Below, piece after piece: positions 1 through 64,000 of a stretch of DNA of 64,000 nucleotides. Source of the stretch: Candidatus Moraniibacteriota bacterium (GTDB lineage: Bacteria > Patescibacteriota > Minisyncoccia > Moranbacterales > GCA-2747515); contig CP065011.1 in assembly GCA_016699795.1 (NCBI GenBank), positions 883,449 through 947,448 of the forward strand, read 5' to 3'. Position 1 is the stretch's first letter; each line of letters opens with the position of its first letter. A model generated the notes under the pieces. The model saw only the letters and a list, made by a program, of their open reading frames with translations. It was not told the DNA's origin and made no database searches. Both the position numbers and the translations under genes were made by a program.

Positions 1-63
1 GTAGGATTCGAACCTACGCATGACGGGACCAAAACCCGTTGCCTTACCGCTTGGCTACGGCCC
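1..63 (-). tRNA. tRNA-Gln (anticodon UUG), 3' acceptor strand truncated by the window edge
   Basis: Reverse complement reads GGGCCGUAGCCAAGCGGUAAGGCAACGGG-UUUUGGU-CCCGUCAUGCGUAGGUUCGAAUCCUAC. It shows a 7-nt acceptor 5' strand, D arm, anticodon stem ACGGG/CCCGU with loop UUUUGGU (anticodon UUG), and a GGUUCGAAUCC T-arm. The last ~9 nt lie before position 1. Confidence 0.8.
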
Positions 64-68
64 AAAAT

Positions 69-1754
69 TTATGATGTTTCTACAAGAGAACCCCCAAATA
101 TTTCAAGAGCGTCTGTAAGTGTTTCTTTGGAAGTATTCTTGTATTCAGAATCAGATTTACTTAATCTTTCATACCCAGATTCTTTATCGGTGAGACAGAG
201 AATTATAGCGGGTAATTTTGCAAGTTTAGTAAGTATTGCCTCTGCTGTCAAACGATTCTTTGCATCATTGATTTTATCACGATGAAGAGCGAATGGTGTT
301 GTGAGTATAAGGGTTTTTTCTTCCATCCGAAGGGGAAGTGTATTGGAGAAAAGAAGGGAGAAAGAAATATTTTGCTGCTTTGTTTCCAAAAGAAAATCAC
401 TCCAAACAGAGTGGGCTTTTTCCAAAGAAAAGACTAATTTTTTGGGTAATTCTTCTTTTATCTCAAGAGAATCATCTGTATGTTTTTCCTTCTTACTCTT
501 TTCAATTTCTTTAGGGGTAATTATATTTTTAGAAGGAGTACTTATTTCTGAAGGAATTTCTTTTTTAGGAATTTCTTTTACATCTTCTATTTTTTTGGTA
601 ATTTTTTCTTGTTGGGGTAATGATGTATTCTCTTTTGGGATTTCTTTTTCGAAAGTTTCCTTTGAAAAGTTGGAGGAAGAAATTTTTACAGAGGCTATTT
701 CGAGTGGTAATTGCGTTAAGAAGGAATCCTTTGTTTTTATCTGAGCAATGGAAAGAATTTCTATAACCTCAAGAAGCCTTTCTATATCAGTCTTTTTTAT
801 TATAGTATCGATACATTCACGATACGATGTACCCGGAGAATATTCTGGGTCAATATATTGGGATCCAAGTTTAATATGAAGTGCTTGACGAAAAAAATAA
901 ATAAGATTTTTTAAAAAAACTTCATAGTCCCTTCCTTTTTTTGTGAGATGGTCTATAAGAGAAAGATTTTCAGCACTCGATTTGAAAAAAAGAGCGAAAG
1001 CAAAATCAGATATTATGTGGAAATCGCTAATACCAAATATTTCCTCAATAGCTTCTTTGGTAAAAGATTTCTTTTTTCCTAATGGGATAATTTGAGAAAA
1101 GAGGGATTCAGCATTTCGCATACCTCCTTCGGAAAGAAGGGCGATAACACGAAGAGCTTCTTCCTCAATAGAAACATTTTCTTTTTTTGCAATAAAGGAA
1201 AGTTTTTCAACTATGATATCTGTAAGAATTCGAGAAAATTCAAATTCTTGACAACGAGAACGAACCGTAGGAAGAACTTTGTGAAGTTCCGTGGTCGCAA
1301 GAATAAAAATAATATGCTTAGGAGGTTCTTCTAATATTTTAAGAAGAGCGTTCGAAGCTCCTTTGGAAAGCATATGAACTTCATCAATAATATATATTCT
1401 ATAAAGAGATCCACTCGGAGGAATGGTCATTTCTTTGCGAAGTTCTCGAATGTTTTCTACTCCAGTATATGAGGCGGCATCTATTTCGACTACATTGAGA
1501 GATATGCCTGAATTTATTTCTTTGCAACTCGGACATTCTTGGCAGGGCTCTAAATTTTTAGGATTATGACAATTGAGTATTTTTGCAAAAATTCGAGCAA
1601 GAGAAGTTTTTCCTGTTCCTCTTGGTCCAGTAAAAAGATAGGCATGCCCAATTCGATTTTTTTGTACAGCCAAAGAAAGAGCTTTAACGATATGAACTTG
1701 TCCTTTTACTTCGGAAAATGAAGAGGGTCGGTATTTTTGATAAATATTAGCCAT
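69..1754 (-). CDS. dnaX: DNA polymerase III subunit gamma/tau
   Basis: 561 aa. N-terminal AAA+ clamp-loader motifs (YRPSSFSEVKGQ, GPRGTGKTS Walker A, IDEVHMLS, SRCQ) and a zinc-binding CxxC cluster (CQECPSC). Confidence 0.9.
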   Translation of the reverse strand: MANIYQKYRPSSFSEVKGQVHIVKALSLAVQKNRIGHAYLFTGPRGTGKTSLARIFAKILNCHNPKNLEPCQECPSCKEINSGISLNVVEIDAASYTGVENIRELRKEMTIPPSGSLYRIYIIDEVHMLSKGASNALLKILEEPPKHIIFILATTELHKVLPTVRSRCQEFEFSRILTDIIVEKLSFIAKKENVSIEEEALRVIALLSEGGMRNAESLFSQIIPLGKKKSFTKEAIEEIFGISDFHIISDFAFALFFKSSAENLSLIDHLTKKGRDYEVFLKNLIYFFRQALHIKLGSQYIDPEYSPGTSYRECIDTIIKKTDIERLLEVIEILSIAQIKTKDSFLTQLPLEIASVKISSSNFSKETFEKEIPKENTSLPQQEKITKKIEDVKEIPKKEIPSEISTPSKNIITPKEIEKSKKEKHTDDSLEIKEELPKKLVFSLEKAHSVWSDFLLETKQQNISFSLLFSNTLPLRMEEKTLILTTPFALHRDKINDAKNRLTAEAILTKLAKLPAIILCLTDKESGYERLSKSDSEYKNTSKETLTDALEIFGGSLVETS

Positions 1755-1838
1755 AGAGGGAATGCTTTTTTGGAGAAATCTTTCTCTAGTATACGAGGAA
1801 AGATTTAAAAAGGAAAGATAAAAATATCTTATGCCAAG

Positions 1839-2456
1839 TTATTTTTTGAAAACAAAAAATTTATACCCAAAGAAATTCCAAGAAATAACAGCAATAGATG
1901 CTATCGCAGCTGAAATATTTGCCCAAACTATTGAATTCATTGTCCCACTACCAATAACATTTACCATTAAATGAGAAATACCCACATTGAGAAGCGCTCC
2001 AATAAAACTTACCATAAGGAATTGAGAAAATTCATTTTCCATTTTTTTCGTATTTTTACTTTCAAAAGACCAAAATTTGTTCCAAAAATAACTATTGATT
2101 ACTGCTACAACGAAGGAAATAGCTTTAAATCCTGTAAACCCAATTCCATTTGAAATATGAGATACAAGAATAAGAAGATTGAGTACTCCAAAGTCTATAG
2201 AAAAATTAGCAGCTCCAACAGCTCCAAACTTAGCAAGTTGAAAAAAAAAGTTTGCAATATATCGAGAAAGAAGGTATCCGATCGCAATTCCCAATACTGA
2301 AAATAAGGTAAATCCAATAAGAATAAGAAGAGGATTTTCTGTAAGAGGGGAATTAAAGTTTTTAAGGGTGAAAACGGCCATGAGTCCGAATATACCACCA
2401 TTGATACCTCCAAAAATAAGGTCTTTAAGACTTAGTGGAGAAGTATTTTTTTGCAT
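1839..2456 (-). CDS. GtrA-family polysaccharide-synthesis membrane protein
   Basis: 205 aa with multiple TM helices. The FAKFGAVGAANFSIDFGVLNLL motif is typical of the GtrA-like family. Confidence 0.55.
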   Translation of the reverse strand: MQKNTSPLSLKDLIFGGINGGIFGLMAVFTLKNFNSPLTENPLLILIGFTLFSVLGIAIGYLLSRYIANFFFQLAKFGAVGAANFSIDFGVLNLLILVSHISNGIGFTGFKAISFVVAVINSYFWNKFWSFESKNTKKMENEFSQFLMVSFIGALLNVGISHLMVNVIGSGTMNSIVWANISAAIASIAVISWNFFGYKFFVFKK

Positions 2457-2489
2457 AGTATCGGGAGAATAGAATTGAGAGAAGGTGGA

Positions 2490-3347
2490 TTACTTTTGTT
2501 CGCTATCATTTTCTGGATTTTTTCTTAATTCTTCTTCAATTTTTTCAATATCTTTTTTCCATTCCTCAAGGAGTTCAAGTGAGGAGGTTGTATCAGCGAC
2601 TTCTTCGTCGGTTGTGTTTGTATGAGAATCTGAAGAAAAAGAAATTTCTTCAGCAGAGGAGATTTCTTCCTCTTCATCATCATACACATCTTCTTCTGGT
2701 TCTTTTCGATAGGTTTTATAGGCAGGTTGTGGCTGAGGTTGTTGAGTTTGTTGAAAAATAGGGGAATCTCTGTCGAGAACTATAGGTCGTTCCTTAGCTT
2801 TGGCTACAATATTCTCAATAGCTCCCCAAGAAGAATCAATATCGCGAGGAAGTACTATAGCAGCCTCATCTCCTGGTTCGGCCCGAAAATAAGTAACAGA
2901 TGCAAGAAGAACGCGAAAAGGTCTTCCATTGGCAATTACATAATAATTACCTGTCTCGTCTTGCATAACGATACCTAAAGCATGTCGTCGTTCTACAGGA
3001 CCAACTTGTTTATAGATAAAAGAACCTTCTCCTGTTATAGTAAGTTTTAGGAAGTCACCTTCGACAAGTTTTGATTTAGAAGCATAGTTTGCAGGAACAG
3101 GATATTGTTTTCCATCTGTCCCAAACATAATTTGACCATCAAAAGTTCCTTGAACAATGGTAGTACCATCATCAAAACCTTCTATTTTATGACGTCGGCC
3201 AACTTTTTTCTTTCCTTCTAATTGTAAAAGCATTGCCTTAGCGCTTTGAATAGTTTTTTCTGCGCTCGTAATCATATCCCGAAGAGAATCTATTCTTTGA
3301 GATCGTTGCTGTTCATCTAATTGGGTGGTGTCGTTTGTATTTGTCAT
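2490..3347 (-). CDS. hypothetical protein with N-terminal coiled-coil and acidic low-complexity C-terminal tail
   Basis: 285-aa ORF. Central conserved-looking globular region and an E/D/S-rich tail. No recognisable family motif. Confidence 0.45.
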   Translation of the reverse strand: MTNTNDTTQLDEQQRSQRIDSLRDMITSAEKTIQSAKAMLLQLEGKKKVGRRHKIEGFDDGTTIVQGTFDGQIMFGTDGKQYPVPANYASKSKLVEGDFLKLTITGEGSFIYKQVGPVERRHALGIVMQDETGNYYVIANGRPFRVLLASVTYFRAEPGDEAAIVLPRDIDSSWGAIENIVAKAKERPIVLDRDSPIFQQTQQPQPQPAYKTYRKEPEEDVYDDEEEEISSAEEISFSSDSHTNTTDEEVADTTSSLELLEEWKKDIEKIEEELRKNPENDSEQK

Positions 3348-3879
3348 ACTTTTTTGATTATCAGGCGACGAAAAAACATCGCCGAACTTTTTGTTTTATA
3401 AATTGATTACATTTGAGTATAGCATGCTTTTTTAATTTGGCAAGTTTTTTACAGTTCCTCATTATGCTAATCGAGGAAGGATAAATTTTTTCGGTATTTC
3501 TTATACTATAGTATATACGAGTTTATCGACGAGTATCTTTCAAATAAAATTTTGGAGGTATTTATAGAGAAAGAAACTACTTAATTATAAAAAGAATTTT
3601 TTTAATTTTTTATTTTTACTTTTTAAAATGAAGTGAAAAAATGAAATGAAAAAAAACATAACTATTAATTTTTTATGGCAGATCTTTAGGCACTAGAATA
3701 AATGTATAGAATTTTCCTTTTTATTTAAGGAAAATTAAAAATATTTTTTTTCTATTCTTTATGTTGTATTTTGAAAAGAGAATAAGAAATTATAAAGCAT
3801 AAAAGAGTTCTAATTAAGAAACAAAATATGTATTTTTTTGAGAAAAAAATACGCTTTATTGAAAGATTTGTAGAAGATC

Positions 3880-3907
3880 TTGACAAGTGTTTGAGAGTCT
3901 GTATACT
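3880..3907 (+). promoter_or_regulatory. sigma70-type promoter upstream of 16S rRNA
   Basis: TTGACA (3880-3885), 16-nt spacer, TATACT (3902-3907). Lies in the AT-rich leader about 370 nt upstream of the 16S 5' end. Confidence 0.5.
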
Positions 3908-4279
3908 GGGAAAAGCATTGAAGTAGCGGTCCGACTGGACCCATTTACAACACAAGGTACTTGAGGTGTAAGTATCGAAAAGGAGAACACATGAATTGCG
4001 TATCTATTTATTTTTATTTTAAAAATAAATAAACGAAGTGATGTGTCCTTCTTTTACGAGAAGCGCCTCACGGCGTTTCTTTCTTTTTTGAAGAAAGAAA
4101 TTAGACACAAGAACATTAACAATTTTTATCATCATCACAATTTTGTGCGATTAGTCCCAGAACTTTACTTGAGTCTTTTCAGAGAAGTTAGTCAAGTAAA
4201 GGGAAGGTTCTCTTCGTCTAAGTTTTACTTGGACGTCGTAAACTTTGTTTTTCATAAGATTTTTCTCAAAAATCTTTTT

Positions 4280-5791
<1,512 letters not shown>

Positions 5792-5905
5792 AGGGAGATA
5801 ATGGTGAACACTTACATATTCTTTATTGGGTATGTAAGACCAACCTACGGTCGAGAGAGTCCCGTGGGGCTGGTCGCACAAAGTTGTGATAAACTTTTTT
5901 TGAAA

Positions 5906-5936
5906 AACAGGGAGAAAATCTCTGTTTTTGTTTTTC
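5906..5936 (+). terminator. rho-independent terminator downstream of 16S
   Basis: Hairpin 'aacagggagaaaatctctgtt' followed by 'tttgtttttc'. Confidence 0.55.
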
Positions 5937-5950
5937 TTGAAATATAAAAA

Positions 5951-5976
5951 AAGAAACGAAATAATGTCGTTTCTTT
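5951..5976 (-). terminator. terminator-like hairpin for pyrF (minus strand)
   Basis: 'aagaaacg aaataatgt cgtttctt'. On the minus strand it is followed by a T-run (plus-strand 'aatataaaaaa'). Confidence 0.4.
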
Positions 5977-6015
5977 TAAAAAAAGAACTATACAAAAAGA
6001 GGATTTTTGTTTTTA

Positions 6016-6744
6016 TTATGAAAAAGAGAAATTCGGAATATCTTTAGAGATATCCTCGAGATGTTGCATAGGATCGACCGAGTGAATAATTTCTTGTCCA
6101 ACCATTAAAATGCAATGTTCTCCTCCATTTTGATATATTTTTCGAAGAGAAAGAATTCGATTACTCTGATGAGTTCTTTTATCCGAATAGTTTTCAAAAG
6201 GGACGAGAAGAAGAAAATCCTTTTCAATTCCTGGAATTTTTCGAATACCAAGAATTTCTTTTGGAGGACAGATAATACCCTCAAATTGTGATCGAAATGC
6301 AATTTTGGCAAGGCGTTGAATTTGAATTTCGGTTTTTGGAAGAAATCCAATTTCGTTGAGATCTTGAGGATCTAAATTTGATAAAACCGTTTCGGCTATA
6401 AGAAGAGGCTTAATACTATGCTTCATAGTATTAACATAATTTCTTATAGCATGAAGACCTTTCGTTGAACTGAAAGCACTTACACTTAGCATCCAAATTT
6501 CGAGATGAGACAAAGAATGGATGGCTCTTACCATGGTCTCAGGTATATCATTAAATTTGAGGTCAAGAAATATTTGAAACCCTCTTTTGGTGAGGTGTTT
6601 TATTATATCAGGCCCTGTTCGGACAAAAAGACTCAATCCTATACGAAGACCTATTTGATTGGGATCAATATACATTGCAAAAGCTAAAGCTTGCGTTTGG
6701 GTGTAAAAATGATCAAGATCAACGATGATTTTAGGGTTATTCAC
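6016..6744 (-). CDS. pyrF: orotidine 5'-phosphate decarboxylase
   Basis: 242 aa. IIVDLD near the N-terminus and the FLDLKFNDIPET lysine/aspartate motif are characteristic of OMP decarboxylase. Confidence 0.8.
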   Translation of the reverse strand: MNNPKIIVDLDHFYTQTQALAFAMYIDPNQIGLRIGLSLFVRTGPDIIKHLTKRGFQIFLDLKFNDIPETMVRAIHSLSHLEIWMLSVSAFSSTKGLHAIRNYVNTMKHSIKPLLIAETVLSNLDPQDLNEIGFLPKTEIQIQRLAKIAFRSQFEGIICPPKEILGIRKIPGIEKDFLLLVPFENYSDKRTHQSNRILSLRKIYQNGGEHCILMVGQEIIHSVDPMQHLEDISKDIPNFSFS

Positions 6745-6884
6745 GAGAGTATCTCCCTGCTATTGTTTAAGGAACTTGTATATGCTTTTTTAGCATAATG
6801 ATTACTATAAAGGAATGAACGTATATTGCAAGGTTTTTTTTGGGATGATACTGTTTTAGAATACTATTAAAAAATATAAGAAAT

Positions 6885-7658
6885 ATGTCAAAATATTATA
6901 GAGCAAAAAGGGTAAAAAATCTTTTTGATCCTGAATCGAAAAAACCTTTTAAAATAAGTCGGTCGAAAATTGATCTTTTTTTGAATTGTCAACGATGTTT
7001 TTATCTTGATAGACGTTTGGGAGTGGGAAGACCTCCAGGATTTCCCTTTCAGCTTAATTCTGCAGTAGACCATCTTCTTAAAAAAGAGTTTGATGAACAT
7101 CGAGTTAAAAAATCAATTCATCCTTTAGCTGAAAATTATGAATTAAACCTCATCCCTTTTTCACATGAAAAGATAGATGAATGGAGGGAGAATTTTAAAG
7201 GAGTGCAATTTCTTCATGAAGAAACGAATTTCAAAGTTACTGGAGCAGTAGACGACCTTTGGATAGACGATGCGGGTGTTATTTTTGTTGTAGATTATAA
7301 AGCAACAAGTAAAGTGGGTGAGGTAAATATTAATGCTGAGTGGCAAATTGGATATAAAAGACAGATGGAAATATACCAATGGCTTATGAGAAAGAATGGT
7401 TTTGAAGTTTCTAACACAGGTTATTTCGTCTATTGTAATGGAAAAACTGATAGAAAAGCATTTGATGGGAAATTAGAATTTGATATAAAAATTATTCCTT
7501 ATACGGGAAATGATTCTTGGATAGAAGATGTTCTTTTAGAATCTCATGATTGTCTTATGAGAGGCGTGTTGCCAAAGGCTTCTCGAAATTGCGATTATTG
7601 TGCGTATATAAAAGCTGTAAAGCAATCCGAACAAGAAGATTTTGTAGAATATATTTAA
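6885..7658 (+). CDS. PD-(D/E)XK superfamily nuclease (Cas4/RecB-like) with putative Fe-S cysteine cluster
   Basis: 257 aa. N-terminal CQRC, a VVDYKAT (D-x-K) core and three C-terminal Cys (C...C..C), a layout similar to Cas4/AddB-type nucleases. Confidence 0.55.
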   Translation: MSKYYRAKRVKNLFDPESKKPFKISRSKIDLFLNCQRCFYLDRRLGVGRPPGFPFQLNSAVDHLLKKEFDEHRVKKSIHPLAENYELNLIPFSHEKIDEWRENFKGVQFLHEETNFKVTGAVDDLWIDDAGVIFVVDYKATSKVGEVNINAEWQIGYKRQMEIYQWLMRKNGFEVSNTGYFVYCNGKTDRKAFDGKLEFDIKIIPYTGNDSWIEDVLLESHDCLMRGVLPKASRNCDYCAYIKAVKQSEQEDFVEYI

Positions 7659-7667
7659 TAAAGTTTT

Positions 7668-7691
7668 TCTTAATAAAAAAACTATCTACGT
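7668..7691. terminator. hairpin after nuclease gene
   Basis: 'aaactatct acgttg agatagtt' is an 8-9-bp stem. It has an A-run on the left and only a weak T-run on the right, so it could terminate either strand. Confidence 0.35.
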
Positions 7692-8286
7692 TGAGATAGT
7701 TGTGTGTGGGGTGTTTATAAAATTATTTTTTGAGAGGGAATTCTCGAAGGGTTTGGGTGATGAGAGAGGATGTGAAAATTGAGAATTTTCTTAGAAAATA
7801 ATTTTATGAACGTAAAGAACTATCTCTAGTATAATCTCATTATTTTCCTTGTCAAATATTGCTAAAAATACGAGAAGAAAAAGAAAATCGCCTAGAGAAG
7901 AAATCTTCAGCATAAGCGATTTTTTTTGGGATTACCACCATAGGTAGTGCGCTCCTAACATAAGGTAGGTAGCACTCGCTAAGAGTGCTATGAGTGTGAA
8001 AATCCAAACACAACAAAATTTTTTGTACCTGGACCCTCAGAAAGAACCTTTAAAAGGATAGACATAGTCTCTCTCCTTGTTTTGTTTAAAGAACTTTCAA
8101 CTCCCATATTGTACCATATTTTAATATCTCTGTCAAAATAAAATTCTCTTTATAATCATAAAATAAGCTTTATTTTAAATAAAAAACGTTCTTTTTCGGA
8201 CGGTGCATAACTCACCCTTTACAACTTGACAAAAAGAGAGTAAAACAGTCTTTGTAAGAGGTTCTTTTTAATTAGGAGTACTTCAG

Positions 8287-8715
8287 ATGAAACGTTTGAT
8301 GTTTGATGAATACATGAGGAGTCTTTGGCGGATTCCTGAGGTTCACTTTCTATATCTTATTTTTCTTGCTCAAGACTGGAGAATTTTGAGTCAAGAGAAT
8401 AGGGAATATGCATGGAAGCGACTTGGGAAAGAACCGGAAATTCTTGACCTTGTGGATCAATGGATTGATCATGGTGGGCTTGAGCATTTTCAACGAGCAC
8501 ACCATCGGCTTTACGAACTTGCGAGAGAAAGAATAACTGAATCACATTTTATTCAGTTTCAAGTCTTCTTTACACTCTCGCACATACCTCTCAGAGAGTT
8601 AGCAAAACTTTCTGATGAGAATCCAGATAGTCTTTTCCAGCACTATGAGTGTTGGTTGTCTTCTCAAATGAGAAGAAGATTCTCTGGAATCGTTGCTCAG
8701 TATACTCTGAAGTGA
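8287..8715 (+). CDS. hypothetical protein (GC-rich island gene 1)
   Basis: 142-aa ORF at about 45% GC, versus roughly 30-38% in surrounding genes. No recognisable motif. Confidence 0.5.
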   Translation: MKRLMFDEYMRSLWRIPEVHFLYLIFLAQDWRILSQENREYAWKRLGKEPEILDLVDQWIDHGGLEHFQRAHHRLYELARERITESHFIQFQVFFTLSHIPLRELAKLSDENPDSLFQHYECWLSSQMRRRFSGIVAQYTLK

Positions 8716-9087
8716 GGTGCTAAACTAATGAAAAGCGAAAAAGATATTGAATTCTAAAAGACGGTAAATGTTTTTATACATTCCGTCTTTTTTCTTTTTA
8801 ACAATAGATGGATGAAGTTAAGAAGAATGAGTTTTTAATACAAATTTTTATAAAATATCTAAAGAAAAACAGGTATAACTATTTATTTCAAAGGAAATTC
8901 GGTTATAATTCTTTGATGGTATAAACATTGTTGATATTGACAAAAAAGGTAAAACATTGAAAGATTATATGTTCGAAAGTTCTTTAAGAAGAAAAATTTT
9001 TCGGTCAAATAGACTTGCACGAATCCAATCTGCGAGTCTTGGGGCCGAAAAAAAGGCTAATCTAAAATTTCCTCGGAGATCAGTATC

Positions 9088-9879
9088 ATGAAACTGTTGT
9101 GTACACTTTTTCTTTTCATCTGCAGTATTGCTGTAAATGGAGCAAATGCTAATTCTTTCGATTGGCATTCTACGTCAGCACCTCTATTTCGTGTGGCTGG
9201 AACAGAGTCTTTTGGAGTTATTTCAATCACTTCCAATTTCCCTGTTTCTCACCTTCGAAGAATTCATATGAATGGAGCTGTTATCCAATCGATGGATTTG
9301 GTAAAGGGAGTAAATAATGAGACGAGACCACCGACAGGAACTCCTATTTATGAAGGGGGACGATTTGGTGGAATCTTTGGAAGTCCTGCTATAGGTTCGA
9401 TCTTTATGGGGACAAAGAAGATCGAAGGGGGCGTCGTTTTTTTTGGAGGATGGGCATGTACTTCTCATTGGATATGTACCTACGGAGTATATAAAATTGG
9501 ATGTAAAGATGAAGTTTGTTCTGGATATACACCTGTACAAAAGGTGAGAGAGTATGCAAATCCTGTGAGTACGAGAGAGGCGTGGATAGATCTTTTGACT
9601 CTATCTTCAGACCAAAAAACTTTGGCTTGGCGACGGATAGAGCGAAATAAATCCGATGAAGGAAATCTTGTGACTGAACTTTGGAGAAAAGTTGAGAATG
9701 CAAGTCCTGTAAGGATCGCCGTTAATAATGCCGGAGGAGTTTCTTTGGCAGGAAGTCTTGAAATTTTTCCTGGCGTTAACGGGCAAATAACTATCGTCGC
9801 ACCACCTGGAAATGACACTCTAAATGGAAAAGCGGCCTTGTATTCGACTGCGTATGGATGGCGTGCATTAGCCCCATAA
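9088..9879 (+). CDS. secreted Gly/Cys-rich hypothetical protein (GC-rich island gene 2)
   Basis: 263 aa. N-terminal signal peptide MKLLCTLFLFICSIAVNGANA, a Gly-rich stretch and six Cys. About 46-48% GC. Confidence 0.55.
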   Translation: MKLLCTLFLFICSIAVNGANANSFDWHSTSAPLFRVAGTESFGVISITSNFPVSHLRRIHMNGAVIQSMDLVKGVNNETRPPTGTPIYEGGRFGGIFGSPAIGSIFMGTKKIEGGVVFFGGWACTSHWICTYGVYKIGCKDEVCSGYTPVQKVREYANPVSTREAWIDLLTLSSDQKTLAWRRIERNKSDEGNLVTELWRKVENASPVRIAVNNAGGVSLAGSLEIFPGVNGQITIVAPPGNDTLNGKAALYSTAYGWRALAP

Positions 9880-10026
9880 AGAGAAAGTGTTCCTAATAAC
9901 TCACATTTTTTTCTGTAAAAACAGAATGAATGTGAGTTTTTTTATGGAAAAATTTTCTTTTCATTGGTATTTTTCTTTACTTTTTTATTTTTTATATGGT
10001 ATAGAGAAAGAGTCACTTGCGTGTAA

Positions 10027-10290
10027 GTGGTACCACCAAAGAAATCCAAAAGGGAAGATTTGTCAATGAAAAGATCAAGAAGAGTAATGATGGTTATGTT
10101 TGATAAGATTCCGTGTGTAGTGAAGAAAGTAGGATGGGCGTACCGATCATCACTCACCGTGAAGTTCTTTGATGAAAGTGGAGAGAAAGAAATTTCTCCA
10201 GAGATGAAAATTTCAGTTCAAGGAGAAATCATTGAACATGAAATTCATGAATTATCAGGATGGATGTTTATCGTGTACCATCCTCGATAA
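10027..10290 (+). CDS. small hypothetical protein
   Basis: 87-aa ORF (alternative start MKRSRR at ~10066) followed by a clean intrinsic terminator. Confidence 0.35.
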   Translation: MVPPKKSKREDLSMKRSRRVMMVMFDKIPCVVKKVGWAYRSSLTVKFFDESGEKEISPEMKISVQGEIIEHEIHELSGWMFIVYHPR

Positions 10291-10297
10291 TATTTTA

Positions 10298-10330
10298 TAA
10301 AGCGATCATTTTACATAAGATCGCTTTTTT
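10298..10330 (+). terminator. rho-independent terminator
   Basis: 'aaagcgatc attttacataa gatcgcttt' followed by 'tttt'. Confidence 0.6.
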
Positions 10331-10420
10331 AATTGAAAAAAATACATATATTTGTATAGAAAGATTTTTTGAAAAATGTTTATAAGATGGCTTTAAGTAT
10401 GTATTTTTTTTAAAAATTAT

Positions 10421-10452
10421 TTGACAAAAAATAGTTTATTGGTAAACTATTT
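10421..10452 (+). promoter_or_regulatory. marR promoter with overlapping perfect palindromic operator
   Basis: TTGACA (10421-10426), 16-nt spacer, TAAACT (10443-10448). A 10-4-10 palindrome 'aaatagttta ttgg taaactattt' (10429-10452) spans the spacer and -10. A third half-site 'gaatagttttt' lies ~10 nt downstream. Confidence 0.5.
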
Positions 10453-10482
10453 AAATGGTTGAATAGTTTTTGAAAATGTTCT

Positions 10483-10944
10483 ATGACAAGAAAATTTTTG
10501 TTTTCAGGGGAGACGCTTATTCAGACAGCTCATCGACTAGAAACGCTCGCTGAAAAATGTGTTTTTATTCCTATGAAAATGTCTCTTATAAGCTTTCGAA
10601 TATTAGAAGCTATTGCAAAAGAAGATATTTATATTGCGAGTGATTTGCAAAATTTATTGAAATCGAAAAAATCTAATATTGCGCAAAGGGTACAGATGTT
10701 AGAGAAACGAGGATTTCTTCGTCGAGAACGTTCAAAAGAAGATGGAAGAAAAATTATTCTTTTTATTACGCCAAAAGGGAAGAAAAAAGTTGAAGATGTG
10801 AGAATTCGATTTGAGAAAGCCCGTATTTGTTTGGAAAGTTTTTTTTCTAAAGAAGAATTAGAAAGTGAATTAAAATTTTTTCAGAAATTAAATTCTTTTT
10901 TGGATTTACAAGAAAAGTCATTGAGTAAAATATTTGAGAAATAA
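10483..10944 (+). CDS. MarR-family transcriptional regulator
   Basis: 153 aa. Winged-helix region (LISFRILEAIAKEDIYIASDLQNLL...AQRVQMLEKRGFLRRERSKEDGRKIILFITPKG) is typical of MarR. Confidence 0.7.
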   Translation: MTRKFLFSGETLIQTAHRLETLAEKCVFIPMKMSLISFRILEAIAKEDIYIASDLQNLLKSKKSNIAQRVQMLEKRGFLRRERSKEDGRKIILFITPKGKKKVEDVRIRFEKARICLESFFSKEELESELKFFQKLNSFLDLQEKSLSKIFEK

Positions 10945-12105
10945 GTGAACATAAGAAATATGAAAAAATCTATTCGTTTTATTTTGGGTGTTCTTCTTCT
11001 CATTGGAGTTTTTGGTTCTGCGATATATTTTTCTCCAAAACAGGAAGTTTCTCAAGAGCAAGACACAACAACGAAGTCGATTGTTGTTACTACGCAGTCA
11101 ATAGAAGAAAGTCGTGTATTTCCTCAGCTAGTTACGTATCCTGCTACTGTCATTGGAAACCAAGAATCCGATATTGTTGCTAAATCAGCAGGAACTATTT
11201 CCGTTTTGAATATTTCGTTAGGGGACCATGTTCTTCCAGGATCTTTTTTGACAAAAATTGATGATACAGGAAATTCTCGTTCTTCTAACGTCGAAAATTT
11301 TCAGAGTAAAGAACTTCAGCAAGCTAATATCAATAAAGAAAAAGCTCAAAAATCTGTTGATATTGCTGAAAGAAATTATCAAAGTCTAAAAAAGATTTAT
11401 GAAGAACAAGAAGATGATGACACTCTTTTAAAAACAGTTACAAAAGATCAAGTAAGATCGGCAAAACTTCAGATTGATATGACAAAACTTGAAAAAGAAA
11501 ATGCCGAAATTGCTCTTCAGAGTTTATTAGATAATCACCTTGTCACAAGCCCCCTTGAAGGCTATGTGACGAATATTTTAGTTTCTGTTGGGGATTATGT
11601 TACTCCCGGAGAAACATTGGCCACGATAAGCAAAACAAAGAGTGCGAAGCTCCGACTTTATGTAGATCAAAATCATTTTACTTTTTTTCAAAAAGGTACA
11701 GTGTTTAGTTTTATGGATGGAAATAGAAAAGTGTATAAAGCACGTGTGGAAAATATCTCACCACAAGCAGATCTTATAACACGACGTTTTCTCGTAGAAG
11801 CTTCTCCTGAAGAAAAAACAGAAGAGTTATTATTGGGAACTATTGTTTCGGCAGAATTTTCTTTTGAACAAAAGCCTCAAATGGAAGAAAATATCCTTCT
11901 TCCTATTTCTGCAATTACATTTGGACAAAATGAAAATAATATTTTTATCGTAGAGAATGAACGAGCTCGACGCGTTGTTGTGGAAGTGTCTCGTGTAGTC
12001 GGAGAAATGGCTGAAATAAAAATAGATCTCCCTCGAGATGCAAAGGTTATTGTTTCTGGAAATAAATTAGTACGGGATGGAGATAATGTCTCTCTCTCGA
12101 AATAA
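10945..12105 (+). CDS. efflux RND transporter periplasmic adaptor (membrane fusion protein, HlyD-like)
   Basis: 386 aa. N-terminal TM anchor, coiled-coil hairpin and a lipoyl/beta-barrel segment (TSPLEGYVTNILVSVGDYVTPGETLATI). Directly precedes the RND permease. Confidence 0.75.
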   Translation: MNIRNMKKSIRFILGVLLLIGVFGSAIYFSPKQEVSQEQDTTTKSIVVTTQSIEESRVFPQLVTYPATVIGNQESDIVAKSAGTISVLNISLGDHVLPGSFLTKIDDTGNSRSSNVENFQSKELQQANINKEKAQKSVDIAERNYQSLKKIYEEQEDDDTLLKTVTKDQVRSAKLQIDMTKLEKENAEIALQSLLDNHLVTSPLEGYVTNILVSVGDYVTPGETLATISKTKSAKLRLYVDQNHFTFFQKGTVFSFMDGNRKVYKARVENISPQADLITRRFLVEASPEEKTEELLLGTIVSAEFSFEQKPQMEENILLPISAITFGQNENNIFIVENERARRVVVEVSRVVGEMAEIKIDLPRDAKVIVSGNKLVRDGDNVSLSK

Positions 12106-12110
12106 TATAT

Positions 12111-15100
12111 ATGGAAAAAAAATCCCAACAATTTTCTTCCGACTCTCTTTATCTTAAACAGTTAGAGTTTCGTCCAGAATTACGAAAAACATGGCTTAAT
12201 TTTTTTGTAGAGAACTTTCGCGTTGTTACTCTTCTCGTACTTCTTATTTCTTTTTGGGGAATATATGCTTTTTTGAATTTGCCTCGAGAATCAAATCCGG
12301 AGGTAAAAATTCCCGTTGCGGTTATTACCGTTACCTACCCAGGCGTTTCTCCAACAGATATGGAGGAATTGGTGACGAAAAAAATCGAAACAAGTATTTC
12401 AAGTATAAGTGGTATAAATAGAGTTACTTCAAATTCTTCTAACTCTTTTTCTTCTGTAGCGGTTGAATTTGAAGCAAATCAGGATGTGGATGATTCTATT
12501 CGAAACTTGCGAGATAAACTTGCAACTATTCGTTCAGATATTCCTGAAGAAGCGAATGATCCCCAGCTTATGGAGATTTCTTTTGATAATACTCCCGTAG
12601 TTACTTTTGCTCTTACTGGACCATACGATGATTTCTCTTTGCGTACTTGGGGAGAAAAAATTCAATCTGAATTGGAAAAAATTCCTGATGTTCGAGAGGT
12701 GACTGTTTCAGGGGGAGATCAAACAGAATTTGAAGTTGCTTATGATCCTCAAAAATTAGCATTTTTTGGTATTAGCGTGGATCAGGCAAATCAAACAATA
12801 AGTGGAACAAACCGTGCTGTTCCTGCTGGAAATTTTGAAGGAAAGGAATTTAACTATCCTGTTCGTGTGGAAGGGCGATTTTTTGATGTGAAATCTATAG
12901 GAGAAATTCCTTTGTCCCATACGCAAGACGGGGCTATTATTTTTGTAAAAGATGTAGCAACTGTTTCTGAAAAAGCTATTGAAAAAACGATACTCTCTCG
13001 AATTTCTGCAGGAGGAGAAGAACCAAGTAGTGCTGTTATTATTCAAGTGGTGAAAAGAACAGGGGGGAATATTATTGATGTAGTGAGTGAGTCAAAAAAG
13101 CGTATAGACTCGATGATAAAAACCTTTCCTTCGGGTGTTGCTTATGAGACGACATTGGATATGTCTGAGCAAATTAATGAAGATTTTTCTCAGTTAACGC
13201 ACGATTTTTTCTTAACAGTGGGATTAGTTTTTTTCATTCTTTTTCTTTTCGTTGGTCTTAAAGAAGCTCTTGTGGCGGGCATTGCTATTCCATTAGTTTT
13301 TTTCATTACTTTTGGAATAATGCTTTCTTTGGGAACTTCTCTTAACTTTCTTTCTCTTTTTTCTCTCCTTCTTTCTCTTGGTCTCTTGGTAGATGATGCC
13401 ATTGTTGTTGTTTCAGCTATAAAACAATATATGCGTACGGGAAAATTTACACCAGAGGAAGCTGTTCTTTTAGTTTTAAATGATTATAAAATAGTTCTTC
13501 TTTCTACAACGCTCGCTACAGTATGGGCTTTCTTACCATTACTTATGGCCAGTGGAATGATTGGGGCATTTATTAAATCAATTCCTATTACAGTATCTAT
13601 AACATTATCATCTTCTCTCTTAGTAGCTATAGCGATCAATCCTCCAATGGCAGCATTGTTGGAACGTGTTCGTTTAACGAAAGGAGTCTTTTTTTCTTTC
13701 TTTTTCATTCTTTTTGGAATGGGTATGTTTGGGGCGACACAAAATGTTCTTTGGGGGTATGCTCTCGCTCTTATTTCTTTCATTCTTTCCGTGGGAATGC
13801 TCCGATGGTATTTTTTCAAGGGAGTTCGAATCCTTAAAATGAATCAAGATCTTGTAGATAAAGAGTCAATAGATGATGACCTCATAAAAGAAAAACTTGC
13901 CTATCAAGGAAATAGAGAAGCGCATAGTTCTTTTAAAGATCGCCTTATTCATGGCATTATTTCATTCGATCACATCCTTCCTTTGTATGAGAAATATCTT
14001 CGTAAAGTGCTTTTGACAAAAAAACGTCAGATGCTTTTTCTGGGAGGAGTTTTTGTAATATTTGTTCTTTCTGTGTTATTACCCGTTACTGGCGTAGTAA
14101 AAACGGAATTCTTTCCAGAATCCAATGGTAATACTCTTTCTATTTCATTTCGAGCTCCAGCAGGAGTTGTTATCGACCAGACAGATAAGGTGGTTCAAAA
14201 AGTTGAAGAACGACTTCTTGGTTTTCAGGAAATAGAGAATTTCTCTACTTTAGTAGGAAATCCAGGAGCTTCTAGTGGTGGTGGGGTGTCTCAGAATACG
14301 TCGAATGTTGCTTCTATTTCTGTTCAATTAGTTAATCCCGAAGAGAGAGAAAAAACATCGGAACAAATTGCGCAGAGTATCCGTGATACTATCAAAGATA
14401 TTCAGGGCGCAACTATCGTAGTAGAAGCACCAAGAGGAGGACCTCCTTCCGGAGCAGCTTTTCAGGCTGAAATTATAGGAGATGATTTACAGACATTAGA
14501 TAAGATTGCTAATGATCTCAAGTTAATTTTGAAAGAAATACCTGGCGTTGTGAATAGCGATATTTCTCTGAGGGATTCTTCTGCGGAATATACTTTTTCT
14601 TTAGATACATCTAAAATGGAGCTATATAATTTGAATGCTCTCTTAGTGGGAAGTACTCTTCGAACAGCTATTTCTGGAACAAAAGTCACTACGGTTATTC
14701 GTGAAAATAAAGATATTGATGTGGTTGCACGTTTTGATGAAACGAGGATACCAACATTAGATGCTATACAGAATTTACAAATTCTTAATACACAAAAACA
14801 ACCAGTATTTTTAAAAGATGTAGCTACTATACAACTTATTCCTTCGGTGGATTCTATTTCTCGTATTGATCAAAAAAGAACGGTTCTTCTTACCTCGGGA
14901 GTAACAACGATGATTAGCTCTACACAACTCGTAAAAGTTTTTCAAGAGAAAATGGCTAAAGAATATACACTTCCTGATGGATATTCTATTTCTTATGGTG
15001 GAGAAAATGAGCAAAATGCAGAATCGGTACTTTCTATTATTCAAGCAATGGCTATCGCAGGAATATTAATTGTTTCAACCTTAGTAATTCAATTTAATTC

Positions 15101-15521
15101 CTTTAGAAAAGCATGTATCGTTTTGGTAACTTTACCTTTGGCGCTTATCGGAGTTTTCGTTGGAATGGCACTTCTTGGAGTGAATCTGAGCTTTCCTGGA
15201 CTCATTGGAATCCTCGCGCTTTTTGGTATCGTGGTAAAAAATGCCATTATTCTTATTGATAAAATTAATCTTAATTTAAATGCAAAAATTTCTTTTTCTG
15301 AAGCAATTGTTGATGCGGGAAAGTCGAGATTAGAAGCTATTATGATAACTTCATTTTGTACTATCGCAGGAATCCTTCCTATTACACTTTCCAATGAAAC
15401 GTGGATGGCTTTGGGATCGGCGGTTATTTTTGGACTTTCGGTATCTTCTTTTCTAACGCTCTTTGTTGTGCCAGTCCTTTATGTCGTTGTGGCGAGTAGA
15501 AAAGAAAAAATGATTTTATGA
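12111..15521 (+). CDS. efflux RND transporter permease (AcrB/HAE family)
   Basis: 1136 aa. 12-TM topology with two large periplasmic loops and conserved RND blocks (e.g. VVKNAIILID, DAGKSRLEAIMITSFCTIAGILP). Confidence 0.85.
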   Translation: MEKKSQQFSSDSLYLKQLEFRPELRKTWLNFFVENFRVVTLLVLLISFWGIYAFLNLPRESNPEVKIPVAVITVTYPGVSPTDMEELVTKKIETSISSISGINRVTSNSSNSFSSVAVEFEANQDVDDSIRNLRDKLATIRSDIPEEANDPQLMEISFDNTPVVTFALTGPYDDFSLRTWGEKIQSELEKIPDVREVTVSGGDQTEFEVAYDPQKLAFFGISVDQANQTISGTNRAVPAGNFEGKEFNYPVRVEGRFFDVKSIGEIPLSHTQDGAIIFVKDVATVSEKAIEKTILSRISAGGEEPSSAVIIQVVKRTGGNIIDVVSESKKRIDSMIKTFPSGVAYETTLDMSEQINEDFSQLTHDFFLTVGLVFFILFLFVGLKEALVAGIAIPLVFFITFGIMLSLGTSLNFLSLFSLLLSLGLLVDDAIVVVSAIKQYMRTGKFTPEEAVLLVLNDYKIVLLSTTLATVWAFLPLLMASGMIGAFIKSIPITVSITLSSSLLVAIAINPPMAALLERVRLTKGVFFSFFFILFGMGMFGATQNVLWGYALALISFILSVGMLRWYFFKGVRILKMNQDLVDKESIDDDLIKEKLAYQGNREAHSSFKDRLIHGIISFDHILPLYEKYLRKVLLTKKRQMLFLGGVFVIFVLSVLLPVTGVVKTEFFPESNGNTLSISFRAPAGVVIDQTDKVVQKVEERLLGFQEIENFSTLVGNPGASSGGGVSQNTSNVASISVQLVNPEEREKTSEQIAQSIRDTIKDIQGATIVVEAPRGGPPSGAAFQAEIIGDDLQTLDKIANDLKLILKEIPGVVNSDISLRDSSAEYTFSLDTSKMELYNLNALLVGSTLRTAISGTKVTTVIRENKDIDVVARFDETRIPTLDAIQNLQILNTQKQPVFLKDVATIQLIPSVDSISRIDQKRTVLLTSGVTTMISSTQLVKVFQEKMAKEYTLPDGYSISYGGENEQNAESVLSIIQAMAIAGILIVSTLVIQFNSFRKACIVLVTLPLALIGVFVGMALLGVNLSFPGLIGILALFGIVVKNAIILIDKINLNLNAKISFSEAIVDAGKSRLEAIMITSFCTIAGILPITLSNETWMALGSAVIFGLSVSSFLTLFVVPVLYVVVASRKEKMIL

Positions 15522-15585
15522 GAAAGGTAAATCTTTAGAGAAGAATGTCTCTAGAAAATTTAAATTTAAAGAAATACTTGGATAG

Positions 15586-15617
15586 AAAAACCCCTCTTTA
15601 AATTTTGAGGGGTTTTT
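15586..15617 (+). terminator. rho-independent terminator after RND operon
   Basis: 'aaaaacccctc tttaaatttt gaggggttttt'. Confidence 0.65.
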
Positions 15618-15954
15618 GTGAAAAATGAAAGTAAAAAAGAGGAGAACCTTTTTATTTAACGACTATTGGCGATCCCAAATAATACAAGCGCTAAAAACAA
15701 ATAGAGAAAACCAAAGGTAATAGCGATTAAAGCCATATCAATGAGTTGAAGTATTTCCTGCATAGTGTTTAAATTATGGATTCTTAGAGAGTATCTTTTT
15801 CAAACTGAACCAGATAAGATACATTAAAAATAATAATTTGTCAAGTTTTTTTAAAAGTGAATAGGGAAGATGGGCCTATGGGGGGAAAAGAAAAACAATC
15901 CTTTCGCTATAAAATGTTTTTAGAGAAAAGGAGATATTTTTTGTGGAAATATTT

Positions 15955-16920
15955 TTAAGAAGATATTTTTAAATTTTGAAGAAAAGTTTCGAAGTCTGAT
16001 GGGATAGGGGTGGTAAAAGAATATTTTTCTTTTTCGAAAATAAACGATATTTTGTAAGCGTGTAAAAGTTGTCGTGGTGCACTTTGATCGTTTTTAAATT
16101 CTTTTCGTTTATAAAGTTTATCACCAACTACTGGATGTCCAATAAAGGATGCATGAATACGTATCTGATGCATTCTTCCTGTCTTTGGATAAAATTTAAG
16201 AAGAGAGAAGAATTTTGTAGCTTTGAGAGAGGATGAAAATTTTTTGATGATTTGATACTTTGTGATCGCCTGTCGAGGAGTTCCTTTCCACTTTGCACGA
16301 CCAGTTGGTATAGTTTGTTTTCGAAAGTTGGCAGAACGTGCGATAGATTGATCTATAATTCCTTTTGTTTCTTTTGGAATGCCATAGACAAGAGCAAGAT
16401 ATTCTTTCTGAATATTTCTTGAGGCAAAGAGGCTTTTGAATTTTTTGAAGGAATCATTCGTTTTCGTTATAACAAGAATGCCTGAAGTATCTTTGTCGAG
16501 TCTATGAACGATTCCCGGACGAGTTAAATCTTCACCCACAGTTAAAATATCCGGATATTGAGCAGCAACCCAATTAACAAGAGTGTTTTCTTTTTCAGTA
16601 CTCGAAGGATGAACCTGAATACCTGGAGGTTTATTAATGATGATAAAAAATTCATTTTCAAAGAGAACAGGGATTTTTAGAGTAAAGTTTTTTTTAATAG
16701 TGTGCGGGGACACATCTTCTAAAAAAGCAACTTCGAGGAGATCATCTTTTTTTAAGATATAGCTAGGTTTTTTCTTTTCATGATTGATTTTTACAGCCCC
16801 TTCTCTTATTTCTTTGACAAGGGATGATCGAGATCGATCAGGATAATGAGTGTGTAAAAAAACATCGAGACGTTGTCCAATGTTTTTGTCGATAGGAATA
16901 AAGATGGAAGATTTTTTCAT
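15955..16920 (-). CDS. RluA-family 23S rRNA pseudouridine synthase (RluD-like)
   Basis: 321 aa. N-terminal S4-like domain and the catalytic HRLDKDTSGILVI motif. Confidence 0.8.
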   Translation of the reverse strand: MKKSSIFIPIDKNIGQRLDVFLHTHYPDRSRSSLVKEIREGAVKINHEKKKPSYILKKDDLLEVAFLEDVSPHTIKKNFTLKIPVLFENEFFIIINKPPGIQVHPSSTEKENTLVNWVAAQYPDILTVGEDLTRPGIVHRLDKDTSGILVITKTNDSFKKFKSLFASRNIQKEYLALVYGIPKETKGIIDQSIARSANFRKQTIPTGRAKWKGTPRQAITKYQIIKKFSSSLKATKFFSLLKFYPKTGRMHQIRIHASFIGHPVVGDKLYKRKEFKNDQSAPRQLLHAYKISFIFEKEKYSFTTPIPSDFETFLQNLKISS

Positions 16921-16981
16921 AAGAGAGTATTATGTTTACTGTAAACGGTAAATGATAACCTGTAAACCTATTTTTTTAGAT

Positions 16982-17914
16982 ATGAATAAAATAACGATAG
17001 TTGGAGCGGGGGTGGTGGGGGCCACAAGTGCTTATAGTCTTATTGCTAAAGATGTTGCTGAAGAATTAGTCCTTGTAGATATTAATAAAGAATTAGCGGA
17101 AGCTGAGGCTATGGATTTACAGCATAGCGTTTCATTTTTTGGTTCAACGCAGGTAAGAGCTGGATCTTATGAGGATTTCTCAGATAGTCAAATCGTAGTA
17201 TTCTGTGCTGGATCTGCTCAGAAAGAAGGGCAATCACGATTGGATTTAATTCAGGATAATGCCAGAATAGTACAAAAAGTTGTCCCTGAAATATTTTCTC
17301 GAAATCCAGACGCTATGCTGATAATGGTTACAAATCCCGTTGATGTTCTTACTTATCTAGCAATACAAATGTTTCCAGAAAAAAAGCGACAAATAATAGG
17401 AACGGGAACAATGTTGGATAGCTCTCGCTTTCGATATTTATTGGGAGCAAAACTGCGTGTAAATTCTAAGAGTATTACTGCTTATATTGTAGGAGAACAT
17501 GGAGATTCTGAAGTGCCGTATTGGTCGACAGCTACTACAGGATCTATGAGTCTTGATACTTGTCGATTACTTACAAAAGAAGAAAAGGACGAGATATTTT
17601 CCCAGGCAAAAAATGCAGCATATGCTATTATTAAAGGGAAGCAAGCAACCTATTATGCGATCGGTGCTGTAGTATCTCACTTATGTAATGTTATTATTAA
17701 AGATAAAAGAGTCATACTTCCAATTTCACATTTTATAGAGGGTGAATTTGGTATATCGGATGTATGCTTGAGTATTCCTGTTGTGGTTGGAAAAGAAGGT
17801 GTTGCGGGGCATTTGTGTGTGGTATTTTCGGATGAAGAATTGACGTTACTCAAGAAATCAGCAGATACACTAAAAGAAGTCATTGCTTCTTTGGACTTAA
17901 CATCAAAAACATAA
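16982..17914 (+). CDS. ldh: L-lactate/malate dehydrogenase family protein (likely L-LDH)
   Basis: NAD-binding ITIVGAGVVG, the LVLVDIN..MDLQHS block and the GEHGDS active-site loop. The ORF track starts at 16952, but MNKITIVGAG at 16982 fits the family N-terminus. Confidence 0.7.
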   Translation: MNKITIVGAGVVGATSAYSLIAKDVAEELVLVDINKELAEAEAMDLQHSVSFFGSTQVRAGSYEDFSDSQIVVFCAGSAQKEGQSRLDLIQDNARIVQKVVPEIFSRNPDAMLIMVTNPVDVLTYLAIQMFPEKKRQIIGTGTMLDSSRFRYLLGAKLRVNSKSITAYIVGEHGDSEVPYWSTATTGSMSLDTCRLLTKEEKDEIFSQAKNAAYAIIKGKQATYYAIGAVVSHLCNVIIKDKRVILPISHFIEGEFGISDVCLSIPVVVGKEGVAGHLCVVFSDEELTLLKKSADTLKEVIASLDLTSKT

Positions 17915-18002
17915 AAAATATTTTCAAATAGAGGTTTTGTGAATAGGTTTCCTGTAAGAGGAGATGATTCTCGTTATCTTTTATAAGTAATAGTATAAAA
18001 AT

Positions 18003-18386
18003 ATGTCTGATCAAAAAAAGGTTATCATCTTTATGGGAATTGCTTTAATTTTTTTTGGGATAGGATCATTTTGGTTTCTTAGTTTTCCTCATAAAGCGCA
18101 AGAACCTTCCTCGGTGAAAGTGAAAAATAATCAAACTTCTATTACGAATTTTGATGAATGTGTTTTAGCGGGAAATCCGATAATGGAATCCTATCCAAGA
18201 GGATGTATGACTCAAGACGGGCGTTCTTTTGTGGAGATTCTAACAGAAGAAGCTCAGTTACCATTGGTAGGGAATGATAGAGATGAATATGGTTGTATTG
18301 GTTCTGCTGGGTATACTTGGTGTGAAGAAAAACAGAAATGTCTTCGAACGTGGGAGGAGGATTGTTTTGATGAAGCTCATAAATAG
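18003..18386 (+). CDS. membrane-anchored Cys-rich hypothetical protein
   Basis: 127 aa with one N-terminal TM helix and six Cys in the extracytoplasmic part. Confidence 0.4.
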   Translation: MSDQKKVIIFMGIALIFFGIGSFWFLSFPHKAQEPSSVKVKNNQTSITNFDECVLAGNPIMESYPRGCMTQDGRSFVEILTEEAQLPLVGNDRDEYGCIGSAGYTWCEEKQKCLRTWEEDCFDEAHK

Positions 18387-18472
18387 GATCTAGAGAGACC
18401 TTTGGAGTAGCGATAATACTTTTAGGGAGTAAAAGTATTTTTGAAGAGAAATAATTTACTTAGTATAGAAAA

Positions 18473-18703
18473 ATGAAGAAATATATTGCATTTAGTTTAG
18501 GATCCTTTCTCCTTTTATTTTTAGAAAAGAGTTATATTTTTTCTTTGGGAAAAATAATACATACATATTTTCCATGTGAACAAAATCTCGGAAATTCTCT
18601 TCCTTGTTATTCTGGATACGATTTCTATTTTATGGCCATTCTTTTGATAATCTTTATTGTTTCGATGATAGGTCTTTCTGTTGAAATATATAAAAAGGCA
18701 TAG
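18473..18703 (+). CDS. small hypothetical membrane protein
   Basis: 76-aa ORF with a C-terminal TM helix. Confidence 0.3.
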   Translation: MKKYIAFSLGSFLLLFLEKSYIFSLGKIIHTYFPCEQNLGNSLPCYSGYDFYFMAILLIIFIVSMIGLSVEIYKKA

Positions 18704-18871
18704 TTCTTAGAATAGAAGAAGGCATTATTTGATTGAGATGGGTAGAATATAATAGATTTTATTTTTTGAAGTATATCTGAAAGATAGTGTTAAAATTTGA
18801 AAATATCTCACAATTTTTATAGGGCTAAAATGAATATTTTTAAATTGAGAAAAGGGAAAATGGTTATGTTC

Positions 18872-18935
18872 CTTGTCGAGAATAAATTTTTTATTTGCCA
18901 AAAGTTAGTTTATTGCGTATACTTTGTCGAGAATA
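18872..18935 (+). repeat. direct repeat pair upstream of aspS
   Basis: 'ttgtcgagaata' at 18873-18884 and 18924-18935 (12/12 identical, flanks also similar). They bracket a possible -10 ('tatact'). Confidence 0.4.
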
Positions 18936-18990
18936 TTTTGTTGTATAAAAGCGTTATGTCAAATAAAATGACAGGCGCATTTCAGCTTTT

Positions 18991-20775
18991 ATGAGAACAC
19001 ATACGTGCGGAGAATTACGTGCAAACGATGTAGGGAAAGAAGTAACTTTAACTGGTTGGGTACATAGAAGACGAGACCATGGAGGAGTTATTTTTGTAGA
19101 TCTTCGAGATAGATACGGACTTACTCAAATAAAATTTGATCCAGAAATACATGAAGTATCATGGAAGAACGCAGAACATATTCGAAGTGAATGGGTTCTA
19201 AAAGTAACTGGAAGTATTTTGAGTCGACCTCAGGATATGATTAATCCCAAAATTGATACGGGCTCTATTGAAATTGGTGTAAAAGAATTAGAAATTCTCA
19301 ATGAATCAAAAGTTCTACCATTTGAAATTGATGAAGAAAAGGCTGAAGAATCAAATGAAAATATACGTTTACAGTATCGTTTTTTGGATCTTCGTCGTCC
19401 AGCATTGCAAAAATTATTGAAACTCAAAGATCATTATATTCGACATATGCGTGAATATTTTCACACACGTGGTTTTATCGAGGTGCAAACGCCAATTTTG
19501 GCGAATTCTTCTCCGGAGGGAGCTCGAGATTTTCTCATTCCTTCTCGGCTTCATCCAGGAAAGTTTTATGCACTTCCGCAAGCACCTCAGCAATTTAAGC
19601 AACTTCTTATGGTAGGAGGTGTGGATCGATATTTTCAAATAGCACCCTGTTTTCGAGATGAAGATCCTCGTATGGACAGGCACTATGGAGAATTTTATCA
19701 ATTGGATATGGAGATGAGTTTTGTAACTCAGGATGATATTTTTCAAATCATGGAACCATTGATGATAGAATTAACAGAAAATTTTTCAAATAAAAAGGTT
19801 ACACGCCTTAATCCAGATGGACGCTTCATCAAACTTGCATGGAAAGAAGCTATGACTCGTTATGGTATCGACAAGCCAGACCTTCGTTTTGATTTGGAAA
19901 TTTTTCCAATAACAGAAATGGTTTCCGGTTGTGGTTTCTCGGTTTTTTCTCAGGCTATTGAAAATGGCGGTGTTGTTCATGCTATGAAAGTGGATGAAGG
20001 TTCAAAATTGAGCAGGAAAGATATTGATGAGCTCACGGAAATTGCTAAAACAAAAGGCGCTAAGGGCTTGGCCTATATTATTGTAAGAGATGGCGGAGAA
20101 CTTCAGTCGCCCATTGTAAAGTTTTTAGGAAACGAATTAGCCAAAGAGATTGTTCAAAAAGTTAAAGCTAAAACGGGGGATATTATCTTTTTTAGTGCGG
20201 ATTCTTGGAAAACAGTCTGTTCAGCTTTGGGTGCTGTGCGAAATGAGTGTGCTCAGCGTTTAGGTCTTAAAGATAATACAAAAGCTGTGTGGTGCTGGAT
20301 AGTGGACTTCCCTATGTATTCTCATTCAGAAATTGAGCCGGGAAGACTTGATTTTGAACACAATCCTTTTTCTATGCCTCAAGGTGGAATGAAAACTCTG
20401 GAAGAAAAAGATCCATTGGATATTTTGGCATATCAATATGATTTGGTTCTTAATGGATTTGAAGCTTCTAGTGGTGCTATTCGAAATCATGATCCAAAAA
20501 TTATGTATAAGGCTTTCGAAATAGCTGGATATACTAAGGAAGAAGTTGATAAAAGGTTCGGAGCACTTATTCGAGCATTTCAGTACGGAGCACCTCCTCA
20601 TGGAGGAAATGCTCCTGGAATTGATCGAATCCTTATGGTCCTTCATGATCTTGATTCTATTCGTGATATCTATGCTTTTCCTAAAGATGGCCGAGGAAGA
20701 GATCTTATGATGAATAGTCCTTCGGAAATTGATAGTAAGCAGCTTCGGGAAACAAATATACGTTTAGCGAGATAG
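18991..20775 (+). CDS. aspS: aspartate--tRNA ligase
   Basis: 594 aa. N-terminal OB anticodon-binding domain, class II motifs (FRDEDPRMDRHYGEFYQLDMEMSF, GGNAPGIDRILM) and the GAD insertion domain. Confidence 0.9.
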   Translation: MRTHTCGELRANDVGKEVTLTGWVHRRRDHGGVIFVDLRDRYGLTQIKFDPEIHEVSWKNAEHIRSEWVLKVTGSILSRPQDMINPKIDTGSIEIGVKELEILNESKVLPFEIDEEKAEESNENIRLQYRFLDLRRPALQKLLKLKDHYIRHMREYFHTRGFIEVQTPILANSSPEGARDFLIPSRLHPGKFYALPQAPQQFKQLLMVGGVDRYFQIAPCFRDEDPRMDRHYGEFYQLDMEMSFVTQDDIFQIMEPLMIELTENFSNKKVTRLNPDGRFIKLAWKEAMTRYGIDKPDLRFDLEIFPITEMVSGCGFSVFSQAIENGGVVHAMKVDEGSKLSRKDIDELTEIAKTKGAKGLAYIIVRDGGELQSPIVKFLGNELAKEIVQKVKAKTGDIIFFSADSWKTVCSALGAVRNECAQRLGLKDNTKAVWCWIVDFPMYSHSEIEPGRLDFEHNPFSMPQGGMKTLEEKDPLDILAYQYDLVLNGFEASSGAIRNHDPKIMYKAFEIAGYTKEEVDKRFGALIRAFQYGAPPHGGNAPGIDRILMVLHDLDSIRDIYAFPKDGRGRDLMMNSPSEIDSKQLRETNIRLAR

Positions 20776-20966
20776 CATTAGGTATCTTGTAGCTTGCGAA
20801 ATAATGCATGGCATTGAAATTTGAATTTCTTTTTATTTCGCTTAAAAAATAAAATTTCTAAATAAGATGATTCTTTTAAGAAATACTCTATCTTATGGTA
20901 GAAGGGTATGTTATGAAAGAGGAAATGAAAACCTTTTGTAAAAAATAATTGAGTAAATGAAAATAT

Positions 20967-21647
20967 ATGGAGCAAAAATATGAAATAGAGATAAAAACTT
21001 TATTAGGATCAAAAGAATCAGCGGATATTTTTTTGGAAAAATTGAAAGAAAAATTTTCAGAAATGAAAGAAATAGGAAAAAACAGTCAATTAAATCATTA
21101 CTTTTTTGGAGGAGATAAAGAAAAAATTATTCTAGAAATAGGATCAATTTTAGCATCTGGTGATAGTGATCGATTGAGATTTCTTTTGGAAAAAGCCTCA
21201 CAGATTTCCATACGGACTCGTAAGGCGGATGAAAAAGTTTTATTTGTACTCAAAGCCTCGATTGATGATACAACGAGTTCCAATGGAACAGCGCGGGCGG
21301 AACTAGAAGGGGAAGTTTCTCTGTCTCTTCATGAATTAGATCAAAAACTTTTGGAATGTGATTGTAAAGTTCAAGCAAAATGGTCTAGAGATCGTCGAGA
21401 ATATTCTCTTGGAGAAGGTACGATTGTTTGTATTGATCGAAATGCTGGCTATGGATATTTAGCTGAATTTGAGAGGATCATACAGAATCCAAATGATGCT
21501 GAAAAAACGAAAGAAGATTTGAGAAGGATTATGTCTGAAGTTGGAATTGAAGAGCTTCCTCAAGATCGTTTAGAGAGAATGTTTGCTTTTTATAATGAGC
21601 ATTGGGAAGAATATTATGGAACAGAAAAAACATTTACTCTAGAATAG
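20967..21647 (+). CDS. CYTH-domain (triphosphate tunnel metalloenzyme-like) protein
   Basis: 226 aa. N-terminal YEIEIK strand, an R.R/E.E charged pattern and C-terminal GYGYLAEFERI, resembling the CYTH EIExK...G.F.E.E signature. Confidence 0.45.
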   Translation: MEQKYEIEIKTLLGSKESADIFLEKLKEKFSEMKEIGKNSQLNHYFFGGDKEKIILEIGSILASGDSDRLRFLLEKASQISIRTRKADEKVLFVLKASIDDTTSSNGTARAELEGEVSLSLHELDQKLLECDCKVQAKWSRDRREYSLGEGTIVCIDRNAGYGYLAEFERIIQNPNDAEKTKEDLRRIMSEVGIEELPQDRLERMFAFYNEHWEEYYGTEKTFTLE

Positions 21648-21824
21648 TTTTTTAAGACAAATACATTTTTTTGATTGAGAATGTAAATGAATAATGCTTA
21701 AACAATAACTGAGTAAATATTCCTTTAATATTTTGAATGAAATTCTTTATATTTTTGCTAAAAAAGGAAATTTTGTGTAGTATTTTTTTGGAATTTATTT
21801 TTTTAATTATATTCTTTATAAAGT

Positions 21825-22400
21825 ATGTTTCTTTCTGACTGTGATATACAAAGAGGGGTTGAAGACGGCTCTATTGTAATTAAGGATTTTGAAAAAAAAC
21901 GTTTACAACCAGCGAGTTATGATGTTCTTTTGGGAAATGTTTTTCTTATAACCAGTTCTCATGAAACGAAAGCAATAGATCCCGTTCGTGGTATTTTTCC
22001 TAAAAATTCTGAGATTCAAATACCTGATGGAGAGGAATTTATTCTTCATCCTAGAACGACGGTATTGGGTACTCTTAAAGATTATGTAGGTTCTCGTGAA
22101 TATCTTATTCAGATATCAGGAAAAAGTTCTTTAGCGAGGATTGGTTTGGTTGTTCATAATACTGCTGGAATTATTAATCCTGGTCATTTTCTCCATATAA
22201 CATTAGAGCTTGCAAACTTTAATATCGCACCTATCATTCTTCGTCCGGGTATGGCAATTGCTCAATTAACTTTTAGCATGCTCTCAACGCCTGTTTCAAA
22301 AGATTATTCTCAAACAGGACGATTTAATGGTAATAATTGGAAAAAGAATTTTATCAGCTCTACAGAAAGTTCAAAAAAGAATTCAAAAAAGAAAGTGTAA
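21825..22400 (+). CDS. dcd: dCTP deaminase
   Basis: 191 aa. dUTPase-like fold with GLVVHNTAGIINPGH and SYDVLLGN motifs. Confidence 0.7.
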   Translation: MFLSDCDIQRGVEDGSIVIKDFEKKRLQPASYDVLLGNVFLITSSHETKAIDPVRGIFPKNSEIQIPDGEEFILHPRTTVLGTLKDYVGSREYLIQISGKSSLARIGLVVHNTAGIINPGHFLHITLELANFNIAPIILRPGMAIAQLTFSMLSTPVSKDYSQTGRFNGNNWKKNFISSTESSKKNSKKKV

Positions 22401-22447
22401 TGTTTTTAGAATAGTAAGACGTTTTTATTTTATATATTTTTGTTTTT

Positions 22448-22855
22448 ATGGAATTAAAGAAATATCAACATAAAGATTATACTATTTCTTGGAATCCTGA
22501 GGAGAAGATAATTTATGTTAAATTCTTAGAAACTTTTTCAAAAGAAAGTGCTAAAGATTTTAAGCGCGATGCTTTGGAATTAGGAATGACTGTGAAAGGA
22601 ATGGAGAAGACGGTCAAAGTTCTTCATGATCTTCGAGAAGTGTCTGACGATTATGACCATCTCGATGTTTCTGGTGAAATGCTTCTTGTGGATGCTATGG
22701 AATATGTAGATAAGATAGCGTCATTTGGACTTGGGAGAGCTATTCGAAAGTCTTCATTGGGCGTCTTTGATACGGTTCACTTCTTGACACAAGGCAAAGA
22801 AATGCGTTTTTATGAAGATGAGAATTCAGCTAAATCGTGGCTCATGAAACAATAA
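22448..22855 (+). CDS. hypothetical protein
   Basis: 135-aa ORF between dcd and thyA. No recognised motif. Confidence 0.4.
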   Translation: MELKKYQHKDYTISWNPEEKIIYVKFLETFSKESAKDFKRDALELGMTVKGMEKTVKVLHDLREVSDDYDHLDVSGEMLLVDAMEYVDKIASFGLGRAIRKSSLGVFDTVHFLTQGKEMRFYEDENSAKSWLMKQ

Positions 22856-22859
22856 AGAT

Positions 22860-23858
22860 ATGCAAGAGAAAAATAAAAAACACGAAGAATATCAGTATCT
22901 TGATTTAATGGAAGACATTTTAGAAAATGGTGTTAAGCAGGTGGATAAGGGTACTGGCGCTGTAACGCATAGTGTTTTTGGAAGACAAATTCGCTTTGAT
23001 CTTTCTCAAGGATTCCCTCTTCTTACAACAAAAGAGGTTTTCTGGAAAGGTGTACTCTTTGAGCTCCATTGGTTTCTTTCGGGACAATCGAATATTCGTT
23101 ATCTTGTAGAGAATAATGTGGGAATTTGGAATGATTATCCATACAAAATATATCTGGAGAAACAATCAAAGAGAAAGAATCTTTTGAAACTTACTAAAAA
23201 GGCATTTATAGAAAAAATAAAAACTGATAAACGATTTGCGGATACATATGGAGAGCTCCCAAAAATCTACGGAGAATTATGGAGGCGATGGCCAGCAAAA
23301 AATGGGCGAACGGTAGACCAAGTTCGTTGGATTGTGGAAGAGATGAAAAAGGATCCTGATTGTCATAATACTTTGGTAAATTCTTGGAATCCAGAATATC
23401 TTTATGATATGGCAATGCCAAAGGAGGCTTGTCGCTTTCCAATTTGCCATAATATGTTTCAGGTAAATGTTAAGAATAAAAAACTTTCTCTTCAGCTCTA
23501 CCAAAGAAGTGCCGATATATTTTTAGGTGTTCCTTTTAATATAGCGAGCTATGCACTTTTGGCTCATATTTTAGCAAAAGTTACTGGTAATGAAGTTGGA
23601 GAATTTATTCATACTTTTGGAGATGTTCATATATACGCTAACCATATGGATCAGGTAAAAGAACAATTGAAGCGAAAGCCTTTCCCTTTCCCAAAAATTT
23701 CTCTAGATGATGTTGTACGAGATATTGATGACTTTCTTCCTCAATATGCTCATCTTGAAGGGTACATTGCTCACAAGGCAATTCGTGCCGAACTTTCTCC
23801 AGCAGGAGGCGTTTCTACGAAAGACTTCAAAAAAAATTGGAAAAAATATACAAAATAA
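22860..23858 (+). CDS. thyA: thymidylate synthase (long form)
   Basis: 332 aa. Catalytic-Cys block (CRFPICHNMFQ), plus LYQRSADIFLGVPFNIASYALL and HTFGDVHIY. Contains the ~50-aa insertion seen in L. casei/B. subtilis-type ThyA. Confidence 0.9.
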   Translation: MQEKNKKHEEYQYLDLMEDILENGVKQVDKGTGAVTHSVFGRQIRFDLSQGFPLLTTKEVFWKGVLFELHWFLSGQSNIRYLVENNVGIWNDYPYKIYLEKQSKRKNLLKLTKKAFIEKIKTDKRFADTYGELPKIYGELWRRWPAKNGRTVDQVRWIVEEMKKDPDCHNTLVNSWNPEYLYDMAMPKEACRFPICHNMFQVNVKNKKLSLQLYQRSADIFLGVPFNIASYALLAHILAKVTGNEVGEFIHTFGDVHIYANHMDQVKEQLKRKPFPFPKISLDDVVRDIDDFLPQYAHLEGYIAHKAIRAELSPAGGVSTKDFKKNWKKYTK

Positions 23859-23910
23859 TCTTTCGTGACATTGCTACATTTTTTGCTTTACGAAGTAGTA
23901 TTTTTAAAAA

Positions 23911-23935
23911 AAGACACTCAAAATTTGAGTGTCTT
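23911..23935 (-). terminator. perfect 12-bp inverted repeat terminator (for the minus-strand gene 23981-24517; possibly bidirectional)
   Basis: 'aagacactcaaa a tttgagtgtctt'. Plus-strand A-run 23904-23910 corresponds to a T-run on the minus strand. Confidence 0.55.
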
Positions 23936-23980
23936 AAAGAGAGATTTGGATAGAACTTTAGACTTTCTTCTATCGCATTA

Positions 23981-24517
23981 TTATTTGGGGGGAATTATTT
24001 GGTTGAGGACCGCTATAATAGGTCGCGCATTTTCTCTCACAAACCTCGAGATTTCTCTTGAGGCTGATTGAGAAATATCTTTCCCGAATGCATTTGATTG
24101 TTCGTATTCATTACGTTTTTCTTTCCAGAAACGAAGAGTTTGAATCCCCATTCCAGAATTACCTTTTATAAAGATAGTTTCGGGAGTGGGAATTTTTTCT
24201 AATTCTATACCTTTTGGTTGGAATACGTTTTTATTTTGCTCTACGTCGATGAGGAAGCCTTGGAGAACTTTTAAGTTTTTTATGGTTTGATGGAACTGCC
24301 CATAATTAACTTCTTCGAGTTCGAGAATGAGGTTTTTAATTTTTCTATCTTGCCAAAAATGTAAGGCAGTGAAGAAAAGAAGAATCCCATCAAAAGGATT
24401 CATTCGTAAGACTTGAGAAAGATCCTCTTGGAGTTTTCGAAGCCTTCCTTTTTCGGAAACACATTTTTTGAGAGGTTTTTTATAAAGGGAGCGCATCCAT
24501 TTTTTGCAAGTACTCAT
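23981..24517 (-). CDS. hypothetical protein
   Basis: 178-aa ORF convergent with thyA. Basic N-terminus. No recognisable family. Confidence 0.45.
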   Translation of the reverse strand: MSTCKKWMRSLYKKPLKKCVSEKGRLRKLQEDLSQVLRMNPFDGILLFFTALHFWQDRKIKNLILELEEVNYGQFHQTIKNLKVLQGFLIDVEQNKNVFQPKGIELEKIPTPETIFIKGNSGMGIQTLRFWKEKRNEYEQSNAFGKDISQSASREISRFVRENARPIIAVLNQIIPPK

Positions 24518-24793
24518 TTTTTTTACCTATGTGCTTTGCTTTGGAGATATAAGAAATTATTTTTATAATTTCTTATGAACTTTGAACGTGAAAAAAAAGA
24601 ACTTCGCTAAGAAGAATTCTTTTGGTAAAGAAATCCTTTCTTAACGTTTCAACTTATAACATAAAGATAATTATTTGTGAAGCTTTTTTGTAAAAATATG
24701 TCAGGAGTAGGGTGTGTTTAGAATAATGAGATATTGACAATAGTATAAAATAATGGTAATTTTTGAACGTCTTATTGGATAGTCCATAAGATA

Positions 24794-25342
24794 GTGAGAA
24801 AGGACAGAAAAATGAAAAAAATAGTAGCAGAATGTGCAGAAATTCCAGATGAATACTTTCATGAAAAAGGTGACTCTGGAAAATGTCACTCCATTCCAAA
24901 CGATGGATTTGGATTGGAAGAAGAGAATTTCTTTTTTAATGAAAATAAAAAAAAAGCCTTCCCGATTATGGATCCTTGGATGTTCCTTCCTCAAGAAGAA
25001 AAAGAAAATGAGGAACAAAAGAAATATCCGAGAAAAATGATTCTGGGAATTGTGGGTATCATTCTTTTTTGTGTGGGCATTCTACTTTTTTCAAGAGTGC
25101 TCGGTGTTGATGGAGTAGATATTCCTGACACACTAACACAAGAAGAGCGGGAGCTGGTACAACCAATAATGGAGGAAGAAGATTATCTCGAAGATCCAAA
25201 TCTTCCTTTACCAGAACCCTGTGTCTATGGAGATTGGGAAAATAAATTGATGTGCCCATCTCCAGAGAGGAATCAATTCCTCGAAGAATTTGAGGAAAAA
25301 TCATACAAGATTCCCTCCCGTCCGGTTATTCGGAGGGTGTAA
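24794..25342 (+). CDS. hypothetical single-pass membrane protein
   Basis: 182 aa with a central TM helix (ILGIVGIILFCVGILLF) and acidic flanks. Confidence 0.4.
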   Translation: MRKDRKMKKIVAECAEIPDEYFHEKGDSGKCHSIPNDGFGLEEENFFFNENKKKAFPIMDPWMFLPQEEKENEEQKKYPRKMILGIVGIILFCVGILLFSRVLGVDGVDIPDTLTQEERELVQPIMEEEDYLEDPNLPLPEPCVYGDWENKLMCPSPERNQFLEEFEEKSYKIPSRPVIRRV

Positions 25343-25511
25343 AACAATTTTTTTGTATAGAAATATGACTTATATAAGGCTTTTTCTGTACGAATTTTCA
25401 TAGAAAGCACTTTTGTTGTTATTACACATAAGTGCTTTTTTCTTTTCGTATTACCTTATTGAAGATATAATACATAAAGAAGAAATTAAACAATTACTAT
25501 TTCAATAAAAA

Positions 25512-26255
25512 TTGACACATATGGCAAAATCAAAACTTGTTTTTTTGGATACGGAAACAACGGGACTAGGATTGAATGATAGACTTTTTCAAGTAGCTTA
25601 TAAATATAATGGTGAAGTATTCAATTCATTTTTTAAACCACCAGTTCCTATCTCGATAGATTCTATGGTGATATCACATATTACAAATGAAATGGTTGAA
25701 AAAGAAAAAACTTTTTTGGATTCAGAAATGAAAACATCAATACAAACACTTCTTGAAGAAAATATTTTAGTTGCTCATAATGCTTCATTTGATATAAAGA
25801 TGCTTGAAAAAGAGGGTATAAAAATAAATCAATATATAGATACGTATAAAGTTTCTTACTATTTGGATTTTCAAGGGGAAATTCCGAAGCATAGCCTTCA
25901 ATATTTGCGATATTATCATAACTTGAATATTTTCGATGTTATCGCACACGATGCTTTGGGGGATGTTATGGTTTTAGAAAAACTTTTTGATTTTTATTAT
26001 TCTTCTTTACTCAGAGAGAAAAAAGAGGAATCTCTCGTTTTTAAAGAAATGATGGATATTTCTTCTCGAGCTCTTCTTATGAAAAAATTTACATTTGGTA
26101 AATATAATGGAAGAGAGGTATCTGAGATTGCCAAAGAAGATCGTAATTATTTACGTTGGCTTTTAAATGCAAAAATAATGCAGAGAGAAAATGATGAAGA
26201 AGATGATGAGAATTGGATTTATACATTGGATTATTATACACAAGAAGAAAAATAA
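25512..26255 (+). CDS. DEDD-family 3'-5' exonuclease (DnaQ/ExoX-like) with C-terminal DUF3820-like domain
   Basis: Exo I VFLDTETTGL, Exo II LVAHNASFDIKML and Exo III HDALGDVMV. C-terminal FTFGKYNGREVSEIAKEDRNYLRWLL resembles the DUF3820 motif. Confidence 0.65.
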   Translation: MTHMAKSKLVFLDTETTGLGLNDRLFQVAYKYNGEVFNSFFKPPVPISIDSMVISHITNEMVEKEKTFLDSEMKTSIQTLLEENILVAHNASFDIKMLEKEGIKINQYIDTYKVSYYLDFQGEIPKHSLQYLRYYHNLNIFDVIAHDALGDVMVLEKLFDFYYSSLLREKKEESLVFKEMMDISSRALLMKKFTFGKYNGREVSEIAKEDRNYLRWLLNAKIMQRENDEEDDENWIYTLDYYTQEEK

Positions 26256-26516
26256 TTTTTAAGAAAGTTGAGTAATAACTTCTTTAAAATATATTTTTTA
26301 ACCCATTACATGAGTAGAGAAATTTCTCGTTTGACATTCTCTATAAAGAGAGTATATTTTCTCGACTATACGACAAGGGTCTTATAGTGAGTTCTTCTCG
26401 AAAATGTTTACATTATTGTATTTTTTGAAACTTTTCTAAGCTCTGTATAGAGGCTTAAAAAGAATGAAAATTATATAATAATTTTTTCTTAACCAACTTT
26501 ACAAGGTGAGGGGAGG

Positions 26517-26792
26517 TTGAAAATGAAAAATGAACATAGTCTTGTTGTTGCAGAAATGATTAGGGGATGGGTTGTGTATGAGGGAGAATATTACAGATTT
26601 ATTCCCAATGCATTCGCCTCAAACGTGAAATTTTGTCTTTTGGGAAATGATATTCCCGAGGAGGCTCATCTTTGTTGGTATGAAGCTGAAAAGCTAAAAT
26701 ATATCCACGAAGAATGGCTTCAGACATGCGGTTATTTTTCTTATCGAAAGAAAGATCATAAAACGATTCACTGCAGGACATGCTGTCAATAA
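26517..26792 (+). CDS. hypothetical Cys-containing small protein
   Basis: 91-aa ORF ending in HCRTCCQ. Confidence 0.3.
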   Translation: MKMKNEHSLVVAEMIRGWVVYEGEYYRFIPNAFASNVKFCLLGNDIPEEAHLCWYEAEKLKYIHEEWLQTCGYFSYRKKDHKTIHCRTCCQ

Positions 26793-27003
26793 TACAATAC
26801 ATAAGAATTTAGTATTGAAGAATACTTTTTTCTTAAAAAGATGCGTTTTAGGCACTTAGTTATTTGAAAAAATAATTCAAGTGCCTTTTTGATTATTGAC
26901 AAGAAAAAAAGTATGAAGTAGATTTTTTTCGTTATGTGAATATGCATAATAAACAGTAAAAAGTTTTTTCTCAGGTAAGCTTTTTAGGCTATAAGAGGTT
27001 CAA

Positions 27004-27465
27004 ATGAAAGCACTATTGGGTAAAAATAATGGTGTTCAGACTCATGTTATTTTCCATTTGGGGATTGATGTTGAAAGAGAAACTATGGAATTGGAAGATC
27101 TTCTCAATCAAATTTCACAGAAAGAAAGAGAAATATCTCCTCAATGCAATGTTTTGGCTCATGCTGCACATCTCGCTGTTTCAGGTTCTTTTATACAGGT
27201 TGAATCCAACTATGCATGGAAAAAACATACTTTTCACTATAAGTATATTTGGATCATTTCTATTTTTTGGCGGGGATGTAGGGTGGGTAACTGGGTAATT
27301 GATCATCACCCTCATTTCAGAAAAATAGAAATGCGAGAAATGGCCATGGAAGTCCGTAGACTGCTTTTCTGTTGGAAGATGGAATGGATTCCAAATAATC
27401 ACCTCAATGGAATTGAGCATGACAATCTCTTTATCTTGGAGGGAGAAAGTAATCTTTCTTCTTGA
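27004..27465 (+). CDS. hypothetical protein
   Basis: 153-aa ORF, His/Trp-rich. No motif recognised. Confidence 0.35.
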   Translation: MKALLGKNNGVQTHVIFHLGIDVERETMELEDLLNQISQKEREISPQCNVLAHAAHLAVSGSFIQVESNYAWKKHTFHYKYIWIISIFWRGCRVGNWVIDHHPHFRKIEMREMAMEVRRLLFCWKMEWIPNNHLNGIEHDNLFILEGESNLSS

Positions 27466-27492
27466 GAGTGAGGATTGTTGAGAGTTACAGTG

Positions 27493-27536
27493 CACCCGTT
27501 GATTATATATAATATAATCCGGGTGTTTTTCTTTTT
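27493..27536 (+). terminator. rho-independent terminator
   Basis: 'cacccg ttgattatatataatataat ccgggtg' followed by 'tttttcttttt'. Confidence 0.5.
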
Positions 27537-27763
27537 AAAAACTCTTAGAATATCTATTATTTTTTTGAAAATGAAAAAACCCTCAATGCGAGATTGTATT
27601 TGGCTCCCGAAGAAAATATATCGGAAAAATATTTTTTCCCTGTAAATCCAGGTGGGTGCCATTTTTTTCAACAATCTTTTCTGAAGGTTTCTTCTTCTCA
27701 AGTCTAACACAATGTGATACTGTTTGTATAGGTTTAAATTAAAAAGATAATATACAAGGTTTT

Positions 27764-28201
27764 ATGTTTCTTCCCATTCTCACTTCTCTTATTTTCGGTG
27801 CACTTTTGGGCTTGGAAAGAGCTATAGCTGATAAAGGTGCAGGGATGCGAACGTATTCTTTGGTAAGCATGGGCTCTGCTTTATTTATTCTTATTTCAGA
27901 AGAAGTGATTGAAAAATATACGTTATCAGGAAATGTTGATTTTGATCCTTTGCGTATGGGAGCCGCAATCGTAACAGGAATTGGTTTTGTTGGTGCAGGA
28001 CTCTTTATTTTTCGTGAAAACAAAGTTCGCAATATTACTACGGCTGCAGGATTATGGGTGAGTTCGGGAATAGGAATCGCTTGTGGTTATGGAATGTATG
28101 AGCTCGCCGCTCTGGTAACGGGATGTACTTTGTTTGTTTTTACCATACTTTGGTTTTTGGAAAAAAAAATTACAAAAGTATCAGACCGAATACTACATTA
28201 A
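27764..28201 (+). CDS. MgtC/SapB-family membrane protein
   Basis: 145 aa. The LLGLERAIADKGAGMRTYSLVSMGSALF block is typical of the MgtC N-terminal domain. Confidence 0.7.
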   Translation: MFLPILTSLIFGALLGLERAIADKGAGMRTYSLVSMGSALFILISEEVIEKYTLSGNVDFDPLRMGAAIVTGIGFVGAGLFIFRENKVRNITTAAGLWVSSGIGIACGYGMYELAALVTGCTLFVFTILWFLEKKITKVSDRILH

Positions 28202-28210
28202 TTTTGAATT

Positions 28211-28834
28211 ATGAAACTATTTCATCTTGATCAGTCTGCGGTGGCTGAAGAAGTTTCTCATGGGGAAATTGCCATCATTCCTTGTGATACGATATATGGA
28301 ATAGTGACTTCAGTATTTTTTCCTCATAGCGTAGAACGATTGTACAAAATTCGTTCACGAGATTTTCAAAAACCTTGCATTGTTCTTTTGGCTGAAAGAG
28401 GAGATATAAAAGAATTTATTTCCGAAGAAACAGAAAGGGTATATGCAGAATTATTTTCAATGATTTGGCCTGGTCCTGTAAGTATAATTGTCCCTGTTGT
28501 GGAAAAAAAGTGGAACCACCTACATAGAGGAAAGGAAACATTAGCATTTCGTGTTCCTGATGATGAAAATTTGAGAAATTTTTTGAAACGATCTGGGCCA
28601 GTAATTGCTCCAAGTGCAAATAAAGAAGGAGAAAATACCGCAAGAACGATTCAAGAGGCTTTTGTTACTTTTGGAGAAAATGTTCCTTTCTATGTGGATG
28701 GGGGCTTACTTTCAGGAAAGTCGTCCACATTGATTTCTCTTTCATCTGAAGGTATACTAGTTTTACGTGAAGGTGTGCTTGCAGTTGAAGATATTCGTCG
28801 TATAACAAAAAATATTTTCCCTGTATCCTTATAA
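28211..28834 (+). CDS. tsaC: L-threonylcarbamoyladenylate synthase (YrdC/Sua5 family)
   Basis: 207 aa. The IAIIPCDTIYGIV and APSANKEGE motifs match the YrdC fold. Confidence 0.7.
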   Translation: MKLFHLDQSAVAEEVSHGEIAIIPCDTIYGIVTSVFFPHSVERLYKIRSRDFQKPCIVLLAERGDIKEFISEETERVYAELFSMIWPGPVSIIVPVVEKKWNHLHRGKETLAFRVPDDENLRNFLKRSGPVIAPSANKEGENTARTIQEAFVTFGENVPFYVDGGLLSGKSSTLISLSSEGILVLREGVLAVEDIRRITKNIFPVSL

Positions 28835-28863
28835 AATAGAAGATAATTAAAAAATATACAGGT

Positions 28864-29829
28864 ATGATAACATCCGAAATATTTTCTCTTGCTGTAGAGC
28901 TGGGTATTCATAATGATTTTCGTTCAAAGAAAACTATTAAAGAAAGACTTTCTCGACTTAAAAAAGAATACGAAGCATTATCTGAAAAAGACCGGAGATT
29001 TTTTGATAAAGATTCTTTAGAGAATCCATATACAGATTCGGGAATTCATTATATGAGGGAGAAGAAAAGGAAAGTGTCACGAGTTCTTGCAGGTATTGAT
29101 ATTGATGGAGCTGAAATTATTTTGGCAGATATTCTTTCAAAAAATACTCCTGAAAATCCAATAGATTTGATCATTTCACATCATCCGATCGGAAGAGCTC
29201 TTGCTGGTTTGGATAGCGTTATGGATTTGCAGGTGAATATCTTCGAACAATATGGTATCCCTGTTAATATTGCAGAAGGACTTATGCATAAACGCATTAG
29301 TGAAGTGAGTCGAGGAATTCATCCCATCAATCACTTTCAAACTATTGATATGGCACGTTTGCTTCAGAAAGATCTTATTAATGTACACACACCTTCCGAT
29401 AATATGGTAGCGACTTTTCTTAAAAATTTTATCGAGAAAAGAAATCCAAGATATGTAGGGGATATAGTAGACGCCTTTATGGATATTCCAGAATATCAAG
29501 AAGCAAGGAAACAGGGCGTTGCCCCTAAAATATTTGCGGGAAGGAAGGAAAATCGCGTGGGAAAGATTGCTATAACGGAAATTACAGGAGGAACCGAAGG
29601 AAGTCCAGAAATGTATCGTCACATAGCAAATGCGGGGATTGGTACGATTATTGCGATGCATCAAAGTGAAAGACATAGAAAAGAAGCTGAAAAATCACAT
29701 ATAAATGTTATTGTTGCTGGACATATGTCCTCAGACTCTATTGGAATGAATTTATTTTTGGATGAGCTGGAAAGACGGGGGATAGAAATTGTTCCTTGTT
29801 CAGGTCTTATTCGTTATTCTCGAAAATAA
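28864..29829 (+). CDS. Nif3-like dinuclear metal-centre protein (putative)
   Basis: 321 aa. An IDLIISHHPI motif and a C-terminal His/Asp-rich metal-site region (AGHMSSDS). The match is moderate. Confidence 0.45.
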   Translation: MITSEIFSLAVELGIHNDFRSKKTIKERLSRLKKEYEALSEKDRRFFDKDSLENPYTDSGIHYMREKKRKVSRVLAGIDIDGAEIILADILSKNTPENPIDLIISHHPIGRALAGLDSVMDLQVNIFEQYGIPVNIAEGLMHKRISEVSRGIHPINHFQTIDMARLLQKDLINVHTPSDNMVATFLKNFIEKRNPRYVGDIVDAFMDIPEYQEARKQGVAPKIFAGRKENRVGKIAITEITGGTEGSPEMYRHIANAGIGTIIAMHQSERHRKEAEKSHINVIVAGHMSSDSIGMNLFLDELERRGIEIVPCSGLIRYSRK

Positions 29830-29835
29830 AAAAAT

Positions 29836-30561
29836 ATGGGGGTATATTTTGACAAACTTTTAAAAACCAATTCTCCTTCACCTAATAGTCAATCGCAAGA
29901 TCCGGGTGCAAAAGCTCGATTAAATCGGATTATAAATGAGATGGAAAGGGGTCTTCGCTTCATTGAAACATTTGATGAATCAAGAGTGGTTACTTTTTAT
30001 GGATCTGCTCGAGCAACTTCTCATGATTCTTGGTATCATCAGGCGTATAGTTTATCAAAGAAACTTGCTTTTGATGATAATCCAATCGCTGTCTGTACAG
30101 GTGGTGGTCCTGGAATAATGGAGGCTGGAAATAAAGGTGCATTTGATGCTGGAGGATATTCCATAGGCTTAGGCATAGAACTTCCAAATCTTTCGGAAGA
30201 TCCTAATCAATATACAACACATCGAATGAACTTTTATTATTTTTTTGCAAGAAAAATGGTTCTTGTTCATATTGCACAAGCTCACATTTTCTTTCCTGGA
30301 GGAGTGGGAACTATGGATGAATTTTTTGAATTAGTGACGCTTATTGCTACAAAAAAAATCACGAATCATCCCATAATAGTTTTGGTCGGAGTAGATTTTT
30401 GGAAAGGTCTTTTGGACTGGATGAAACAAGTTGTTTATGCGAAATATCATGCTGTTTCGGAAGATTTATTTGACAAATTTTACATTACGGACAATATGGA
30501 GGAAGCATACAAACTTCTCGATACTATCCCATCCCGAATAGAAATAGCTGATGATGTATAA
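29836..30561 (+). CDS. LOG-family Rossmann-fold protein (TIGR00730-type)
   Basis: CTGGGPGIMEAGNKGA and FPGGVGTMDEFFE motifs match the LOG-family GGGxGxM / PGGxGTxxE signatures. Confidence 0.7.
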   Translation: MGVYFDKLLKTNSPSPNSQSQDPGAKARLNRIINEMERGLRFIETFDESRVVTFYGSARATSHDSWYHQAYSLSKKLAFDDNPIAVCTGGGPGIMEAGNKGAFDAGGYSIGLGIELPNLSEDPNQYTTHRMNFYYFFARKMVLVHIAQAHIFFPGGVGTMDEFFELVTLIATKKITNHPIIVLVGVDFWKGLLDWMKQVVYAKYHAVSEDLFDKFYITDNMEEAYKLLDTIPSRIEIADDV

Positions 30562-30597
30562 AAAGGATAAGAATGAAAAATAAATAATAAGAAATTT

Positions 30598-31680
30598 ATG
30601 ATACATTTTCTTGAAACTCAATTTTCTTTTTTCCCTTGGAATTCAGTTTATGGTGGTAATACCTTTTCTGAATATGTAGAATTTTTTCTTTTTTTTCTCT
30701 TCCTTTTGTTTTTTTGTGTAATCGGACAAAAGATTTTACTTTTTTTCTTTCAAAAATTAGCCCAAAAAACAAAAACAGGAATAGACGACGCGATCGTTCG
30801 AATTATAGAAATGGTGCGTCCTCCTTTTTCGGTTTTTTTAGCTTTTTATATAGCTATTGATTCTTTGGAAATTACAGGAATTTTTTCCAAAATTATTGAT
30901 GCTGTGATGATTATTTGGGTGACATGGCAAATTATTTCTGCCATTCAAATTACTTTTGAATACGCTCTTAATTGGAACTCCGATTTTTTGAGGGATAAAG
31001 GACGAAAAAATGTTATTCTTTTATTTGTGAATATTGGCAAGGGAATATTATGGGCAGTTGGTTTTCTTGTTGTTTTGTCTAATCTCGGAGTCAATATAAG
31101 TTCTCTTATTGCAGGACTTGGAGTGAGTGGAATTGTTATAGCATTTGCTTTGCAAAGTGTGTTGCAAGACCTTTCTAGCTCACTTTCTATTTATTTTGAT
31201 AGACCTTTTGAGCCAGGTGATTTTGTTGTTGTGGGAGGGTCCTATACGGGAACTGTCCAGCATATAGGAATAAAATCAACGAGAATAAAATCTATACAAG
31301 GAGAAGAAATTGTTATTTCGAATAAGGAACTTACTTCGTCGGTTATTCAGAATTATAAAAAAATGGAACGAAGAAGAGTTGTATTAACTTTTGGTTTGTC
31401 TCATGATACAGAAACGGAGAAAATGAAAACCATTCCTTCTCTTTTTGAAGAGATCTTTTTATCTCTCGATAGGGCCACTTTAGATCGTGTTCATTTTAAA
31501 AGTTTTGATGAAAATGCACTTCTTTTTGAGGTGGTATATTTTATCGAAAGCAGAGAATATCCACTCTATATGGATATTCGTCAGGAAATAAATTATCGTT
31601 TGAAAGAAATCTTTTCTGAGAAAGATATTTCTTTTATACTTCCTTCACAAAAAATATTTCTTAAGCACGAGGATTCCTAG
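30598..31680 (+). CDS. mechanosensitive ion channel (MscS family)
   Basis: 360 aa with N-terminal TM helices and the conserved MscS beta-domain (FDRPFEPGDFVVVGGSYTGTVQHIGIKSTRIKSIQGEEIVISNKEL). Confidence 0.8.
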   Translation: MIHFLETQFSFFPWNSVYGGNTFSEYVEFFLFFLFLLFFCVIGQKILLFFFQKLAQKTKTGIDDAIVRIIEMVRPPFSVFLAFYIAIDSLEITGIFSKIIDAVMIIWVTWQIISAIQITFEYALNWNSDFLRDKGRKNVILLFVNIGKGILWAVGFLVVLSNLGVNISSLIAGLGVSGIVIAFALQSVLQDLSSSLSIYFDRPFEPGDFVVVGGSYTGTVQHIGIKSTRIKSIQGEEIVISNKELTSSVIQNYKKMERRRVVLTFGLSHDTETEKMKTIPSLFEEIFLSLDRATLDRVHFKSFDENALLFEVVYFIESREYPLYMDIRQEINYRLKEIFSEKDISFILPSQKIFLKHEDS

Positions 31681-31745
31681 AAATAAAGAATGTCTTTCCT
31701 AGTAGAGGAGATATTTGTAAAATTTAGCTGGTAAAAGTAAAAAAT

Positions 31746-31779
31746 AAACTCTTCTTTTTTAGAAGAGTTGTTTTTTTTG
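31746..31779 (+). terminator. rho-independent terminator after mscS
   Basis: 'aaactcttc ttttttag aagagtt' followed by 'gttttttttg'. Confidence 0.6.
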
Positions 31780-31952
31780 AGGACTATTGTCAATCTTTGT
31801 TTTCTCTGTTATTTCGAAATTTCTCCTGCACATTGATCAAAATTTGACGGATACATTTAGATATTTTTTGCAAATTTTTACAATTTTCGTAAAAATTTTG
31901 TTATGAAAGGAAGGCGCTATAGTAGCCTCATGATCGGTGGATAACTTTTTAT

Positions 31953-32010
31953 TTGCATAAGTGTGGTTTTGTGGAGTACAATGGTTGCAAGTGGTAAAAA
32001 GTGGGGAAAT
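31953..32010 (+). promoter_or_regulatory. mraZ (dcw) promoter with 10-bp-periodic GTGG boxes (putative MraZ operator)
   Basis: TTGCAT (31953-31958), 18 nt, TACAAT (31977-31982). Decamers 'gtgtggtttt', 'gtggagtaca', 'atggttgcaa', 'gtggtaaaaa', 'gtggggaaat' (31961-32010) each begin with (G/A)TGG. Confidence 0.5.
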
Positions 32011-32025
32011 TATAATAGATACTCT

Positions 32026-32460
32026 ATGTTTATAGGTGAATACTCACACACCATTGATACAAAAAATAGACTGGCGTTTCCTTCGCGCTTAAGGGGCGAG
32101 CTTGGAAGTCGTGCAGTGCTTACTCGCGGTTTAGATAAATGTCTCTTTGTATATCCATTGATAGTATGGGAGAAAATAGCGAAAAGTATGGGATCTTTCC
32201 CCATAGGAGATCCTGAAACGAGAAGTTTTGTTCGATTGTTTCTTGCGGGTGCAGCTGATGTGGAGGTTGATGGACAAGGAAGAATTCTTCTTCCTGAATA
32301 TCTCAGGCGGTATGCTGAATTGGAAAGAAATGTTACCGTGACTGGCTTGTATGATCGTGTAGAAATTTGGGATGAAAAAAGATGGAATACTTATCGAGAA
32401 GATGCAGAAAAGAATACTGATGGAATAGCGAAAAAATTAGGAGAATTAGGCTTGTACTGA
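32026..32460 (+). CDS. mraZ: transcriptional regulator MraZ
   Basis: The MFIGEYSHTIDTKNRLAFPSRLR start matches the MraZ N-terminus and both DxxxR motifs are present (TKNRL, DGQGRILLP). The ORF-track start at 31963 (GTG) would overlap the repeat boxes. ATG at 32026 gives a typical 144-aa MraZ. Confidence 0.8.
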   Translation: MFIGEYSHTIDTKNRLAFPSRLRGELGSRAVLTRGLDKCLFVYPLIVWEKIAKSMGSFPIGDPETRSFVRLFLAGAADVEVDGQGRILLPEYLRRYAELERNVTVTGLYDRVEIWDEKRWNTYREDAEKNTDGIAKKLGELGLY

Positions 32461-32485
32461 AAAGGGTCAGAGATTATGGAATGAT

Positions 32486-33457
32486 ATGAAAGAGCGAATA
32501 CATATACCGGTTCTTTGGAAAGAAGTTTTGGAAAAAGTTTCTCCCCAAGTAGGGAATGTTGTTGTTGATGCAACGCTCGGCTCAGGTGGATATACTCGAT
32601 CTCTCTCTCAATATATTGGTTCTGAGGGTATTCTCATTTCCTTTGATAGGGATAAAAAAGCAATTGATGATTTTAAGAAATCTTTGGATCTCCAAATATT
32701 TCCTGAAATGATTCATCGAATAGAGGGGGATAATATGTTTCTTATTCATGCGAATTATTCAGATATTGAAAAAGAGCTTAAAGAAAGAAATATCCAAAAA
32801 GTTGATAGTATCGTTGCTGATTTAGGAATTTCTTCCGATCAACTTCTTGATAAAGAAAAAGGATTAAGCTTTCTCGCAGACACTCCTTTGGATATGAGAC
32901 TTGATATTCAAGAAGAGGTGGAAACTGCTTTTGATATTATTAATTCATGGGGAGGGGATGAATTAATTCGAATTTTTCAAGTAAATGCTCAAGAAAAATT
33001 TTCTAGAAAGATTGTTGAAAAAATTATTGAAAGAAGAAAAAGAGGTTTTATTGCAACAACGAAAGACCTTTCTGAATTGATTGAATCGGCTGTTCCTAAA
33101 GGATTTTATAGAATTCATCCTGCTACAAAAGTTTTTCAAGCATTACGCATGGAAGTGAATAAGGAAGAGTATCATTTAAAAGTATTTTTGGAGAAAGCCA
33201 TAAAAATCCTTCGACCAGGAGGAAGGCTGGCAATAGTGAGTTTTCATTCAGGAGAAGATAGGTTGGTAAAGGAAAGTTTTCGGGTAAATGCGAGGGGATG
33301 TATTTGCCCGCCAACATTTCCTTTGTGCCGATGTTATCAAAAGGCAAGAATAAAACAGATACATAGAAAGCCCATCTGCCCAAGTGAAGAAGAATTGAAA
33401 AGAAATCCAAGATCTCGAAGTGCAAAACTTCGTGTTATTGAGAAGATAGAAGAATAA
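32486..33457 (+). CDS. rsmH: 16S rRNA (cytosine1402-N4)-methyltransferase
   Basis: DATLGSGGYT SAM motif and C-terminal block. Confidence 0.85.
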   Translation: MKERIHIPVLWKEVLEKVSPQVGNVVVDATLGSGGYTRSLSQYIGSEGILISFDRDKKAIDDFKKSLDLQIFPEMIHRIEGDNMFLIHANYSDIEKELKERNIQKVDSIVADLGISSDQLLDKEKGLSFLADTPLDMRLDIQEEVETAFDIINSWGGDELIRIFQVNAQEKFSRKIVEKIIERRKRGFIATTKDLSELIESAVPKGFYRIHPATKVFQALRMEVNKEEYHLKVFLEKAIKILRPGGRLAIVSFHSGEDRLVKESFRVNARGCICPPTFPLCRCYQKARIKQIHRKPICPSEEELKRNPRSRSAKLRVIEKIEE

Positions 33458-33477
33458 AATGTGTAAACAAGATCAAG

Positions 33478-33834
33478 ATGAAAATAAAAGATGAGACAAA
33501 AATAATTCCTGAAAAGAAAAGAAAACATTTTTTTCTTCGAGGTTTTTTGATTTCTGGTGTTATTTTTCTTGTATTCTCTGCAATGTTTCATATTATGGCA
33601 ATTAATGCACTTGCCACAAAGGGATACGAAATGCGTTCCATTGAAAGTAGACTAGAGGAGATTTCTGAGAAACATAAACAAGTACATGTGCAAGAAGCTC
33701 AATTAACTTCTTTGTACCGAATTCGTCGCATTGGGGAGCGCCTCGAGCTTGCTTATTCAGATATTTCCCCAGAGACTGTTTATGGTGTAGAAAGCTTTGC
33801 GTTTAAAAGCTTATCTTTTTACAATACTCAATAG
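33478..33834 (+). CDS. ftsL: FtsL-like cell-division protein
   Basis: 118 aa. A single TM helix followed by a coiled-coil. Sits between rsmH and ftsI. Confidence 0.5.
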   Translation: MKIKDETKIIPEKKRKHFFLRGFLISGVIFLVFSAMFHIMAINALATKGYEMRSIESRLEEISEKHKQVHVQEAQLTSLYRIRRIGERLELAYSDISPETVYGVESFAFKSLSFYNTQ

Positions 33835-33843
33835 AATTATTTT

Positions 33844-35658
33844 TTGATAATTCTCCTGAAAAAGCTTGATTTGATTGATTTTTGGCTTATGGCTTTATTC
33901 ACAAAGAATGATTCTCATGAAAAAAAAGTTCGTAATACTGAAACATGGCGAATGAATCTTCTTGCATTTTCTTTTTTACTGTTTTTTTTGGTTATTGTGT
34001 TTCGTCTGTACGTTCTTCAGATAAAAGACGCTTCTTTTTATGCGGAACTTGCAAAAAATCAACACGCTGTGAGTTCGGATCTTCTTCCGAAAAGAGGAGA
34101 AATTTTTCTTCGTGAAAAAGATCAGCTTTATCCTTTGGCAGTGAATCGAGTATATTTTACGGTGTATGCTGTACCTAAGGAAGTAAAAAATGTAGAAGAA
34201 ACAACTCGTTTTTTAGGGGAAGTTTTTGGGCAGGACAAAAATGATTTTAAAAAATTTTTTGAAAATGAAAATGATCCTTTTGAAGTTATAGAAAAAAAAG
34301 TTAGTGAAGAAATATCAACAAAAATTAAAGAAAGTAAGCTCCCAGGTCTTTACACGGTAAATAAACTTTTTCGTTATTATCCTGGAGAAGAGTTAGCTGC
34401 TCAAACGGTAGGTTTTGTTAGTGGAGAAGATTCTTCTGTTTCTGGAAAATATGGGATAGAAGCTTTTTTGGAAGAGGAATTAAGGGGGAGCGTAGGATCT
34501 ATTCGACAAGAAAGAGATTCTCGAGGACGTTGGATTTCTATAGCGGATCGCGAATATTCTCCCGCAGTACATGGTTCAGATATCGTGCTTTCTCTAGATG
34601 CTGGTGTTCAATATCATATTGAAAGAGTTCTCCGAGAGCGTGTTCTCAAGCACGAAGCTGATGGTGCTAGTGCTATTGTTTTAGAAGCAGGTACGGGAAA
34701 AATTCTTGCTATGGCTAATGTGCCAACTTTTGATCCTAATGTTTTTTCTGATATAAAAGACCTATCATCTTTTATGAATACCTGCGTTTCAAATGCTTAT
34801 GAATCAGGAAGTGTTTTTAAACCCCTTACTTTAGCTATGGGTATTGATGCTGGAAAAATTACTTCTCAAACAACGTATACAGATACGGGAGCTGTTACGG
34901 AAGCGGGATATACTATAAAAAATTCGGATGAGAAATCTTACGGAAATCAAACCATGAAAGAGGTATTGGAAAAATCTTTGAATACAGGTACTATATTTGT
35001 TCAAAAACAATTAGGAAATGTTTTATTTCGTGACTATGTGAAACGCTTTGGTTTTGGAGAAAAAACAGGAATTTGGCTTCCAACGGAATCAAAGGGAAGT
35101 ATAATGAATTTGGAAAATACAAAAAGTACTATCAATTTTTACACGGCGTCATTCGGACAAGGTATTTCTATGACTTTGCTTCAGTTAGCTTTGGCATATG
35201 ATGTTATTGCTAATGGTGGTATCTTAATGAAACCTCAAATCGTAGATCATTCTATTCAATCTGATGGAACGAATGTTCCTTATCAACCTGAAGAAGTTCG
35301 ACGGGTAATCTCTGAGGGAGCTGCTAAAGAAGTAAGAGAAATGCTCTATTCTGTAGTAAAAAATGGACATGGAAAAAAAGCTGATGTTCCTGGCTATCGA
35401 GTTGGAGGAAAAACAGGAACGGCGCAAGTTGCAAAAAGTGATGCGAGGGGTTATTCAGAGGATGAAACCATTGGTTCCTTTGCGGGCTTAGCTCCCATAG
35501 AAGATCCACGATTTGTCGTTGTGGTAAAGATACGAAATCCAAAAGATGTTATTTGGGCTGAATCAAGCGCTGGACCAGCATTCAAAGAAATTATGCAATT
35601 TCTCTTAGAATATTATAATGTGGAACCTACAGAAATTTTGGAAAATAATAAAGAATGA
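33844..35658 (+). CDS. ftsI: peptidoglycan D,D-transpeptidase FtsI / class B PBP
   Basis: 604 aa. N-terminal TM anchor, SXXK (SGSVFKP), SXN and KTG (GKTGTAQ) motifs. Confidence 0.85.
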   Translation: MIILLKKLDLIDFWLMALFTKNDSHEKKVRNTETWRMNLLAFSFLLFFLVIVFRLYVLQIKDASFYAELAKNQHAVSSDLLPKRGEIFLREKDQLYPLAVNRVYFTVYAVPKEVKNVEETTRFLGEVFGQDKNDFKKFFENENDPFEVIEKKVSEEISTKIKESKLPGLYTVNKLFRYYPGEELAAQTVGFVSGEDSSVSGKYGIEAFLEEELRGSVGSIRQERDSRGRWISIADREYSPAVHGSDIVLSLDAGVQYHIERVLRERVLKHEADGASAIVLEAGTGKILAMANVPTFDPNVFSDIKDLSSFMNTCVSNAYESGSVFKPLTLAMGIDAGKITSQTTYTDTGAVTEAGYTIKNSDEKSYGNQTMKEVLEKSLNTGTIFVQKQLGNVLFRDYVKRFGFGEKTGIWLPTESKGSIMNLENTKSTINFYTASFGQGISMTLLQLALAYDVIANGGILMKPQIVDHSIQSDGTNVPYQPEEVRRVISEGAAKEVREMLYSVVKNGHGKKADVPGYRVGGKTGTAQVAKSDARGYSEDETIGSFAGLAPIEDPRFVVVVKIRNPKDVIWAESSAGPAFKEIMQFLLEYYNVEPTEILENNKE

Positions 35659-35665
35659 AAATTGT

Positions 35666-36955
35666 ATGAAAAGAAGAATTCTTTTTTGTATATTAAAATA
35701 TTTAGCAAAAATAATTATTTGGCGTTACCGACCAGTGATAATTGGAATTACAGGGTCAATAGGAAAAACAACAACAAAAGATGCTGTTGCTTATGTCCTT
35801 TCTGATAAATATCGAATTGGAGCGACACGGAAAAATTTCAACAATGAAATCGGGCTTCCTTTGACAGTACTGGGAGAGAAAACAACCCCAGGAAAAACTT
35901 TTGTTGGTTGGTGGGGAGTTTTTTTTCGAGCCCTTTTACACATATTCTATAGCCAAAAATATCCAGAAGTACTCGTTCTTGAAATGGGTATTGATCGTCC
36001 TGGGGATATGAAATACCTTCTTTCTATTGTTCGTCCAACTATAGGAATTGTAACAGGTGCATCATCAACTCATTTGGAATTTTTTAAAACAATAGAAGCG
36101 ATTGCTTGGGAAAAGGGTCTTTTGATACGATCTCTTTCAAAAAATGGAACAGCTCTTTTGAATACAGATAATATGTACTCTTGGTCAATGAGAAAAGATA
36201 CGGCGTGTCGGACAATTCTTTATGGTTTTTCCAAAAAAGCTACTATACGAGCTTTTAATAAAGCACTTTTATTCGAAGGGGATCAAAAGGGTGTTACCTT
36301 TAAATTAGAATATAAAGAAAAAGTTATCCCTATACGATTAAAAAATGTAATCGGTATTCATCACATCGGAGCAATTCTTCCAGCAATAGCTATTGGAGAG
36401 CTTTTGGAAATGAATCTTCTTGAGATAGCTAAAAAATTAGAATCCTTCATTCCTCCACCAGGAAGATTTCGTTTGATAAAAGGAAAAAATAATTCATTTC
36501 TTATTGATGACACCTATAATGCTTCTCCAGCATCAACTCGCGCAGGAATTATTTCGTTGGGAGATTTTAAGAAAGAAGAAAAAATATTGGTTTTGGGAGA
36601 TATGTTAGAGCTTGGAGAAGAAGAGAAAAATCTTCATAGCTCTTTATGTGAAGATATTCTTAAAATAAAACCGCATAAGATTATTCTTGTGGGAAAACGT
36701 ATGAAAATACTTTTTGAGTCTTTGCAATGTTTTGATAAAGAAAAAGATATTTTTCATTGGGTGGAAACTCCTTATGAAGTTTCTGCTCTCATTGTGCCTT
36801 TCTTGCATGAAAATTCTCTTATTTTTATTAAAGGATCTCAAGCAATGCGTATGGAATTAGTCGTCGAAGAATTAATGGAAAATCCTCAAGATGCAAAAAA
36901 ACTTTTATGTAGACAGAATAAAGAGTGGAAAGAAATCCCATTTTTAAAACCATAA
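35666..36955 (+). CDS. murF: UDP-N-acetylmuramoyl-tripeptide--D-alanyl-D-alanine ligase
   Basis: P-loop IIGITGSIGKTTTKD and the NNEIGLPLTVL block, a MurF hallmark. The ORF-track start 35618 overlaps ftsI. ATG at 35666 (MKRRILF) is more likely. Confidence 0.7.
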   Translation: MKRRILFCILKYLAKIIIWRYRPVIIGITGSIGKTTTKDAVAYVLSDKYRIGATRKNFNNEIGLPLTVLGEKTTPGKTFVGWWGVFFRALLHIFYSQKYPEVLVLEMGIDRPGDMKYLLSIVRPTIGIVTGASSTHLEFFKTIEAIAWEKGLLIRSLSKNGTALLNTDNMYSWSMRKDTACRTILYGFSKKATIRAFNKALLFEGDQKGVTFKLEYKEKVIPIRLKNVIGIHHIGAILPAIAIGELLEMNLLEIAKKLESFIPPPGRFRLIKGKNNSFLIDDTYNASPASTRAGIISLGDFKKEEKILVLGDMLELGEEEKNLHSSLCEDILKIKPHKIILVGKRMKILFESLQCFDKEKDIFHWVETPYEVSALIVPFLHENSLIFIKGSQAMRMELVVEELMENPQDAKKLLCRQNKEWKEIPFLKP

Positions 36956-37032
36956 TAAAGAATTTTTTGTTTTTTCCTTTTTGTGGTGTACAATAAAAAG
37001 AGAAAAAATATAAATGCATAGTACTATTTTTT

Positions 37033-37956
37033 ATGTTTGATGTTGTTGTTATTGGAGGTGGTCCTGCTGGAGTAGCTGCTGGAATATATTCGGCAAGGAA
37101 GCAAATGAATACTTTATTTCTTTCTGAGTCTATCGGGGGGCAATCCTCGGTGAGTGCGACTATAGAGAATTGGATAGGAGATATTTCCTTGAAAGGTTTT
37201 GAGTTTGCTCAAAAATTAGAATCTCATCTTCGTGCTCAAGAAAGTATCGATATTCGCCTTATGACGCGAGTAGAAAAAATAAAATCTTTTTCAAAAGGAT
37301 TTTTAGTAACTACTCAGAAAGGGGACGTATTTGAAACACTTTCTGTTATTATCGCAACGGGAGGAAGTCACCGACATCTTAATGTTCCTGGAGAAGAAAA
37401 ATTTATAGGAAAAGGTGTTGTTTTCTGCTCTACTTGTGATGCTCCTTTTTTTCGAAATAAAACTGTCGCTGTCGTGGGTGCTGGTAATAGTGGCTTGGAG
37501 GCATGTCAAGATCTTTTTCCCTATGCAAAAGAAATTTTTCTTCTCTCAAATACAGATCATTTGGGTGGAGACGTTGTAAATCAAGATGTTGTAATTGGAA
37601 ATAATAAAGTTACTTTGGTGTATAATAGTGTAACAAAAGAGATTCTTGGGGATACAGTCGTGACGGGTATTCGGTATGAAGACACGGTGACGAATGAAGA
37701 CAAAATACTTGACGTAGATGGTGTTTTTGTAGAAATCGGAATGGTTCCAAATTCTCTTTTTGTAAAGGATATGCTAGAGGTGAATTCGTACGGAGAAATA
37801 GTTATCGATCATCGTACTATGGCTACATCAGTTGAAGGAATCTTTGCAGCTGGAGATGTGACGGATATTATATATAGACAAAACAATATTGGGGCGGGTC
37901 AGGGGTCTATAGCTGCTTTATCAGCATATGATTGGACAAAGAAAAAGCAGAGATAA
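37033..37956 (+). CDS. trxB: thioredoxin-disulfide reductase-like FAD/NAD(P) oxidoreductase
   Basis: Two Rossmann motifs (VVVIGGGPAGVAAG, VAVVGAGNSGLEA) and the redox-active CSTCDAPFF (CxxC). Confidence 0.7.
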   Translation: MFDVVVIGGGPAGVAAGIYSARKQMNTLFLSESIGGQSSVSATIENWIGDISLKGFEFAQKLESHLRAQESIDIRLMTRVEKIKSFSKGFLVTTQKGDVFETLSVIIATGGSHRHLNVPGEEKFIGKGVVFCSTCDAPFFRNKTVAVVGAGNSGLEACQDLFPYAKEIFLLSNTDHLGGDVVNQDVVIGNNKVTLVYNSVTKEILGDTVVTGIRYEDTVTNEDKILDVDGVFVEIGMVPNSLFVKDMLEVNSYGEIVIDHRTMATSVEGIFAAGDVTDIIYRQNNIGAGQGSIAALSAYDWTKKKQR

Positions 37957-37995
37957 GTATTTTCGTTTTTCCTTCATAAAATGAAATAAAAAAAC

Positions 37996-39174
37996 ATGAA
38001 AAAAGAAGATAAAATTTTAAAGAGAAGGCCAGAATACCGGACAATTTTTATTGGTTCCGATCATGCTGGGTATGAGTACGCTCATCGTCTTATACAAGAT
38101 CTTAAGAAAAAAGGATATCAAGTTATTGATTGTATTGTTGGGGAGAAGTCAAAAACTGATGATTATCCGGATAGGGTTTTTGATCTGTATAGAGCTATGG
38201 CGAGAGAAAATTTTTCAGGTGAAGGTATTTTATTTTGTTCAAGTGGTGAAGGGGTATGTATAAGTGCCAATAAATTACCAGGAATTCGTGCTGTGGAGGC
38301 TCGCGATAGCTTGGAGGCTCGAAAATCGAAAGAACATAATAATGCAAATGTTCTTTGTTTGGGAGCGAAAGAACTTTCTTATGAAGAATCTTTTGAATTA
38401 GCTATGGAGTGGCTTTTGGCAGTGTTTTCCGAAGAAACGAGACATGAGAGGCGCTGTGAAAAAATACAGAGGTTGGAATATGCTAGTTTTGTTTATAAAA
38501 GTCGACAGATGCCAAAGCAACATATTATTCCTGCCATTCTTTCTTCTCGATACCATGAAATTTCTGAAAAATTACACACATTGTATGGTTTGGTACAGTG
38601 GGTACAAATAGATGTTATTGATGATTCTAATGTATCAGGAAGAACAGTACTTCCTTTTGAAATGAATCTTTTAGAATGGCCCTTTCTTTTCGAGGCTCAT
38701 CTTATGGTGGCCAATCCTATGAAATACATAGATACTTGTAAACATGCAGGATTTTCTCGGATTATTTTTCATCATGAAGTAGAAGAGGATTCGGAGCTCA
38801 TTATTAATGCTATCCATTCTGCTGGAATGGAAGTGGGAATTGCTATTAATCCCAAAACTCCTTTGGTAACATTAGAGCCTTTTATAAAGAAAATTGATCG
38901 CATTCTTCTCCTTGGTGTTCATCCTGGAAAATCAGGACAGATATTATTTCCTGAAACAAGAGAAAGAATAAAAATACTAAGAAAAAAAATATACAGAAAT
39001 CCTTCACTTTTTGTGGATGGTGGTGTAAATGAAAAAAATATAATGTCTATCGTCAATGCTGGAGCTGATGGTGTTTGTGTTTCGAGTGCACTTTTTGAAG
39101 GAAGAAAAGATGCTGACATAGCAAAAAGACTACAATACTTGGAAAGTTTTTTTGAAAATAATGAAAATATATGA
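37996..39174 (+). CDS. bifunctional ribose-5-phosphate isomerase B / ribulose-phosphate 3-epimerase fusion
   Basis: N-terminal ~150 aa is RpiB/LacAB-like (IFIGSDHAGYEY, GILFCSSGEGVCISANK). The C-terminal ~220 aa is Rpe-like TIM barrel (VQIDVIDDSNV, HLMVANP, GVHPGKSGQ, FVDGGVN). Confidence 0.75.
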   Translation: MKKEDKILKRRPEYRTIFIGSDHAGYEYAHRLIQDLKKKGYQVIDCIVGEKSKTDDYPDRVFDLYRAMARENFSGEGILFCSSGEGVCISANKLPGIRAVEARDSLEARKSKEHNNANVLCLGAKELSYEESFELAMEWLLAVFSEETRHERRCEKIQRLEYASFVYKSRQMPKQHIIPAILSSRYHEISEKLHTLYGLVQWVQIDVIDDSNVSGRTVLPFEMNLLEWPFLFEAHLMVANPMKYIDTCKHAGFSRIIFHHEVEEDSELIINAIHSAGMEVGIAINPKTPLVTLEPFIKKIDRILLLGVHPGKSGQILFPETRERIKILRKKIYRNPSLFVDGGVNEKNIMSIVNAGADGVCVSSALFEGRKDADIAKRLQYLESFFENNENI

Positions 39175-39587
39175 AAATACAAATGAAAAAGGCTTCCGTT
39201 CTTGCGTTCACCCTTATTATGATGGGAGTTCTCCTTTTGGCAGGACTTTCTCTCTCAGAGGCAACACTAAGAGATAGAAGAACGGCTTTGGATTCCGGTA
39301 ATAGCTTGCAGGCACTTCAAATCGCTGAATCTGTGGGGAATACTGCTATAGAGAAATTAACAGCTAATACAAGTGATGTCGCAACAATAGAGACTGTTAT
39401 AGAAAATGGAACATCCATTATTTGTTCTTCTGGTCCTTCTGGCGTAGGTACATACGATATTCTTTTTTATAAAATAAATGAGATACGGATGGAATGTGGT
39501 GAGGCTGCAGAGGATGTTGCAAAGATAAAAGTATATGGAAAATATCGAGGGACGGCTCGAGTTATAGATCGGGCAATTGCCAAATAA
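39171..39587 (+). CDS. PilX-N-type type IV pseudopilin-like protein (paralog 1)
   Basis: 138 aa. N-terminus KKASVLAFTLIMMGVLLLAGLSLS...SLQALQIAESVGNTAIEKL fits the PilX_N pattern (hydrophobic helix, then AxQxAE[SA]G). Confidence 0.55.
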   Translation: MKIQMKKASVLAFTLIMMGVLLLAGLSLSEATLRDRRTALDSGNSLQALQIAESVGNTAIEKLTANTSDVATIETVIENGTSIICSSGPSGVGTYDILFYKINEIRMECGEAAEDVAKIKVYGKYRGTARVIDRAIAK

Positions 39588-39602
39588 CTGAAAGATAAAA
39601 AT

Positions 39603-40613
39603 ATGAAAAATAAAAGAAATAGAAAAGGTTCCATCCTTGCTTTTACTCTTATTATGCTAAGCATTCTTCTTCTTGCGGGAATTTCTCTTTCGGGAGTTGT
39701 TCTGACTGATAGAAAGATGGCTATAAACTCAGGAAAAAGTTTACAAGCACTTCAAACAACAGAGAGTGGAATTGCAAATGTTGTGGATATAATAAAGAGA
39801 AAAGAACAGACTAATAATTTAGAAGATACCATTGGGAATACTGTGGAGGATTGGGGAGGGACTTGCAGTAATGGAGTTATTGAGGGATTGATACCAGATT
39901 CTCAAATTTATTTTCGTAATGAGGCGGGAAATGACACGCTTGATTGTAGTGATCCTCTTCATAAAATAGGAAGTATTCGTTCTTATGGAAAAGAAGCTCA
40001 ATCTGCTCGAGCAGTTGAAGTTAATATAAGAAAGTATGTATTTTTTTGTGGATATCATAAAATAAAGGATAGCGATGAAACTATTTATTATACTCAAAAA
40101 ATAGGTGATCAGTGCTGGATGAAACAAAATCTTACTGTGGGAGAGCAGATCGATGGAAATGAATTACCAAATGGATCAGAAATAGAAAAATATTGTCCTG
40201 ATGATGAGGAGGATAAATGTACACAATATGGTGCTTTGTATTCTTTTGGAGAAGCAAAAGAGGCTTGTCCTTCCGGCTGGCATCTTCCTACAGACGGTGA
40301 GTGGACTATTTTAGAAAAAAAAATGGGAAATTGTGGAGCTTCTAGGGATGATGGCTGGGACTGCGCACCTGCTGGAAAAGAATTTATAAATGAAAACAAT
40401 GAGCCACGACAATTAATATTCCCTCTTTCTGGAAAAAGAAACACAAACACACCTCCTCGTTTTGAATCTCCAGGATTTGATGGTTATTATTGGACTGCTA
40501 ATGATAGCGGTAATACAGCAACATACAGACAAATACAGGCAATTAGAGAAGATGTAAACAAAGCTAGTATGAACAAAAGTTCCGGATTAAGTGTTCGCTG
40601 TATAAAGAATTGA
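39603..40613 (+). CDS. PilX-N-type pseudopilin-like protein fused to a FISUMP-like C-terminal domain (paralog 2)
   Basis: 336 aa. N-terminus KGSILAFTLIMLSILLLAGISLSG...SLQALQTTESGIANV parallels the upstream paralog. The C-terminal 180 aa carry QCWMKQNL, GALYSF, CPSGWHLPTDGEW and GYYWTAN, strongly resembling the TIGR02145 domain. Confidence 0.6.
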   Translation: MKNKRNRKGSILAFTLIMLSILLLAGISLSGVVLTDRKMAINSGKSLQALQTTESGIANVVDIIKRKEQTNNLEDTIGNTVEDWGGTCSNGVIEGLIPDSQIYFRNEAGNDTLDCSDPLHKIGSIRSYGKEAQSARAVEVNIRKYVFFCGYHKIKDSDETIYYTQKIGDQCWMKQNLTVGEQIDGNELPNGSEIEKYCPDDEEDKCTQYGALYSFGEAKEACPSGWHLPTDGEWTILEKKMGNCGASRDDGWDCAPAGKEFINENNEPRQLIFPLSGKRNTNTPPRFESPGFDGYYWTANDSGNTATYRQIQAIREDVNKASMNKSSGLSVRCIKN

Positions 40614-40846
40614 CCTTGGGACTTTTTTGTTATAGACTAAGGAGGAAGACGGTAGTGCGTTGTCTGTGAGGTTTTTGTAAGAAATAGTTCCTCTTTATTT
40701 CTTACAAACGAAATCGATCGAAGTAGTATTACTTGTAAAAGTATAAAGAAAAGATCGGGCCCCGCGGATGACGTGGTATCGTTTTTTCTTTATAACAAAA
40801 GGAAAGAGAGGGCTTGCTTTTTATGAAATAATATGGTACTTTTCTG

Positions 40847-41509
40847 GTGTTTTCTTTTTTGAAAAAAGAATCTTATATGATACATGAAAGACAGAAAGAG
40901 GAGGAAGTTGACTCAGCAACCTATGGCGTTGGAAGTTTTCTTTTGGAAATTGTAAAGGTTTTTTTGCTTGCGGTAATTATTATTTTTCCCGTGAGAGTTT
41001 TTTTATTTCAACCTTTTTTTGTTCAAGGGGCAAGTATGGAACCCAATTTTTATGACGGAGAGTACCTTATCGTAAATGAATGGCGTTATAAGAAAACAAC
41101 TATTGGTTTGAAAGAAAGTCCTATTTTTCAAGTAGAGCCTTCGAAAGAACTTTCTCGTGGAGATGTTGTTGTGTTTCGTTATCCCAAAAATCCCTCTCAA
41201 TTTTTTGTAAAGCGCGTTATAGGACTTCCTGGTGAAAGGATTCATATTGAAAATAGTTTTATTATGATATTTAATTCTGAACATCCAGACGGAATGATTT
41301 TAGACGAAGAAGAATATCTTGAAAAAGCAGCAAAAGCAAAAGACTCCTCCTCTTTTACTCTCAAAGATGATGAATATTTTGTTATGGGAGATAATCGACA
41401 ACATAGTCACGATTCAAGATCGTGGGGACCCCTTCAAAAAGAATTTGTTATTGGAAAGGTCGTTCTTCGAGCGTGGCCCATTGATCGTGTGAAGTCATTT
41501 TTTAAGTAG
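40847..41509 (+). CDS. lepB: signal peptidase I
   Basis: 220 aa. TM anchor, catalytic Ser box GASMEPNF, Lys box VKRVIGLPGE and GDNRQHSHDSRSWG. Confidence 0.85.
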   Translation: MFSFLKKESYMIHERQKEEEVDSATYGVGSFLLEIVKVFLLAVIIIFPVRVFLFQPFFVQGASMEPNFYDGEYLIVNEWRYKKTTIGLKESPIFQVEPSKELSRGDVVVFRYPKNPSQFFVKRVIGLPGERIHIENSFIMIFNSEHPDGMILDEEEYLEKAAKAKDSSSFTLKDDEYFVMGDNRQHSHDSRSWGPLQKEFVIGKVVLRAWPIDRVKSFFK

Positions 41510-41545
41510 AGAATTTTTTTGGTTATAGAATAGTAACATTTTAAT

Positions 41546-42958
41546 ATGAGTATGCAATCTAAATCATCTTCAGAAAAAATAGGAAAGAAAAAAGCTTCTC
41601 TTCCTCTTAAAAAAGAAATGACAGAACGCGTTGTAAAAAGAAGGAATAATTCTTCAAAAAAAGTGAACACCTCAAGTCTTACAAAAACTGTTCGAGGTAT
41701 GCGAGATATTTTGCCAGAAGAATATGTGTATTGGAATCATGTGTATCGTGCGCTTGAAAAAGTTGTTCGCGAACTTGGTTTTCGAAGAATTGAGCTTCCT
41801 GTGATTGAATTTTCTCAATTGTATAAAAGATCTCTCGGAGAGGGAACAGATGTTATTGAGAAAGAACTTTTTGAATTTATCACCAAAGGAGGGGATAAAG
41901 TAGCCCTTCGTCCTGAAATGACAGCTGGTTTAGTTCGTGCTTTTCTTCAGAATGGTATGCAAGTATGGCCAAAACCTATCAAGATGTACTCTTGCGGTTC
42001 TCTCTTTCGCTACGATCGCCCTCAGGCTGGAAGGTATCGAGAACATCGTCAGGCAAATTTTGATGTTTTTGGAGAAACAGATCCTATTATGGATGCTCAA
42101 CTTATTCAAGCTGCGTATAGAACATTGACTTCACTTGGTTTGAAAAAAATTCGTTTTTTTGTAAATAGTCTTGGAAATGAAAGTGATAGAAAAACATACC
42201 AAAAGCTTCTCACAGTCCATTTTCGTTCACAGAAATCAGGACTTTGCTCTGATTGCTTGGAAAGATTGAAAAAAAATCCTTTGCGAATATTGGATTGCAA
42301 AGAGGAGGCGTGTCACCAAATAGTATTAGGAGCTCCTCAAATTATTGACCATCTTTCTTTAGAATCTCATAAACACTTCAAATTTGTTTTGGAATATCTT
42401 GATGAATTAGAAATTCCTTATGAAATAAATCCCTTTCTTGTTCGAGGTCTGGATTATTATAATGAAACAGTATTTGAAGTATATTGTGAACAAGAAGAGG
42501 GAAAAGCATCTCTTTCTCTTGGAGGGGGAGGACGTTATGATCTACTTGTTTCACGAATTGGAGGAGGAGAAGGTGTTCCAGCGATAGGTTTTGGTTTGGG
42601 TCTGGATAGAATCATTCTAGAAATGCGAAGACAAGGAACAAAAATTTATCAAGAACCAAAACCAAAAGTTTTTCTTGCTCAACTTGGTGAGATGGCAAAG
42701 AAAAAGAGCTTGAAACTTTTTGAATATTTGGAAAAAAATGGGATCCTTCTTGCTGAAAGTTTTGGTCGTGGAAGTCTGAAGGCGCAATTACGACAAGCTT
42801 CCAAAATAAATGCAGAAATCACTCTTATTTTGGGGCAAAAAGAAGTTCTTGACCAAACACTTATTGTAAAGGATATGCGTACTGGATCTCAAGAAACAGT
42901 TCCTCAGGAAAAAGTTGTTGATTTTTTGAAAAAGTTTTTGAAAAAAACTTCTAAATAG
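41546..42958 (+). CDS. hisS: histidine--tRNA ligase with K/S-rich N-terminal extension
   Basis: 470 aa. The first ~48 aa are lysine/serine-rich. Then class II HisRS motifs (VRGMRDILPEE, FRYDRPQAGRYREHRQ, GGGRYD) and a C-terminal anticodon-binding domain. Confidence 0.85.
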   Translation: MSMQSKSSSEKIGKKKASLPLKKEMTERVVKRRNNSSKKVNTSSLTKTVRGMRDILPEEYVYWNHVYRALEKVVRELGFRRIELPVIEFSQLYKRSLGEGTDVIEKELFEFITKGGDKVALRPEMTAGLVRAFLQNGMQVWPKPIKMYSCGSLFRYDRPQAGRYREHRQANFDVFGETDPIMDAQLIQAAYRTLTSLGLKKIRFFVNSLGNESDRKTYQKLLTVHFRSQKSGLCSDCLERLKKNPLRILDCKEEACHQIVLGAPQIIDHLSLESHKHFKFVLEYLDELEIPYEINPFLVRGLDYYNETVFEVYCEQEEGKASLSLGGGGRYDLLVSRIGGGEGVPAIGFGLGLDRIILEMRRQGTKIYQEPKPKVFLAQLGEMAKKKSLKLFEYLEKNGILLAESFGRGSLKAQLRQASKINAEITLILGQKEVLDQTLIVKDMRTGSQETVPQEKVVDFLKKFLKKTSK

Positions 42959-42963
42959 AAAGT

Positions 42964-43458
42964 ATGGCAATAGCATCTCATCCAGATTGTCTTTTTTGTA
43001 AATTTGTAAATTCTCAAGAATCGTGTTATAAAATTTGGGAAAATGATGATCACTTTGCATTTCTTTCAATTTTTCCCAACACAGAAGGTGTTTGTGTAGT
43101 TATCCCCAAAAAACATCTAACAAGTTATATTTTCGATGCATCAGATGAAGAAATATCTTCTCTTATGAAAGCATCTAAATTTGTAGCAAAGGCTCTTGAT
43201 AAAACATTTTCTGATGTGGGAAGAACGGGTGTTATATGTGAAGGTTTTGGAATAGATCATCTTCATGTTAAACTTTTTCCTATGCATGGTACGGGAAATA
43301 TGGAAAAATGGCACCCTATTGAAAATAATCGAGAGGAGTATTATACTACTTATCCTGGATTCCTTTCTTCGCATGATGCAAAACGAGCTGAAAATGCGTT
43401 TCTGAAAGATGTGGCGAAGAAAATCCAAGGAACTCTTACTGGAATAAATGAATTATGA
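42964..43458 (+). CDS. HIT-family protein
   Basis: 164 aa. N-terminal CLFCKF and the histidine-triad region GIDHLHVKLFP. Confidence 0.65.
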   Translation: MAIASHPDCLFCKFVNSQESCYKIWENDDHFAFLSIFPNTEGVCVVIPKKHLTSYIFDASDEEISSLMKASKFVAKALDKTFSDVGRTGVICEGFGIDHLHVKLFPMHGTGNMEKWHPIENNREEYYTTYPGFLSSHDAKRAENAFLKDVAKKIQGTLTGINEL

Positions 43459-43498
43459 TTAAAGAAATGTTGATAGAATCGAGAAAGGAGGTTTTAGT

Positions 43499-43756
43499 AT
43501 GACTGAAGTAAAACGAAAAGATCGCGAGACTATTGAAAGCTTATTGAGACGATTTAGTAGAAAAGTTCAACAAAGTCGTATTCTTCGTATTGCACGAAGA
43601 AAAAACGATCGCGAACAGGTTGTTTCCAAAACGAGAAAACGTGAACGTGCTCTCTATAATATTTCTATTCGAAAAGAGATCGATCGATCCAAAAAAATGG
43701 GTCGTTTTGATGAGAAAGAATTGCGCGAAATTAAGAAGCGTATGGGAAATCGTTAA
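43499..43756 (+). CDS. rpsU: 30S ribosomal protein S21
   Basis: 85-aa highly basic protein. The ESLLRRFSRKV...ARRK pattern is characteristic of bS21. Confidence 0.7.
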   Translation: MTEVKRKDRETIESLLRRFSRKVQQSRILRIARRKNDREQVVSKTRKRERALYNISIRKEIDRSKKMGRFDEKELREIKKRMGNR

Positions 43757-43761
43757 AAATT

Positions 43762-44229
43762 ATGACACTTCGTGATTCTTTGCGAAAAAACATGATAGAA
43801 GCAATGCGCTCGGGAGATACATTCTCCCGAGATGTTTTGCGTATGATTGAAGGATCTATTCGAAATAAAGAGATTGAATTTCGTGGTCTAAAAAAAGAAC
43901 TATCAGAGGAGGATATTTTGAATATTTTAGCTACACAAATAAAACAACGGCGAGAGAGTGCTCGGCAGTATGAAGAGGGTGGGCGTACGGATTTAGTTCA
44001 AAAGGAAAAACAAGAAATATCTGTTCTTGAAAAGTTTCTTCCAGAAAAAATCTCATCTGATCAATTGAAAAAAATTGTTCAGAAAATTATTACTCTTACA
44101 AAAGCAAAAGATATTTCTGATATAGGAAAAGTTATAGGAGCTTCGATTGTTGAAGCAAAGAAAATAGGGTTTGTCGAAGGAAATGAGGTTCGAGAGATTG
44201 CAAATGATCTTCTTATGGGAAAAAAATAA
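43762..44229 (+). CDS. GatB/YqeY domain protein
   Basis: 155-aa helical protein. N-terminus MTLRDSLRKNMIEAMRSGD is typical of YqeY. Confidence 0.65.
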   Translation: MTLRDSLRKNMIEAMRSGDTFSRDVLRMIEGSIRNKEIEFRGLKKELSEEDILNILATQIKQRRESARQYEEGGRTDLVQKEKQEISVLEKFLPEKISSDQLKKIVQKIITLTKAKDISDIGKVIGASIVEAKKIGFVEGNEVREIANDLLMGKK

Positions 44230-44233
44230 AAGT

Positions 44234-44698
44234 ATGAAAATTCTTTTGGATGTTCCTAAAGAAGGTTTGTGTGGTCTTTCAAAGAATTTTTATGAAGAAA
44301 TTTCTTCTCTCATTTTGAGTGAAATAGAAATTTTATTCTCGTTTCCGAAAAAAATTGGCATTGGTTTGAGTAGTGCTTCTTTAGAAGATATGGCAATGCT
44401 GAATAAAGAAAATATAGGAAAAGAAGGTCCGACAGACATTTTATCTTTTCCTGCTTATCCAGATAAGGAAACTATTAAATCTCTGCAGGGAGAAGAATTC
44501 TTTTTGGGAGATATTATTCTTTGTGAAGATATTATTCGAAAAGATGCAGAAAAAGATGATGTTTCCTATGAGCGTGAAATGGCATTCGTTTTTTCTCATG
44601 GGATACTTCATCTTTTCGGTTATGAACATAGCGAGGAAATGTTTGCTCTTCAAGATAAAGTGTGCGAAAATATAAAGGAAGAAAAAATTACGAAATAA
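44234..44698 (+). CDS. ybeY: rRNA maturation RNase YbeY
   Basis: HGILHLFGYEH metal-binding motif. ATG at 44234 (MKILLDVPKE) preferred over the upstream ORF-track start, which overlaps yqeY. Confidence 0.8.
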   Translation: MKILLDVPKEGLCGLSKNFYEEISSLILSEIEILFSFPKKIGIGLSSASLEDMAMLNKENIGKEGPTDILSFPAYPDKETIKSLQGEEFFLGDIILCEDIIRKDAEKDDVSYEREMAFVFSHGILHLFGYEHSEEMFALQDKVCENIKEEKITK

Positions 44699-44701
44699 AA
44701 T

Positions 44702-45055
44702 ATGTTGAGATTGTTTCTCAAAAGCTTTCATCACGCGTTTTCCGGTTTGCAATATGCATATCGGCATGAACGCAATTTCCGCATAGAATGTTTTTTTGCA
44801 TTGGTTGTTATTATTGCTCTTTTTTCTTTTCCGATGGATGTGTGGAAACAAGTGATACTTATTATAATGATTGGTTGGGTTTTAAGCGCTGAACTTGCCA
44901 ATACGATTGTCGAGAGAATAGTTGATATGGTAAAACCGAAACTACATCCTTATGTTCGAGTAATTAAGGATCTCATGGCTGCAACGGTACTTCTTTCCTC
45001 CGTATTTGCTTTGATTGTTGGAATATTGATTATTTTGCCGTATATTATTCCATAA
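44702..45055 (+). CDS. dgkA: diacylglycerol kinase (prokaryotic DgkA family)
   Basis: 117 aa, three TM helices. N-terminal amphipathic helix with ERNFRIE and a conserved E...N..VE core. Confidence 0.7.
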   Translation: MLRLFLKSFHHAFSGLQYAYRHERNFRIECFFALVVIIALFSFPMDVWKQVILIIMIGWVLSAELANTIVERIVDMVKPKLHPYVRVIKDLMAATVLLSSVFALIVGILIILPYIIP

Positions 45056-45100
45056 GAAGAAAGGAATAAGAAAAAATTTCTCCAAAAAATAAAATAAATT

Positions 45101-46342
45101 ATGTCAAAAAGTCGTTTTCTTTCAGCTATTGATTTAGGGACACATACTGTTCGTGTTGTCATTGCTGAACAAATTTTTGAAGAGAATGTAGCACTTCGTA
45201 TTTTGGGGGTGGGAGAGGCTAAGTCTTTTGGTATAAAAAAAGGATTTATTACGAATCCGGAAATTCTTTCTAAGTCACTTTCAGAAGCTATTACACAGGC
45301 GGAAAGTATGGCTAATACACAAATAAAAGAAGTTGCTGTTAGTATAGGAGGTGGAAATATTCGAACAAAGATAAATGAAGGTGTCGTGGGTGTTACAAGG
45401 GCTGATGCTGAAGTTGTTGCTGAAGATATTTCTCGAGCTATTTCTGCTGCAGGAAGAATAGATCTACCCCTCAATTATGATGTTATTCATATCATACCCT
45501 GTTCGTATCGACTTGATGGACAGGAGGTTCAAAATCCTATTGGTATGAAAGGATTTCGTTTGGAGGTAAGCGCATTAATTGTTTTAGGTTTTATTCCTCA
45601 AATGAAACAAATACGAAGCGTACTTTCTTTGTGTGGAGTGGATATTACTCAATTTGTTCTTTCTTCTTTGGCTGCGATGGAATCAGTAACAGATTCACAA
45701 CAAAAAGAATCAGGTATTGCTTTGGTGGATATAGGGGGAATGACAACTGACGTTGCTGTTTATGGAGAGGGTGAAATTCTTCACTGTTCTTCTGTGGGAA
45801 TAGGATCATGGCATGTAACCAATGATTTAGCTATGGGACTACGTATTCCTGTGAATCTTGCTGAACGTATAAAAATTGAATACGGAACAGCAAATTTAGC
45901 TTCTATAGAAGAATCTGAAGATATACGATTGAGCATACTTGATCCTTCGCAAGAAGAGAATGTTTCGCGATACCACATGGGTGAAATTATCGATGCTCGA
46001 TTGGAAGAAATATTTGAAAAGGTAACTGAAAAATTTCGATCGATTGAAAAAGAATATTCTCTTCCTAATGGAGTTATTCTTGTCGGTGGTGGCGTAGAAA
46101 TACCAGAAATACTTGATATGGCAAAAAATACTTTAAATTTACCTGTCTTTGTAGGATATCCGCATTCTATAGGTGGCTTTGTTGATAAGGTGAATACACC
46201 CGCTTATGCTACTGTTGTTGGTTTGCTTTTTTGGCAAATGAATGAAGATGGTGGGGGTATGACAAATGAATCTAGTGGAAGAATGATGTCTTTTATTATG
46301 GATAAACTGCGAAAATGGTTTCATACTTTTCTTCCTGTTTGA
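45101..46342 (+). CDS. ftsA: cell division protein FtsA
   Basis: 413 aa. Actin-fold phosphate loops (LSAIDLGTHTVRVVIAE, GIALVDIGGMTTDVAV, VILVGGG). Confidence 0.85.
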   Translation: MSKSRFLSAIDLGTHTVRVVIAEQIFEENVALRILGVGEAKSFGIKKGFITNPEILSKSLSEAITQAESMANTQIKEVAVSIGGGNIRTKINEGVVGVTRADAEVVAEDISRAISAAGRIDLPLNYDVIHIIPCSYRLDGQEVQNPIGMKGFRLEVSALIVLGFIPQMKQIRSVLSLCGVDITQFVLSSLAAMESVTDSQQKESGIALVDIGGMTTDVAVYGEGEILHCSSVGIGSWHVTNDLAMGLRIPVNLAERIKIEYGTANLASIEESEDIRLSILDPSQEENVSRYHMGEIIDARLEEIFEKVTEKFRSIEKEYSLPNGVILVGGGVEIPEILDMAKNTLNLPVFVGYPHSIGGFVDKVNTPAYATVVGLLFWQMNEDGGGMTNESSGRMMSFIMDKLRKWFHTFLPV

Positions 46343-46453
46343 CGGAGGGTTTTCCTCATGGTATTCTTTAAAGAGCCCAAAACAAAAATACTTATTAAAT
46401 ACATTCCTGAAAGATTTTTTATTTAGGATAAATAAGCAAGGGATATTTTTTTT

Positions 46454-47785
46454 ATGGCAGAGATAAAACCAGATATAGAAACGTTTGCAAAGATCAAAGT
46501 TGTTGGTATTGGAGGTGGTGGAGGGAATGCTATTGTTCGCATGGTTGATTCCGATATAAAAGGAGTTGAATATGTCGCTATTAATACAGATGCCCAAGCA
46601 TTGCACCATAGTTCCGCTTCGGAAAAAGTGCATATTGGAAAAAATTTAACGAAAGGATTGGGTGCAGGAATGAATCCTGAAGTGGGTCGTCAGGCAGCTG
46701 AAGAAAACAGAGCTGAAATTCAAGAAATATTGAAAGGTTCCGAAATGGTTTTTATTACTTGCGGTCTTGGAGGTGGAACAGGAACTGGAGCTGCTCCTAT
46801 TGTTGCTGAAACAGCAAGAGAAGTTGGAGCTCTTACTGTTGGCGTTGTTACAAAACCTTTCTCATTTGAAGGTGCTCAACGGCGAGCCATAGCTATGGAG
46901 GGATTAGAAATTTTAAAAGATCGTGTTGACGCACTTATAACCATTCCCAATGATAAGCTCCTTTCTATTATTGATAAGAAAACAACACTTATTAATGCTT
47001 TTCGTATAGTGGACGATGTTCTTCGTCAGGGTGTTCAAGGAATATCAGATCTTATAACAAAATCTGGTATTATTAATGTGGATTTTGCAGATGTACGAGC
47101 AATTTTGGGAAATAGTGGTTCAGCTCTTATGGGTATCGGTATCGCTAGTGGGGAAAATAGAGCTTCTCAGGCTGCAAAATCAGCCATAAATAGTCCACTT
47201 CTAGAACTTTCTATTGATGGTGCAAAGGGTGTCCTTTTTACCGTTACTGGTGGAGCTGATGTGACTATGATGGAGATTAATGAGGCAGCAAGTATTATAA
47301 CGGAGGCTATTGATCCAAATGCTAAGGTTATCTTCGGAGCTGTTATGGATGATCAACTTCGAAAAGGAGAACTACAAATTACCGTAGTAGCTACGGGATT
47401 TGATCCAGATCGTCCAAGTAAAGCAATAACTCCTTCTATGAAAACTGTTCAAGAAGAAAAACTTCATCAAAAAGAAGAAAATATTCATGATGGTGATGTA
47501 GTAAAAAAAGAAGAGATGCAAACATCTGACTTTTCACATAAAAAAAATATTCAAACGAATAATTCATTTAATTCTCGTCCAGTAAGTGGAATTCATCCTC
47601 AAGCCGAAAGGAATAATAATTATGGACAGAGTTTTAAATCTCCATCTACAACACCAACCATGATAACTGAAGATAAAATTCAGCAACGACCTCCAGTCAT
47701 TCCATCACCCCTTGATGATATAGAGCCGATTGAGGAAGATTTTGATGTACCTGCTTTTATCCGAAGAAAATTAGGAGGAAAATAA
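46454..47785 (+). CDS. ftsZ: cell division GTPase FtsZ with extended C-terminal linker
   Basis: 443 aa. Tubulin signature [14 protein letters not shown] and T7 loop NVDFADV. The last ~120 aa are low-complexity, ending in a conserved C-terminal peptide (DVPAFIRRK). Confidence 0.9.
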
Positions 47786-48060
47786 AATAAATTTTAATTT
47801 TTTTAAATAAAAATAAATAAGGAATTTTATTGAAAAATAGTTTTTAGGGTGATAGTAATGTTTGGATTTTTTTACTAAAAATGAGTGAAAAAATAGTTTT
47901 TTCGTAGTGATGTTTGTTCTTGGGAGATATTTCTTGTATGTAGAGAAAGTTTCTTTTTGTACATAAATATAATTTTTTAAATAACCTAATTTGATAAGAA
48001 AAATACCTATCATTTTTTATATCAAATTTATTTTTAGAAAAACAACATTCAAAACTTTTT

Positions 48061-48426
48061 ATGAAAACCATGGTTATATTTGGTGCAAGTAATAAGATAA
48101 ACCGATATTCTTATAAAGTTATTCTTTTTTTGAAGCGAAAAAATAACTACAAAATTATTCCTGTACATCCAGATCTTTCTTATATTGAGGGAATACCTGT
48201 TGTTACTACGTTAGATGATATACACGAGTCTGTAGATATTCTATCTATTTATGTGAAACCAGAGATACTCGAAAAACATTTGGCTCACATTGTTGATTTA
48301 AAGCCTCGTATGATTATCCTTAATCCTGGAACAGAGTCTTCTGTAGCGGAAATGTATTTTGAAAAACATTGCATTATCTATCATAAAGCGTGTACATTAG
48401 TATTATTGAAAACTGGAGTGTTATAA
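48061..48426 (+). CDS. CoA-binding domain protein (YccU-like)
   Basis: 121 aa. N-terminus MVIFGASNKINRYSYKV...IIPVHP matches the CoA_binding_2 fold. Confidence 0.55.
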   Translation: MKTMVIFGASNKINRYSYKVILFLKRKNNYKIIPVHPDLSYIEGIPVVTTLDDIHESVDILSIYVKPEILEKHLAHIVDLKPRMIILNPGTESSVAEMYFEKHCIIYHKACTLVLLKTGVL

Positions 48427-48429
48427 ATT

Positions 48430-48927
48430 ATGAAATTAGTAAATAAAATTATTTCTTATCGCCCAACATTTGAAGTGTCTGTGGGTGTCGTCCTTTTTCT
48501 TTTGCGAGAAAATAAGCCACAATTTTTACTCCTTCAATATCCTCATGGACATTGGGATTTTGTGAAAGGACATAAAGAAGAGGGAGAAACTGACGAAGAA
48601 ACTCTTCGAAGAGAACTCATAGAGGAAACGGGTATACAAGAAGCTCGAATTTTTCCTGATTTTTCAAAAACAATCCGATTTCGTTATACAGCGAAAGGAA
48701 CCGAACGAGATAAGAGACAAGACAAGGGAAATGGTCTTTTTGTGAGAAAAAAGGTTATTTATTATGCCGCACAAACATCGCAGACTCGAATAGAATTAAG
48801 TGATGAGCATTATGATTGGGCATGGCTTTCATATGAAGATGCCTTGAGAAAAATAACTCATAAGAATTCTCGAGATGTTCTTTCTTCATTTAGAGAAATA
48901 TTTGACACAACGTTAAAATTAGAGTAA
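48430..48927 (+). CDS. NUDIX hydrolase
   Basis: Nudix box GHKEEGETDEETLRRELIEETGI (Gx5Ex7REUxEExGU). Confidence 0.8.
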   Translation: MKLVNKIISYRPTFEVSVGVVLFLLRENKPQFLLLQYPHGHWDFVKGHKEEGETDEETLRRELIEETGIQEARIFPDFSKTIRFRYTAKGTERDKRQDKGNGLFVRKKVIYYAAQTSQTRIELSDEHYDWAWLSYEDALRKITHKNSRDVLSSFREIFDTTLKLE

Positions 48928-48974
48928 TCTTAGTTTATAAAAAGCCCCAAAGGGCTTTTAAAAAAGGGAAAAAT

Positions 48975-49160
48975 ATGTTAAAAGATTTTATTGCATACCT
49001 GAAAGAATCGAAGGCAGAGTTGAAGAAAGTAACATGGCCAACGATAAAGATGGTAAAAAGATTTACTATTCTTGTTGTTTTGATTAGTGTTGTAATGGCT
49101 TTATTTTTGGGATTTTTAGACGCATTTTTTAGTTGGGGGCTTAAAACATTCGTTTTCTAA
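48975..49160 (+). CDS. secE: preprotein translocase subunit SecE
   Basis: 61 aa. The KKVTWPT...single TM helix pattern. Sits immediately upstream of nusG. Confidence 0.75.
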   Translation: MLKDFIAYLKESKAELKKVTWPTIKMVKRFTILVVLISVVMALFLGFLDAFFSWGLKTFVF

Positions 49161-49213
49161 TGAAAATGAATAATTGTTAATTTTATTTTTCTAAAAAATA
49201 TTTCATTGTAATT

Positions 49214-49768
49214 TTGTATACTATGGCAAAACAATCACAACATCACGGTAAAGCTTGGTATGTTATCCACACCTATTCTGGATATGAAGATACTGTAGCT
49301 CGTAATCTCACACAACGTATCGAGTCAATGGATATGCAGGATTTTATTTTTGAAGTCATTGTTCCTAAGGAGAAAAAAATTCGTATTAAAAATGGGAAAA
49401 GAACGCTTATAGATGAGCGGATCTATCCTGGTTATGTTTTGGTAAATATGATGGTAACGGATGCTTCTTGGTATGTTGTTCGAAACACTCCTAACGTTAC
49501 AGGATTTATCGGACTTGGAACAACACCAACGCCCGTTAATCCTGAAGAAATACGAACTATCAAAAAACGAATGGGTGTTACTGAGCCGAAATATAGAGTA
49601 GATGTTAATGTGGGAGATGCTATAAAGATTACAGAAGGTCCTTTCAAGGATTTTGATGGAAAGGTACAGGAGGTTGATGAAGAAAAGGGAAAAGTGAAGG
49701 TCTTAGTTTCTATTTTTGGTCGAGAAACTCCAGTAGAATTAGACTTTTTACAAATGAAGAGGGTGTAA
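49214..49768 (+). CDS. nusG: transcription termination/antitermination factor NusG
   Basis: NGN domain (WYVIHTYSGYE) and C-terminal KOW (VGDAIKITEGPFKDFDGKVQEVD). Confidence 0.9.
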   Translation: MYTMAKQSQHHGKAWYVIHTYSGYEDTVARNLTQRIESMDMQDFIFEVIVPKEKKIRIKNGKRTLIDERIYPGYVLVNMMVTDASWYVVRNTPNVTGFIGLGTTPTPVNPEEIRTIKKRMGVTEPKYRVDVNVGDAIKITEGPFKDFDGKVQEVDEEKGKVKVLVSIFGRETPVELDFLQMKRV

Positions 49769-49807
49769 TCTCAAAATAGTTTCTATTAAGTAAATAAGTA
49801 AACGTAT

Positions 49808-50230
49808 ATGGCAAAGTTAAAAACAATTGTTAAATTGCAAATTCAGGGAGGGAAGGCAAATCCAGCTCCTCCAGTAGGTCCAGCTCTTGGACAACATGGG
49901 CTTAATATTCAAGATTTTTGTGCAAAGTTTAATGAACGAACGAAAGATTTAATGGGGGATGTCGTCCCTGTTGAAATTTCAGTTTATGAAGATAGAACAT
50001 TTGAATTTATTTTGAAAACAGCACCTGCTGCAGAACTTTTAAAAAAAGCTGCTAAGGTACAAAAAGGATCAGCTAATCCTTTGAAAAGTAAAGTAGGGAC
50101 GGTTACGAAAGATCAGGTTCGCGCTATTGCTGAAGCGAAAATGGTGGATCTTAATGCAAATGATATCGAGGCTGCTATGAAAATTGTGGAAGGAACAGCT
50201 CGTTCTATGGGAATAAAGGTTCAAGAATAG
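49808..50230 (+). CDS. rplK: 50S ribosomal protein L11
   Basis: 140 aa. The [27 protein letters not shown]-terminal domain is diagnostic. Confidence 0.95.
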
Positions 50231-50303
50231 AAGATAGGAAGAAGTTTTAATTTTTTATTAAAAAAGTGGGAGAAGAATTTTCTTCGTTTGAACCACAAAA
50301 AGT

Positions 50304-50984
50304 ATGAAAAGAGCAAAAAATTATCGTGCTGTAACTGAAAAACTGGAGGAAAGAAGTTATTCTTTAGAAGAGGCTATTGCATTTCTTATTGAAAATTCAA
50401 AGACTAAATTTGATCAGTCTTTGGAAATGCACCTTCGTTTAAATATTGATCCAAAAAAAGGAGATCAACAAGTTCGCGCAAGTATCGTCCTTCCTCATGG
50501 AACTGGAAAAGAATTGAAAATAGCTGTTATCACAACGACAATGGCTGCTGAAGCAAAGAAATCAGGAGCTGCTATGGTAGGAGGGGAGGAAATGATTGCT
50601 GATATCAAATCAGGAAAGTTTTTTGATGGAAAATATGATGTCGTAGTAGCTACTCCAGAAATGATGCCAAAACTTGCCTCAGTCGCTCGAATACTTGGAC
50701 CAAAAGGTCTTATGCCAAATCCGAAATCAGAAACAGTAACAACAAAGATCGCTCAAGTAGTGGCATCTTTAAAAAAGGGAAAAGTTCAATTTAAAAATGA
50801 TGCAGGATCAAATATTCATCAGTCAGTAGGAAAGTTGTCCATGGGTTCTGCGAAGTTAAAAGAGAATGCGGAAGTATTCTTGGATGCAGTTAAAAAGGCG
50901 AAACCAACGGGAGCAAAAGGAAGATATATCCTTAATATTTCTATGTGTTCAACGATGAGTCCTGGAATTCTTATTCATGAATAA
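50304..50984 (+). CDS. rplA: 50S ribosomal protein L1
   Basis: 226 aa. uL1 blocks (FDQSLEMHLRLNIDPKK, ATPEMMPKLA..ARILGPKGLMPNPK). Confidence 0.9.
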   Translation: MKRAKNYRAVTEKLEERSYSLEEAIAFLIENSKTKFDQSLEMHLRLNIDPKKGDQQVRASIVLPHGTGKELKIAVITTTMAAEAKKSGAAMVGGEEMIADIKSGKFFDGKYDVVVATPEMMPKLASVARILGPKGLMPNPKSETVTTKIAQVVASLKKGKVQFKNDAGSNIHQSVGKLSMGSAKLKENAEVFLDAVKKAKPTGAKGRYILNISMCSTMSPGILIHE

Positions 50985-50996
50985 GAAGAGAAGTTT

Positions 50997-51590
50997 TTGG
51001 TTAATATATTTGAACTTTCCACAATCATGAAACAATTGATTATTGGTTTAGTAGGTGAGAGTGGTGCGGGAAAAGATACAGTCGCTGATCATCTCAAACA
51101 CCGTTATGATGCAACACTTTTGAGATTTTCAGATCCACTTAAGAAAACCCTTTCTATGCTTGTAGAAAGGCCTTCTCGGGAAGATCAAGCATGGCTGGCC
51201 ATTGCTTTGAAAAATCGATTTGGAAAAGACATACTCTTTCGAACACTTGCTCGACAAATGAGCGGTTCGCCAATAGTTTCTCTTAATGGGCTTCGCTATA
51301 TGGAAGATTTGGAATTCTTAAGAAGTTTTGATAAAAGCATCCTTTTATATGTAACTTCTGACCCAAAGCTTCGTTGGGAACGATCCACGAAGCGTGGAGA
51401 GAAATCTGATGATAATAGCTCCTTTGATGAATTTATGCGTATGGAAAATCACTTGGAAACAGAGAAATCTATACCAAGTATCGCAGAGAAGGCTGATTAT
51501 AAAATTCAGAATAACGGAACATTAGAATATCTTTTTGAACAGACAGAAGAAATTATGGAAGGAATTATTAAGAAATATTTCAATAAATAA
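50997..51590 (+). CDS. P-loop nucleotide kinase (T4 gp1-like dNMP kinase family, putative)
   Basis: Walker A IGLVGESGAGKDTVADHL resembles the GxxxSGKDT signature of deoxynucleotide monophosphate kinases. 197 aa from the ORF-track start, or ~187 aa from the alternative start MKQLII. Confidence 0.45.
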   Translation: MVNIFELSTIMKQLIIGLVGESGAGKDTVADHLKHRYDATLLRFSDPLKKTLSMLVERPSREDQAWLAIALKNRFGKDILFRTLARQMSGSPIVSLNGLRYMEDLEFLRSFDKSILLYVTSDPKLRWERSTKRGEKSDDNSSFDEFMRMENHLETEKSIPSIAEKADYKIQNNGTLEYLFEQTEEIMEGIIKKYFNK

Positions 51591-51606
51591 GCAACTTATT
51601 ATAATA

Positions 51607-51921
51607 ATGCGTATGTTAGCAGTGATAAAAACAGGAGGGAAACAATATAGAGTTTCTGAAGGAGATGAGCTTCGAATAGAGAAAATCGATATCGAAGAAG
51701 GAAAAGAAGTTATTTTTGATGAAATACTTCTTATAAGCGATGCTGAAAAAGTTATCGTAGGAGATCCTTTAATTAAAGGGAAAAAAGTTTCAGCAACGGT
51801 TATATCCCAGGGTCGTGATGATAAAGTTTGGGGTATGAAACATAATGCCAAGAAACGATATAAATTGAAATTTGGACACAAACAACCACATACTATTGTA
51901 AAAATTAATTCTATTTCATAA
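51607..51921 (+). CDS. rplU: 50S ribosomal protein L21
   Basis: M(R)MLAVIKTGGKQYRVSEGDELRIEKI matches the bL21 N-terminus. The ORF-track start 51535 overlaps the upstream gene. 51607 or 51613 is more likely. Confidence 0.85.
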   Translation: MRMLAVIKTGGKQYRVSEGDELRIEKIDIEEGKEVIFDEILLISDAEKVIVGDPLIKGKKVSATVISQGRDDKVWGMKHNAKKRYKLKFGHKQPHTIVKINSIS

Positions 51922-52119
51922 AAAGAATTTTTTAAAAACATCTCTTTTAGAAGAGATGTTTTTTTAATGGCTGAAAAAATAGAAAAATAGGAAATATACT
52001 TAATAAAAACCATCATTTATTGAATTTTTAATAATGGGAGAGGTTACTTTTTCAATTCTTTCATTGTTTTTAAAAGTAAAGACGTTTTGTAAAATTTACG
52101 TTATACTATTTACTAGATA

Positions 52120-52818
52120 TTGAAAAATAATGAGAATATGGCGAGTTTTAAAACGCATATAACTTTTGGAATTTCATTGGGCGTTCTTGGTTCTGTATTT
52201 ATGGTAGTTTTGGCTTTGGGAGAAAATATTGATTTTCTTCTGGCTTTATTTATTTTAGCACTATTAGGGTCTATTCTTCCTGATATAGATAGTGATTCAG
52301 GAATTCCTTTCCATCTTACTTTCGGATCCCTTTCGATTATCTCTGGAGTTTTTGTCTTCTTTTTATTATTTGAAAGAAATAGCGAAGATACTCTTATAAA
52401 AAGTATTTTTGGCTCAGTTCTTGTTATGCTTTGTGTTTGGGGAATGATCGGGGGATTTTTTAAAAAACTTACGAAACACAGAGGTATGGTACATTCTATA
52501 CCCGCAGCTTTATTATTTTTTCTTATTACTTTTATTCTTACCTCTAAATATTTTTTTGAAAATAACGAAGCTTTTCTTTTGGGACTAATACTTGGACTTG
52601 GATATGTATCACATTTAATTCTCGATGAAATAAATTCTTTAGTAGATTTCCAGGGAAGACGGCTTATACCTAAACAGTCACTTGGAAGTTCTCTTAAATT
52701 TTTTTCTTCATCAAAATTAATAAATTTTTTAGTATATGCAAGTATTTTTCTTTTATTTTTTCCTCACAAAGAAGATTTTAAAGATCTTGCTATGAACATC
52801 CTTTCAAAAATAGAATAA
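52120..52818 (+). CDS. membrane-bound metal-dependent hydrolase (DUF457/YdjM-like)
   Basis: 232 aa. Polytopic protein with MASFKTHITFGISLG start and His/Asp positions typical of the family. Confidence 0.5.
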   Translation: MKNNENMASFKTHITFGISLGVLGSVFMVVLALGENIDFLLALFILALLGSILPDIDSDSGIPFHLTFGSLSIISGVFVFFLLFERNSEDTLIKSIFGSVLVMLCVWGMIGGFFKKLTKHRGMVHSIPAALLFFLITFILTSKYFFENNEAFLLGLILGLGYVSHLILDEINSLVDFQGRRLIPKQSLGSSLKFFSSSKLINFLVYASIFLLFFPHKEDFKDLAMNILSKIE

Positions 52819-52928
52819 GTCTAAAAAATAATCGAAAACATAAAAACTTATTTTTTATTGGAAAGAAAAAATAAAAAGAATAACATGCCTCAAAAAAAGG
52901 AATGCATCTTCTTTATGAAAGGAAAATA

Positions 52929-53165
52929 TTATTTGTTTTGAGCTTGGATTATTAATTTGGGATCGACGCAGTCGAAATCACATTTGGCATTTTCTGTTCC
53001 TTGTTTGATATATTCATTTTTACAATTATCGATTTTTTGAAGGCATTTTTCTTTACTTTCACTAAAGTAATCTTTATTTATTTCGTAACCAAAATAATTG
53101 AGTACAAATCCTCCAACGACTATAAATCCTACAATCCAAATTATCATTTTTATAAGACCAATCAT
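52929..53165 (-). CDS. small membrane-anchored Cys-rich protein
   Basis: 78 aa. N-terminal TM helix and four Cys in the tail. Confidence 0.35.
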   Translation of the reverse strand: MIGLIKMIIWIVGFIVVGGFVLNYFGYEINKDYFSESKEKCLQKIDNCKNEYIKQGTENAKCDFDCVDPKLIIQAQNK

Positions 53166-53225
53166 AAAGATTTTTTTAATTATATTATTTTTTTTGATTT
53201 CAAACTCTTTTAAATCGTTTTCTAA

Positions 53226-54509
53226 TTAACGTCCAATTCCTTTGTAGAGTACGGAACTTTTTTCGAAACTTTCTTTTTTAAGACAGTTTTTTCCATCTAC
53301 AACAACGAGGATATTGTTTTTCTCGAAATCTTTGGCGGTGAGTTTTGTGAAAGCGCTATGATTGGTTGCTACGACAACTGCCTTGGCTTTTTTGAGAATA
53401 TCATTGAGAGATTTTTCCGTTGAATTTTCAGGAAGATAGGGATCAAAAGTAAGTACATTCGCTTTGTGTTTTTTGAGAGCATCTACAATTTTGAAAGAGG
53501 GTGATTCTCGTTTATCCCCAACATTAGCTTTGTATGCCATACCAAGAATGGCGATGGGGGTTCCGTTGAGGGGCATTTTCTTTTCATTGAGAAGGTCCTG
53601 GAGAATTTCGACGGTATATTCTGGCATGGAATTATTTATTTCTCGAGCAAGTTTGAGGAATTTGTGATCAAAGCCACTTTGTTTAGCGCGCTCAATGAGA
53701 TAATAAGGATCGACAGGGATACAATGGCCACCAACTCCGCAACTAGGCCAATGAGGCATAAAAGCAAAGGGTTTAGTAGCGGCTCCATTTATGACATCTA
53801 CTACATCAATTCCGAGTTTGGTAAAAGATTTTGCTAATTCATTTACGAAGGCAATATTAATATCGCGGAAAGAATTTTCCATAATCTTCGTAGCTTCGGC
53901 CTCTCGTATGGATTGCATGGGACGAACGGGTGCATCAAGGATGCTTTCATAAAAAGCAATAGTTTGATCACGACCTTTTTTTGTAAATGATCCTGCAACT
54001 CTAGGAATATTGGAAACATTCCATTTTGGATCTCCTGGATTAATTCGTTCTGGACAATGAGAGAGTTCATAATGTTTTCCCACTTCGAACCCTGCCTCTT
54101 TAAAGAGAGGCTCAACAACTTCTTCACATACTCCGGGATTGATAGTTGATTCTATAACAACAAGCGTTTTTTTCTTGGGATTGAGATTTTCTACGATAGA
54201 TCGAACAGCACTTCGTACGGGCTCTAAATCTGGTTGATATAGTTTATCGACGGGTGTAGGAACACAAACGAGAATAATATTCGATTCATGAATAACAGAA
54301 GCATTTGTCGTGGCTGTTATTTGACCAGCTTTGAAATGTTTTTCAAGAAATTCATCAGCAAGAAAATTTTCTCCAGCATTTACTTTTTCAACTTTTTTTT
54401 GGGTCTTTTCGAGTCCAAAAACTTTATATTTCTTTTTGGCGCTAAGCACTGCCAAAGGAAGTCCTACATAACCAAGACCAATAACCGTAACTGTTTGTTG
54501 TTCTTTCAT
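53226..54509 (-). CDS. nucleotide-sugar dehydrogenase (UDP-glucose/GDP-mannose dehydrogenase family)
   Basis: 427 aa. N-terminal NAD motif VTVIGLGYVGLPLAV, a catalytic Cys region and a C-terminal UDP-binding domain. Confidence 0.85.
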   Translation of the reverse strand: MKEQQTVTVIGLGYVGLPLAVLSAKKKYKVFGLEKTQKKVEKVNAGENFLADEFLEKHFKAGQITATTNASVIHESNIILVCVPTPVDKLYQPDLEPVRSAVRSIVENLNPKKKTLVVIESTINPGVCEEVVEPLFKEAGFEVGKHYELSHCPERINPGDPKWNVSNIPRVAGSFTKKGRDQTIAFYESILDAPVRPMQSIREAEATKIMENSFRDINIAFVNELAKSFTKLGIDVVDVINGAATKPFAFMPHWPSCGVGGHCIPVDPYYLIERAKQSGFDHKFLKLAREINNSMPEYTVEILQDLLNEKKMPLNGTPIAILGMAYKANVGDKRESPSFKIVDALKKHKANVLTFDPYLPENSTEKSLNDILKKAKAVVVATNHSAFTKLTAKDFEKNNILVVVDGKNCLKKESFEKSSVLYKGIGR

Positions 54510-54768
54510 ATAAGGTATTTATCACTTATTTCTTTTTCATTGTAAGAGAAACTTTATAAAATTGCAAAAAAGATCGAATAATTAAAGATTGAAAATGAAG
54601 GACATTATGGAATAAAGAATATTTCTTAATGTATTCTGATTTAAAAAATAGATTTATTTTGAAGTAAAATTTTATAAAATGAAATTCTTCAGTAAAGAGC
54701 TTCTTTTTATTGAAAAAATATGATGTATTGATCTTTTTTGTTTTTTGTGTCATAAAAGAGAGATGTCT

Positions 54769-57615
54769 ATGAATAAAATTATACGAGTTCGAGGAGCAAA
54801 AGAACATAATCTAAAGAATATCAATGTAGATATTCCTAAGGATTCTTTAGTTGTGTTTTCTGGTCTTTCTGGATCTGGAAAATCAACACTTGCAATGGAT
54901 ACGATTTTTGCTGAGGGACAGAGGCGTTATCTGGAATCTCTTTCGAGCTACGCGAGACAATTTCTTGGGAAAATGGAAAAACCTGATGTGGATAGTATCG
55001 AAGGACTTTCCCCAACTATTGCTATTGAACAAAAATCTATTTCACATAATCCTCGTTCTACAGTGGGAACTATTACGGAAATTCATGATTATTTGCGTCT
55101 TTTGTATGCAAAAATTGGTATAATGCATTGTCCAGAATGTGGTACGGAAATTCGTTCAACTCCTTTGGACTCTATTGTTGAAAGGGTTTTTGACATTGCA
55201 GAACAGAAAGAAATTCGAATATTTTCTCCTATTGTTCGTGAGCGGAAAGGGGAATATGAAACGCTTTTAGAAGAGCTCGCTAAAAAAGGATATTGGAAAG
55301 CAGAAATAGATGGAGAAATTCTTGAACGCTATAGCTGGCGTAGTGTTAAGCTTGAACGGTATAAAGCACATTCTATTTCTGTAGAAATTGATACGGTCAT
55401 GGCTTCAGAAGAAAATTTTTCGCGAGTTTTTGAGGGAGTAGAGCGAGCATTGGCTCTTTCTAAAGGCTTAGTGGAAATTCGTTTTAAGAAAGGAAAACAA
55501 GAGAAAAAAACATTATTCCACCAATCACTTTCATGTCCGGATCATAAATTAGATCTTCCTGAAATTGAGCCAAGACTTTTTTCTTTTAATACTCCATTTG
55601 GAGCCTGTGAAGCCTGTGAAGGACTTGGTGTGAAACAAGATGTAGATGCAGATCTTGTCGTTGCAGATGAAAATAAAACCATTGCCCAAGGAGCGCTTCT
55701 TCCATGGAGTTATAAGCGAAATAACTATTATGGTACGGTTCTTTCTGCTGTGTGTGAATATTATCATATTTCAGATCATCGTCGATTCAGGGATCTTGAG
55801 GAAAAACAAAAAAAGATTCTTCTTTATGGTGATGATGAGTATGATCAAATAGAAGTATCTCATCATGCAAGATCTGGGCGTATAACATTTATGATGAAAT
55901 GGAAGGGTGTTGTAGGATGGCTTCGAGATAGATATAAAAAAACAACTTCAGAATCGATTCAACATGACATTGAAAAATACATGTCCCAGCAGGCATGTTC
56001 TGTATGTGAAGGGTCACGTTATCGTCGAGAAAGCTTATTAGCAACCGTTGGAGGAAAAAATATTTCTGTAGTTTCTGGTTTAGATATTCGAAGTGCAAGA
56101 ATTTTTTTTCAAAAACTCCAACTTTCTAAAAGCGAAGAACTTATAGCTAAAAGAATTTTAGAAGAAATTTTAAATCGTCTAACATTCCTTATTGATGTTG
56201 GTTTGGATTATCTTACTTTGGATCGAAGTGGAAATACACTTTCTGGAGGAGAAGCTCAACGTATACGATTGGCTTCCCAATTAGGATCTAAACTTACGGG
56301 GGTTTTGTATATTCTCGACGAACCTTCTATAGGACTTCATGCAAGAGATAATACTCGACTTCTTAATACACTCAAATCTCTTCGTGATATTGGAAATTCC
56401 GTATTAGTCATTGAACATGATGAAGAGACTATACGTTCAGCCGATTGGGTTATTGATGTCGGACCTTTTGCTGGAAAGAACGGTGGAGAAATTATATATT
56501 CTGGTAAAGCTGAAGGTCTTCTTGATTGCAAAAAATCTCTTACAGGAGAATATCTTTCTGGCAAGCGTTCCATCGTTCTTCCTGAAAGTAGACGAAGTAT
56601 AAAAAAGAAAAAAAGTATTATACTCAAAAATGCTGTCTCTCATAATCTTAAAGGAGTTACCGTAGAATTTCCTTTGGGTGTATTTACTTGTGTTACTGGA
56701 GTTTCCGGATCAGGGAAATCAACATTAGTAGAAGAAACATTGTATCGAGGATTGGCTCATAAATTACAAGGGAAGCTAGATATTCCAGGGAAACATCAAG
56801 AAATTGTTGGTTCGGAACATATTTCTAGAGTTCTTCTTATTGATCAATCTCCTATAGGTCGTACACCCCGATCTAATCCTGCTACGTATACAGGAATGTT
56901 TACTTTTATTCGAACGCTGTTTGCCTCTACTCCTGATGCAAGGTCAAGAGGATATAATCCAGGGAGATTTTCGTTTAATATTCCTGGTGGGCGATGTGAT
57001 AATTGTTCGGGAGAAGGATTTTTGAAAATAGAGATGCAATTTTTACCTGATGTGTATCTTCCTTGTGATGTTTGTCGGGGAAAACGTTATAATCGAGAAA
57101 CATTAGAGGTTGAATACAAAGGGAAAAATATAGCTCAAATTTTGGAAATGACCGTTTCTGAGGCGAAAAGTTTTTTTTATGCTTATCCGACTGTAGCTCA
57201 GACACTAATTCTTTTGGAGGAAGTGGGTCTTGGTTATATTGAATTAGGGCAAAATGCAACAACGCTTTCAGGAGGGGAAGCTCAACGAATAAAACTTGCA
57301 GCAGAACTTTCGAGTCGACGAAGAAATCAGACGATGTATATTCTCGATGAACCTACGACGGGCCTTCATTTTGAAGATATCCGGAAACTTTTGGATGTAT
57401 TGAATCGTTTAGTTGACCAAGGGAACACCGTAGTTGTTATCGAGCATAATATGGATGTTATCAAATGCGCTGATTATCTTATTGATTTGGGGCCAGAAGG
57501 GGGAGAGAATGGAGGAAAAATTCTTGTAACAGGAACTCCAGAAGAAGTAAGTAAATATTACAAAGAAAGCTCAACTGCCAAGTACCTTAAACCGTATTTA
57601 AAACGTTCTTCATAA
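54769..57615 (+). CDS. uvrA: excinuclease ABC subunit A
   Basis: Two ABC modules (GLSGSGKST, GVSGSGKST, two LSGGEAQR signatures) and Zn-finger Cys clusters. Start at MNKIIRVRGAKEHNLKNI (54769) rather than the ORF-track 54745. Confidence 0.95.
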   Translation: MNKIIRVRGAKEHNLKNINVDIPKDSLVVFSGLSGSGKSTLAMDTIFAEGQRRYLESLSSYARQFLGKMEKPDVDSIEGLSPTIAIEQKSISHNPRSTVGTITEIHDYLRLLYAKIGIMHCPECGTEIRSTPLDSIVERVFDIAEQKEIRIFSPIVRERKGEYETLLEELAKKGYWKAEIDGEILERYSWRSVKLERYKAHSISVEIDTVMASEENFSRVFEGVERALALSKGLVEIRFKKGKQEKKTLFHQSLSCPDHKLDLPEIEPRLFSFNTPFGACEACEGLGVKQDVDADLVVADENKTIAQGALLPWSYKRNNYYGTVLSAVCEYYHISDHRRFRDLEEKQKKILLYGDDEYDQIEVSHHARSGRITFMMKWKGVVGWLRDRYKKTTSESIQHDIEKYMSQQACSVCEGSRYRRESLLATVGGKNISVVSGLDIRSARIFFQKLQLSKSEELIAKRILEEILNRLTFLIDVGLDYLTLDRSGNTLSGGEAQRIRLASQLGSKLTGVLYILDEPSIGLHARDNTRLLNTLKSLRDIGNSVLVIEHDEETIRSADWVIDVGPFAGKNGGEIIYSGKAEGLLDCKKSLTGEYLSGKRSIVLPESRRSIKKKKSIILKNAVSHNLKGVTVEFPLGVFTCVTGVSGSGKSTLVEETLYRGLAHKLQGKLDIPGKHQEIVGSEHISRVLLIDQSPIGRTPRSNPATYTGMFTFIRTLFASTPDARSRGYNPGRFSFNIPGGRCDNCSGEGFLKIEMQFLPDVYLPCDVCRGKRYNRETLEVEYKGKNIAQILEMTVSEAKSFFYAYPTVAQTLILLEEVGLGYIELGQNATTLSGGEAQRIKLAAELSSRRRNQTMYILDEPTTGLHFEDIRKLLDVLNRLVDQGNTVVVIEHNMDVIKCADYLIDLGPEGGENGGKILVTGTPEEVSKYYKESSTAKYLKPYLKRSS

Positions 57616-57718
57616 AATTAAAGAAAAGACCAAAGACAAAAGATGTTATTTCTTGTGGAATAATTTTTTGTTTGGTCTTAGGGAAAAGGAAAAATTTCCT
57701 TATAATAAAGAGAATTTT

Positions 57719-57952
57719 TTAATGTTTCTTATACTCTTTAAAGACAAAATTTGCTTGTTCTATTAAATGAGAAACGTGCCAAGGGTAAGGGTTTCGACTC
57801 TTCCACTCAGTCTCTTTTATGAAGGTATAAGGTATGCCGTGTTGCCAGGCATACTCGGCAGTATTTGCTTCATTTTGGAATCCATTCCAACGTAAAGAGT
57901 CAAGTGCTTGCTCTTGTATATTGGCAAGAAAAGAATGAGAATGAATGTTCAT
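57719..57952 (-). CDS. hypothetical protein
   Basis: 77-aa ORF convergent with uvrA. No motif recognised. Confidence 0.35.
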   Translation of the reverse strand: MNIHSHSFLANIQEQALDSLRWNGFQNEANTAEYAWQHGIPYTFIKETEWKSRNPYPWHVSHLIEQANFVFKEYKKH

Positions 57953-58028
57953 GGCTTTTTCCTCCTTTTTAGAGCAAATAGTGAGTGATAAGAAAGGAGT
58001 TCTTAAAGAACTAATACTTCTCTAGTAT

Positions 58029-59342
58029 ATGAAAATTTTTGATTTTGTGCAAAATGAAATTATTCTCTCAGAAAGGAATAAACTCCCAAAATCGCCGGGA
58101 GTCTATATTTTTCGTGGAAGTAAAAAAGAGGTTTTATATGTAGGCAAAGCTACTAATCTTCGATCTCGAGTTTCTCAATATTTTACAGGCCGTGATAGTC
58201 GGGGAGAGAGGATTCGTATTATGGTAGAGAAGTCACAAAGTCTTGCCTATATTCCGACAGAAACTGTTTTAGAAGCAGTAATATTGGAAGCGAATGGTAT
58301 AAAAAAGTATCAACCAAAATATAATGTGGAACTCAGGGATGATAAAAGCTTTTCTTTTATTGTTGTAACACGTGAAGAATTTCCACGTTTTGTATTTGTA
58401 AGAGAACGGGATCTGATGAAATATAATCTCTCGGGGAATAGAATTTTGTCTAAAGAAAAAGAAATATCCCCATTTTCTCGAGTATACGGGCCATACACTT
58501 CCAAAAAACAGGCGGAATTAGTGATGAAAGTATTAAGAAAAATATTTCCTTTCCATTCTCTTTCTGGGCATTCAGAAAAGGGTTGTTTGCATTTTCAAAT
58601 AGGTTTATGTCCAGGTCCATACGAGGGGATAATATCTCGAAAAGCATACCTTTCCCATATTCGCAATATCGAATACGTCCTTAAAGGACAAAAAAAAAGA
58701 CTTTTGGTAACATTAGAAAGAGAGATGAATATTCTTTCTAAAAATGGTAAATATGAAGAAGCTCTTAAAAAGAGAGATGAAATTTTTGCTATAACTCATA
58801 TACGAGATGTTGCTTTTCTTACGAAAGAGAGTGGTTTATTTTCACAAAAAGAAGATGAATTTTCTTCGAAGGAACGTTTTCGTCTTGAAGCATATGATAT
58901 TTCTCATATTTCAGGAGAGCATCCCGTAGCATCTCTCGTTGTTTTTGAAGGAACAACTCCCAAAAAGGATTCTTACAAAAAATTTCATATAAAGTCTGTT
59001 GAGGGTGTGGATGATTTTTCTATGATGAGAGAAGTTTTAGCTAGACGTGTTCGTCATGAAGAATGGATTCGTCCAGATGCTATTGTTTTAGATGGAGGTA
59101 TCGGACATCTTCATATGGCCGAGGAACTTTGGAAAGTTTTGGGTGAAGATATCCCACTTCTTTCTGTAGCAAAAGGTCCAACAAGAAAAAAAGTTGATAT
59201 TTATCCTTCAGAAATTTTCCCTCCAAATAAAAAAATAATAGAGAAAAGACTTTTGGAAATAATAAGAGAGGAGGCCCATCGTTTTGCCATAACCTTTCAT
59301 CGAAAAACAAGATCCCGCGCTTTATTAACAAAGAAAAAATAA
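58029..59342 (+). CDS. uvrC: excinuclease ABC subunit C, short form lacking C-terminal HhH domain
   Basis: GIY-YIG (GVYIFRGSKKEVLYVGKATNLRSRVSQY), UVR motif (YEEALKKRDEI) and RNase H-like endonuclease domain (EAYDISHISGEHPVASLVVF). The protein ends right after the ...HRKTR block, where full-length UvrC continues into (HhH)2. Confidence 0.8.
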   Translation: MKIFDFVQNEIILSERNKLPKSPGVYIFRGSKKEVLYVGKATNLRSRVSQYFTGRDSRGERIRIMVEKSQSLAYIPTETVLEAVILEANGIKKYQPKYNVELRDDKSFSFIVVTREEFPRFVFVRERDLMKYNLSGNRILSKEKEISPFSRVYGPYTSKKQAELVMKVLRKIFPFHSLSGHSEKGCLHFQIGLCPGPYEGIISRKAYLSHIRNIEYVLKGQKKRLLVTLEREMNILSKNGKYEEALKKRDEIFAITHIRDVAFLTKESGLFSQKEDEFSSKERFRLEAYDISHISGEHPVASLVVFEGTTPKKDSYKKFHIKSVEGVDDFSMMREVLARRVRHEEWIRPDAIVLDGGIGHLHMAEELWKVLGEDIPLLSVAKGPTRKKVDIYPSEIFPPNKKIIEKRLLEIIREEAHRFAITFHRKTRSRALLTKKK

Positions 59343-59384
59343 AGATAAAATAAAAATATTTTTTGTGGTATACTTCATTATGGT

Positions 59385-59804
59385 ATGAAACAAAAATATT
59401 TTTCAAAAAACCATAGAAATCTTTTATTTTTTTATCTGCCTCTTTCTCTGTGGATTTTTCTTATTTGGTTTTTGAGCTCTCATAATTGGACAATACATTT
59501 TTATTCTGATACTTGGAATCAGGAAATGTTTATCCGAAAACTAGCTCATATTGGGGAGTTTTTTATTCTTTTTATTTTAATCTTTCGAATGATCTCTCTT
59601 CGAGAAAAAAAATTCTCACAAAGTGTTATAGGTGCTCTTGGTATAGTATTTTGTATTTCGATAATTGACGAATGGCATCAGACTTGGGTTTTTGGAAGAG
59701 AGGGAAAAATAGGGGATGTTTTTATAGATATGTCGGGGGCTTTTCTTGGAAGTATTGTTTTGATCGAATATTATAGATATATTCAGAAAAAGAATAAAAA
59801 ATGA
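59385..59804 (+). CDS. VanZ-family membrane protein
   Basis: 139 aa. DEWHQTWVFGREGKIGDVFIDMSGAFLG matches the VanZ-like signature. Confidence 0.6.
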   Translation: MKQKYFSKNHRNLLFFYLPLSLWIFLIWFLSSHNWTIHFYSDTWNQEMFIRKLAHIGEFFILFILIFRMISLREKKFSQSVIGALGIVFCISIIDEWHQTWVFGREGKIGDVFIDMSGAFLGSIVLIEYYRYIQKKNKK

Positions 59805-59832
59805 AATAAAATTTTTCCGAAAAAGAAAAAAT

Positions 59833-62574
59833 ATGGAAAAACAAAAAGAGCGAAATACACGAATACCTTTCTATACATGGCCATCAAAAAAAGTGGTAGA
59901 TTTTTTTCATTCAAGACCAGAAGGTCTCTCTCAAGAAGAGGCAAAAGCACGGTTTGATAGGTATGGAGAAAATTTTATAGCGGACAAGAAAAAAGTACAT
60001 CCTTGGATTATTTTTTTTAGACAATTTCGAAGTGTTTTAATTTATGTTCTTTTGTTTGCTGCAGCTATTTCTTTTGTTGTAAATCACTTTTTAGATGTTT
60101 GGATTATTTTGGGAATAGTTGTTTTTAATGCATTTCTTGGATTTTTTCTAGAATATAGAGCAGAAAGATCTATTGAGGCATTGAAAGATATGATGGCTCA
60201 AAATGCAAAGACTTTGCGTAATAATAAACTTTCTCAAATTGATTCTCGGCTTTTAGTTCCTGGAGATATTGTTTTTCTTGAAGAAGGAGATAGAATTCCA
60301 GCCGATGGGAGAATCCTTTTTGCTGATGATGTTCGTGTAGTTGAAAGCTCACTTACGGGAGAGGCTTTTCCGCAAAGTAAATCGGTAAAAAATCTTACAG
60401 CAGATCTTCCCTTGGGGGATCAAAAAAATATGCTTTGGTCGGGGACATATATGGTTTCTGGTGAGGCACGAATGATTGTAACGGCAACGGGTTTTTTTAC
60501 GCAATTAGGAGAAATTGCTCAAAAAATGGAAAAAATTGAAACTACCCCAACGCATTTTAAAGAAAGAATAAGCATACTTTCAAAACAATTGGGATTTGTT
60601 GCTGTTTTAGGAACCATACTTACCTTTCTTGCTGGATATTATCTTGCTGAATTAGAATTTTCGGAGACATTTTTGGCGGCAGTTGCCATTTTAGTTTCTG
60701 GTATACCGGAAGGACTTCCTGCTGTCTTAACTATTGTCTTATCCGTAAGTGCTTCGAGGATGGCTAAGAAAAAGGCAATTGTTCGGTCATTACCAGCAGT
60801 GGAAACTTTGGCAATTGTAGATACTATTCTTACTGATAAAACGGGAACTCTTACGGATAATACAATGAATATTGTAAAAGCATATCTTCCTGGTCAAGAA
60901 GATATCTCTATAGAGGGAAAGGGTTGGGAGTCATGCGCAAGATTTCTTCAATCAGGAATACCCGTAGCACCATTAGAAGATTTAGCATTTCGACAACTTG
61001 CACATATTGCAGGGAGATGTTCATCAGCCAAAGTGTATCCTGTTGAATTTTCTAGTGGAAATCCCGGGGATTGTTCTTTGGAAAACTTTGAAATTGTGGG
61101 AGATCCTACGGAAGCAGCTCTCGTTGTTTTTTCTCGAAGAGCTGGTATTTCTCCTGATATTTTGGACGCTACTGAATTTAAGGTTGACGATTTACCTTTT
61201 CGGTCCGATAGGCAATTTCGTTCAACATTAGTCCATAAGAAAAATGATGAAGCTCAAATTCTTTATGTTGTAGGAGCTCCAGAAAAAGTTTTATCTCGAT
61301 GTGATTTTATTTTTCAGGATGGACGTGTTCAAAAATTACTTGCTGGACACCAAGAAGAAATTCTTTCTCAGGTTGAGAATTGGTCAAAAAAGACTTTGCG
61401 TGTTATAGCTTTGGCCTATAGAGAACGAATGGAAAATAAAAAATCTATTTATGAAGATGATGTTGAAATGCTCGTCTTTGCAGGACTTGTCGGTATGATG
61501 GATACGCCAAGAGAAGGTGTTTCTGAGGCTGTTTTTCAGGCAAAATCTGCGGGAATTCGTGTTATTATGACAACGGGAGATCATAAAGAAACAGCGATGG
61601 CAATTGCTCAAAAGGTAGGAATAGCTACCAAGAATGAGAGAGCTTACACTCAGGGTGAATTGGAGATGTTATCAGAAGAAGAATTTTTGCAAGTAGTTCG
61701 AAAAGTAAATGTTTTTGCTAGACTTACTCCAGATATGAAGTATCGCATAACACAAACTCTTCAGGCTGATAAAAAAGTTGTGGCCGTAACTGGAGATGGT
61801 GTGAATGATGCGCTTGCCTTACGAAAAGCTGATATAGGTATCTCTATGGGAAAAAATGGAAGTGATGTGGCAAGAGAGGCTGGAGCTATCATTTTAGCTG
61901 ATGATAATTTTTCTACTATTGTGAGTGCTATAGAGGAGGGACGTATCGTCTTTAATAATATACGACGGTCAAGCTCTTTTCTTCTTACAACAAGTTTTGC
62001 TGAGTATGGGACTATTATCGCCGCGCTTTCTTTAGGCACTCACCTTCCTTTTCTTCCGACGCAAATTCTTTGGCTTAATTTAGTTACTGATGGATTTTCT
62101 GTCATTCCTCTTGCTATGGAACCAAGTCATGGAAATGCTATGAAACATCCTCCTTTTGCTAAAAAAGAACGAATTCTTTCTCGTCAAACATTACCATTTC
62201 TTCTTTTTATTACAACAGTAATGATTATTCTTTCTTTAGGAACATTTCTTTGGTTTTTTGATAAAAAAGGCCTTGATTCAGCCCGTGCTGCGGGATTTGC
62301 CGTTTTGGCAATGACACAGATATTCAATGCTTTCAATATGAGGTCATTTTATTCTAGCTCGATTAGTCTTGGATTTTTTAAGAATAGATTACTTATTTGG
62401 GCAACATTAGCATCTTTTTCTCTTTTGGTACTATCTCTCTATTTTCCTCCTATGCAAAAAATATTTGGCTTTTCTTCATTAAATATTTCAGAATTTATAG
62501 TATTATTTTTTCTTTCGAGTTTAATTCTTGTTGCAGGGGATATGTATAAACGTATTCTTTATACAAAAAGATAA
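59833..62574 (+). CDS. cation-translocating P-type ATPase (P2-type, Ca2+/Mg2+-like)
   Basis: 913 aa. TGES-like actuator region, phosphorylation site LTDKTGTLT, TGDHKETA, hinge VTGDGVNDALALRKADIGISMG, and 10 TM helices. Confidence 0.9.
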   Translation: MEKQKERNTRIPFYTWPSKKVVDFFHSRPEGLSQEEAKARFDRYGENFIADKKKVHPWIIFFRQFRSVLIYVLLFAAAISFVVNHFLDVWIILGIVVFNAFLGFFLEYRAERSIEALKDMMAQNAKTLRNNKLSQIDSRLLVPGDIVFLEEGDRIPADGRILFADDVRVVESSLTGEAFPQSKSVKNLTADLPLGDQKNMLWSGTYMVSGEARMIVTATGFFTQLGEIAQKMEKIETTPTHFKERISILSKQLGFVAVLGTILTFLAGYYLAELEFSETFLAAVAILVSGIPEGLPAVLTIVLSVSASRMAKKKAIVRSLPAVETLAIVDTILTDKTGTLTDNTMNIVKAYLPGQEDISIEGKGWESCARFLQSGIPVAPLEDLAFRQLAHIAGRCSSAKVYPVEFSSGNPGDCSLENFEIVGDPTEAALVVFSRRAGISPDILDATEFKVDDLPFRSDRQFRSTLVHKKNDEAQILYVVGAPEKVLSRCDFIFQDGRVQKLLAGHQEEILSQVENWSKKTLRVIALAYRERMENKKSIYEDDVEMLVFAGLVGMMDTPREGVSEAVFQAKSAGIRVIMTTGDHKETAMAIAQKVGIATKNERAYTQGELEMLSEEEFLQVVRKVNVFARLTPDMKYRITQTLQADKKVVAVTGDGVNDALALRKADIGISMGKNGSDVAREAGAIILADDNFSTIVSAIEEGRIVFNNIRRSSSFLLTTSFAEYGTIIAALSLGTHLPFLPTQILWLNLVTDGFSVIPLAMEPSHGNAMKHPPFAKKERILSRQTLPFLLFITTVMIILSLGTFLWFFDKKGLDSARAAGFAVLAMTQIFNAFNMRSFYSSSISLGFFKNRLLIWATLASFSLLVLSLYFPPMQKIFGFSSLNISEFIVLFFLSSLILVAGDMYKRILYTKR

Positions 62575-62589
62575 ATAATAAAATACTGT

Positions 62590-62937
62590 ATGGAAAATGA
62601 AGAAGAAAAGATTTGTCAGGAACTTTCAGCACAAGGATTTCGTTTTTCTTTCTCTCAAGAAGGGCATGAAATAGCTCGCGCGAGATTGTATATTTTAAGA
62701 AATGACCTTCACGAAAAACCTTTCGGTTTTATGGAGGATGTTTTCGTTCAAGAGTTTGTTCGAGGTAAGGGTTGGGGAAAAAAACTTATTGAAGTTGTTA
62801 GAGAGAAAGCAAGGGAAATGGGTTGTTATAAACTTATTGCTACAAGTAGGGAAGAACGTGAGTCTGTACATATACTGTATAAAAAATTTGGATTCAAACA
62901 AAGAGGAAAAGAATTTCGCATTGATTTTGAGGAGTAG
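62590..62937 (+). CDS. GNAT-family N-acetyltransferase
   Basis: 115 aa. Acetyl-CoA-binding motif QEFVRGKGWGKKLIEVVREKAREMG. Confidence 0.7.
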   Translation: MENEEEKICQELSAQGFRFSFSQEGHEIARARLYILRNDLHEKPFGFMEDVFVQEFVRGKGWGKKLIEVVREKAREMGCYKLIATSREERESVHILYKKFGFKQRGKEFRIDFEE

Positions 62938-63098
62938 GGGAGGAAAATATTTTTTTTAATTTATACAAGAGAGTATCTTTGGTAGAAACAGGAAAAAATA
63001 CTTAGTTTATAAATTTAGTTATCCACATTATGTAATATTTCTTCTTTCTGCTATACTTTAAGTTAGTATAAAAGTTCTACTAAAAATAATAAAAATAT

Positions 63099-64000
63099 AT
63101 GAGAGAAAAAAAACTTAATTACAGGATAAGTACGTTCGTAGCTTTTCTCTTCCTTTTTTTGAATGTTTTTTCTGTTTCTGCACAAACTCTTGAGCCAAAA
63201 GACTTTCCTCGAGAAGAATTCGATAGAATAAAAGCAGAAAATCCAGAGATGATACAAGAAATGGAAATAATTCGTATAGCGAGCGTGAATGTATATAATC
63301 CTGTAGTGGTATCAAAAGAAGGAACTTCTATAGAAGTTGCTTATGATATAAACAACAGAGAGGGGATACAAACAGATATCATAACTTCATTGCTTCTTCT
63401 TAATAAAGAGGGAATACCATTATTTCAAAATGTTTTCAAAGATCCTATCTCTCTTAAAAATGATGAAACAAAAAAAATCATTCAAAAACTAGAACTTCCT
63501 TTCTTTCCAAATGGTACGTATGATATTGGTATAGAAGTTTCAAACTCTTCTGGCTTAACTCTTGCTCAGAGTAGTATTAAAGATGTAGAAATTGCAGGTA
63601 TAACTACAGGATATGTAAAGATTGAAAGTTGTCGTTTGACAATAAATAAAGAAGAAAAAGTGTATAGTCCATCAGAAGGTATTGATGTTCTCCCTGTTGA
63701 AGAATTATATGTTTCTTGTTTTTATAAAAGCACCTTCCTTGAATCAGTAACAGTAAAACCAGAATTTACTGAATATAGAAGATCTCTTTTTGGAGAAGCT
63801 CTTAATGTCTACAAAAGAGATTCCTTTGTTCTTGAGCCAAATAAAGAGAAGGAAGTTTCTTTTTTGATAGAAAAAAATACACTACCTCAATCCTATACAC
63901 AAAATCTTGTTTTGAAAGATGAGAGTAACAAGATCATTTCTACTGAAGCTCAATTGCATTATGTTGTTTCTGGAGAATCTGCAACTATTCAAAATATTGT
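63099..64000 (+). CDS. secreted hypothetical protein (3'-truncated by window end)
   Basis: The open frame runs from ATG 63099 to the window edge with no stop. The signal peptide MREKKLNYRISTFVAFLFLFLNVFSVSAQT is followed by a beta-rich sequence. It is absent from the ORF track because it has no in-window stop. Confidence 0.5.
   Translation, partial: MREKKLNYRISTFVAFLFLFLNVFSVSAQTLEPKDFPREEFDRIKAENPEMIQEMEIIRIASVNVYNPVVVSKEGTSIEVAYDINNREGIQTDIITSLLLLNKEGIPLFQNVFKDPISLKNDETKKIIQKLELPFFPNGTYDIGIEVSNSSGLTLAQSSIKDVEIAGITTGYVKIESCRLTINKEEKVYSPSEGIDVLPVEELYVSCFYKSTFLESVTVKPEFTEYRRSLFGEALNVYKRDSFVLEPNKEKEVSFLIEKNTLPQSYTQNLVLKDESNKIISTEAQLHYVVSGESATIQNI

Follow-up and report, generated by a model that had tools for sequence, protein, structure and literature searches.

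A small, probably replaceable gene slot with a rare secreted-protein gene in a Moranbacteria-type CPR genome

Introduction

Flexible (replacement) genomic slots hold unrelated content between conserved flanks and lack integrases, tRNA genes and repeats. The locus analysed here shares these features, although with one or two genes in 0.8-1.6 kb its slot is tiny, and the comparison covers two lineages. Like classical integrase/tRNA islands it shows a local rise in GC, holds accessory content and is missing from a relative, but it has no integrase or transposase, tRNA or direct repeats, and its codons and tetranucleotides are not deviant. Polymorphic toxin and effector-immunity pairs are similar in that a small secreted protein adjoins a small uncharacterised protein in a patch of odd composition; unlike such pairs, the two genes are not found together in other genomes, and the locus encodes neither a toxin nor an immunity domain and lies in no secretion-system or Rhs/PT-type context. 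At the protein level, the five-bladed GH43/GH62 arabinofuranosidases, the six-bladed GH93 enzymes and the PL24 lyases provide the best structural neighbours of the model, which is likewise predicted to be exported, all-beta and propeller-like. The likeness is limited to TM scores of 0.34-0.48 at ~10% identity, and the domain described here is shorter (~240 aa), matches no Pfam or PDB sequence profile and carries a four-cysteine cluster that is not a trait of those families.

The locus lies in a 64-kb stretch of DNA, hereafter the window, from a tiny-genome CPR bacterium of the Moranbacteria type. A sequence-only reading had described positions 7860-9880 as a compositional island of ~45-48% GC, with a shift that suggested horizontal acquisition. 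In place of this vague "GC island" we present a precise map, which shows a replaceable slot of 1.6 kb with a conserved regulatory element on either side (Table 1). We consider it probable that the region is a mosaic, in which a slot with a horizontally moving secreted-protein gene is set into an ancestral remainder.

Table 1. Features of the region, with positions in the window
Feature	Position	Strand	Basis
PD-(D/E)XK (Cas4-like) nuclease gene	6885..7658	+	Pfam PDDEXK_1, E = 1e-13
Candidate small RNA, ~150 nt	7668..7855	-	Promoter match, conservation in L001, fold
Hairpin ACTATCT-N6-AGATAGT, 3' of nuclease gene	7681..7700	.	Read from sequence; kept in L001
Terminator of minus-strand small gene, hairpin AAAATCGC...GCGATTTT with A and T runs on its flanks	7885..7927	-	Read from sequence
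Small hydrophobic protein gene, ~44 aa	7932..8065	-	Intact ORF in L001
Sigma-70-type promoter TTGACA-17-TACAAT (with TG) of minus-strand small gene	8108..8136	-	11/12 positions
142-aa protein gene IPN70_04145 (all-helical, cytoplasmic)	8287..8715	+	Synteny, AlphaFold2
Intrinsic terminator of 142-aa gene, AAAAGACGG...CCGTCTTTT + T-run	8756..8799	+	Read from sequence
Variable (replaced) block: 263-aa gene and 74-aa ORF	8801..10410 (approximate)	.	blastn blocks stop at 8705 and restart at 10418
263-aa secreted protein gene IPN70_04150	9088..9879	+	Homologues, AlphaFold2, Foldseek
Sec-type signal peptide MKLLCTLFLFICSIAVNGANA, predicted cut after ANA	9088..9150	+	Read from translation
Cys cluster C124, C130, C139, C144	9457..9519	+	Invariant columns, 9-sequence alignment
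Intrinsic terminator after 263-aa gene, CTCACAT...ATGTGAG + T7	9900..9943	+	Read from sequence
74-aa ORF, IPN70_04155	10066..10290	+	Inside variable block
Intrinsic terminator after 74-aa ORF, AAGCGATC...GATCGCTT + T-run	10300..10331	+	Read from sequence
marR promoter TTGACA-16-TAAACT overlapping palindrome AATAGTTTA-N4-TAAACTATT	10418..10456	+	Promoter scan, 10/12 positions
MarR-family regulator gene, then RND efflux genes	10483..10944	+	Pfam MarR

Results and discussion

Base composition of the region

The hand counts behind the proposed island were accurate, with 46% GC at 8401-8500 (counted as 45%), 48% at 9781-9880 and 26% at 60001-60100. The island itself did not hold up, as 7860-9880 has an overall GC content of only 37.2% compared to a background of 34.3%, and falls to troughs of 22-25% at 8700-9000. 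Windows of 100-200 nt with 44-49% GC were found at many other positions of the 64 kb, and at the 2-kb scale the region contained no outlier, with none of its windows in the top GC set. At the 800-nt scale, 9001-9800 was the highest non-rRNA window (41.6%; mean 34.3%, sd 2.8%). The strongest GC feature nearby, at ~50% over 4.2-5.8 kb, is the 16S rRNA gene.

Among 59 ORFs, the 263-aa ORF ranked first for GC (42.0-42.2% versus a mean of 35.3%, sd 2.8, z ~2.4; GC2 0.485, GC3 0.288). The 142-aa ORF tied for second with one other ORF (39.9-40.0%) and had the highest GC3 (0.343). From amino-acid composition and host codon usage, the GC predicted for the 263-aa gene was 40.6% (residual z = 1.2) and for the 142-aa gene 37.1% (residual z = 2.1). 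About three quarters of the excess in the 263-aa gene was traced to its Gly/Ala/Pro/Thr/Trp/Cys-rich composition. Synonymous codon usage of this gene was unremarkable (z = 1.7, rank 11/59), as was tetranucleotide distance across 6.5-10.5 kb (z = -0.9 to +1.3). The 263-aa ORF is indeed the GC-richest, but tetranucleotides and codons are normal, and the signal within the window would not by itself exceed normal gene-to-gene variance.

The reported lack of an integrase or flanking direct repeat was confirmed. No integrase, transposase or recombinase gene lies within ~9 kb on either side, and the repeats in 7600-10600 are short AT-rich chance matches that include no credible flanking direct repeat. 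There is also no tRNA gene nearby; ARAGORN detected none in the window, and Rfam only a partial tRNA at 1-64. Rfam searches of 7600-10500 at gathering and permissive thresholds returned chance-level matches only (E > 1). The neighbouring genes are dnaX, a GtrA-like gene, a hypothetical gene, 16S rRNA, pyrF, the nuclease gene, marR, two RND genes, rluD, ldh and aspS.

A slot between conserved flanks

A single relative, L001 (16S ~88% identical), is syntenic with the region. Window positions 6884-8705 are collinear with L001 2802-4658 at 68.6% DNA identity, and 10418-15510 matches L001 5537-10622. Between these blocks the two slots share no cross-match, the ~0.8-kb slot of L001 being occupied by an unrelated 160-aa gene on the minus strand. 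The left edge is the terminator of the 142-aa gene, which is kept in L001 and is the final conserved element before the variable block. The right edge is the marR promoter/operator, the first conserved element past the block, with ~35 nt nearly identical in L001. The palindrome that overlaps this promoter is perfect and is probably a MarR autoregulatory operator. MarR itself (59% identical to its L001 orthologue) is a syntenic, conserved right neighbour. The nuclease gene, whose product is 75% identical to its L001 orthologue, is the conserved left neighbour and lies outside any island.

The 142-aa protein is 71% identical to a protein encoded at the same position in L001 (P0003), and the GC content of that homologue is average for the L001 genome (z = 0.2). 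AlphaFold2 predicted eight helices (pLDDT 72), for which Foldseek found no PDB match, with nothing below E = 3. As had been reported, the protein has no recognisable motif, with no meaningful match in Pfam, NCBIfam, PADLOC or PHROGs. Because the 142-aa gene, the nuclease gene and a "GC-rich non-coding stretch" (7900-8060) noted by the sequence-only reading occupy the same places in L001, they are ancestral, and neither the stretch nor the 142-aa gene can be counted as acquired cargo. Absence from the syntenic position in a relative therefore applies to ~8801-10410, with the 263-aa gene and the 74-aa ORF, but not to 7860-8800, which is conserved in L001.

In the mosaic that we favour, 6885-8800 would be ancestral throughout, comprising the nuclease gene, a candidate small RNA and a ~44-aa membrane-protein gene (both on the minus strand) and the 142-aa gene. 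The segment from ~8801 to 10410 would be a replaceable accessory slot with two independent promoter-gene-terminator units, one for the 263-aa gene and one for the 74-aa ORF. A simple scan overlooked the terminator of the 263-aa gene on account of its loop of more than 8 nt. The 74-aa ORF had been read as an 87-aa version beginning at GTG 10027; neither version has a meaningful Pfam, NCBIfam, PADLOC or PHROG match. The 74-aa protein stands in NCBI as QQS61049.1 and has one cluster mate at >=90% identity. P0018 is a near-identical copy of it, and a homologue was found in none of the fetched loci.

At least six samples carry the L001 arrangement unchanged. Close relatives of L001, found through the RND protein cluster, belong to the same species (99.5% identity) and have the same slot content, so they provide no information on polarity. 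Since synteny is shared by only two lineages, a gain on the window side cannot be told apart from a loss or replacement on the L001 side. Relatives of the nuclease are common across CPR genomes (574 matches), and it alone matched Cas4-like models in PADLOC and PHROGs. A GTDB scan with the nuclease yielded 80 CPR loci, none with the same neighbourhood or with the 142-, 263- or 87-aa proteins. Two JGI metagenome scans with alignments of the 142-aa protein and MarR gave zero matches.

The 263-aa protein and its predicted fold

The signal peptide, Gly-rich segment and six cysteines previously described in the 263-aa protein are all present. Two of the cysteines fall within the signal peptide; the remaining four are conserved in every family member. 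Signal peptidase I substrates combine an N-terminal basic residue with a 10-15-residue hydrophobic core and have small residues at -3 and -1 (A-x-A). By inspection, the N-terminus of the 263-aa protein, MK-LLCTLFLFICSIAV-NGANA with NS following the cut, fits this pattern, and the N-termini of the homologues are likewise hydrophobic and close in A-x-A/G. No lipobox ([LVI][ASTVI][GAS]C) precedes either of the cysteines in the signal region. The four invariant cysteines follow the pattern C-T-x2-W-x-C-x-Y/K-G-x5-C-x-D-x2-C-x2-Y and probably form two disulfides.

From an input of nine sequences, AlphaFold2 produced an all-beta model of moderate confidence with ~18-20 strands (pLDDT 72.6, pTM 0.74). 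Of the top 50 PDB neighbours identified by Foldseek, almost all were beta-propellers (TM 0.21-0.48 overall, with the best as given above). The fold is thus predicted to be beta-propeller-like, a generic assignment at TM <0.5. Propellers set four-stranded antiparallel sheets, the blades, around an axis, and the modelled domain would have four or five of them. Pfam gave no match, to GH43, GH62, GH93 or any other family, at E <= 1 for any of the nine family members, a PDB sequence-profile search with the family gave none at E <= 10, and the 263-aa ORF had no meaningful NCBIfam, PADLOC or PHROG match. The suggested remote-homology and structure searches with the 142-aa and 263-aa proteins yielded propeller-like neighbours for the latter but no known family for either protein and no structural match for the 142-aa protein. 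The 263-aa protein would be exported by Sec, cleaved after ANA21 and folded into a compact beta-propeller-like domain with two disulfides. On the strength of its modelled fold class, it could most likely serve as an extracellular ligand- or glycan-binding module, possibly a glycan-processing one.

Distribution of the 263-aa family

The 263-aa family is very rare and undescribed, with no Pfam or NCBIfam model. In a search of 5.8 billion clustered proteins, the 263-aa protein retrieved itself alone. Exhaustive phmmer over 1.84 billion representatives detected two homologues, and a profile search seven. One homologue is 44% identical to the 263-aa protein (P0004) and the others 29-36% (P0005-P0011). 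Apart from the window copy, the members belong to high-GC non-CPR genomes and to a single related CPR genome, L084. The two CPR copies group together, with 44% mutual identity compared to 29-37% to the others. Plasmid, phage and IMG/VR searches for the family were all negative. If the modelled fold is correct, these sequences define a family of exported four-Cys beta-propeller-like proteins common to CPR and high-GC free-living bacteria.

L084 is related to the window genome, as its LDH and RluD are 75% and 54% identical, respectively, and the divergent adjacency is shared. Its family gene lies elsewhere, between an M10 peptidase gene and gmk/tilS/ftsH, unlike the window locus. This copy has 60.2% GC and a GC3 of 68.7%, versus 43.2 +/- 2.6% and 42.0 +/- 5.7% in its neighbours (z(GC) = 6.5), and forms a one-gene GC island whose edges coincide with the ORF, an arrangement seen in three assemblies. 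As an instance of recent transfer into a reduced genome, the L084 copy is clear-cut. We considered a link between the family and the M10 (matrixin-like) peptidase, by analogy to metalloproteases with a hemopexin propeller, but did not retain it: the structural neighbours include no hemopexin domain, the GC of the M10 gene is normal, and other family members have no M10 gene nearby.

Elsewhere, the family gene is found between the SHMT and DHFR genes, near aconitase and Ech/complex-I-type genes (L085), or adjoins a Y1/RayT transposase gene (L089); in a fourth context (L093), the cytochrome b of a neighbouring gene shares a cluster with a protein from a Desulfobacterales MAG. A homologue of the 142-aa protein was absent from all four contexts (L084, L085, L089 and L093; eleven contigs, L084-L095).

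Origin of the secreted-protein gene

Together, the non-homologous slot contents, the sparse and patchy family and the GC island at another locus in L084 make horizontal movement of the family credible. In the mosaic reading, the family would be mobile, given its high-GC non-CPR members and the L084 copy. Acquisition of the 263-aa gene alone, old or ameliorated in the window, is plausible. As a counterpoint, the codons and tetranucleotides of the window copy are host-like and provide no direct evidence of transfer. Its host-like codons suggest that acquisition would have been old or from a low-GC donor, and the residual GC excess may derive mainly from amino-acid composition. The gene could alternatively be an old resident of the CPR lineage that was lost or replaced in L001, with its GC a by-product of a Gly/Ala/Pro/Thr/Trp/Cys-rich, Lys/Glu-poor protein. 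Expected and observed GC (40.6% versus 42.2%), the normal codon usage and tetranucleotides and the mutual closeness of the two CPR copies are in keeping with such a history. However, the family is nearly missing from CPR in very large databases, the L084 copy sits at another locus and is compositionally foreign, and the other members belong to non-CPR high-GC genomes, and we regard residence without transfer as rather unlikely. That the two CPR copies group together would also fit a single old acquisition by a CPR ancestor and later relocation, but the 60% GC of the L084 copy counts against this for L084.

Two further readings concern the GC signal itself. The original proposal, in which 7860-9880 (or up to 10290) is one acquired island encoding a 263-aa toxin/effector and a 142-aa partner or immunity protein, draws on the facts that both ORFs are within the three GC-richest of the window, that a signal peptide and conserved cysteines are present in the 263-aa protein, and that neither protein has a known family. 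It is contradicted by L001, where the 142-aa gene and the stretch upstream are syntenic without the 263-aa gene, and by the other family members, which have no 142-aa homologue nearby. The two genes are separate transcription units with their own terminators, no toxin, immunity or defence model was matched (Pfam, NCBIfam, PADLOC, PHROGs), and the block's AT-rich troughs hold its overall GC to the modest value given above, which leaves the paired-effector island scarcely tenable. That the GC peaks are chance variation and the 263-aa ORF an ordinary hypothetical gene would accord with the frequency of similar short windows elsewhere and the lack of a 2-kb outlier. This, too, is very improbable in light of the comparative data, since 9001-9800 leads the non-rRNA windows, the 263-aa gene coincides exactly with the sole synteny break, and its closest homologue, in L084, is an unmistakable GC island.

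Building on the mosaic reading, we can imagine that a high-GC, Desulfobacterota-type periplasmic or surface propeller was captured more than once by Moranbacteria-type CPR episymbionts, recently in L084 and long ago in the window, and re-used for host-surface attachment or feeding. We hold this scenario to be improbable; if true, the repeatedly captured gene would be a marker of gene flow from host to symbiont and would indicate the hosts of these symbionts. For CPR biology more generally, transferred secreted surface proteins are candidates for host interaction. The finding is modest and leaves current understanding in place, its value lying mainly in annotation and in a lead for studies of host-symbiont gene flow.

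Minus-strand small genes

Two conserved minus-strand small genes, previously unannotated, lie between the nuclease gene and the 142-aa gene. The stretch taken to be non-coding encodes a conserved small membrane protein that is frameshifted in the assembly. Its L001 counterpart is an intact 43-aa ORF, MSFFYKLLLNGPDTKFCCLWILTLTTMVAGATYLMAGASFLWQ, while in the window assembly the frame is interrupted within an A6 run at 8019-8024. Adding one A restores a 44-aa ORF that is 56% identical to that of L001, with start, Shine-Dalgarno and stop identical in place, and tblastx aligned window 8021-7929 with L001 at 64.5%. The promoter of this gene is the best promoter match of the region, and both hexamers are kept in L001 (TTGACA-17-TATAAT). 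The terminator stem is also kept in L001 with a different loop, and appears in predicted folds.

The second gene is a candidate small RNA with zero Rfam matches. Its putative promoter, TTGACA-16-TATACT at 7855-7828, matches 11/12 positions and would give a transcript from ~7824 to 7668; both hexamers are kept in L001, with a variable spacer. The hairpin 3' of the nuclease gene has an A-run on one side and a T7 run on the minus strand, and reads as a terminator-like element acting both ways; it also forms the 3' hairpin when the minus-strand RNA is folded. Fold z-scores were -5.9 for the window sequence and -3.6 for that of L001, and the predicted structure places a long hairpin, whose loop is C/U-rich (anti-Shine-Dalgarno-like), ahead of the terminator.

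Conserved flanks enclose a single variable slot

The window comes from a MAG of Candidatus Moraniibacteriota (Moranbacteria), a lineage within the CPR/Patescibacteria. In the window, whose overall GC content is 34.3%, the 142-aa, 263-aa and 74-aa genes are preceded by dnaX, a GtrA-like gene, a hypothetical gene, a lone 16S rRNA gene, pyrF (minus strand) and a nuclease gene, and are followed by marR, an RND adaptor gene, an RND pump gene, rluD, ldh and aspS. No integrase, tRNA or repeats flank the block.

Features of the region, in window coordinates
Feature	Position	Strand	Remark
16S rRNA gene	4279-5789		solitary; 50% GC
PD-(D/E)XK/Cas4-like nuclease gene	6885-7658		immediate left neighbour of the region
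Candidate sRNA	7668-7855	minus	predicted RNA ~150 nt, ends at hairpin 7681-7700 + T7
Promoter TTGACA-16-TATACT	7855-7828	minus	precedes candidate sRNA
Terminator hairpin	7885-7927	minus	conserved; ends small gene
Unannotated small gene	7932-8136	minus	hydrophobic protein of ~44 aa
Promoter TTGACA-17-TACAAT	8136-8108	minus	followed by Shine-Dalgarno AAGGAGA and ATG at 8065
IPN70_04145	8287-8715	plus	142 aa
Terminator of 142-aa gene	8756-8799		last conserved element left of the slot
IPN70_04150	9088-9879	plus	263 aa
IPN70_04155	10066-10290	plus	74 aa
marR promoter and palindrome	10418-10456		first conserved element right of the slot
marR	10483-10944		right neighbour
rluD and ldh	15955-17914		between RND pump gene and aspS

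A single homologue cluster matched the 142-aa protein among 5.8 billion clustered proteins: P0003 (71% identical), encoded on L001, the contig of an organism whose 16S rRNA is ~88% identical to that of the window. L001 has the same order of 16S, pyrF, nuclease, 142-aa homologue, one gene, marR, RND adaptor and RND pump. The two sequences align collinearly over window positions 6884-8705 (68.6% DNA identity), with all 627 bp of the intergenic region included, and over 10418-15510 (69.5%). In a fine alignment, conservation ends on the left with the 142-aa gene's terminator and resumes on the right with the marR promoter and its perfect palindrome. Between them lies a slot of 1.6 kb in the window versus 0.8 kb in L001, where it holds an unrelated 160-aa gene (L001 4868-5350, minus strand); the contents of the two slots show no similarity to each other. 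At least six samples carry the L001 arrangement, at 99.5% identity.

The sequence-only reading had suggested that 7860-9880 is horizontally acquired cargo, possibly encoding a secreted effector or toxin with a partner. Given the collinearity with L001, whose 142-aa homologue has an average GC content for its own genome (z = 0.2), the 142-aa gene and the stretch upstream of it, described as GC-rich and non-coding, are ancestral, and neither is acquired cargo. Judged by this alignment, the accessory part is limited to ~8801-10410. A toxin-partner relationship between the 263-aa and 142-aa genes was not found.

The 160-aa gene of L001 has weak, sub-threshold matches to Host_attach (PF10116, E = 1e-4, 23 bits versus a cutoff of 26.7) and baeRF_family3, and at L068, also a CPR locus, it has a relative with 28% identity. 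At the right edge of the slot, the marR promoter (TTGACA-16-TAAACT) overlaps the perfect palindrome AATAGTTTA-N4-TAAACTATT. Since this segment is near-identical in L001 despite ~69% identity in its flanks, it is probably a MarR autoregulatory operator of the marR-RND efflux operon.

Elevated GC largely reflects amino-acid composition

The hand counts behind the proposed GC island were accurate (46%, 48% and 26%), and the local peaks are real; a contiguous 45-48% island is absent, as 7860-9880 averages 37.2% GC with troughs of 22-25% at 8700-9000. Values of 44-49% in 100-200 nt windows occur at many sites across the window. At the 2-kb scale the region contains no outlier windows, and 9001-9800 ranks first at the 800-nt scale only.

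Of the 59 ORFs with 90 aa or more (mean GC 35.3%, sd 2.8), the 263-aa ORF is the most GC-rich (42.0%); the 142-aa ORF shares second place (39.9%) and ranks first for GC3 (0.343). When each protein was recoded using codon preferences taken from the remaining genes, amino-acid composition alone predicted 40.6% GC for the 263-aa gene, leaving a residual of +1.7 points (z = 1.2); the residual for the 142-aa gene was +2.9 points (z = 2.1). The 263-aa protein contains 11.0% Gly versus 6.5% in the pooled proteins, with raised Ala, Pro, Thr, Trp and Cys and roughly half as much Lys and Glu as usual. In synonymous codon usage, the 263-aa gene ranks 11th of 59 (z = 1.7), with the 142-aa gene outside the top 12, and tetranucleotide distances across 6.5-10.5 kb range from z = -0.9 to +1.3. 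Normal gene-to-gene variance had been named as the standard that could overturn the island, and by that standard the compositional evidence inside the window is weak; the signal is mostly amino-acid composition.

The 263-aa protein belongs to an undescribed, probably exported family

A word-indexed search of 5.8 billion clusters matched the 263-aa protein only to itself. Exhaustive phmmer against 1.84 billion representatives recovered two homologues, P0004 (44%) and P0005 (36%), and a profile search brought in P0006-P0011. All members are ~250 aa, carry a signal peptide wherever the N-terminus is complete, and share four invariant cysteines within 21 residues (C124, C130, C139 and C144); the remaining two cysteines of the window protein sit in the signal peptide. 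No member matched Pfam, NCBIfam, PADLOC, PHROG or PDB sequences, and the family is undescribed. AlphaFold2 with a 9-sequence alignment predicted an all-beta structure (pLDDT 72.6, pTM 0.74). Its Foldseek neighbours are nearly all beta-propellers (GH43, GH62, GH93, PL24, WD40, NHL and sema) at TM 0.34-0.48 and ~10% identity, so the predicted fold class is probably propeller-like, without a specific family. From its signal peptide, the protein would be exported by Sec and cut by signal peptidase I after ANA; it may then fold with disulfide stabilisation by the conserved cysteines and bind a putative ligand or glycan outside the cell.

Family members occupy different contexts in every lineage

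Gene contexts of the family differ in every lineage. In L085, SHMT, the family gene, a hypothetical gene, YqeY and DHFR are consecutive, with aconitase and Ech/complex-I-type genes nearby. In L093 the family gene is followed by cytochrome b, and the cytochrome b cluster at ≥90% identity includes a Desulfobacterales MAG protein. In L089 (1897-2865) and L090, a Y1 (RayT/REP-associated) transposase gene lies directly upstream of the family gene, again followed by cytochrome b; the family member of this high-GC lineage has 65% GC versus 53% for the remaining contig, which together with the transposase may be another sign of mobility. Non-CPR hosts have 53-60% GC.

L084 (GCA_041738235.1, contig JBGSQF010000004.1) is from a related CPR genome, with LDH 75% and RluD 54% identical to those of the window in a shared divergent adjacency. 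Its family gene, flanked by an M10 (matrixin-like) peptidase gene on one side and by gmk, tilS and ftsH on the other, forms a sharp island at 9950-10800 with 60.2% GC and 68.7% GC3, versus 43.2 ± 2.6% and 42.0 ± 5.7% for 15 neighbour genes (z = 6.5 and 4.7). The borders of the island match those of the ORF, making it a single-gene island, and the arrangement was found in three assemblies. This copy is a textbook recent transfer and a far clearer case than that of the window. The two CPR copies are mutually closest (44% identity versus 29-37% to other members). Plasmid, phage and viral-contig searches found no carrier of the family.

Horizontal acquisition is supported in part: it concerns the accessory 263-aa gene, a member of a horizontally moving family. 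The 142-aa gene and the upstream stretch are ancestral, and there is no toxin-partner pair. The 263-aa gene sits in a flexible slot. With synteny from two lineages only, gain and loss are not formally separable, and we consider it fairly probable that the gene is horizontally derived but ameliorated; an old resident lost in L001 is a less likely origin.

Small minus-strand elements upstream of the 142-aa gene

Of the sigma-70-like matches in 7500-10600, the top two lie on the minus strand; both promoters are conserved in L001, with varying spacers. One precedes the unannotated small gene, whose counterpart in L001 is an intact hydrophobic ORF of 43 aa. The window ORF shifts frame within an A6 run (8019-8024); inserting one A yields an ORF of 44 aa with start and stop unchanged and 56% identity. 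A homopolymer assembly error is the simplest and more likely reading. A genuine frameshift is less likely but possible, since the sequence contains the heptamer A_AAA_AAU in register for -1 slippage. The IPN70 tags presumably derive from a MAG study of activated sludge that used Nanopore sequencing; PMC8012365 describes a study of this type.

The other promoter precedes the candidate sRNA, which in both organisms is predicted to form a long hairpin whose loop is C/U-rich and anti-Shine-Dalgarno-like (z = -5.9 in the window, -3.6 in L001). Neither element matched Rfam.

Further observations on gene order

Neither a 23S nor a 5S gene occurs in the 64 kb of the window, which means that the rRNA genes are unlinked. 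The real 50% GC feature near the region is the 16S gene, and its adjacency to pyrF also occurs in L001. As a second synteny difference between both lineages, rluD and ldh are missing from the corresponding place in L001, where 10630-11275 contains only a 156-aa ORF; the divergent pair is kept in L084.

What the first reader, a model, noticed from the sequence alone, without database searches (positions are those of the whole stretch)
39171..40613. Tandem PilX-N-type pseudopilin paralogs, the second fused to a Fibrobacter-type 'major paralogous domain' (FISUMP-like)
Two adjacent genes share a nearly superimposable N-terminus: K(A/G)S(V/I)LAFTLIM..LLLAG(L/I)SLS, then ~15 aa, then SLQALQ(I/T)(A/T)ES(V/G). 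That is the architecture of minor pilins with a PilX N-terminal domain. The second gene adds a ~180-aa Cys/Trp-rich C-terminal domain with the motifs CWMKQNL, GALYSF, CPSGWHLPTDGEW and GYYWTAN, which I recognise as the TIGR02145 Fibrobacter succinogenes major paralogous domain. This domain is normally found in secreted lipoproteins, not on a pilin scaffold. A pseudopilin carrying such a module would be a candidate pilus-tip adhesin or cell-contact factor. Signal peptidase I lies immediately downstream. No pilus assembly ATPase, platform or prepilin peptidase is present in the window.
Basis: partly seen in the sequence, partly recalled or inferred. Interest (0 to 1): 0.72.

Follow-up and report, generated by a model that had tools for sequence, protein, structure and literature searches.

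The report
Tandem PilX-type pilins, one lectin-tipped
Two adjacent genes of an uncultured ultrasmall (CPR, Moraniibacteriota) bacterium encode PilX/GspK-type minor pilins, and the second carries a C-type-lectin-like "FISUMP" domain that is probably shown at a pilus tip to bind other cells; this is a good candidate adhesin, but an example of an already recognised design ("modular pilins").

Summary
Window 39171-39587 (P1, 138 aa) and 39603-40613 (P2, 336 aa) are tandem paralogs. All of P1 aligns to P2 residues 7-144 (39% identity, E 2e-20). P2 adds a FISUMP domain (PF09603 110.7 bits; TIGR02145 102.2 bits).

The N-module is a PilX/GspK-class pilin module:
- PilX_N scores sit at the Pfam cutoff.
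- The junction is [KR][G/A]|S-[VI]-L-x-[FY], with no Glu5.
- AlphaFold predicts a 60-residue helix on a small sheet.
- A distant family member sits in the PilX slot of a real type IV pilus operon.

The N-module family has 3,352 representative clusters and carries swappable adhesin-type C-terminal modules; FISUMP occurs in 7 of 136 scanned. Canonical pilin-FISUMP fusions also exist. Saccharibacterial PilX1/PilX2 are a functional precedent.

Still inferred: prepilin processing, pilus incorporation, adhesion. The window has no pilus machinery, and I could not reach the rest of the genome.

Verdict: new member of a known kind, of moderate interest.

The parts
39171..39587 (+). P1: short PilX/GspK-class minor pilin paralog (138 aa), a pilin module only (NCBI locus tag IPN70_04305)
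39171..39194 (+). P1 basic leader MKIQMKKA, ending in Ala at position -1; the ATG overlaps the rpiB-rpe stop codon (ATGA)
   Evidence: Sequence. The family junction has G104/A30 at -1 and S134 at +1, out of 136 members.
39195..39257 (+). P1 hydrophobic alpha1-N segment (residues 9-29, SVLAFTLIMMGVLLLAGLSLS), with Phe at +5 instead of Glu
   Evidence: Maximum Kyte-Doolittle 19-residue window at residues 10-28, mean 2.49. Predicted as part of one continuous helix.
39603..40613 (+). P2: bimodular PilX-class minor pilin with a C-terminal FISUMP domain (336 aa; IPN70_04310)
   Evidence: ORF. Identical to NCBI MAG protein P0001. Pfam and NCBIfam hits. AF2 model pLDDT 83.9.
39603..39629 (+). P2 basic leader MKNKRNRKG, ending in the canonical Gly at position -1
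   Evidence: Sequence. Gly is the majority state at -1 in the family (106 of 157; 104 of 136).
39630..40031 (+). P2 pilin module (residues 10-143): hydrophobic alpha1-N (10-30), long alpha1 helix to residue 69, small beta-sheet (87-141), conserved Cys88/Cys115 pair
40032..40073 (+). Linker between the pilin module and the FISUMP domain (residues 144-157), with lower model confidence
   Evidence: pLDDT blocks of 65-73 for residues 141-160. The P1 alignment ends at P2 residue 144.
40074..40610 (+). FISUMP / Fib_succ_major domain (residues 158-336), C-type-lectin-like fold; the putative ligand-binding module
40762..40786 (+). Terminator-like hairpin plus T-run between P2 and lepB (weak consensus match)
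   Evidence: A conserved promoter-like block follows upstream of lepB in both the window and L003.

Best explanation
P1 and P2 are tandem paralogous type IV minor (pseudo)pilins of the PilX/GspK class in a Candidatus Moraniibacteriota (CPR) genome.

Each has a short basic leader, a prepilin-type junction ([KR][G/A]|S-[VI]-L-A-F, with no Glu5) and a ~21-residue hydrophobic alpha1-N. That segment continues into a ~60-residue helix packed on a four-stranded sheet with one conserved Cys pair. P2 is a modular pilin: the same pilin module, a ~14-residue linker, and a C-type-lectin-like FISUMP domain.

The most likely mechanism is as follows. A prepilin peptidase encoded elsewhere cleaves the leader. 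The proteins then join the minor-pilin priming complex and end up at the tip of a type IV pilus. There the FISUMP module of P2 binds a ligand, probably a glycan or another surface polymer, on a host cell or substrate. P1 would be an unarmed alternative cap or a partner.

Shown: sequence features, domain identities, predicted folds, the modular make-up of the family, and operon context in one relative. Inferred: processing, polymerisation, tip position and adhesive function.
For: - Paralogy over the whole module: E 2e-20.
- PilX_N scores at the cutoff for P2 (24.6 and 25.8 against 25.5) and just below it for P1. PilX_N is found in 76 of 136 family representatives, best E 1.7e-10. JGI names relative P0013 'Tfp pilus assembly protein PilX'.
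- Junction conservation in 136 members: -1 is G in 104 and A in 30; +1 is S in 134; +3 is L in 133; +5 is F in 78 and Y in 48, never E.
- Family member P0134 follows GspH-like, PilV-like and PilW/GspJ-like minor pilins, in a cluster with PilT, PilC, two pilins and PilD. P0134 hits P2 at E 1.6e-9 and P1 at E 1.3e-8.
- FISUMP is called with high scores. Its fold matches bacterial adhesin and variable-protein CLec domains.
- The scaffold carries other adhesin-type modules elsewhere: Laminin_G_3, VWA, Peptidase_S74, Kelch, H_lectin.
- Precedents: TM7x PilX1 and PilX2 have lectin-like C-terminal domains, and PilX2 is needed for host binding (PMC11623550). Modular pilins are established in S. sanguinis (PMC8179133).
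- The tandem pair and its synteny are conserved in a second genome, L003.
Against: - No pilus machinery or other pilins lie in the 64-kb window or within 10 kb (8 kb for L011/L012; less where the contig ends) of the gene in the closest relatives. Only 1 of about 9 distinct family contexts is a T4P operon.
- PilX_N scores are borderline, and neither N_methyl nor TIGR02532 hits either protein.
- P1 and most close relatives have Ala, not Gly, at -1.
- Small residues at positions 26, 28 and 30 could form an SPase-I site.
- No sequence relative has a solved structure.
- I could not examine the rest of the genome. There is no experimental evidence for this protein.
Confidence: 0.62

Rival explanations
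1. Cell-surface lectin anchored by a pilin-like helix. The N-terminal hydrophobic helix serves only as a membrane anchor, whether or not it is cleaved by a prepilin peptidase. P2 would display its FISUMP domain on the cell body without ever being polymerised into a pilus. P1 would be a module-less relative of unknown role.
For: The gene location is orphan and conserved next to housekeeping genes (trxB, rpiB-rpe, lepB or thioredoxin) in 5 genomes. The window holds no pilus genes. CPR cells are monoderm-like, so a membrane-anchored protein of about 300 aa could reach the surface (general knowledge). The TM7x PilX proteins lack a predicted PilD signal.
Against: The whole pilin module is conserved across 3,352 clusters, including the globular beta-sheet and the Cys pair, not just a TM helix. 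The [G/A]|S junction is nearly invariant. A family member sits in the PilX slot of a minor-pilin operon. The canonical pilin-FISUMP protein P0014 is also an orphan gene, so an orphan location is not diagnostic.
Confidence: 0.2
2. Ordinary Sec-secreted proteins. The N-terminus would be a cleavable SPase-I signal peptide (cleavage after about Ser28 or Ser30), releasing soluble P1 and a soluble lectin P2. On this reading the neighbouring lepB might be more than coincidence.
For: The n-h-c layout includes small residues at positions 26 (A in 101), 28 (S in 73, G in 52) and 30 (A in 57, S in 45) across 136 members. lepB is immediately downstream in the window and in L003.
Against: The n/h boundary is almost invariant ([KR][GA]S[VI]L), which Sec signals do not require. 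The hydrophobic stretch is predicted as the first third of one continuous, confidently modelled helix that is integral to the fold. The PilX_N model spans it. Position 30 is Met in 16 members. lepB adjacency is absent in L001, L004 and L011, where thioredoxin follows instead. lepB also has its own conserved promoter-like block after a terminator-like hairpin.
Confidence: 0.07
3. Target of a diversity-generating retroelement (DGR). The FISUMP domain of P2 would be a variable protein whose C-terminal region is hypermutated by a DGR located elsewhere in the genome. This is compatible with the pilin reading and would add a mechanism to it.
Against: No TR-like copy of the P2 3' end exists anywhere in the 64-kb window. 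No reverse transcriptase or Avd is present in the window. The L005 TR does not resemble the P2 3' end. The variable domain of P0124 is not a FISUMP domain by NCBIfam at E <= 0.01.
Confidence: 0.07

Closest known systems
PilX (T4aP) / GspK-XcpX (T2SS) minor (pseudo)pilins
   Different: There is no alpha-domain inserted in the sheet as in GspK (per PMC8179133). P2 has a C-terminal FISUMP module instead. Here the genes are orphan, with no machinery nearby. +1 is Ser. There is no detectable sequence match to any solved pilin.
Saccharibacteria (TM7x) PilX1 and PilX2
   Same: They are CPR minor pilins named PilX and are the largest pilins of their loci. They carry C-terminal lectin-like accessory domains and have non-canonical signal peptides. 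PilX2 is required for efficient host binding and is proposed as the tip adhesin (PMC11623550).
   Different: Their modules are a beta-jelly-roll and an RCC1 beta-propeller, not FISUMP. Their genes lie inside T4P loci.
Modular type IV pilins (S. sanguinis PilB-vWA, PilC-ConA lectin; survey of IPR012902 proteins)
   Same: A pilin module plus a grafted functional module joined by a short linker, presumed to be tip-exposed and adhesive. The survey lists IPR012902-IPR011871 with 40 proteins (PMC8179133). P0014 is a directly verified GFTLIE-pilin plus FISUMP example.
   Different: Those have the canonical N_methyl motif with Glu5. P1 and P2 lack it (no PF07963 or TIGR02532 hit), so PilX_N-type modular pilins would be invisible to that survey.
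FISUMP / Lcl-C / DUF1566 C-type-lectin-like domains of bacterial surface proteins (Legionella Lcl, Treponema TvpA, Bdellovibrio Bd2740, Yersinia InvE)
   Different: Among the other FISUMP hits, 25 of 120 N-termini look like lipoboxes and only 1 is a canonical pilin. Here the carrier is a PilX-type pilin module.

Membership tests
Type IV pilin superfamily, PilX/GspK class | Class III-type N-terminus: short basic leader, G (or A) at -1, then about 20 hydrophobic residues | tested here: met
   P2 reads MKNKRNRKG|SILAFTLIMLSILLLAGISLS and P1 reads MKIQMKKA|SVLAFTLIMMGVLLLAGLSLS. Across the family, -1 is G in 104 and A in 30, and +1 is S in 134, out of 136.
Type IV pilin superfamily, PilX/GspK class | Absence of Glu5, the hallmark of the GspK/PilX subclass | tested here: met
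   +5 is Phe in both P1 and P2. Across 157 members, +5 is F in 95 and Y in 50, and never E.
Type IV pilin superfamily, PilX/GspK class | Pfam PilX_N (PF14341) at or above the gathering score of 25.5 bits | tested here: inconclusive
   P2 scores 24.6 bits as the full protein and 25.8 bits as the isolated module. P1 scores 21.9 bits. Of 136 family representatives, 76 hit at E <= 1e-3.
Type IV pilin superfamily, PilX/GspK class | Pilin fold: a long N-terminal helix packed on an antiparallel beta-sheet | tested here: met
Type IV pilin superfamily, PilX/GspK class | Genomic association with T4P machinery or other minor pilins | tested here: not met
   None in the 64-kb window or in the loci of the closest relatives. 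It is met only for the distant member P0134 in L007/L008.
Type IV pilin superfamily, PilX/GspK class | Cleavage by a prepilin peptidase and incorporation into a filament | not testable with these tools
   This needs SignalP or PilFind plus experiment. Conservation favours the G/A|S site, but an SPase-I-like site at residues 26-30 cannot be excluded.
Canonical type IV pilins (N_methyl, IPR012902 / TIGR02532 / PF07963) | GFxxxE prepilin cleavage/methylation motif | tested here: not met
   Neither PF07963 nor TIGR02532 hits P1 or P2 at E <= 1. The regex finds no G[FM]T[LI]xE pilin in the window.
FISUMP / Fib_succ_major (TIGR02145, PF09603) | HMM score above the curated cutoff over the full model length | tested here: met
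   PF09603 scores 110.7 bits against a cutoff of 33.9, covering model positions 2-187 of 187. TIGR02145 scores 102.2 bits against 41.65, covering positions 7-176 of 176.
FISUMP / Fib_succ_major (TIGR02145, PF09603) | C-type-lectin-like fold shared with Lcl_C/DUF1566 | tested here: met
Modular (bimodular) type IV pilin sensu Raynaud et al. 2021 | [quoted passage not shown] | tested here: met
   Pilin module at residues 10-143, linker at 144-157, FISUMP at 158-336. However, the N-terminal signature is PilX_N rather than the IPR012902 used to define that set.
DGR variable protein | A cognate template repeat with adenine-specific mismatches, plus RT/Avd | tested here: not met
   The window has no TR-like repeat of the P2 3' end and no RT or Avd. 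A remote DGR elsewhere in the genome is not testable. It is met for relative P0124 in L005, except that no RT was found within 10 kb.

The most novel reading that the evidence does not exclude
P1/P2 belong to a very large, essentially unannotated family of PilX-type 'cassette' tip pilins: 3,352 clusters at 50% identity, with no N_methyl signature. Such proteins would be missed by surveys based on that signature. In this family the pilin module is a constant carrier, and the C-terminal receptor-binding module is exchanged between lineages. The module can be FISUMP, ConA-like, VWA, S74, Kelch, H-lectin or unknown Cys-rich domains, even at one syntenic locus. In at least one relative the module is hypermutated by a DGR. 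On this reading these proteins are the host-range determinants of CPR episymbionts, analogous to phage tail-fibre tips. The FISUMP module of P2, a known DGR-target fold, may itself be diversified by a retroelement elsewhere in the 1.19-Mb genome.
Probability: 0.25. Interest if true: 0.7.

Novelty: new member of a known kind. Interest (0 to 1): 0.36.

Why it matters
How ultrasmall CPR/Patescibacteria recognise and attach to their hosts is largely unknown. Type IV pili are the leading candidates, and in Saccharibacteria a PilX-type minor pilin with a lectin-like module is needed for efficient host binding (PMC11623550).

This locus gives a concrete candidate adhesin for an uncultured Moraniibacteriota lineage. 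The FISUMP domain (residues 158-336) could be expressed on its own and screened on glycan arrays or against candidate host cells.

More broadly, the PilX-type carrier family is large and carries many different adhesin-type modules, and one relative appears to be DGR-diversified. Together these points suggest a general, evolvable host-recognition device. The design principle itself (modular pilins, lectin-tipped PilX) is already published, so this case extends the principle rather than overturning it.

Tried and rejected
1. DGR in the window. Fib_succ_major is a DGR target class, so I looked for a template repeat (repeat finder over the whole window; sensitive blastn of the P2 3' half) and for RT/Avd (Pfam scans). 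I found none and rejected a DGR for this window.

2. A functional link to lepB. The adjacency is conserved only in the sister genome L003, and the other relatives have thioredoxin there. A terminator-like hairpin and a conserved promoter-like block separate P2 from lepB. I treat the adjacency as coincidental synteny.

4. Sequence-profile searches of the PDB with the N-module (A4, 8 sequences; A6, 136 sequences) found no pilin or any other real hit.

5. The word-indexed homolog search suggested a tiny family of 21 proteins. The exhaustive HMMER search showed 3,352 clusters, so the 'rare family' impression was an artefact of method sensitivity.

6. Attempts to reach the rest of the genome, or more contexts, failed. 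The genome contigs and metagenome-contig scans returned only one contig end (L013) and one 2.6-kb fragment (L016). This MAG is not in the representative collection, so pilB/C/D elsewhere could not be checked.

7. Rfam on the 233-nt P2-lepB spacer gave only a chance-level hit (E 0.62).

8. The mapping of IPR011871 to FISUMP could not be confirmed from the paper library. It rests on my memory of InterPro.

9. The Pam pilus paper (bioRxiv 2026) describes an unrelated donor-strand-exchange system.
Full report
**What is there**

The window comes from a low-GC genome (about 35% GC) with strong positive GC skew. It carries a 16S rRNA gene at 4279-5789. Both target proteins are identical to NCBI entries from a 'Candidatus Moraniibacteriota bacterium' MAG on a 1,186,598-bp contig: IPN70_04305 and IPN70_04310.

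P1 (39171-39587, 138 aa) and P2 (39603-40613, 336 aa) lie on the + strand, 15 nt apart. The P1 ATG overlaps the stop codon of an rpiB-rpe fusion gene. The flanking genes are:
- upstream: a Mur ligase, thioredoxin reductase, and the RpiB-Rpe fusion;
- downstream: signal peptidase I (Peptidase_S26, 155 bits), HisRS and a HIT protein.

**The observation**

The similarity is not confined to the N-terminus. P1 aligns end to end with P2 residues 7-144 (39% identity, E 2e-20). P2 is therefore a P1-like module, plus a linker, plus about 180 extra residues. No third paralog and no canonical G|FTLxE pilin occurs in the window.

**Domain identities**

P2 residues 158-336 are a full-length FISUMP domain. 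PF09603 scores 110.7 bits against a cutoff of 33.9. TIGR02145 scores 102.2 bits against 41.65.

The N-termini hit Pfam PilX_N over the whole 51-position model, but at the threshold of 25.5 bits:
- P2 scores 24.6 bits in the full protein and 25.8 bits as the isolated module.
- P1 scores 21.9 bits.

Neither protein hits N_methyl or TIGR02532. This is expected for the Glu5-less PilX/GspK subclass.

**The family**

A word-indexed search with the N-module profile found only 21 proteins. An exhaustive HMMER search of 1.84 billion representatives found 3,352 clusters at E <= 1e-3, 913 at E <= 1e-10 and 114 at E <= 1e-30. The module always occupies residues ~1-140 in those hits. Total lengths among the family members held (157 proteins) run from 78 to 519 aa, with a median of 233.

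In 136 aligned representatives the junction is almost invariant:
- basic residues come first;
- -1 is G in 104 and A in 30;
- +1 is S in 134;
- +3 is L in 133;
- +5 is F in 78 and Y in 48, never Glu.

Two cysteines (C88 and C115 in P2) and the C-terminal motif K-S-x-G...R-A-V-E-V are also conserved.

Of those 136 representatives, 76 hit PilX_N, with a best E of 1.7e-10. The C-terminal extensions are heterogeneous and adhesin-like. The counts among 136 are Fib_succ_major 7, Laminin_G_3 6, VWA 3, Peptidase_S74 3, Lcl_C 3, and Kelch, H_lectin, Sialidase-N and cEGF 1 each. Many others have no Pfam match.

The seven FISUMP-bearing members are P0001 (this protein), P0002, P0225, P0253, P0196, P0204 and P0164. 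Their pilin modules are 24-36% identical to that of P2 in the A6 alignment, apart from the ortholog P0002 at 51%. The fusion is therefore recurrent, not unique.

**Predicted structure**

With a 60-sequence alignment, the P2 model has mean pLDDT 83.9. It shows one continuous helix (8-69), a small sheet (87-141), a lower-confidence linker, and a compact C-terminal domain. The P1 model (pLDDT 71.8) has helix 8-65 and four strands.

**Genomic context**

The closest relatives occupy the same chromosomal slot, in the order trxB, rpiB-rpe fusion, PilX-like gene or genes:
- In L001/L002, L004 and L011/L012 there is a single gene. It carries a different, unassigned Cys-rich C-terminal domain (truncated in L011) and is followed by thioredoxin.
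- In L003 there is the same tandem pair as here (134 aa, then 339 aa with FISUMP), followed by lepB.

Pairwise identities show two orthologous pairs: P1 with P0122 at 59%, and the P2 module with the P0002 module at 51%. P1 against P2 is only 43%. The duplication therefore predates the split of these two genomes. The P2 pilin module is as close to the single-copy P0013-type genes (49-53%) as to its own ortholog. This points to module replacement at a syntenic locus.

None of these loci has pilus genes within 10 kb of the gene (8 kb for L011/L012; less where the contig ends). In contrast, the distant member P0134 (profile E 1.9e-15) is the last gene of a textbook cluster, which runs in this order:
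- a PilT fragment;
- PilC;
- a pilin (KKGFTLVELL);
- GT2;
- a membrane protein;
- a pilin (KKGFTLIELL);
- PilD;
- a GspH-like minor pilin (GGFSLIEI);
- a PilV-like minor pilin (EGFSFIEV);
- a PilW/GspJ-like minor pilin (SGFSAIEM);
- P0134 (KKA|SVLAVTLI, no Glu5).

That is the FimU-PilV-PilW-PilX order. P0134 directly hits P2 (E 1.6e-9) and P1 (E 1.3e-8). No other T4P probe from that cluster hits anything in the window.

Other family contexts are miscellaneous: L006, L010, and L009, which lies next to TrbL/PrgI-like genes. The canonical pilin plus FISUMP protein P0014 (Falkowbacteria) is also an orphan gene. Scattered modular-pilin genes therefore appear normal in CPR.

**Mechanism**

Shown:
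- a PilX/GspK-class pilin module in both proteins;
- a CLec-like FISUMP module on P2;
- a carrier family that displays many adhesin-type modules;
- operon membership of one relative.

Established knowledge:
- GspK/PilX-type subunits lack Glu5 and cap the minor-pilin priming complex at the filament tip (summarised in PMC8179133, and PMC11623550).
- T4P genes are nearly universal in CPR (PMC11623550).
- Modular pilins present grafted modules for adhesion (PMC8179133).
- TM7x PilX2, a PilX-type pilin with a lectin-like propeller, is needed for efficient host binding.

Inferred: P1 and P2 are processed at [A/G]|S. They then join the tip complex of a T4P encoded elsewhere, where P2 presents FISUMP as a ligand-binding head. 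P1 is an unarmed alternative cap or a partner.

I put 0.62 on this whole chain, and about 0.9 on the structural classification alone.

**Rivals**

A membrane-anchored, non-polymerised surface lectin (0.20) is the main rival. It is favoured only by the orphan location.

A Sec/SPase-I secreted protein (0.07) cannot be formally excluded, because positions 26, 28 and 30 are small residues in most members. Several points argue against it: the invariant n/h junction, the integral continuous helix, and the fact that lepB adjacency is not conserved.

A DGR target (0.07) is not supported in this window.

**Comparison and novelty**

The design is known from several sources:
- lectin-tipped PilX1/PilX2 in Saccharibacteria;
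- a verified canonical pilin plus FISUMP protein, P0014.

What is specific here is the PilX_N-type carrier, which has no N_methyl signature and so is invisible to the published survey. Also specific are the tandem armed and unarmed pair and the conserved orphan position. I file it as a new member of a known kind.

No paper in the library mentions FISUMP in connection with pilins.

**Side finding**

In relative locus L005, the family member P0124 has a VR at its 3' end and a TR copy 387 nt downstream, just before a bAvd gene. Sixteen of 20 TR adenines are mismatched, against 9 of 56 other bases. The TR has AAC-rich codons, and the two copies share an identical 20-nt 3' anchor.

A 1-nt indel and the absence of an RT within 10 kb leave it unclear whether this DGR is active. 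None of the papers listed by my searches for DGRs together with pilins or type IV pili connects DGRs to type IV minor pilins.

Noticed in passing
L005:10588-10658 (VR), 10975-11046 (TR), 11083-11433 (bAvd): A relative of P1/P2 (P0124, a PilX-type pilin with a small Cys-rich C-terminal domain) looks like a DGR target. Sixteen of 20 TR adenines are mismatched, against 9 of 56 other positions. The TR has AAC-rich codons, the two copies share an identical 20-nt 3' anchor, and a bAvd gene lies directly downstream. There is a 1-nt indel (possibly a long-read homopolymer error) and no RT within 10 kb. None of the papers listed by my searches links DGRs to type IV minor pilins.
   Followed up: partly
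L005:9484-10419 vs 11484-12446, and L005:8850-9650 / 13000-13620: A ~2-kb segmental duplication gives a second PilX-like gene (~12002-12747) with a different C-terminal domain. Both copies are flanked by arrays of ~50-80-nt repeats (five families, D3-D6 and D8) whose adjacent copies are spaced 232-240 nt apart (e.g. CCAAGTGCCGAACATCCTGGACCGCCAC...). The nature of these repeats is unknown.
   Followed up: no
window 37033-39174 with L001, L003, L004, L011: The synteny trxB, then an RpiB-Rpe fusion protein (LacAB_rpiB plus Ribul_P_3_epim in one 384-392-aa ORF), then the PilX-like gene(s) is conserved in five genomes. Thioredoxin often follows immediately. The Cys-rich extracellular pilins thus sit between thioredoxin-system genes. 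Whether this is more than inherited gene order is unknown.
   Followed up: partly
window 40614-40846: The 233-nt spacer after P2 contains an SD-like AAGGAGGAA (about 40639-40647) that is conserved in L003 and has no obvious ORF after it. It also contains an AT-rich perfect hairpin (~40685-40716), a GC-rich terminator-like hairpin (40762-40776) and a conserved promoter-like block before lepB. Rfam finds nothing.
   Followed up: partly
window 4279-5789: There is a complete 16S rRNA gene but no 23S or 5S anywhere in the 64-kb window, which suggests an unlinked rRNA operon. ORFs called inside and around it are spurious.
   Followed up: no
L009:757-4875 and 7829-8467: Another family member (P0126) lies about 3 kb from PrgI- and TrbL-like (type IV secretion/conjugation-type) genes rather than T4P genes.
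   Followed up: no
L011:8001-8657: In Moranbacteria MAG GCA_010014565.1 the syntenic PilX-like gene is only 142 aa and is followed by a separate 68-aa ORF. It may be a frameshifted or truncated C-terminal module.
   Followed up: no
window 2490-3347(-), 9088-9879(+), 23981-24517(-), 24794-25342(+), 63099-63998(+): Several sizeable ORFs have no Pfam match at E <= 1e-3. Two of them have signal-peptide-like N-termini (9088-9879 and 63099-63998). I did not examine them further.
   Followed up: no

What the first reader, a model, noticed from the sequence alone, without database searches (positions are those of the whole stretch)
37996..39174. Single-polypeptide fusion of ribose-5-phosphate isomerase B and ribulose-phosphate 3-epimerase
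One 392-aa ORF with no internal stop or frameshift carries both enzymes. The N-terminal ~150 aa have RpiB/LacAB motifs (IFIGSDHAGYEY, GILFCSSGEGVCISANK). The C-terminal ~220 aa have Rpe TIM-barrel motifs (VQIDVIDDSNV, HLMVANP, GVHPGKSGQ, FVDGGVN). Together these two enzymes interconvert ribose-5-P, ribulose-5-P and xylulose-5-P, the non-oxidative pentose phosphate branch point. A fusion would channel pentose phosphates and is typical of streamlined genomes.
Basis: partly seen in the sequence, partly recalled or inferred. Interest (0 to 1): 0.55.

Follow-up and report, generated by a model that had tools for sequence, protein, structure and literature searches.

The report
Fused RpiB–Rpe pentose-phosphate enzyme
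One gene in this small-genome (Moranbacteria/CPR) bacterium really does join two consecutive sugar-phosphate enzymes into a single protein; the join is genuine and recurs in tiny-genome bacteria and archaea, but it is a modest variation on known biochemistry whose second half goes unnamed in public annotation.

Summary
Observation confirmed. ORF 37996-39174 (+) encodes 392 aa with a complete RpiB domain (17-157) and a complete Rpe TIM barrel (177-367), each at E~1e-38. The protein is GenBank QQS61078.1 (Candidatus Moraniibacteriota), named there only as an RpiB-family isomerase. The fusion is not an assembly artefact: 87 collinear fusions were recovered from independent datasets, and all named ones are CPR bacteria or DPANN archaea. 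Eight proteins have the reverse order. Two genomes carry adjacent, overlapping, unfused rpiB and rpe genes, a plausible precursor state. All RpiB catalytic residues are intact. The Rpe half keeps both catalytic Asp residues, one His ligand and the phosphate motifs. It replaces the first metal-ligand His with Gln204 and two of three cushion Met residues with Ile208 and Leu306, and scores below NCBIfam's Rpe cut-offs. Both halves are equally conserved. Relatives sit beside transketolase, GAPDH, G6PD and 6PGD. Best reading: a bifunctional R5P ⇌ Ru5P ⇌ Xu5P enzyme feeding transketolase. Epimerase activity is inferred; channelling is untested. In the window's clade a thioredoxin-reductase-like gene always lies immediately upstream. 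No paper in the searched library describes this fusion. Interest is modest.

The parts
37996..39174 (+). Whole fused gene (392 aa plus TGA stop); identical to GenBank QQS61078.1
   Evidence: ORF; identical protein P0001; accession
37996..38040 (+). N-terminal extension (aa 1-15) ending in the clade-invariant E13-Y14-R15 motif; low model confidence
   Evidence: Invariant columns of A2; pLDDT 57 for the first 10-residue block
38041..38436 (+). RpiB (LacAB_rpiB) Rossmann-like domain core, aa 16-147. Holds D22/H23, catalytic Cys81, Ser83, H114/N115 and K125
   Evidence: Pfam and NCBIfam; residue mapping to T. cruzi RpiB; Foldseek target-normalised TM 0.87-0.92 to RpiB structures
38437..38523 (+). 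Connector, aa 148-176. The RpiB C-terminal helix carrying R149/H150/R153 continues as one long helix (148-171), followed by a short variable loop into the first barrel strand
   Evidence: AF2 secondary structure H148-171 and E177-181; lower conservation (0.40) and 1-3 residue indels
38524..39105 (+). Rpe-family (beta/alpha)8 barrel, aa 177-370. Holds Gln204 (canonical His), Asp206, Ile208 (canonical Met), His235, Met237, Leu306 (canonical Met), His309 (canonical Asn), G311/G314, Asp341-G342-G343 and S364
   Evidence: Pfam; alignment to S. pyogenes Rpe 2fli; CrRPE1 residue roles; family tabulation; Foldseek target-normalised TM 0.85-0.90
37033..37956 (+). Thioredoxin-reductase/AhpF-C-like flavoprotein gene with a CSTC motif, 39 nt upstream. 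It is a conserved partner of the fusion in this clade, so probably the same operon
   Evidence: Pfam; NCBIfam; adjacency conserved in L001, L008, L012, L013, L015
39171..39174 (+). ATGA stop/start overlap between the fusion and the next gene (PilX_N pseudopilin-like), suggesting translational coupling
   Evidence: Sequence read; ORF coordinates; Pfam

Best explanation
The gene encodes a bifunctional enzyme of the non-oxidative pentose phosphate pathway. The N-terminal RpiB domain, using Cys81 as base, interconverts ribose-5-P and ribulose-5-P. The C-terminal Rpe-family barrel, using Asp206 and Asp341 as the acid/base pair, interconverts ribulose-5-P and xylulose-5-P. Together they turn ribose-5-P, for example from scavenged nucleosides, into the R5P + Xu5P pair that transketolase needs, or run in reverse to make ribose-5-P. 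The fusion most likely arose from adjacent, translationally coupled rpiB and rpe genes through a small frame-restoring change at an overlapping stop/start. That would explain why it recurs in several lineages and in both orders. What the fusion secures is obligatory 1:1 co-expression and co-localisation of the two activities. SHOWN: the ORF, both complete domains, intact RpiB catalytic residues, intact Rpe catalytic Asp pair, equal conservation of the two halves, the recurrence of the fusion, the unfused adjacent state, and gene neighbourhood in relatives. INFERRED: both enzymatic activities, the substrates, the origin mechanism, and any kinetic advantage. The Gln204/Ile208/Leu306 changes suggest altered or relaxed metal use in the epimerase site; this is not tested.
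For: Both domains are complete at E~1e-38. RpiB subfamily model NF004051 scores 140.6, above its cut-off of 135. The published T. cruzi RpiB residues Cys69, His102, Arg137, His138 and Arg141 map to identical residues C81, H114, R149, H150 and R153; Arg113 maps to Lys125. Across the 87 fusions the catalytic base is either Cys81 (68 proteins) or Gly81 plus Glu87 (19 proteins) and never neither, which indicates selection on catalysis. In the Rpe half, Asp206 is present in 87/87 and Asp341 in 86/87 (the one exception is an alignment gap); M237 and the Gly motifs are likewise near-invariant. Mean pairwise identity within the clade is 0.55 for RpiB and 0.54 for Rpe, against 0.40 for the connector. 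The AF2 model has pLDDT 89.6 and pTM 0.81. Each half superposes on solved RpiB or Rpe structures with target-normalised TM 0.85-0.92. Context: gap-[fusion]-tktN-tktC plus PfkB in L009/L010; G6PD, 6PGD and split tkt within 10 kb in L008; tkt about 5 kb away in L013. Unfused rpiB and rpe with an ATGA overlap, followed by tktN, in L002, and overlapping unfused genes in L005. Rpe models outscore AlsE (143 and 131.7 bits against 101.8). Metal dependence of Rpe is itself variable.
Against: The Rpe half fails the NCBIfam Rpe cut-offs: TIGR01163 scores 131.7 against 212.6, and NF004076 scores 143 against 165. Three of the seven residues described as metal ligands or intermediate-stabilising methionines are substituted (H to Q204, M to I208, M to L306), and the window protein is the only one in the set with that exact combination. 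No transketolase, transaldolase, G6PD or other partner gene lies in the 64-kb window. The rest of the genome could not be searched for a separate canonical rpe or rpiA. No enzymology exists for any member. Channelling has no support beyond physical linkage.
Confidence: 0.72

Rival explanations
1. The protein is an allose-type hexose-phosphate module. The RpiB half acts as an allose-6-P isomerase and the barrel as an allulose-6-P 3-epimerase (as E. coli RpiB/AlsB plus AlsE do), converting allose-6-P through allulose-6-P to fructose-6-P. Alternatively, the barrel epimerises some other ketose phosphate.
For: By established knowledge, the same two families act consecutively in the E. coli als pathway. 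The barrel fails the Rpe equivalog cut-offs and has a remodelled site. AlsE is a detectable relative: NF007266 at 101.8 bits, and PDB 3ct7 at 72.6 bits with target-normalised TM 0.85.
Against: Rpe models and structures outscore AlsE by 20-40 bits. The AlsE equivalog cut-off of 271 is missed by far more. Relatives sit beside transketolase, GAPDH, G6PD and 6PGD, not beside allose transport or kinase genes. 19 fusions carry the M. tuberculosis-type Glu base, an RpiB type reported (my recollection of the literature) not to use allose-6-P.
Confidence: 0.08
2. Only the RpiB half is catalytic. The barrel has lost epimerase activity because its metal site is degraded, and it persists as a structural, oligomerisation or regulatory domain.
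For: His is replaced by Gln at a metal ligand and two of three cushion Met residues are replaced. Fused barrels relax Met208 much more than stand-alone ones do: 32-40% against 72-95% Met. The score is sub-threshold for Rpe.
Against: The barrel is as conserved as the RpiB half, 0.54 against 0.55. Both catalytic Asp residues, His235, Met237 and the phosphate-binding Gly and Ser motifs are invariant or nearly so. The Gln variant is shared by 71 of the 128 nearest stand-alone homologues, including Parcubacteria and Moranbacteria proteins, which have no RpiB half to support. Some canonical Rpe enzymes appear metal-independent.
Confidence: 0.12
3. The fusion is an artefact. A sequencing or assembly frameshift merged two adjacent genes that are separate in the organism.
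For: Adjacent overlapping rpiB and rpe genes do exist in other CPR genomes (L002, L005), so a single-base error could create an apparent fusion.
Against: There are 87 collinear fusions in the retrieved set, drawn from independent NCBI, JGI, ENA and Logan assemblies. Ten further clusters 44-64% identical to the window protein share the same continuous connector. The connector is a confidently predicted helix that extends the RpiB C-terminal helix. The gene lies on a 1.19-Mb contig.
Confidence: 0.02

Closest known systems
Stand-alone ribose-5-phosphate isomerase B (for example C. thermocellum 3he8/3ph3, T. cruzi 3k7o, E. coli 1nn4, M. tuberculosis 1usl)
   Same: Same fold (target-normalised TM 0.87-0.92). 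Same catalytic and phosphate-binding residues: the Cys-type base with Ser at the Thr/Ser position, His-Asn, and the Arg-His-x-x-Arg helix. About 31-38% identity.
   Different: The C-terminal helix does not end the protein but continues into a second enzyme. There is a 15-residue N-terminal extension with a clade-invariant EYR motif. Arg113 (T. cruzi numbering) is Lys125.
Stand-alone ribulose-5-phosphate 3-epimerase (for example S. pyogenes 2fli, human 3ovp, C. reinhardtii 7b1w)
   Same: Same (beta/alpha)8 barrel (target-normalised TM 0.85-0.90). Same Asp/Asp acid-base pair, second His ligand, central Met, and the G-x-x-G and D-G-G phosphate motifs.
   Different: The first metal-ligand His is Gln204. 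Two of three cushion Met residues are Ile208 and Leu306. The Asn of 'VNPG' is His309. The protein scores below the NCBIfam Rpe cut-offs. The barrel is fused to RpiB.
Other gene fusions of pentose-phosphate or RuMP enzymes reported in small-genome lineages: Tkt-N::Rpe in Thaumarchaeota, G6PD::6PGD in DPANN and candidate bacterial phyla, Hps::Phi in Archaea (PMC11237513)
   Same: Same phenomenon: neighbouring steps of pentose-phosphate metabolism joined in one chain, enriched in CPR, DPANN and archaeal lineages.
   Different: A different pair of enzymes. That survey and the other library searches do not mention RpiB::Rpe.
Unfused rpiB-rpe(-tkt) gene clusters in CPR bacteria (L002 Saccharibacteria; L005)
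   Same: Same gene order and same downstream transketolase. The 4-nt ATGA overlap or longer overlap shows the two genes are already co-translated.
   Different: Two separate polypeptides, whose Rpe keeps the canonical His ligand.

Membership tests
RpiB/LacA/LacB sugar-phosphate isomerase family (PF02502; TIGR00689) | Full-length match to the family model above the curated cut-off | tested here: met
   PF02502 scores 130 bits against a cut-off of 24.7, covering profile 1-138 of 138. TIGR00689 scores 132.1 against 88.3.
Ribose-5-phosphate isomerase B (function-level) | Score above a curated RpiB-specific model cut-off | tested here: inconclusive
   The subfamily model NF004051 is met (140.6 against 135). 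The equivalogs are not: TIGR01120 scores 100.4 against 138.65, and TIGR02133 scores 131.1 against 168.2.
Ribose-5-phosphate isomerase B (function-level) | Catalytic base (Cys69 in T. cruzi, Cys66 in E. coli), ring-opening His residues, and phosphate-binding Arg residues | tested here: met
   C81, H114, H150, R149 and R153 are identical to the T. cruzi residues; Arg113 is Lys125; D22/H23 and S83 are also kept. Across the family the base is Cys81 or Glu87, exclusively one or the other.
Ribose-5-phosphate isomerase B (function-level) | Dimer-built active site and measurable R5P to Ru5P activity | not testable with these tools
   Only a monomer model could be made, and there is no enzymology.
Ribulose-phosphate 3-epimerase family (PF00834) | Full-length match above the Pfam cut-off, and a (beta/alpha)8 barrel fold | tested here: met
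   PF00834 scores 134.3 bits against 21.1, covering profile 2-198 of 198. Foldseek target-normalised TM is 0.85-0.90 to 2fli, 3ovq and 1h1y.
Ribulose-5-phosphate 3-epimerase (EC 5.1.3.1, equivalog level) | Score above the NCBIfam equivalog or subfamily cut-offs | tested here: not met
   TIGR01163 scores 131.7 against 212.6, and NF004076 scores 143 against 165. This probably explains why the deposited name covers only the RpiB half (my inference).
Ribulose-5-phosphate 3-epimerase (EC 5.1.3.1, equivalog level) | Canonical His-Asp-His-Asp metal tetrad (CrRPE1 His72/Asp74/His105/Asp216) | tested here: not met
   The window protein has Gln204/Asp206/His235/Asp341; three of four are kept and the first His is Gln. 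The Gln is shared with 38 of 87 fusions and 71 of 128 stand-alone relatives.
Ribulose-5-phosphate 3-epimerase (EC 5.1.3.1, equivalog level) | Two catalytic Asp residues acting as the acid/base pair | tested here: met
   Asp206 is present in every aligned Rpe domain that covers the column, and Asp341 in all but one gapped row.
Ribulose-5-phosphate 3-epimerase (EC 5.1.3.1, equivalog level) | Three Met residues cushioning the ene-diolate (CrRPE1 Met76, Met107, Met178) | tested here: not met
   The window protein has Ile208, Met237 and Leu306, so only the central Met is kept.
D-allulose-6-phosphate 3-epimerase (AlsE) | Score above the AlsE equivalog cut-off, and allose-operon context | tested here: not met
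   NF007266 scores 101.8 against 271. The neighbours in relatives are tkt, gap, G6PD and 6PGD, with no allose genes.

The most novel reading that the evidence does not exclude
The Gln/Asn-type (QDHD, NDHD, QDDD) barrels, fused or free, form an uncharacterised subclass of Rpe widespread in CPR and DPANN. Its metal site has been rebuilt to use a harder metal (Mn2+ or Mg2+) or none, which would remove the Fe2+-dependent peroxide sensitivity known for E. coli Rpe. In the Moranbacteria clade, the strictly conserved upstream thioredoxin-reductase-like gene would form a redox module with the fusion, for example by keeping the catalytic Cys81 reduced or by coupling pentose-phosphate flux to thiol reduction.
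Probability: 0.2. Interest if true: 0.55.

Novelty: new variant of a known kind. Interest (0 to 1): 0.35.

Why it matters
Three practical points follow. (1) Annotation: every named member of this fusion family is labelled only as an RpiB-type isomerase, and a stand-alone Gln-type relative is labelled 'hypothetical protein'. Metabolic reconstructions of CPR and DPANN genomes that rely on such names or on equivalog cut-offs may therefore score ribulose-phosphate 3-epimerase, and with it the non-oxidative pentose phosphate pathway, as absent when it is probably present. That pathway is the proposed link between scavenged ribose and glycolysis in these organisms. (2) Enzymology: the family offers natural variants of the Rpe metal site (HDHD, QDHD, NDHD, QDDD) on an otherwise conserved scaffold, which bears on the unresolved question of how metal-dependent Rpe really is. 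(3) Evolution: the unfused overlapping genes, the fused form and the reverse-order form together give a clear case of recurrent fusion of adjacent pathway genes in reduced genomes. None of this overturns current understanding.

Tried and rejected
(a) Assembly or frameshift artefact: rejected because independent assemblies share the fusion and its connector. (b) Is the Gln204 substitution specific to the fusion? No. 71 of the 128 nearest stand-alone homologues also have Gln. (c) Single origin of the fusion: not supported. Both domain orders exist, and rough NJ trees scatter the fusions among single-domain proteins (23 and 16 parsimony changes). These identity-distance NJ trees are too crude to count events. 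The distances of the two halves do correlate (Mantel r 0.48, 0 of 999 permutations reach it), so the halves are often inherited together. (d) Partner pentose-phosphate genes in the window: none found by tblastn with probes from relatives or by Pfam on 30 neighbouring and mid-sized ORFs. The OMPdecase/HUMPS-family ORF at 6016-6744 is PyrF-like, not a hexulose-phosphate synthase. (e) The GTDB genome scan with the 18-sequence alignment failed for lack of a conserved stretch. With 11 sequences it returned only 7 loci, of which one was a true fusion, so that scan greatly under-samples the family. (f) Promoter and terminator scan around the gene: counts were no higher than in shuffled sequence. (g) Literature searches for a described RpiB-Rpe fusion and the CPR RuBisCO paper found other fusions only. 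A search for Rpe ligand mutagenesis returned irrelevant papers. (h) look-up of encoding contigs did not hold the window protein, so the rest of its genome could not be inspected. (i) Foldseek against PDB found no chain spanning both halves.

Full report
OBSERVATION. All six quoted motifs are present. Pfam finds LacAB_rpiB at residues 17-157 (E 7.8e-38, profile 1-138 of 138) and Ribul_P_3_epim at 177-367 (E 4.8e-39, profile 2-198 of 198). Against solved structures, the N-terminal half matches RpiB enzymes (3ph3/3he8, E 1e-26) and the C-terminal half matches Rpe enzymes (7sbj, 1h1y, 2fli, E ~1e-25).

IDENTITY AND ARTEFACT CHECK. The identical protein is GenBank QQS61078.1. It comes from a Candidatus Moraniibacteriota (Moranbacteria, CPR/Patescibacteria) MAG, lies on a 1,186,598-bp contig, and is named only 'RpiB/LacA/LacB family sugar-phosphate isomerase'. 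The window also holds a bacterial 16S rRNA gene and has 34.7% GC. A word-indexed search found 18 clusters with both Pfam domains. An exhaustive HMMER search of 1.84 billion representatives raised this considerably. Among the 267 proteins retrieved in the two searches, my domain parsing gives 87 collinear RpiB-to-Rpe fusions, 8 of the reverse order and 1 RpiB-RpiB. They come from NCBI, JGI, ENA and Logan assemblies. The ten nearest clusters are 44-64% identical to the window protein and share the same uninterrupted connector. An assembly-made fusion is therefore excluded, short of inspecting the reads. Every member that carries an organism name is CPR or DPANN: Moraniibacteriota, 'Patescibacteria group', bacterium HR34, Nanohaloarchaea and Micrarchaeota. 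One further locus (L014) has archaeal ribosomal and PolD neighbours. All named fusions are annotated only as RpiB.

ANATOMY. AlphaFold2 on the 18-sequence alignment gives a confident model (mean pLDDT 89.6, pTM 0.81). It has an RpiB-like alpha/beta domain, one long helix (148-171) that extends the RpiB C-terminal helix, a short loop, and then an eight-stranded barrel. Foldseek against PDB finds no chain covering both halves (query-normalised TM at most 0.51). Each half superposes well on its own family, with target-normalised TM of 0.85-0.90 for Rpe and 0.87-0.92 for RpiB.

RpiB HALF. PMC4882579 lists the functional residues of T. cruzi RpiB: Cys69 for isomerisation, His102 and His138 for ring opening, and Arg113, Arg137 and Arg141 for phosphate binding. 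After correcting for the 20-residue tag, the HMMER alignment to 3k7o maps these to C81, H114, H150, K125, R149 and R153. All are identical except the conservative Arg-to-Lys change. Across the 87 fusions, position 81 is Cys in 68 and Gly in 19, and exactly those 19 carry Glu at position 87. By established knowledge these are the two known RpiB catalytic-base types, E. coli Cys66 and M. tuberculosis Glu75. No fusion lacks a base. The RpiB subfamily model NF004051 is passed (140.6 against 135). The two RpiB equivalogs are not.

Rpe HALF. The CrRPE1 paper states that a tetrad of His72, Asp74, His105 and Asp216 binds the metal, that the two Asp residues exchange protons with C3, and that Met76, Met107 and Met178 stabilise the ene-diolate. 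The alignment to S. pyogenes Rpe (2fli; H34, D36, M38, H67, M69, M138, D176) maps these to Gln204, Asp206, Ile208, His235, Met237, Leu306 and Asp341. Both catalytic Asp residues, one His, the central Met and the phosphate-binding motifs (G311, G314, D341-G342-G343, S364) are intact. Three of the seven positions are changed, and the Asn of 'VNPG' is His309. The protein scores below both NCBIfam Rpe cut-offs: TIGR01163 at 131.7 against 212.6, and NF004076 at 143 against 165. I infer that this is why its deposited name omits the epimerase.

The changes are family traits rather than decay:
- Position 204 is Gln in 38, His in 37, Asn in 11 and Ser in 1 of the fusions. It is Gln in 71 of the 128 nearest stand-alone homologues, which include a Parcubacteria 'ribulose-phosphate 3-epimerase' and a Moranbacteria 'hypothetical protein'.
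- Sub-clades carry HDHD, QDHD (the window's), NDHD or QDDD sites.
- Met at position 208 is kept in 95% of His-type stand-alone proteins but in only 32-40% of fused ones.
- Within the window's clade the barrel is as conserved as the RpiB half (0.54 against 0.55 mean pairwise identity), while the connector is looser at 0.40.
- Published work shows that the metal requirement of Rpe varies. The potato enzyme crystallised without metal, and T. cruzi RPE1 was unaffected by eight cations and by chelators.

I therefore take the barrel to be an active epimerase with a modified metal site. That is an inference.

CONTEXT. In the window the gene follows mraZ-rsmH-ftsI-murF and a TrxR-like gene. Next come two PilX_N pseudopilin-like genes, lepB, hisS and, further on, ftsA and ftsZ. 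No pentose-phosphate partner and no second rpe or rpiB lies in the 64 kb. Relatives are more informative:
- L009/L010 (the QDDD type) read gap-[fusion]-tktN-tktC with a PfkB kinase alongside.
- L008 has G6PD, 6PGD and a split transketolase within 10 kb.
- L013 has a full-length transketolase about 5 kb away.
- In Saccharibacteria locus L002, separate rpiB and rpe genes overlap by the 4-nt ATGA and are followed by tktN. In L005 they also overlap in different frames.

This supports a non-oxidative pentose-phosphate role. It also suggests the origin: adjacent, translationally coupled genes fused by a small change at the junction. That can happen repeatedly, which fits the reverse-order fusions and the scattered placement of fusions in rough NJ trees. 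The distances of the two halves correlate (Mantel r 0.48; 0 of 999 permutations reach it), so once fused they are largely inherited together.

A ~305-aa thioredoxin-reductase/AhpF-C-like flavoprotein with a CSTC motif lies immediately upstream of the fusion. It scores below the TrxR and AhpF equivalog cut-offs. The adjacency holds in the window and in all five other loci of its clade (L001, L008, L012, L013, L015), even though the remaining neighbours differ. The partner is 59-68% identical across these loci, while the fusion proteins are only 39-54% identical. It is absent beside the fusions of other clades. What this pairing means is unknown. A redox link to the catalytic cysteine, or to NADPH supply, is speculation.

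MECHANISM AND RIVALS. Best explanation (confidence 0.72): a bifunctional R5P ⇌ Ru5P ⇌ Xu5P enzyme supplying transketolase, where the fusion guarantees 1:1 co-expression. Rivals:
- Inactive barrel (0.12). Argued against by equal conservation of the two halves and by stand-alone Gln-type homologues.
- Allose-6-P/allulose-6-P or another ketose-phosphate specificity (0.08). Argued against by model scores and gene context.
- Artefact (0.02).

KNOWN OR NEW. Both families are textbook enzymes. Fusions of pentose-phosphate steps are documented in Archaea, DPANN and candidate bacterial phyla: Tkt-N::Rpe, G6PD::6PGD and Hps::Phi (PMC11237513). Four searches of the literature library found no description of an RpiB::Rpe fusion (and the paper read). 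The library lacks most subscription journals, and domain-architecture databases could not be queried, so 'undescribed' is provisional. I rate the finding a new variant of a known kind, because it combines a known pair of activities in an unreported architecture with a non-canonical epimerase site. Interest is 0.35. It is useful for annotating CPR and DPANN genomes and as a natural experiment on Rpe metal use, but a specialist would not find it surprising.

Noticed in passing
window 37033-37956 (+); also L001 5072-5932, L008 9075-9989, L012 2603-3520, L013 7081-7992, L015 5141-6064: A TrxR/AhpF-C-like flavoprotein gene (CSTC motif, below the TrxR and AhpF equivalog cut-offs) lies immediately upstream of the fusion in all 6 loci of the window's clade. 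It is better conserved (59-68% identity) than the fusion itself, while the other neighbours differ. In L015 a thioredoxin gene lies two genes downstream. The reason for the pairing is unknown.
   Followed up: partly
window 4279-5789 (+): A complete bacterial 16S rRNA gene (Rfam 1421 bits, model 1-1533), with no 23S or 5S rRNA detected anywhere in the 64-kb window. The rRNA genes appear to be unlinked.
   Followed up: no
window 39171-39587 and 39603-40613 (+): Two consecutive genes with PilX_N-type N-terminal hydrophobic segments (pseudopilin-like). The second also carries a Fibrobacter succinogenes major paralogous domain. The first gene's ATG overlaps the fusion's TGA (ATGA). A similar pilX-like gene follows the fusion in L001.
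   Followed up: partly
L002 73-438 / 435-1067 / 1010-1936; L005 5995-6450 / 6386-7081: Unfused rpiB and rpe genes that overlap: a 4-nt ATGA overlap in the Saccharibacteria locus, where a transketolase N-terminal gene follows and also overlaps. This is a plausible precursor state of the fusion.
   Followed up: yes
proteins P0157, P0158, P0170, P0171, P0172, P0200, P0215, P0260; P0169: Eight proteins with the reverse domain order (Rpe then RpiB); two or three of them are N-terminally truncated. One protein is a tandem RpiB-RpiB. Their organisms are unnamed in the sources.
   Followed up: partly
proteins P0017, P0022, P0127, P0140, P0136, P0153, P0168 (for example L009 10001-11164): A sub-clade of fusions in which both His ligands of the Rpe metal tetrad are replaced, giving Gln-Asp-Asp-Asp. 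These are paired with the Glu-type RpiB base and sit directly between gap and a split transketolase.
   Followed up: partly
protein P0279 (OIP59605.1, PIX89911.1, PJA85001.1): A stand-alone Gln-type Rpe homologue from other Candidatus Moranbacteria genomes is deposited as 'hypothetical protein'. Rpe may therefore be systematically under-called in CPR metabolic reconstructions.
   Followed up: no
L008 1-832 and 2767-4735; L009 11279-13157; L013 901-2883: Transketolase is split into N-terminal and pyr/C-terminal genes in some CPR relatives (L008, L009, L002) but is a single 660-aa gene in L013. G6PD in L008 appears as two overlapping gene calls, which may reflect a frameshift or a split.
   Followed up: no
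window 6016-6744 (-): A PyrF-like OMP decarboxylase (NF001273 at 152 bits against a cut-off of 193), checked because its Pfam family also includes hexulose-6-phosphate synthase. It is not an HPS.
   Followed up: yes
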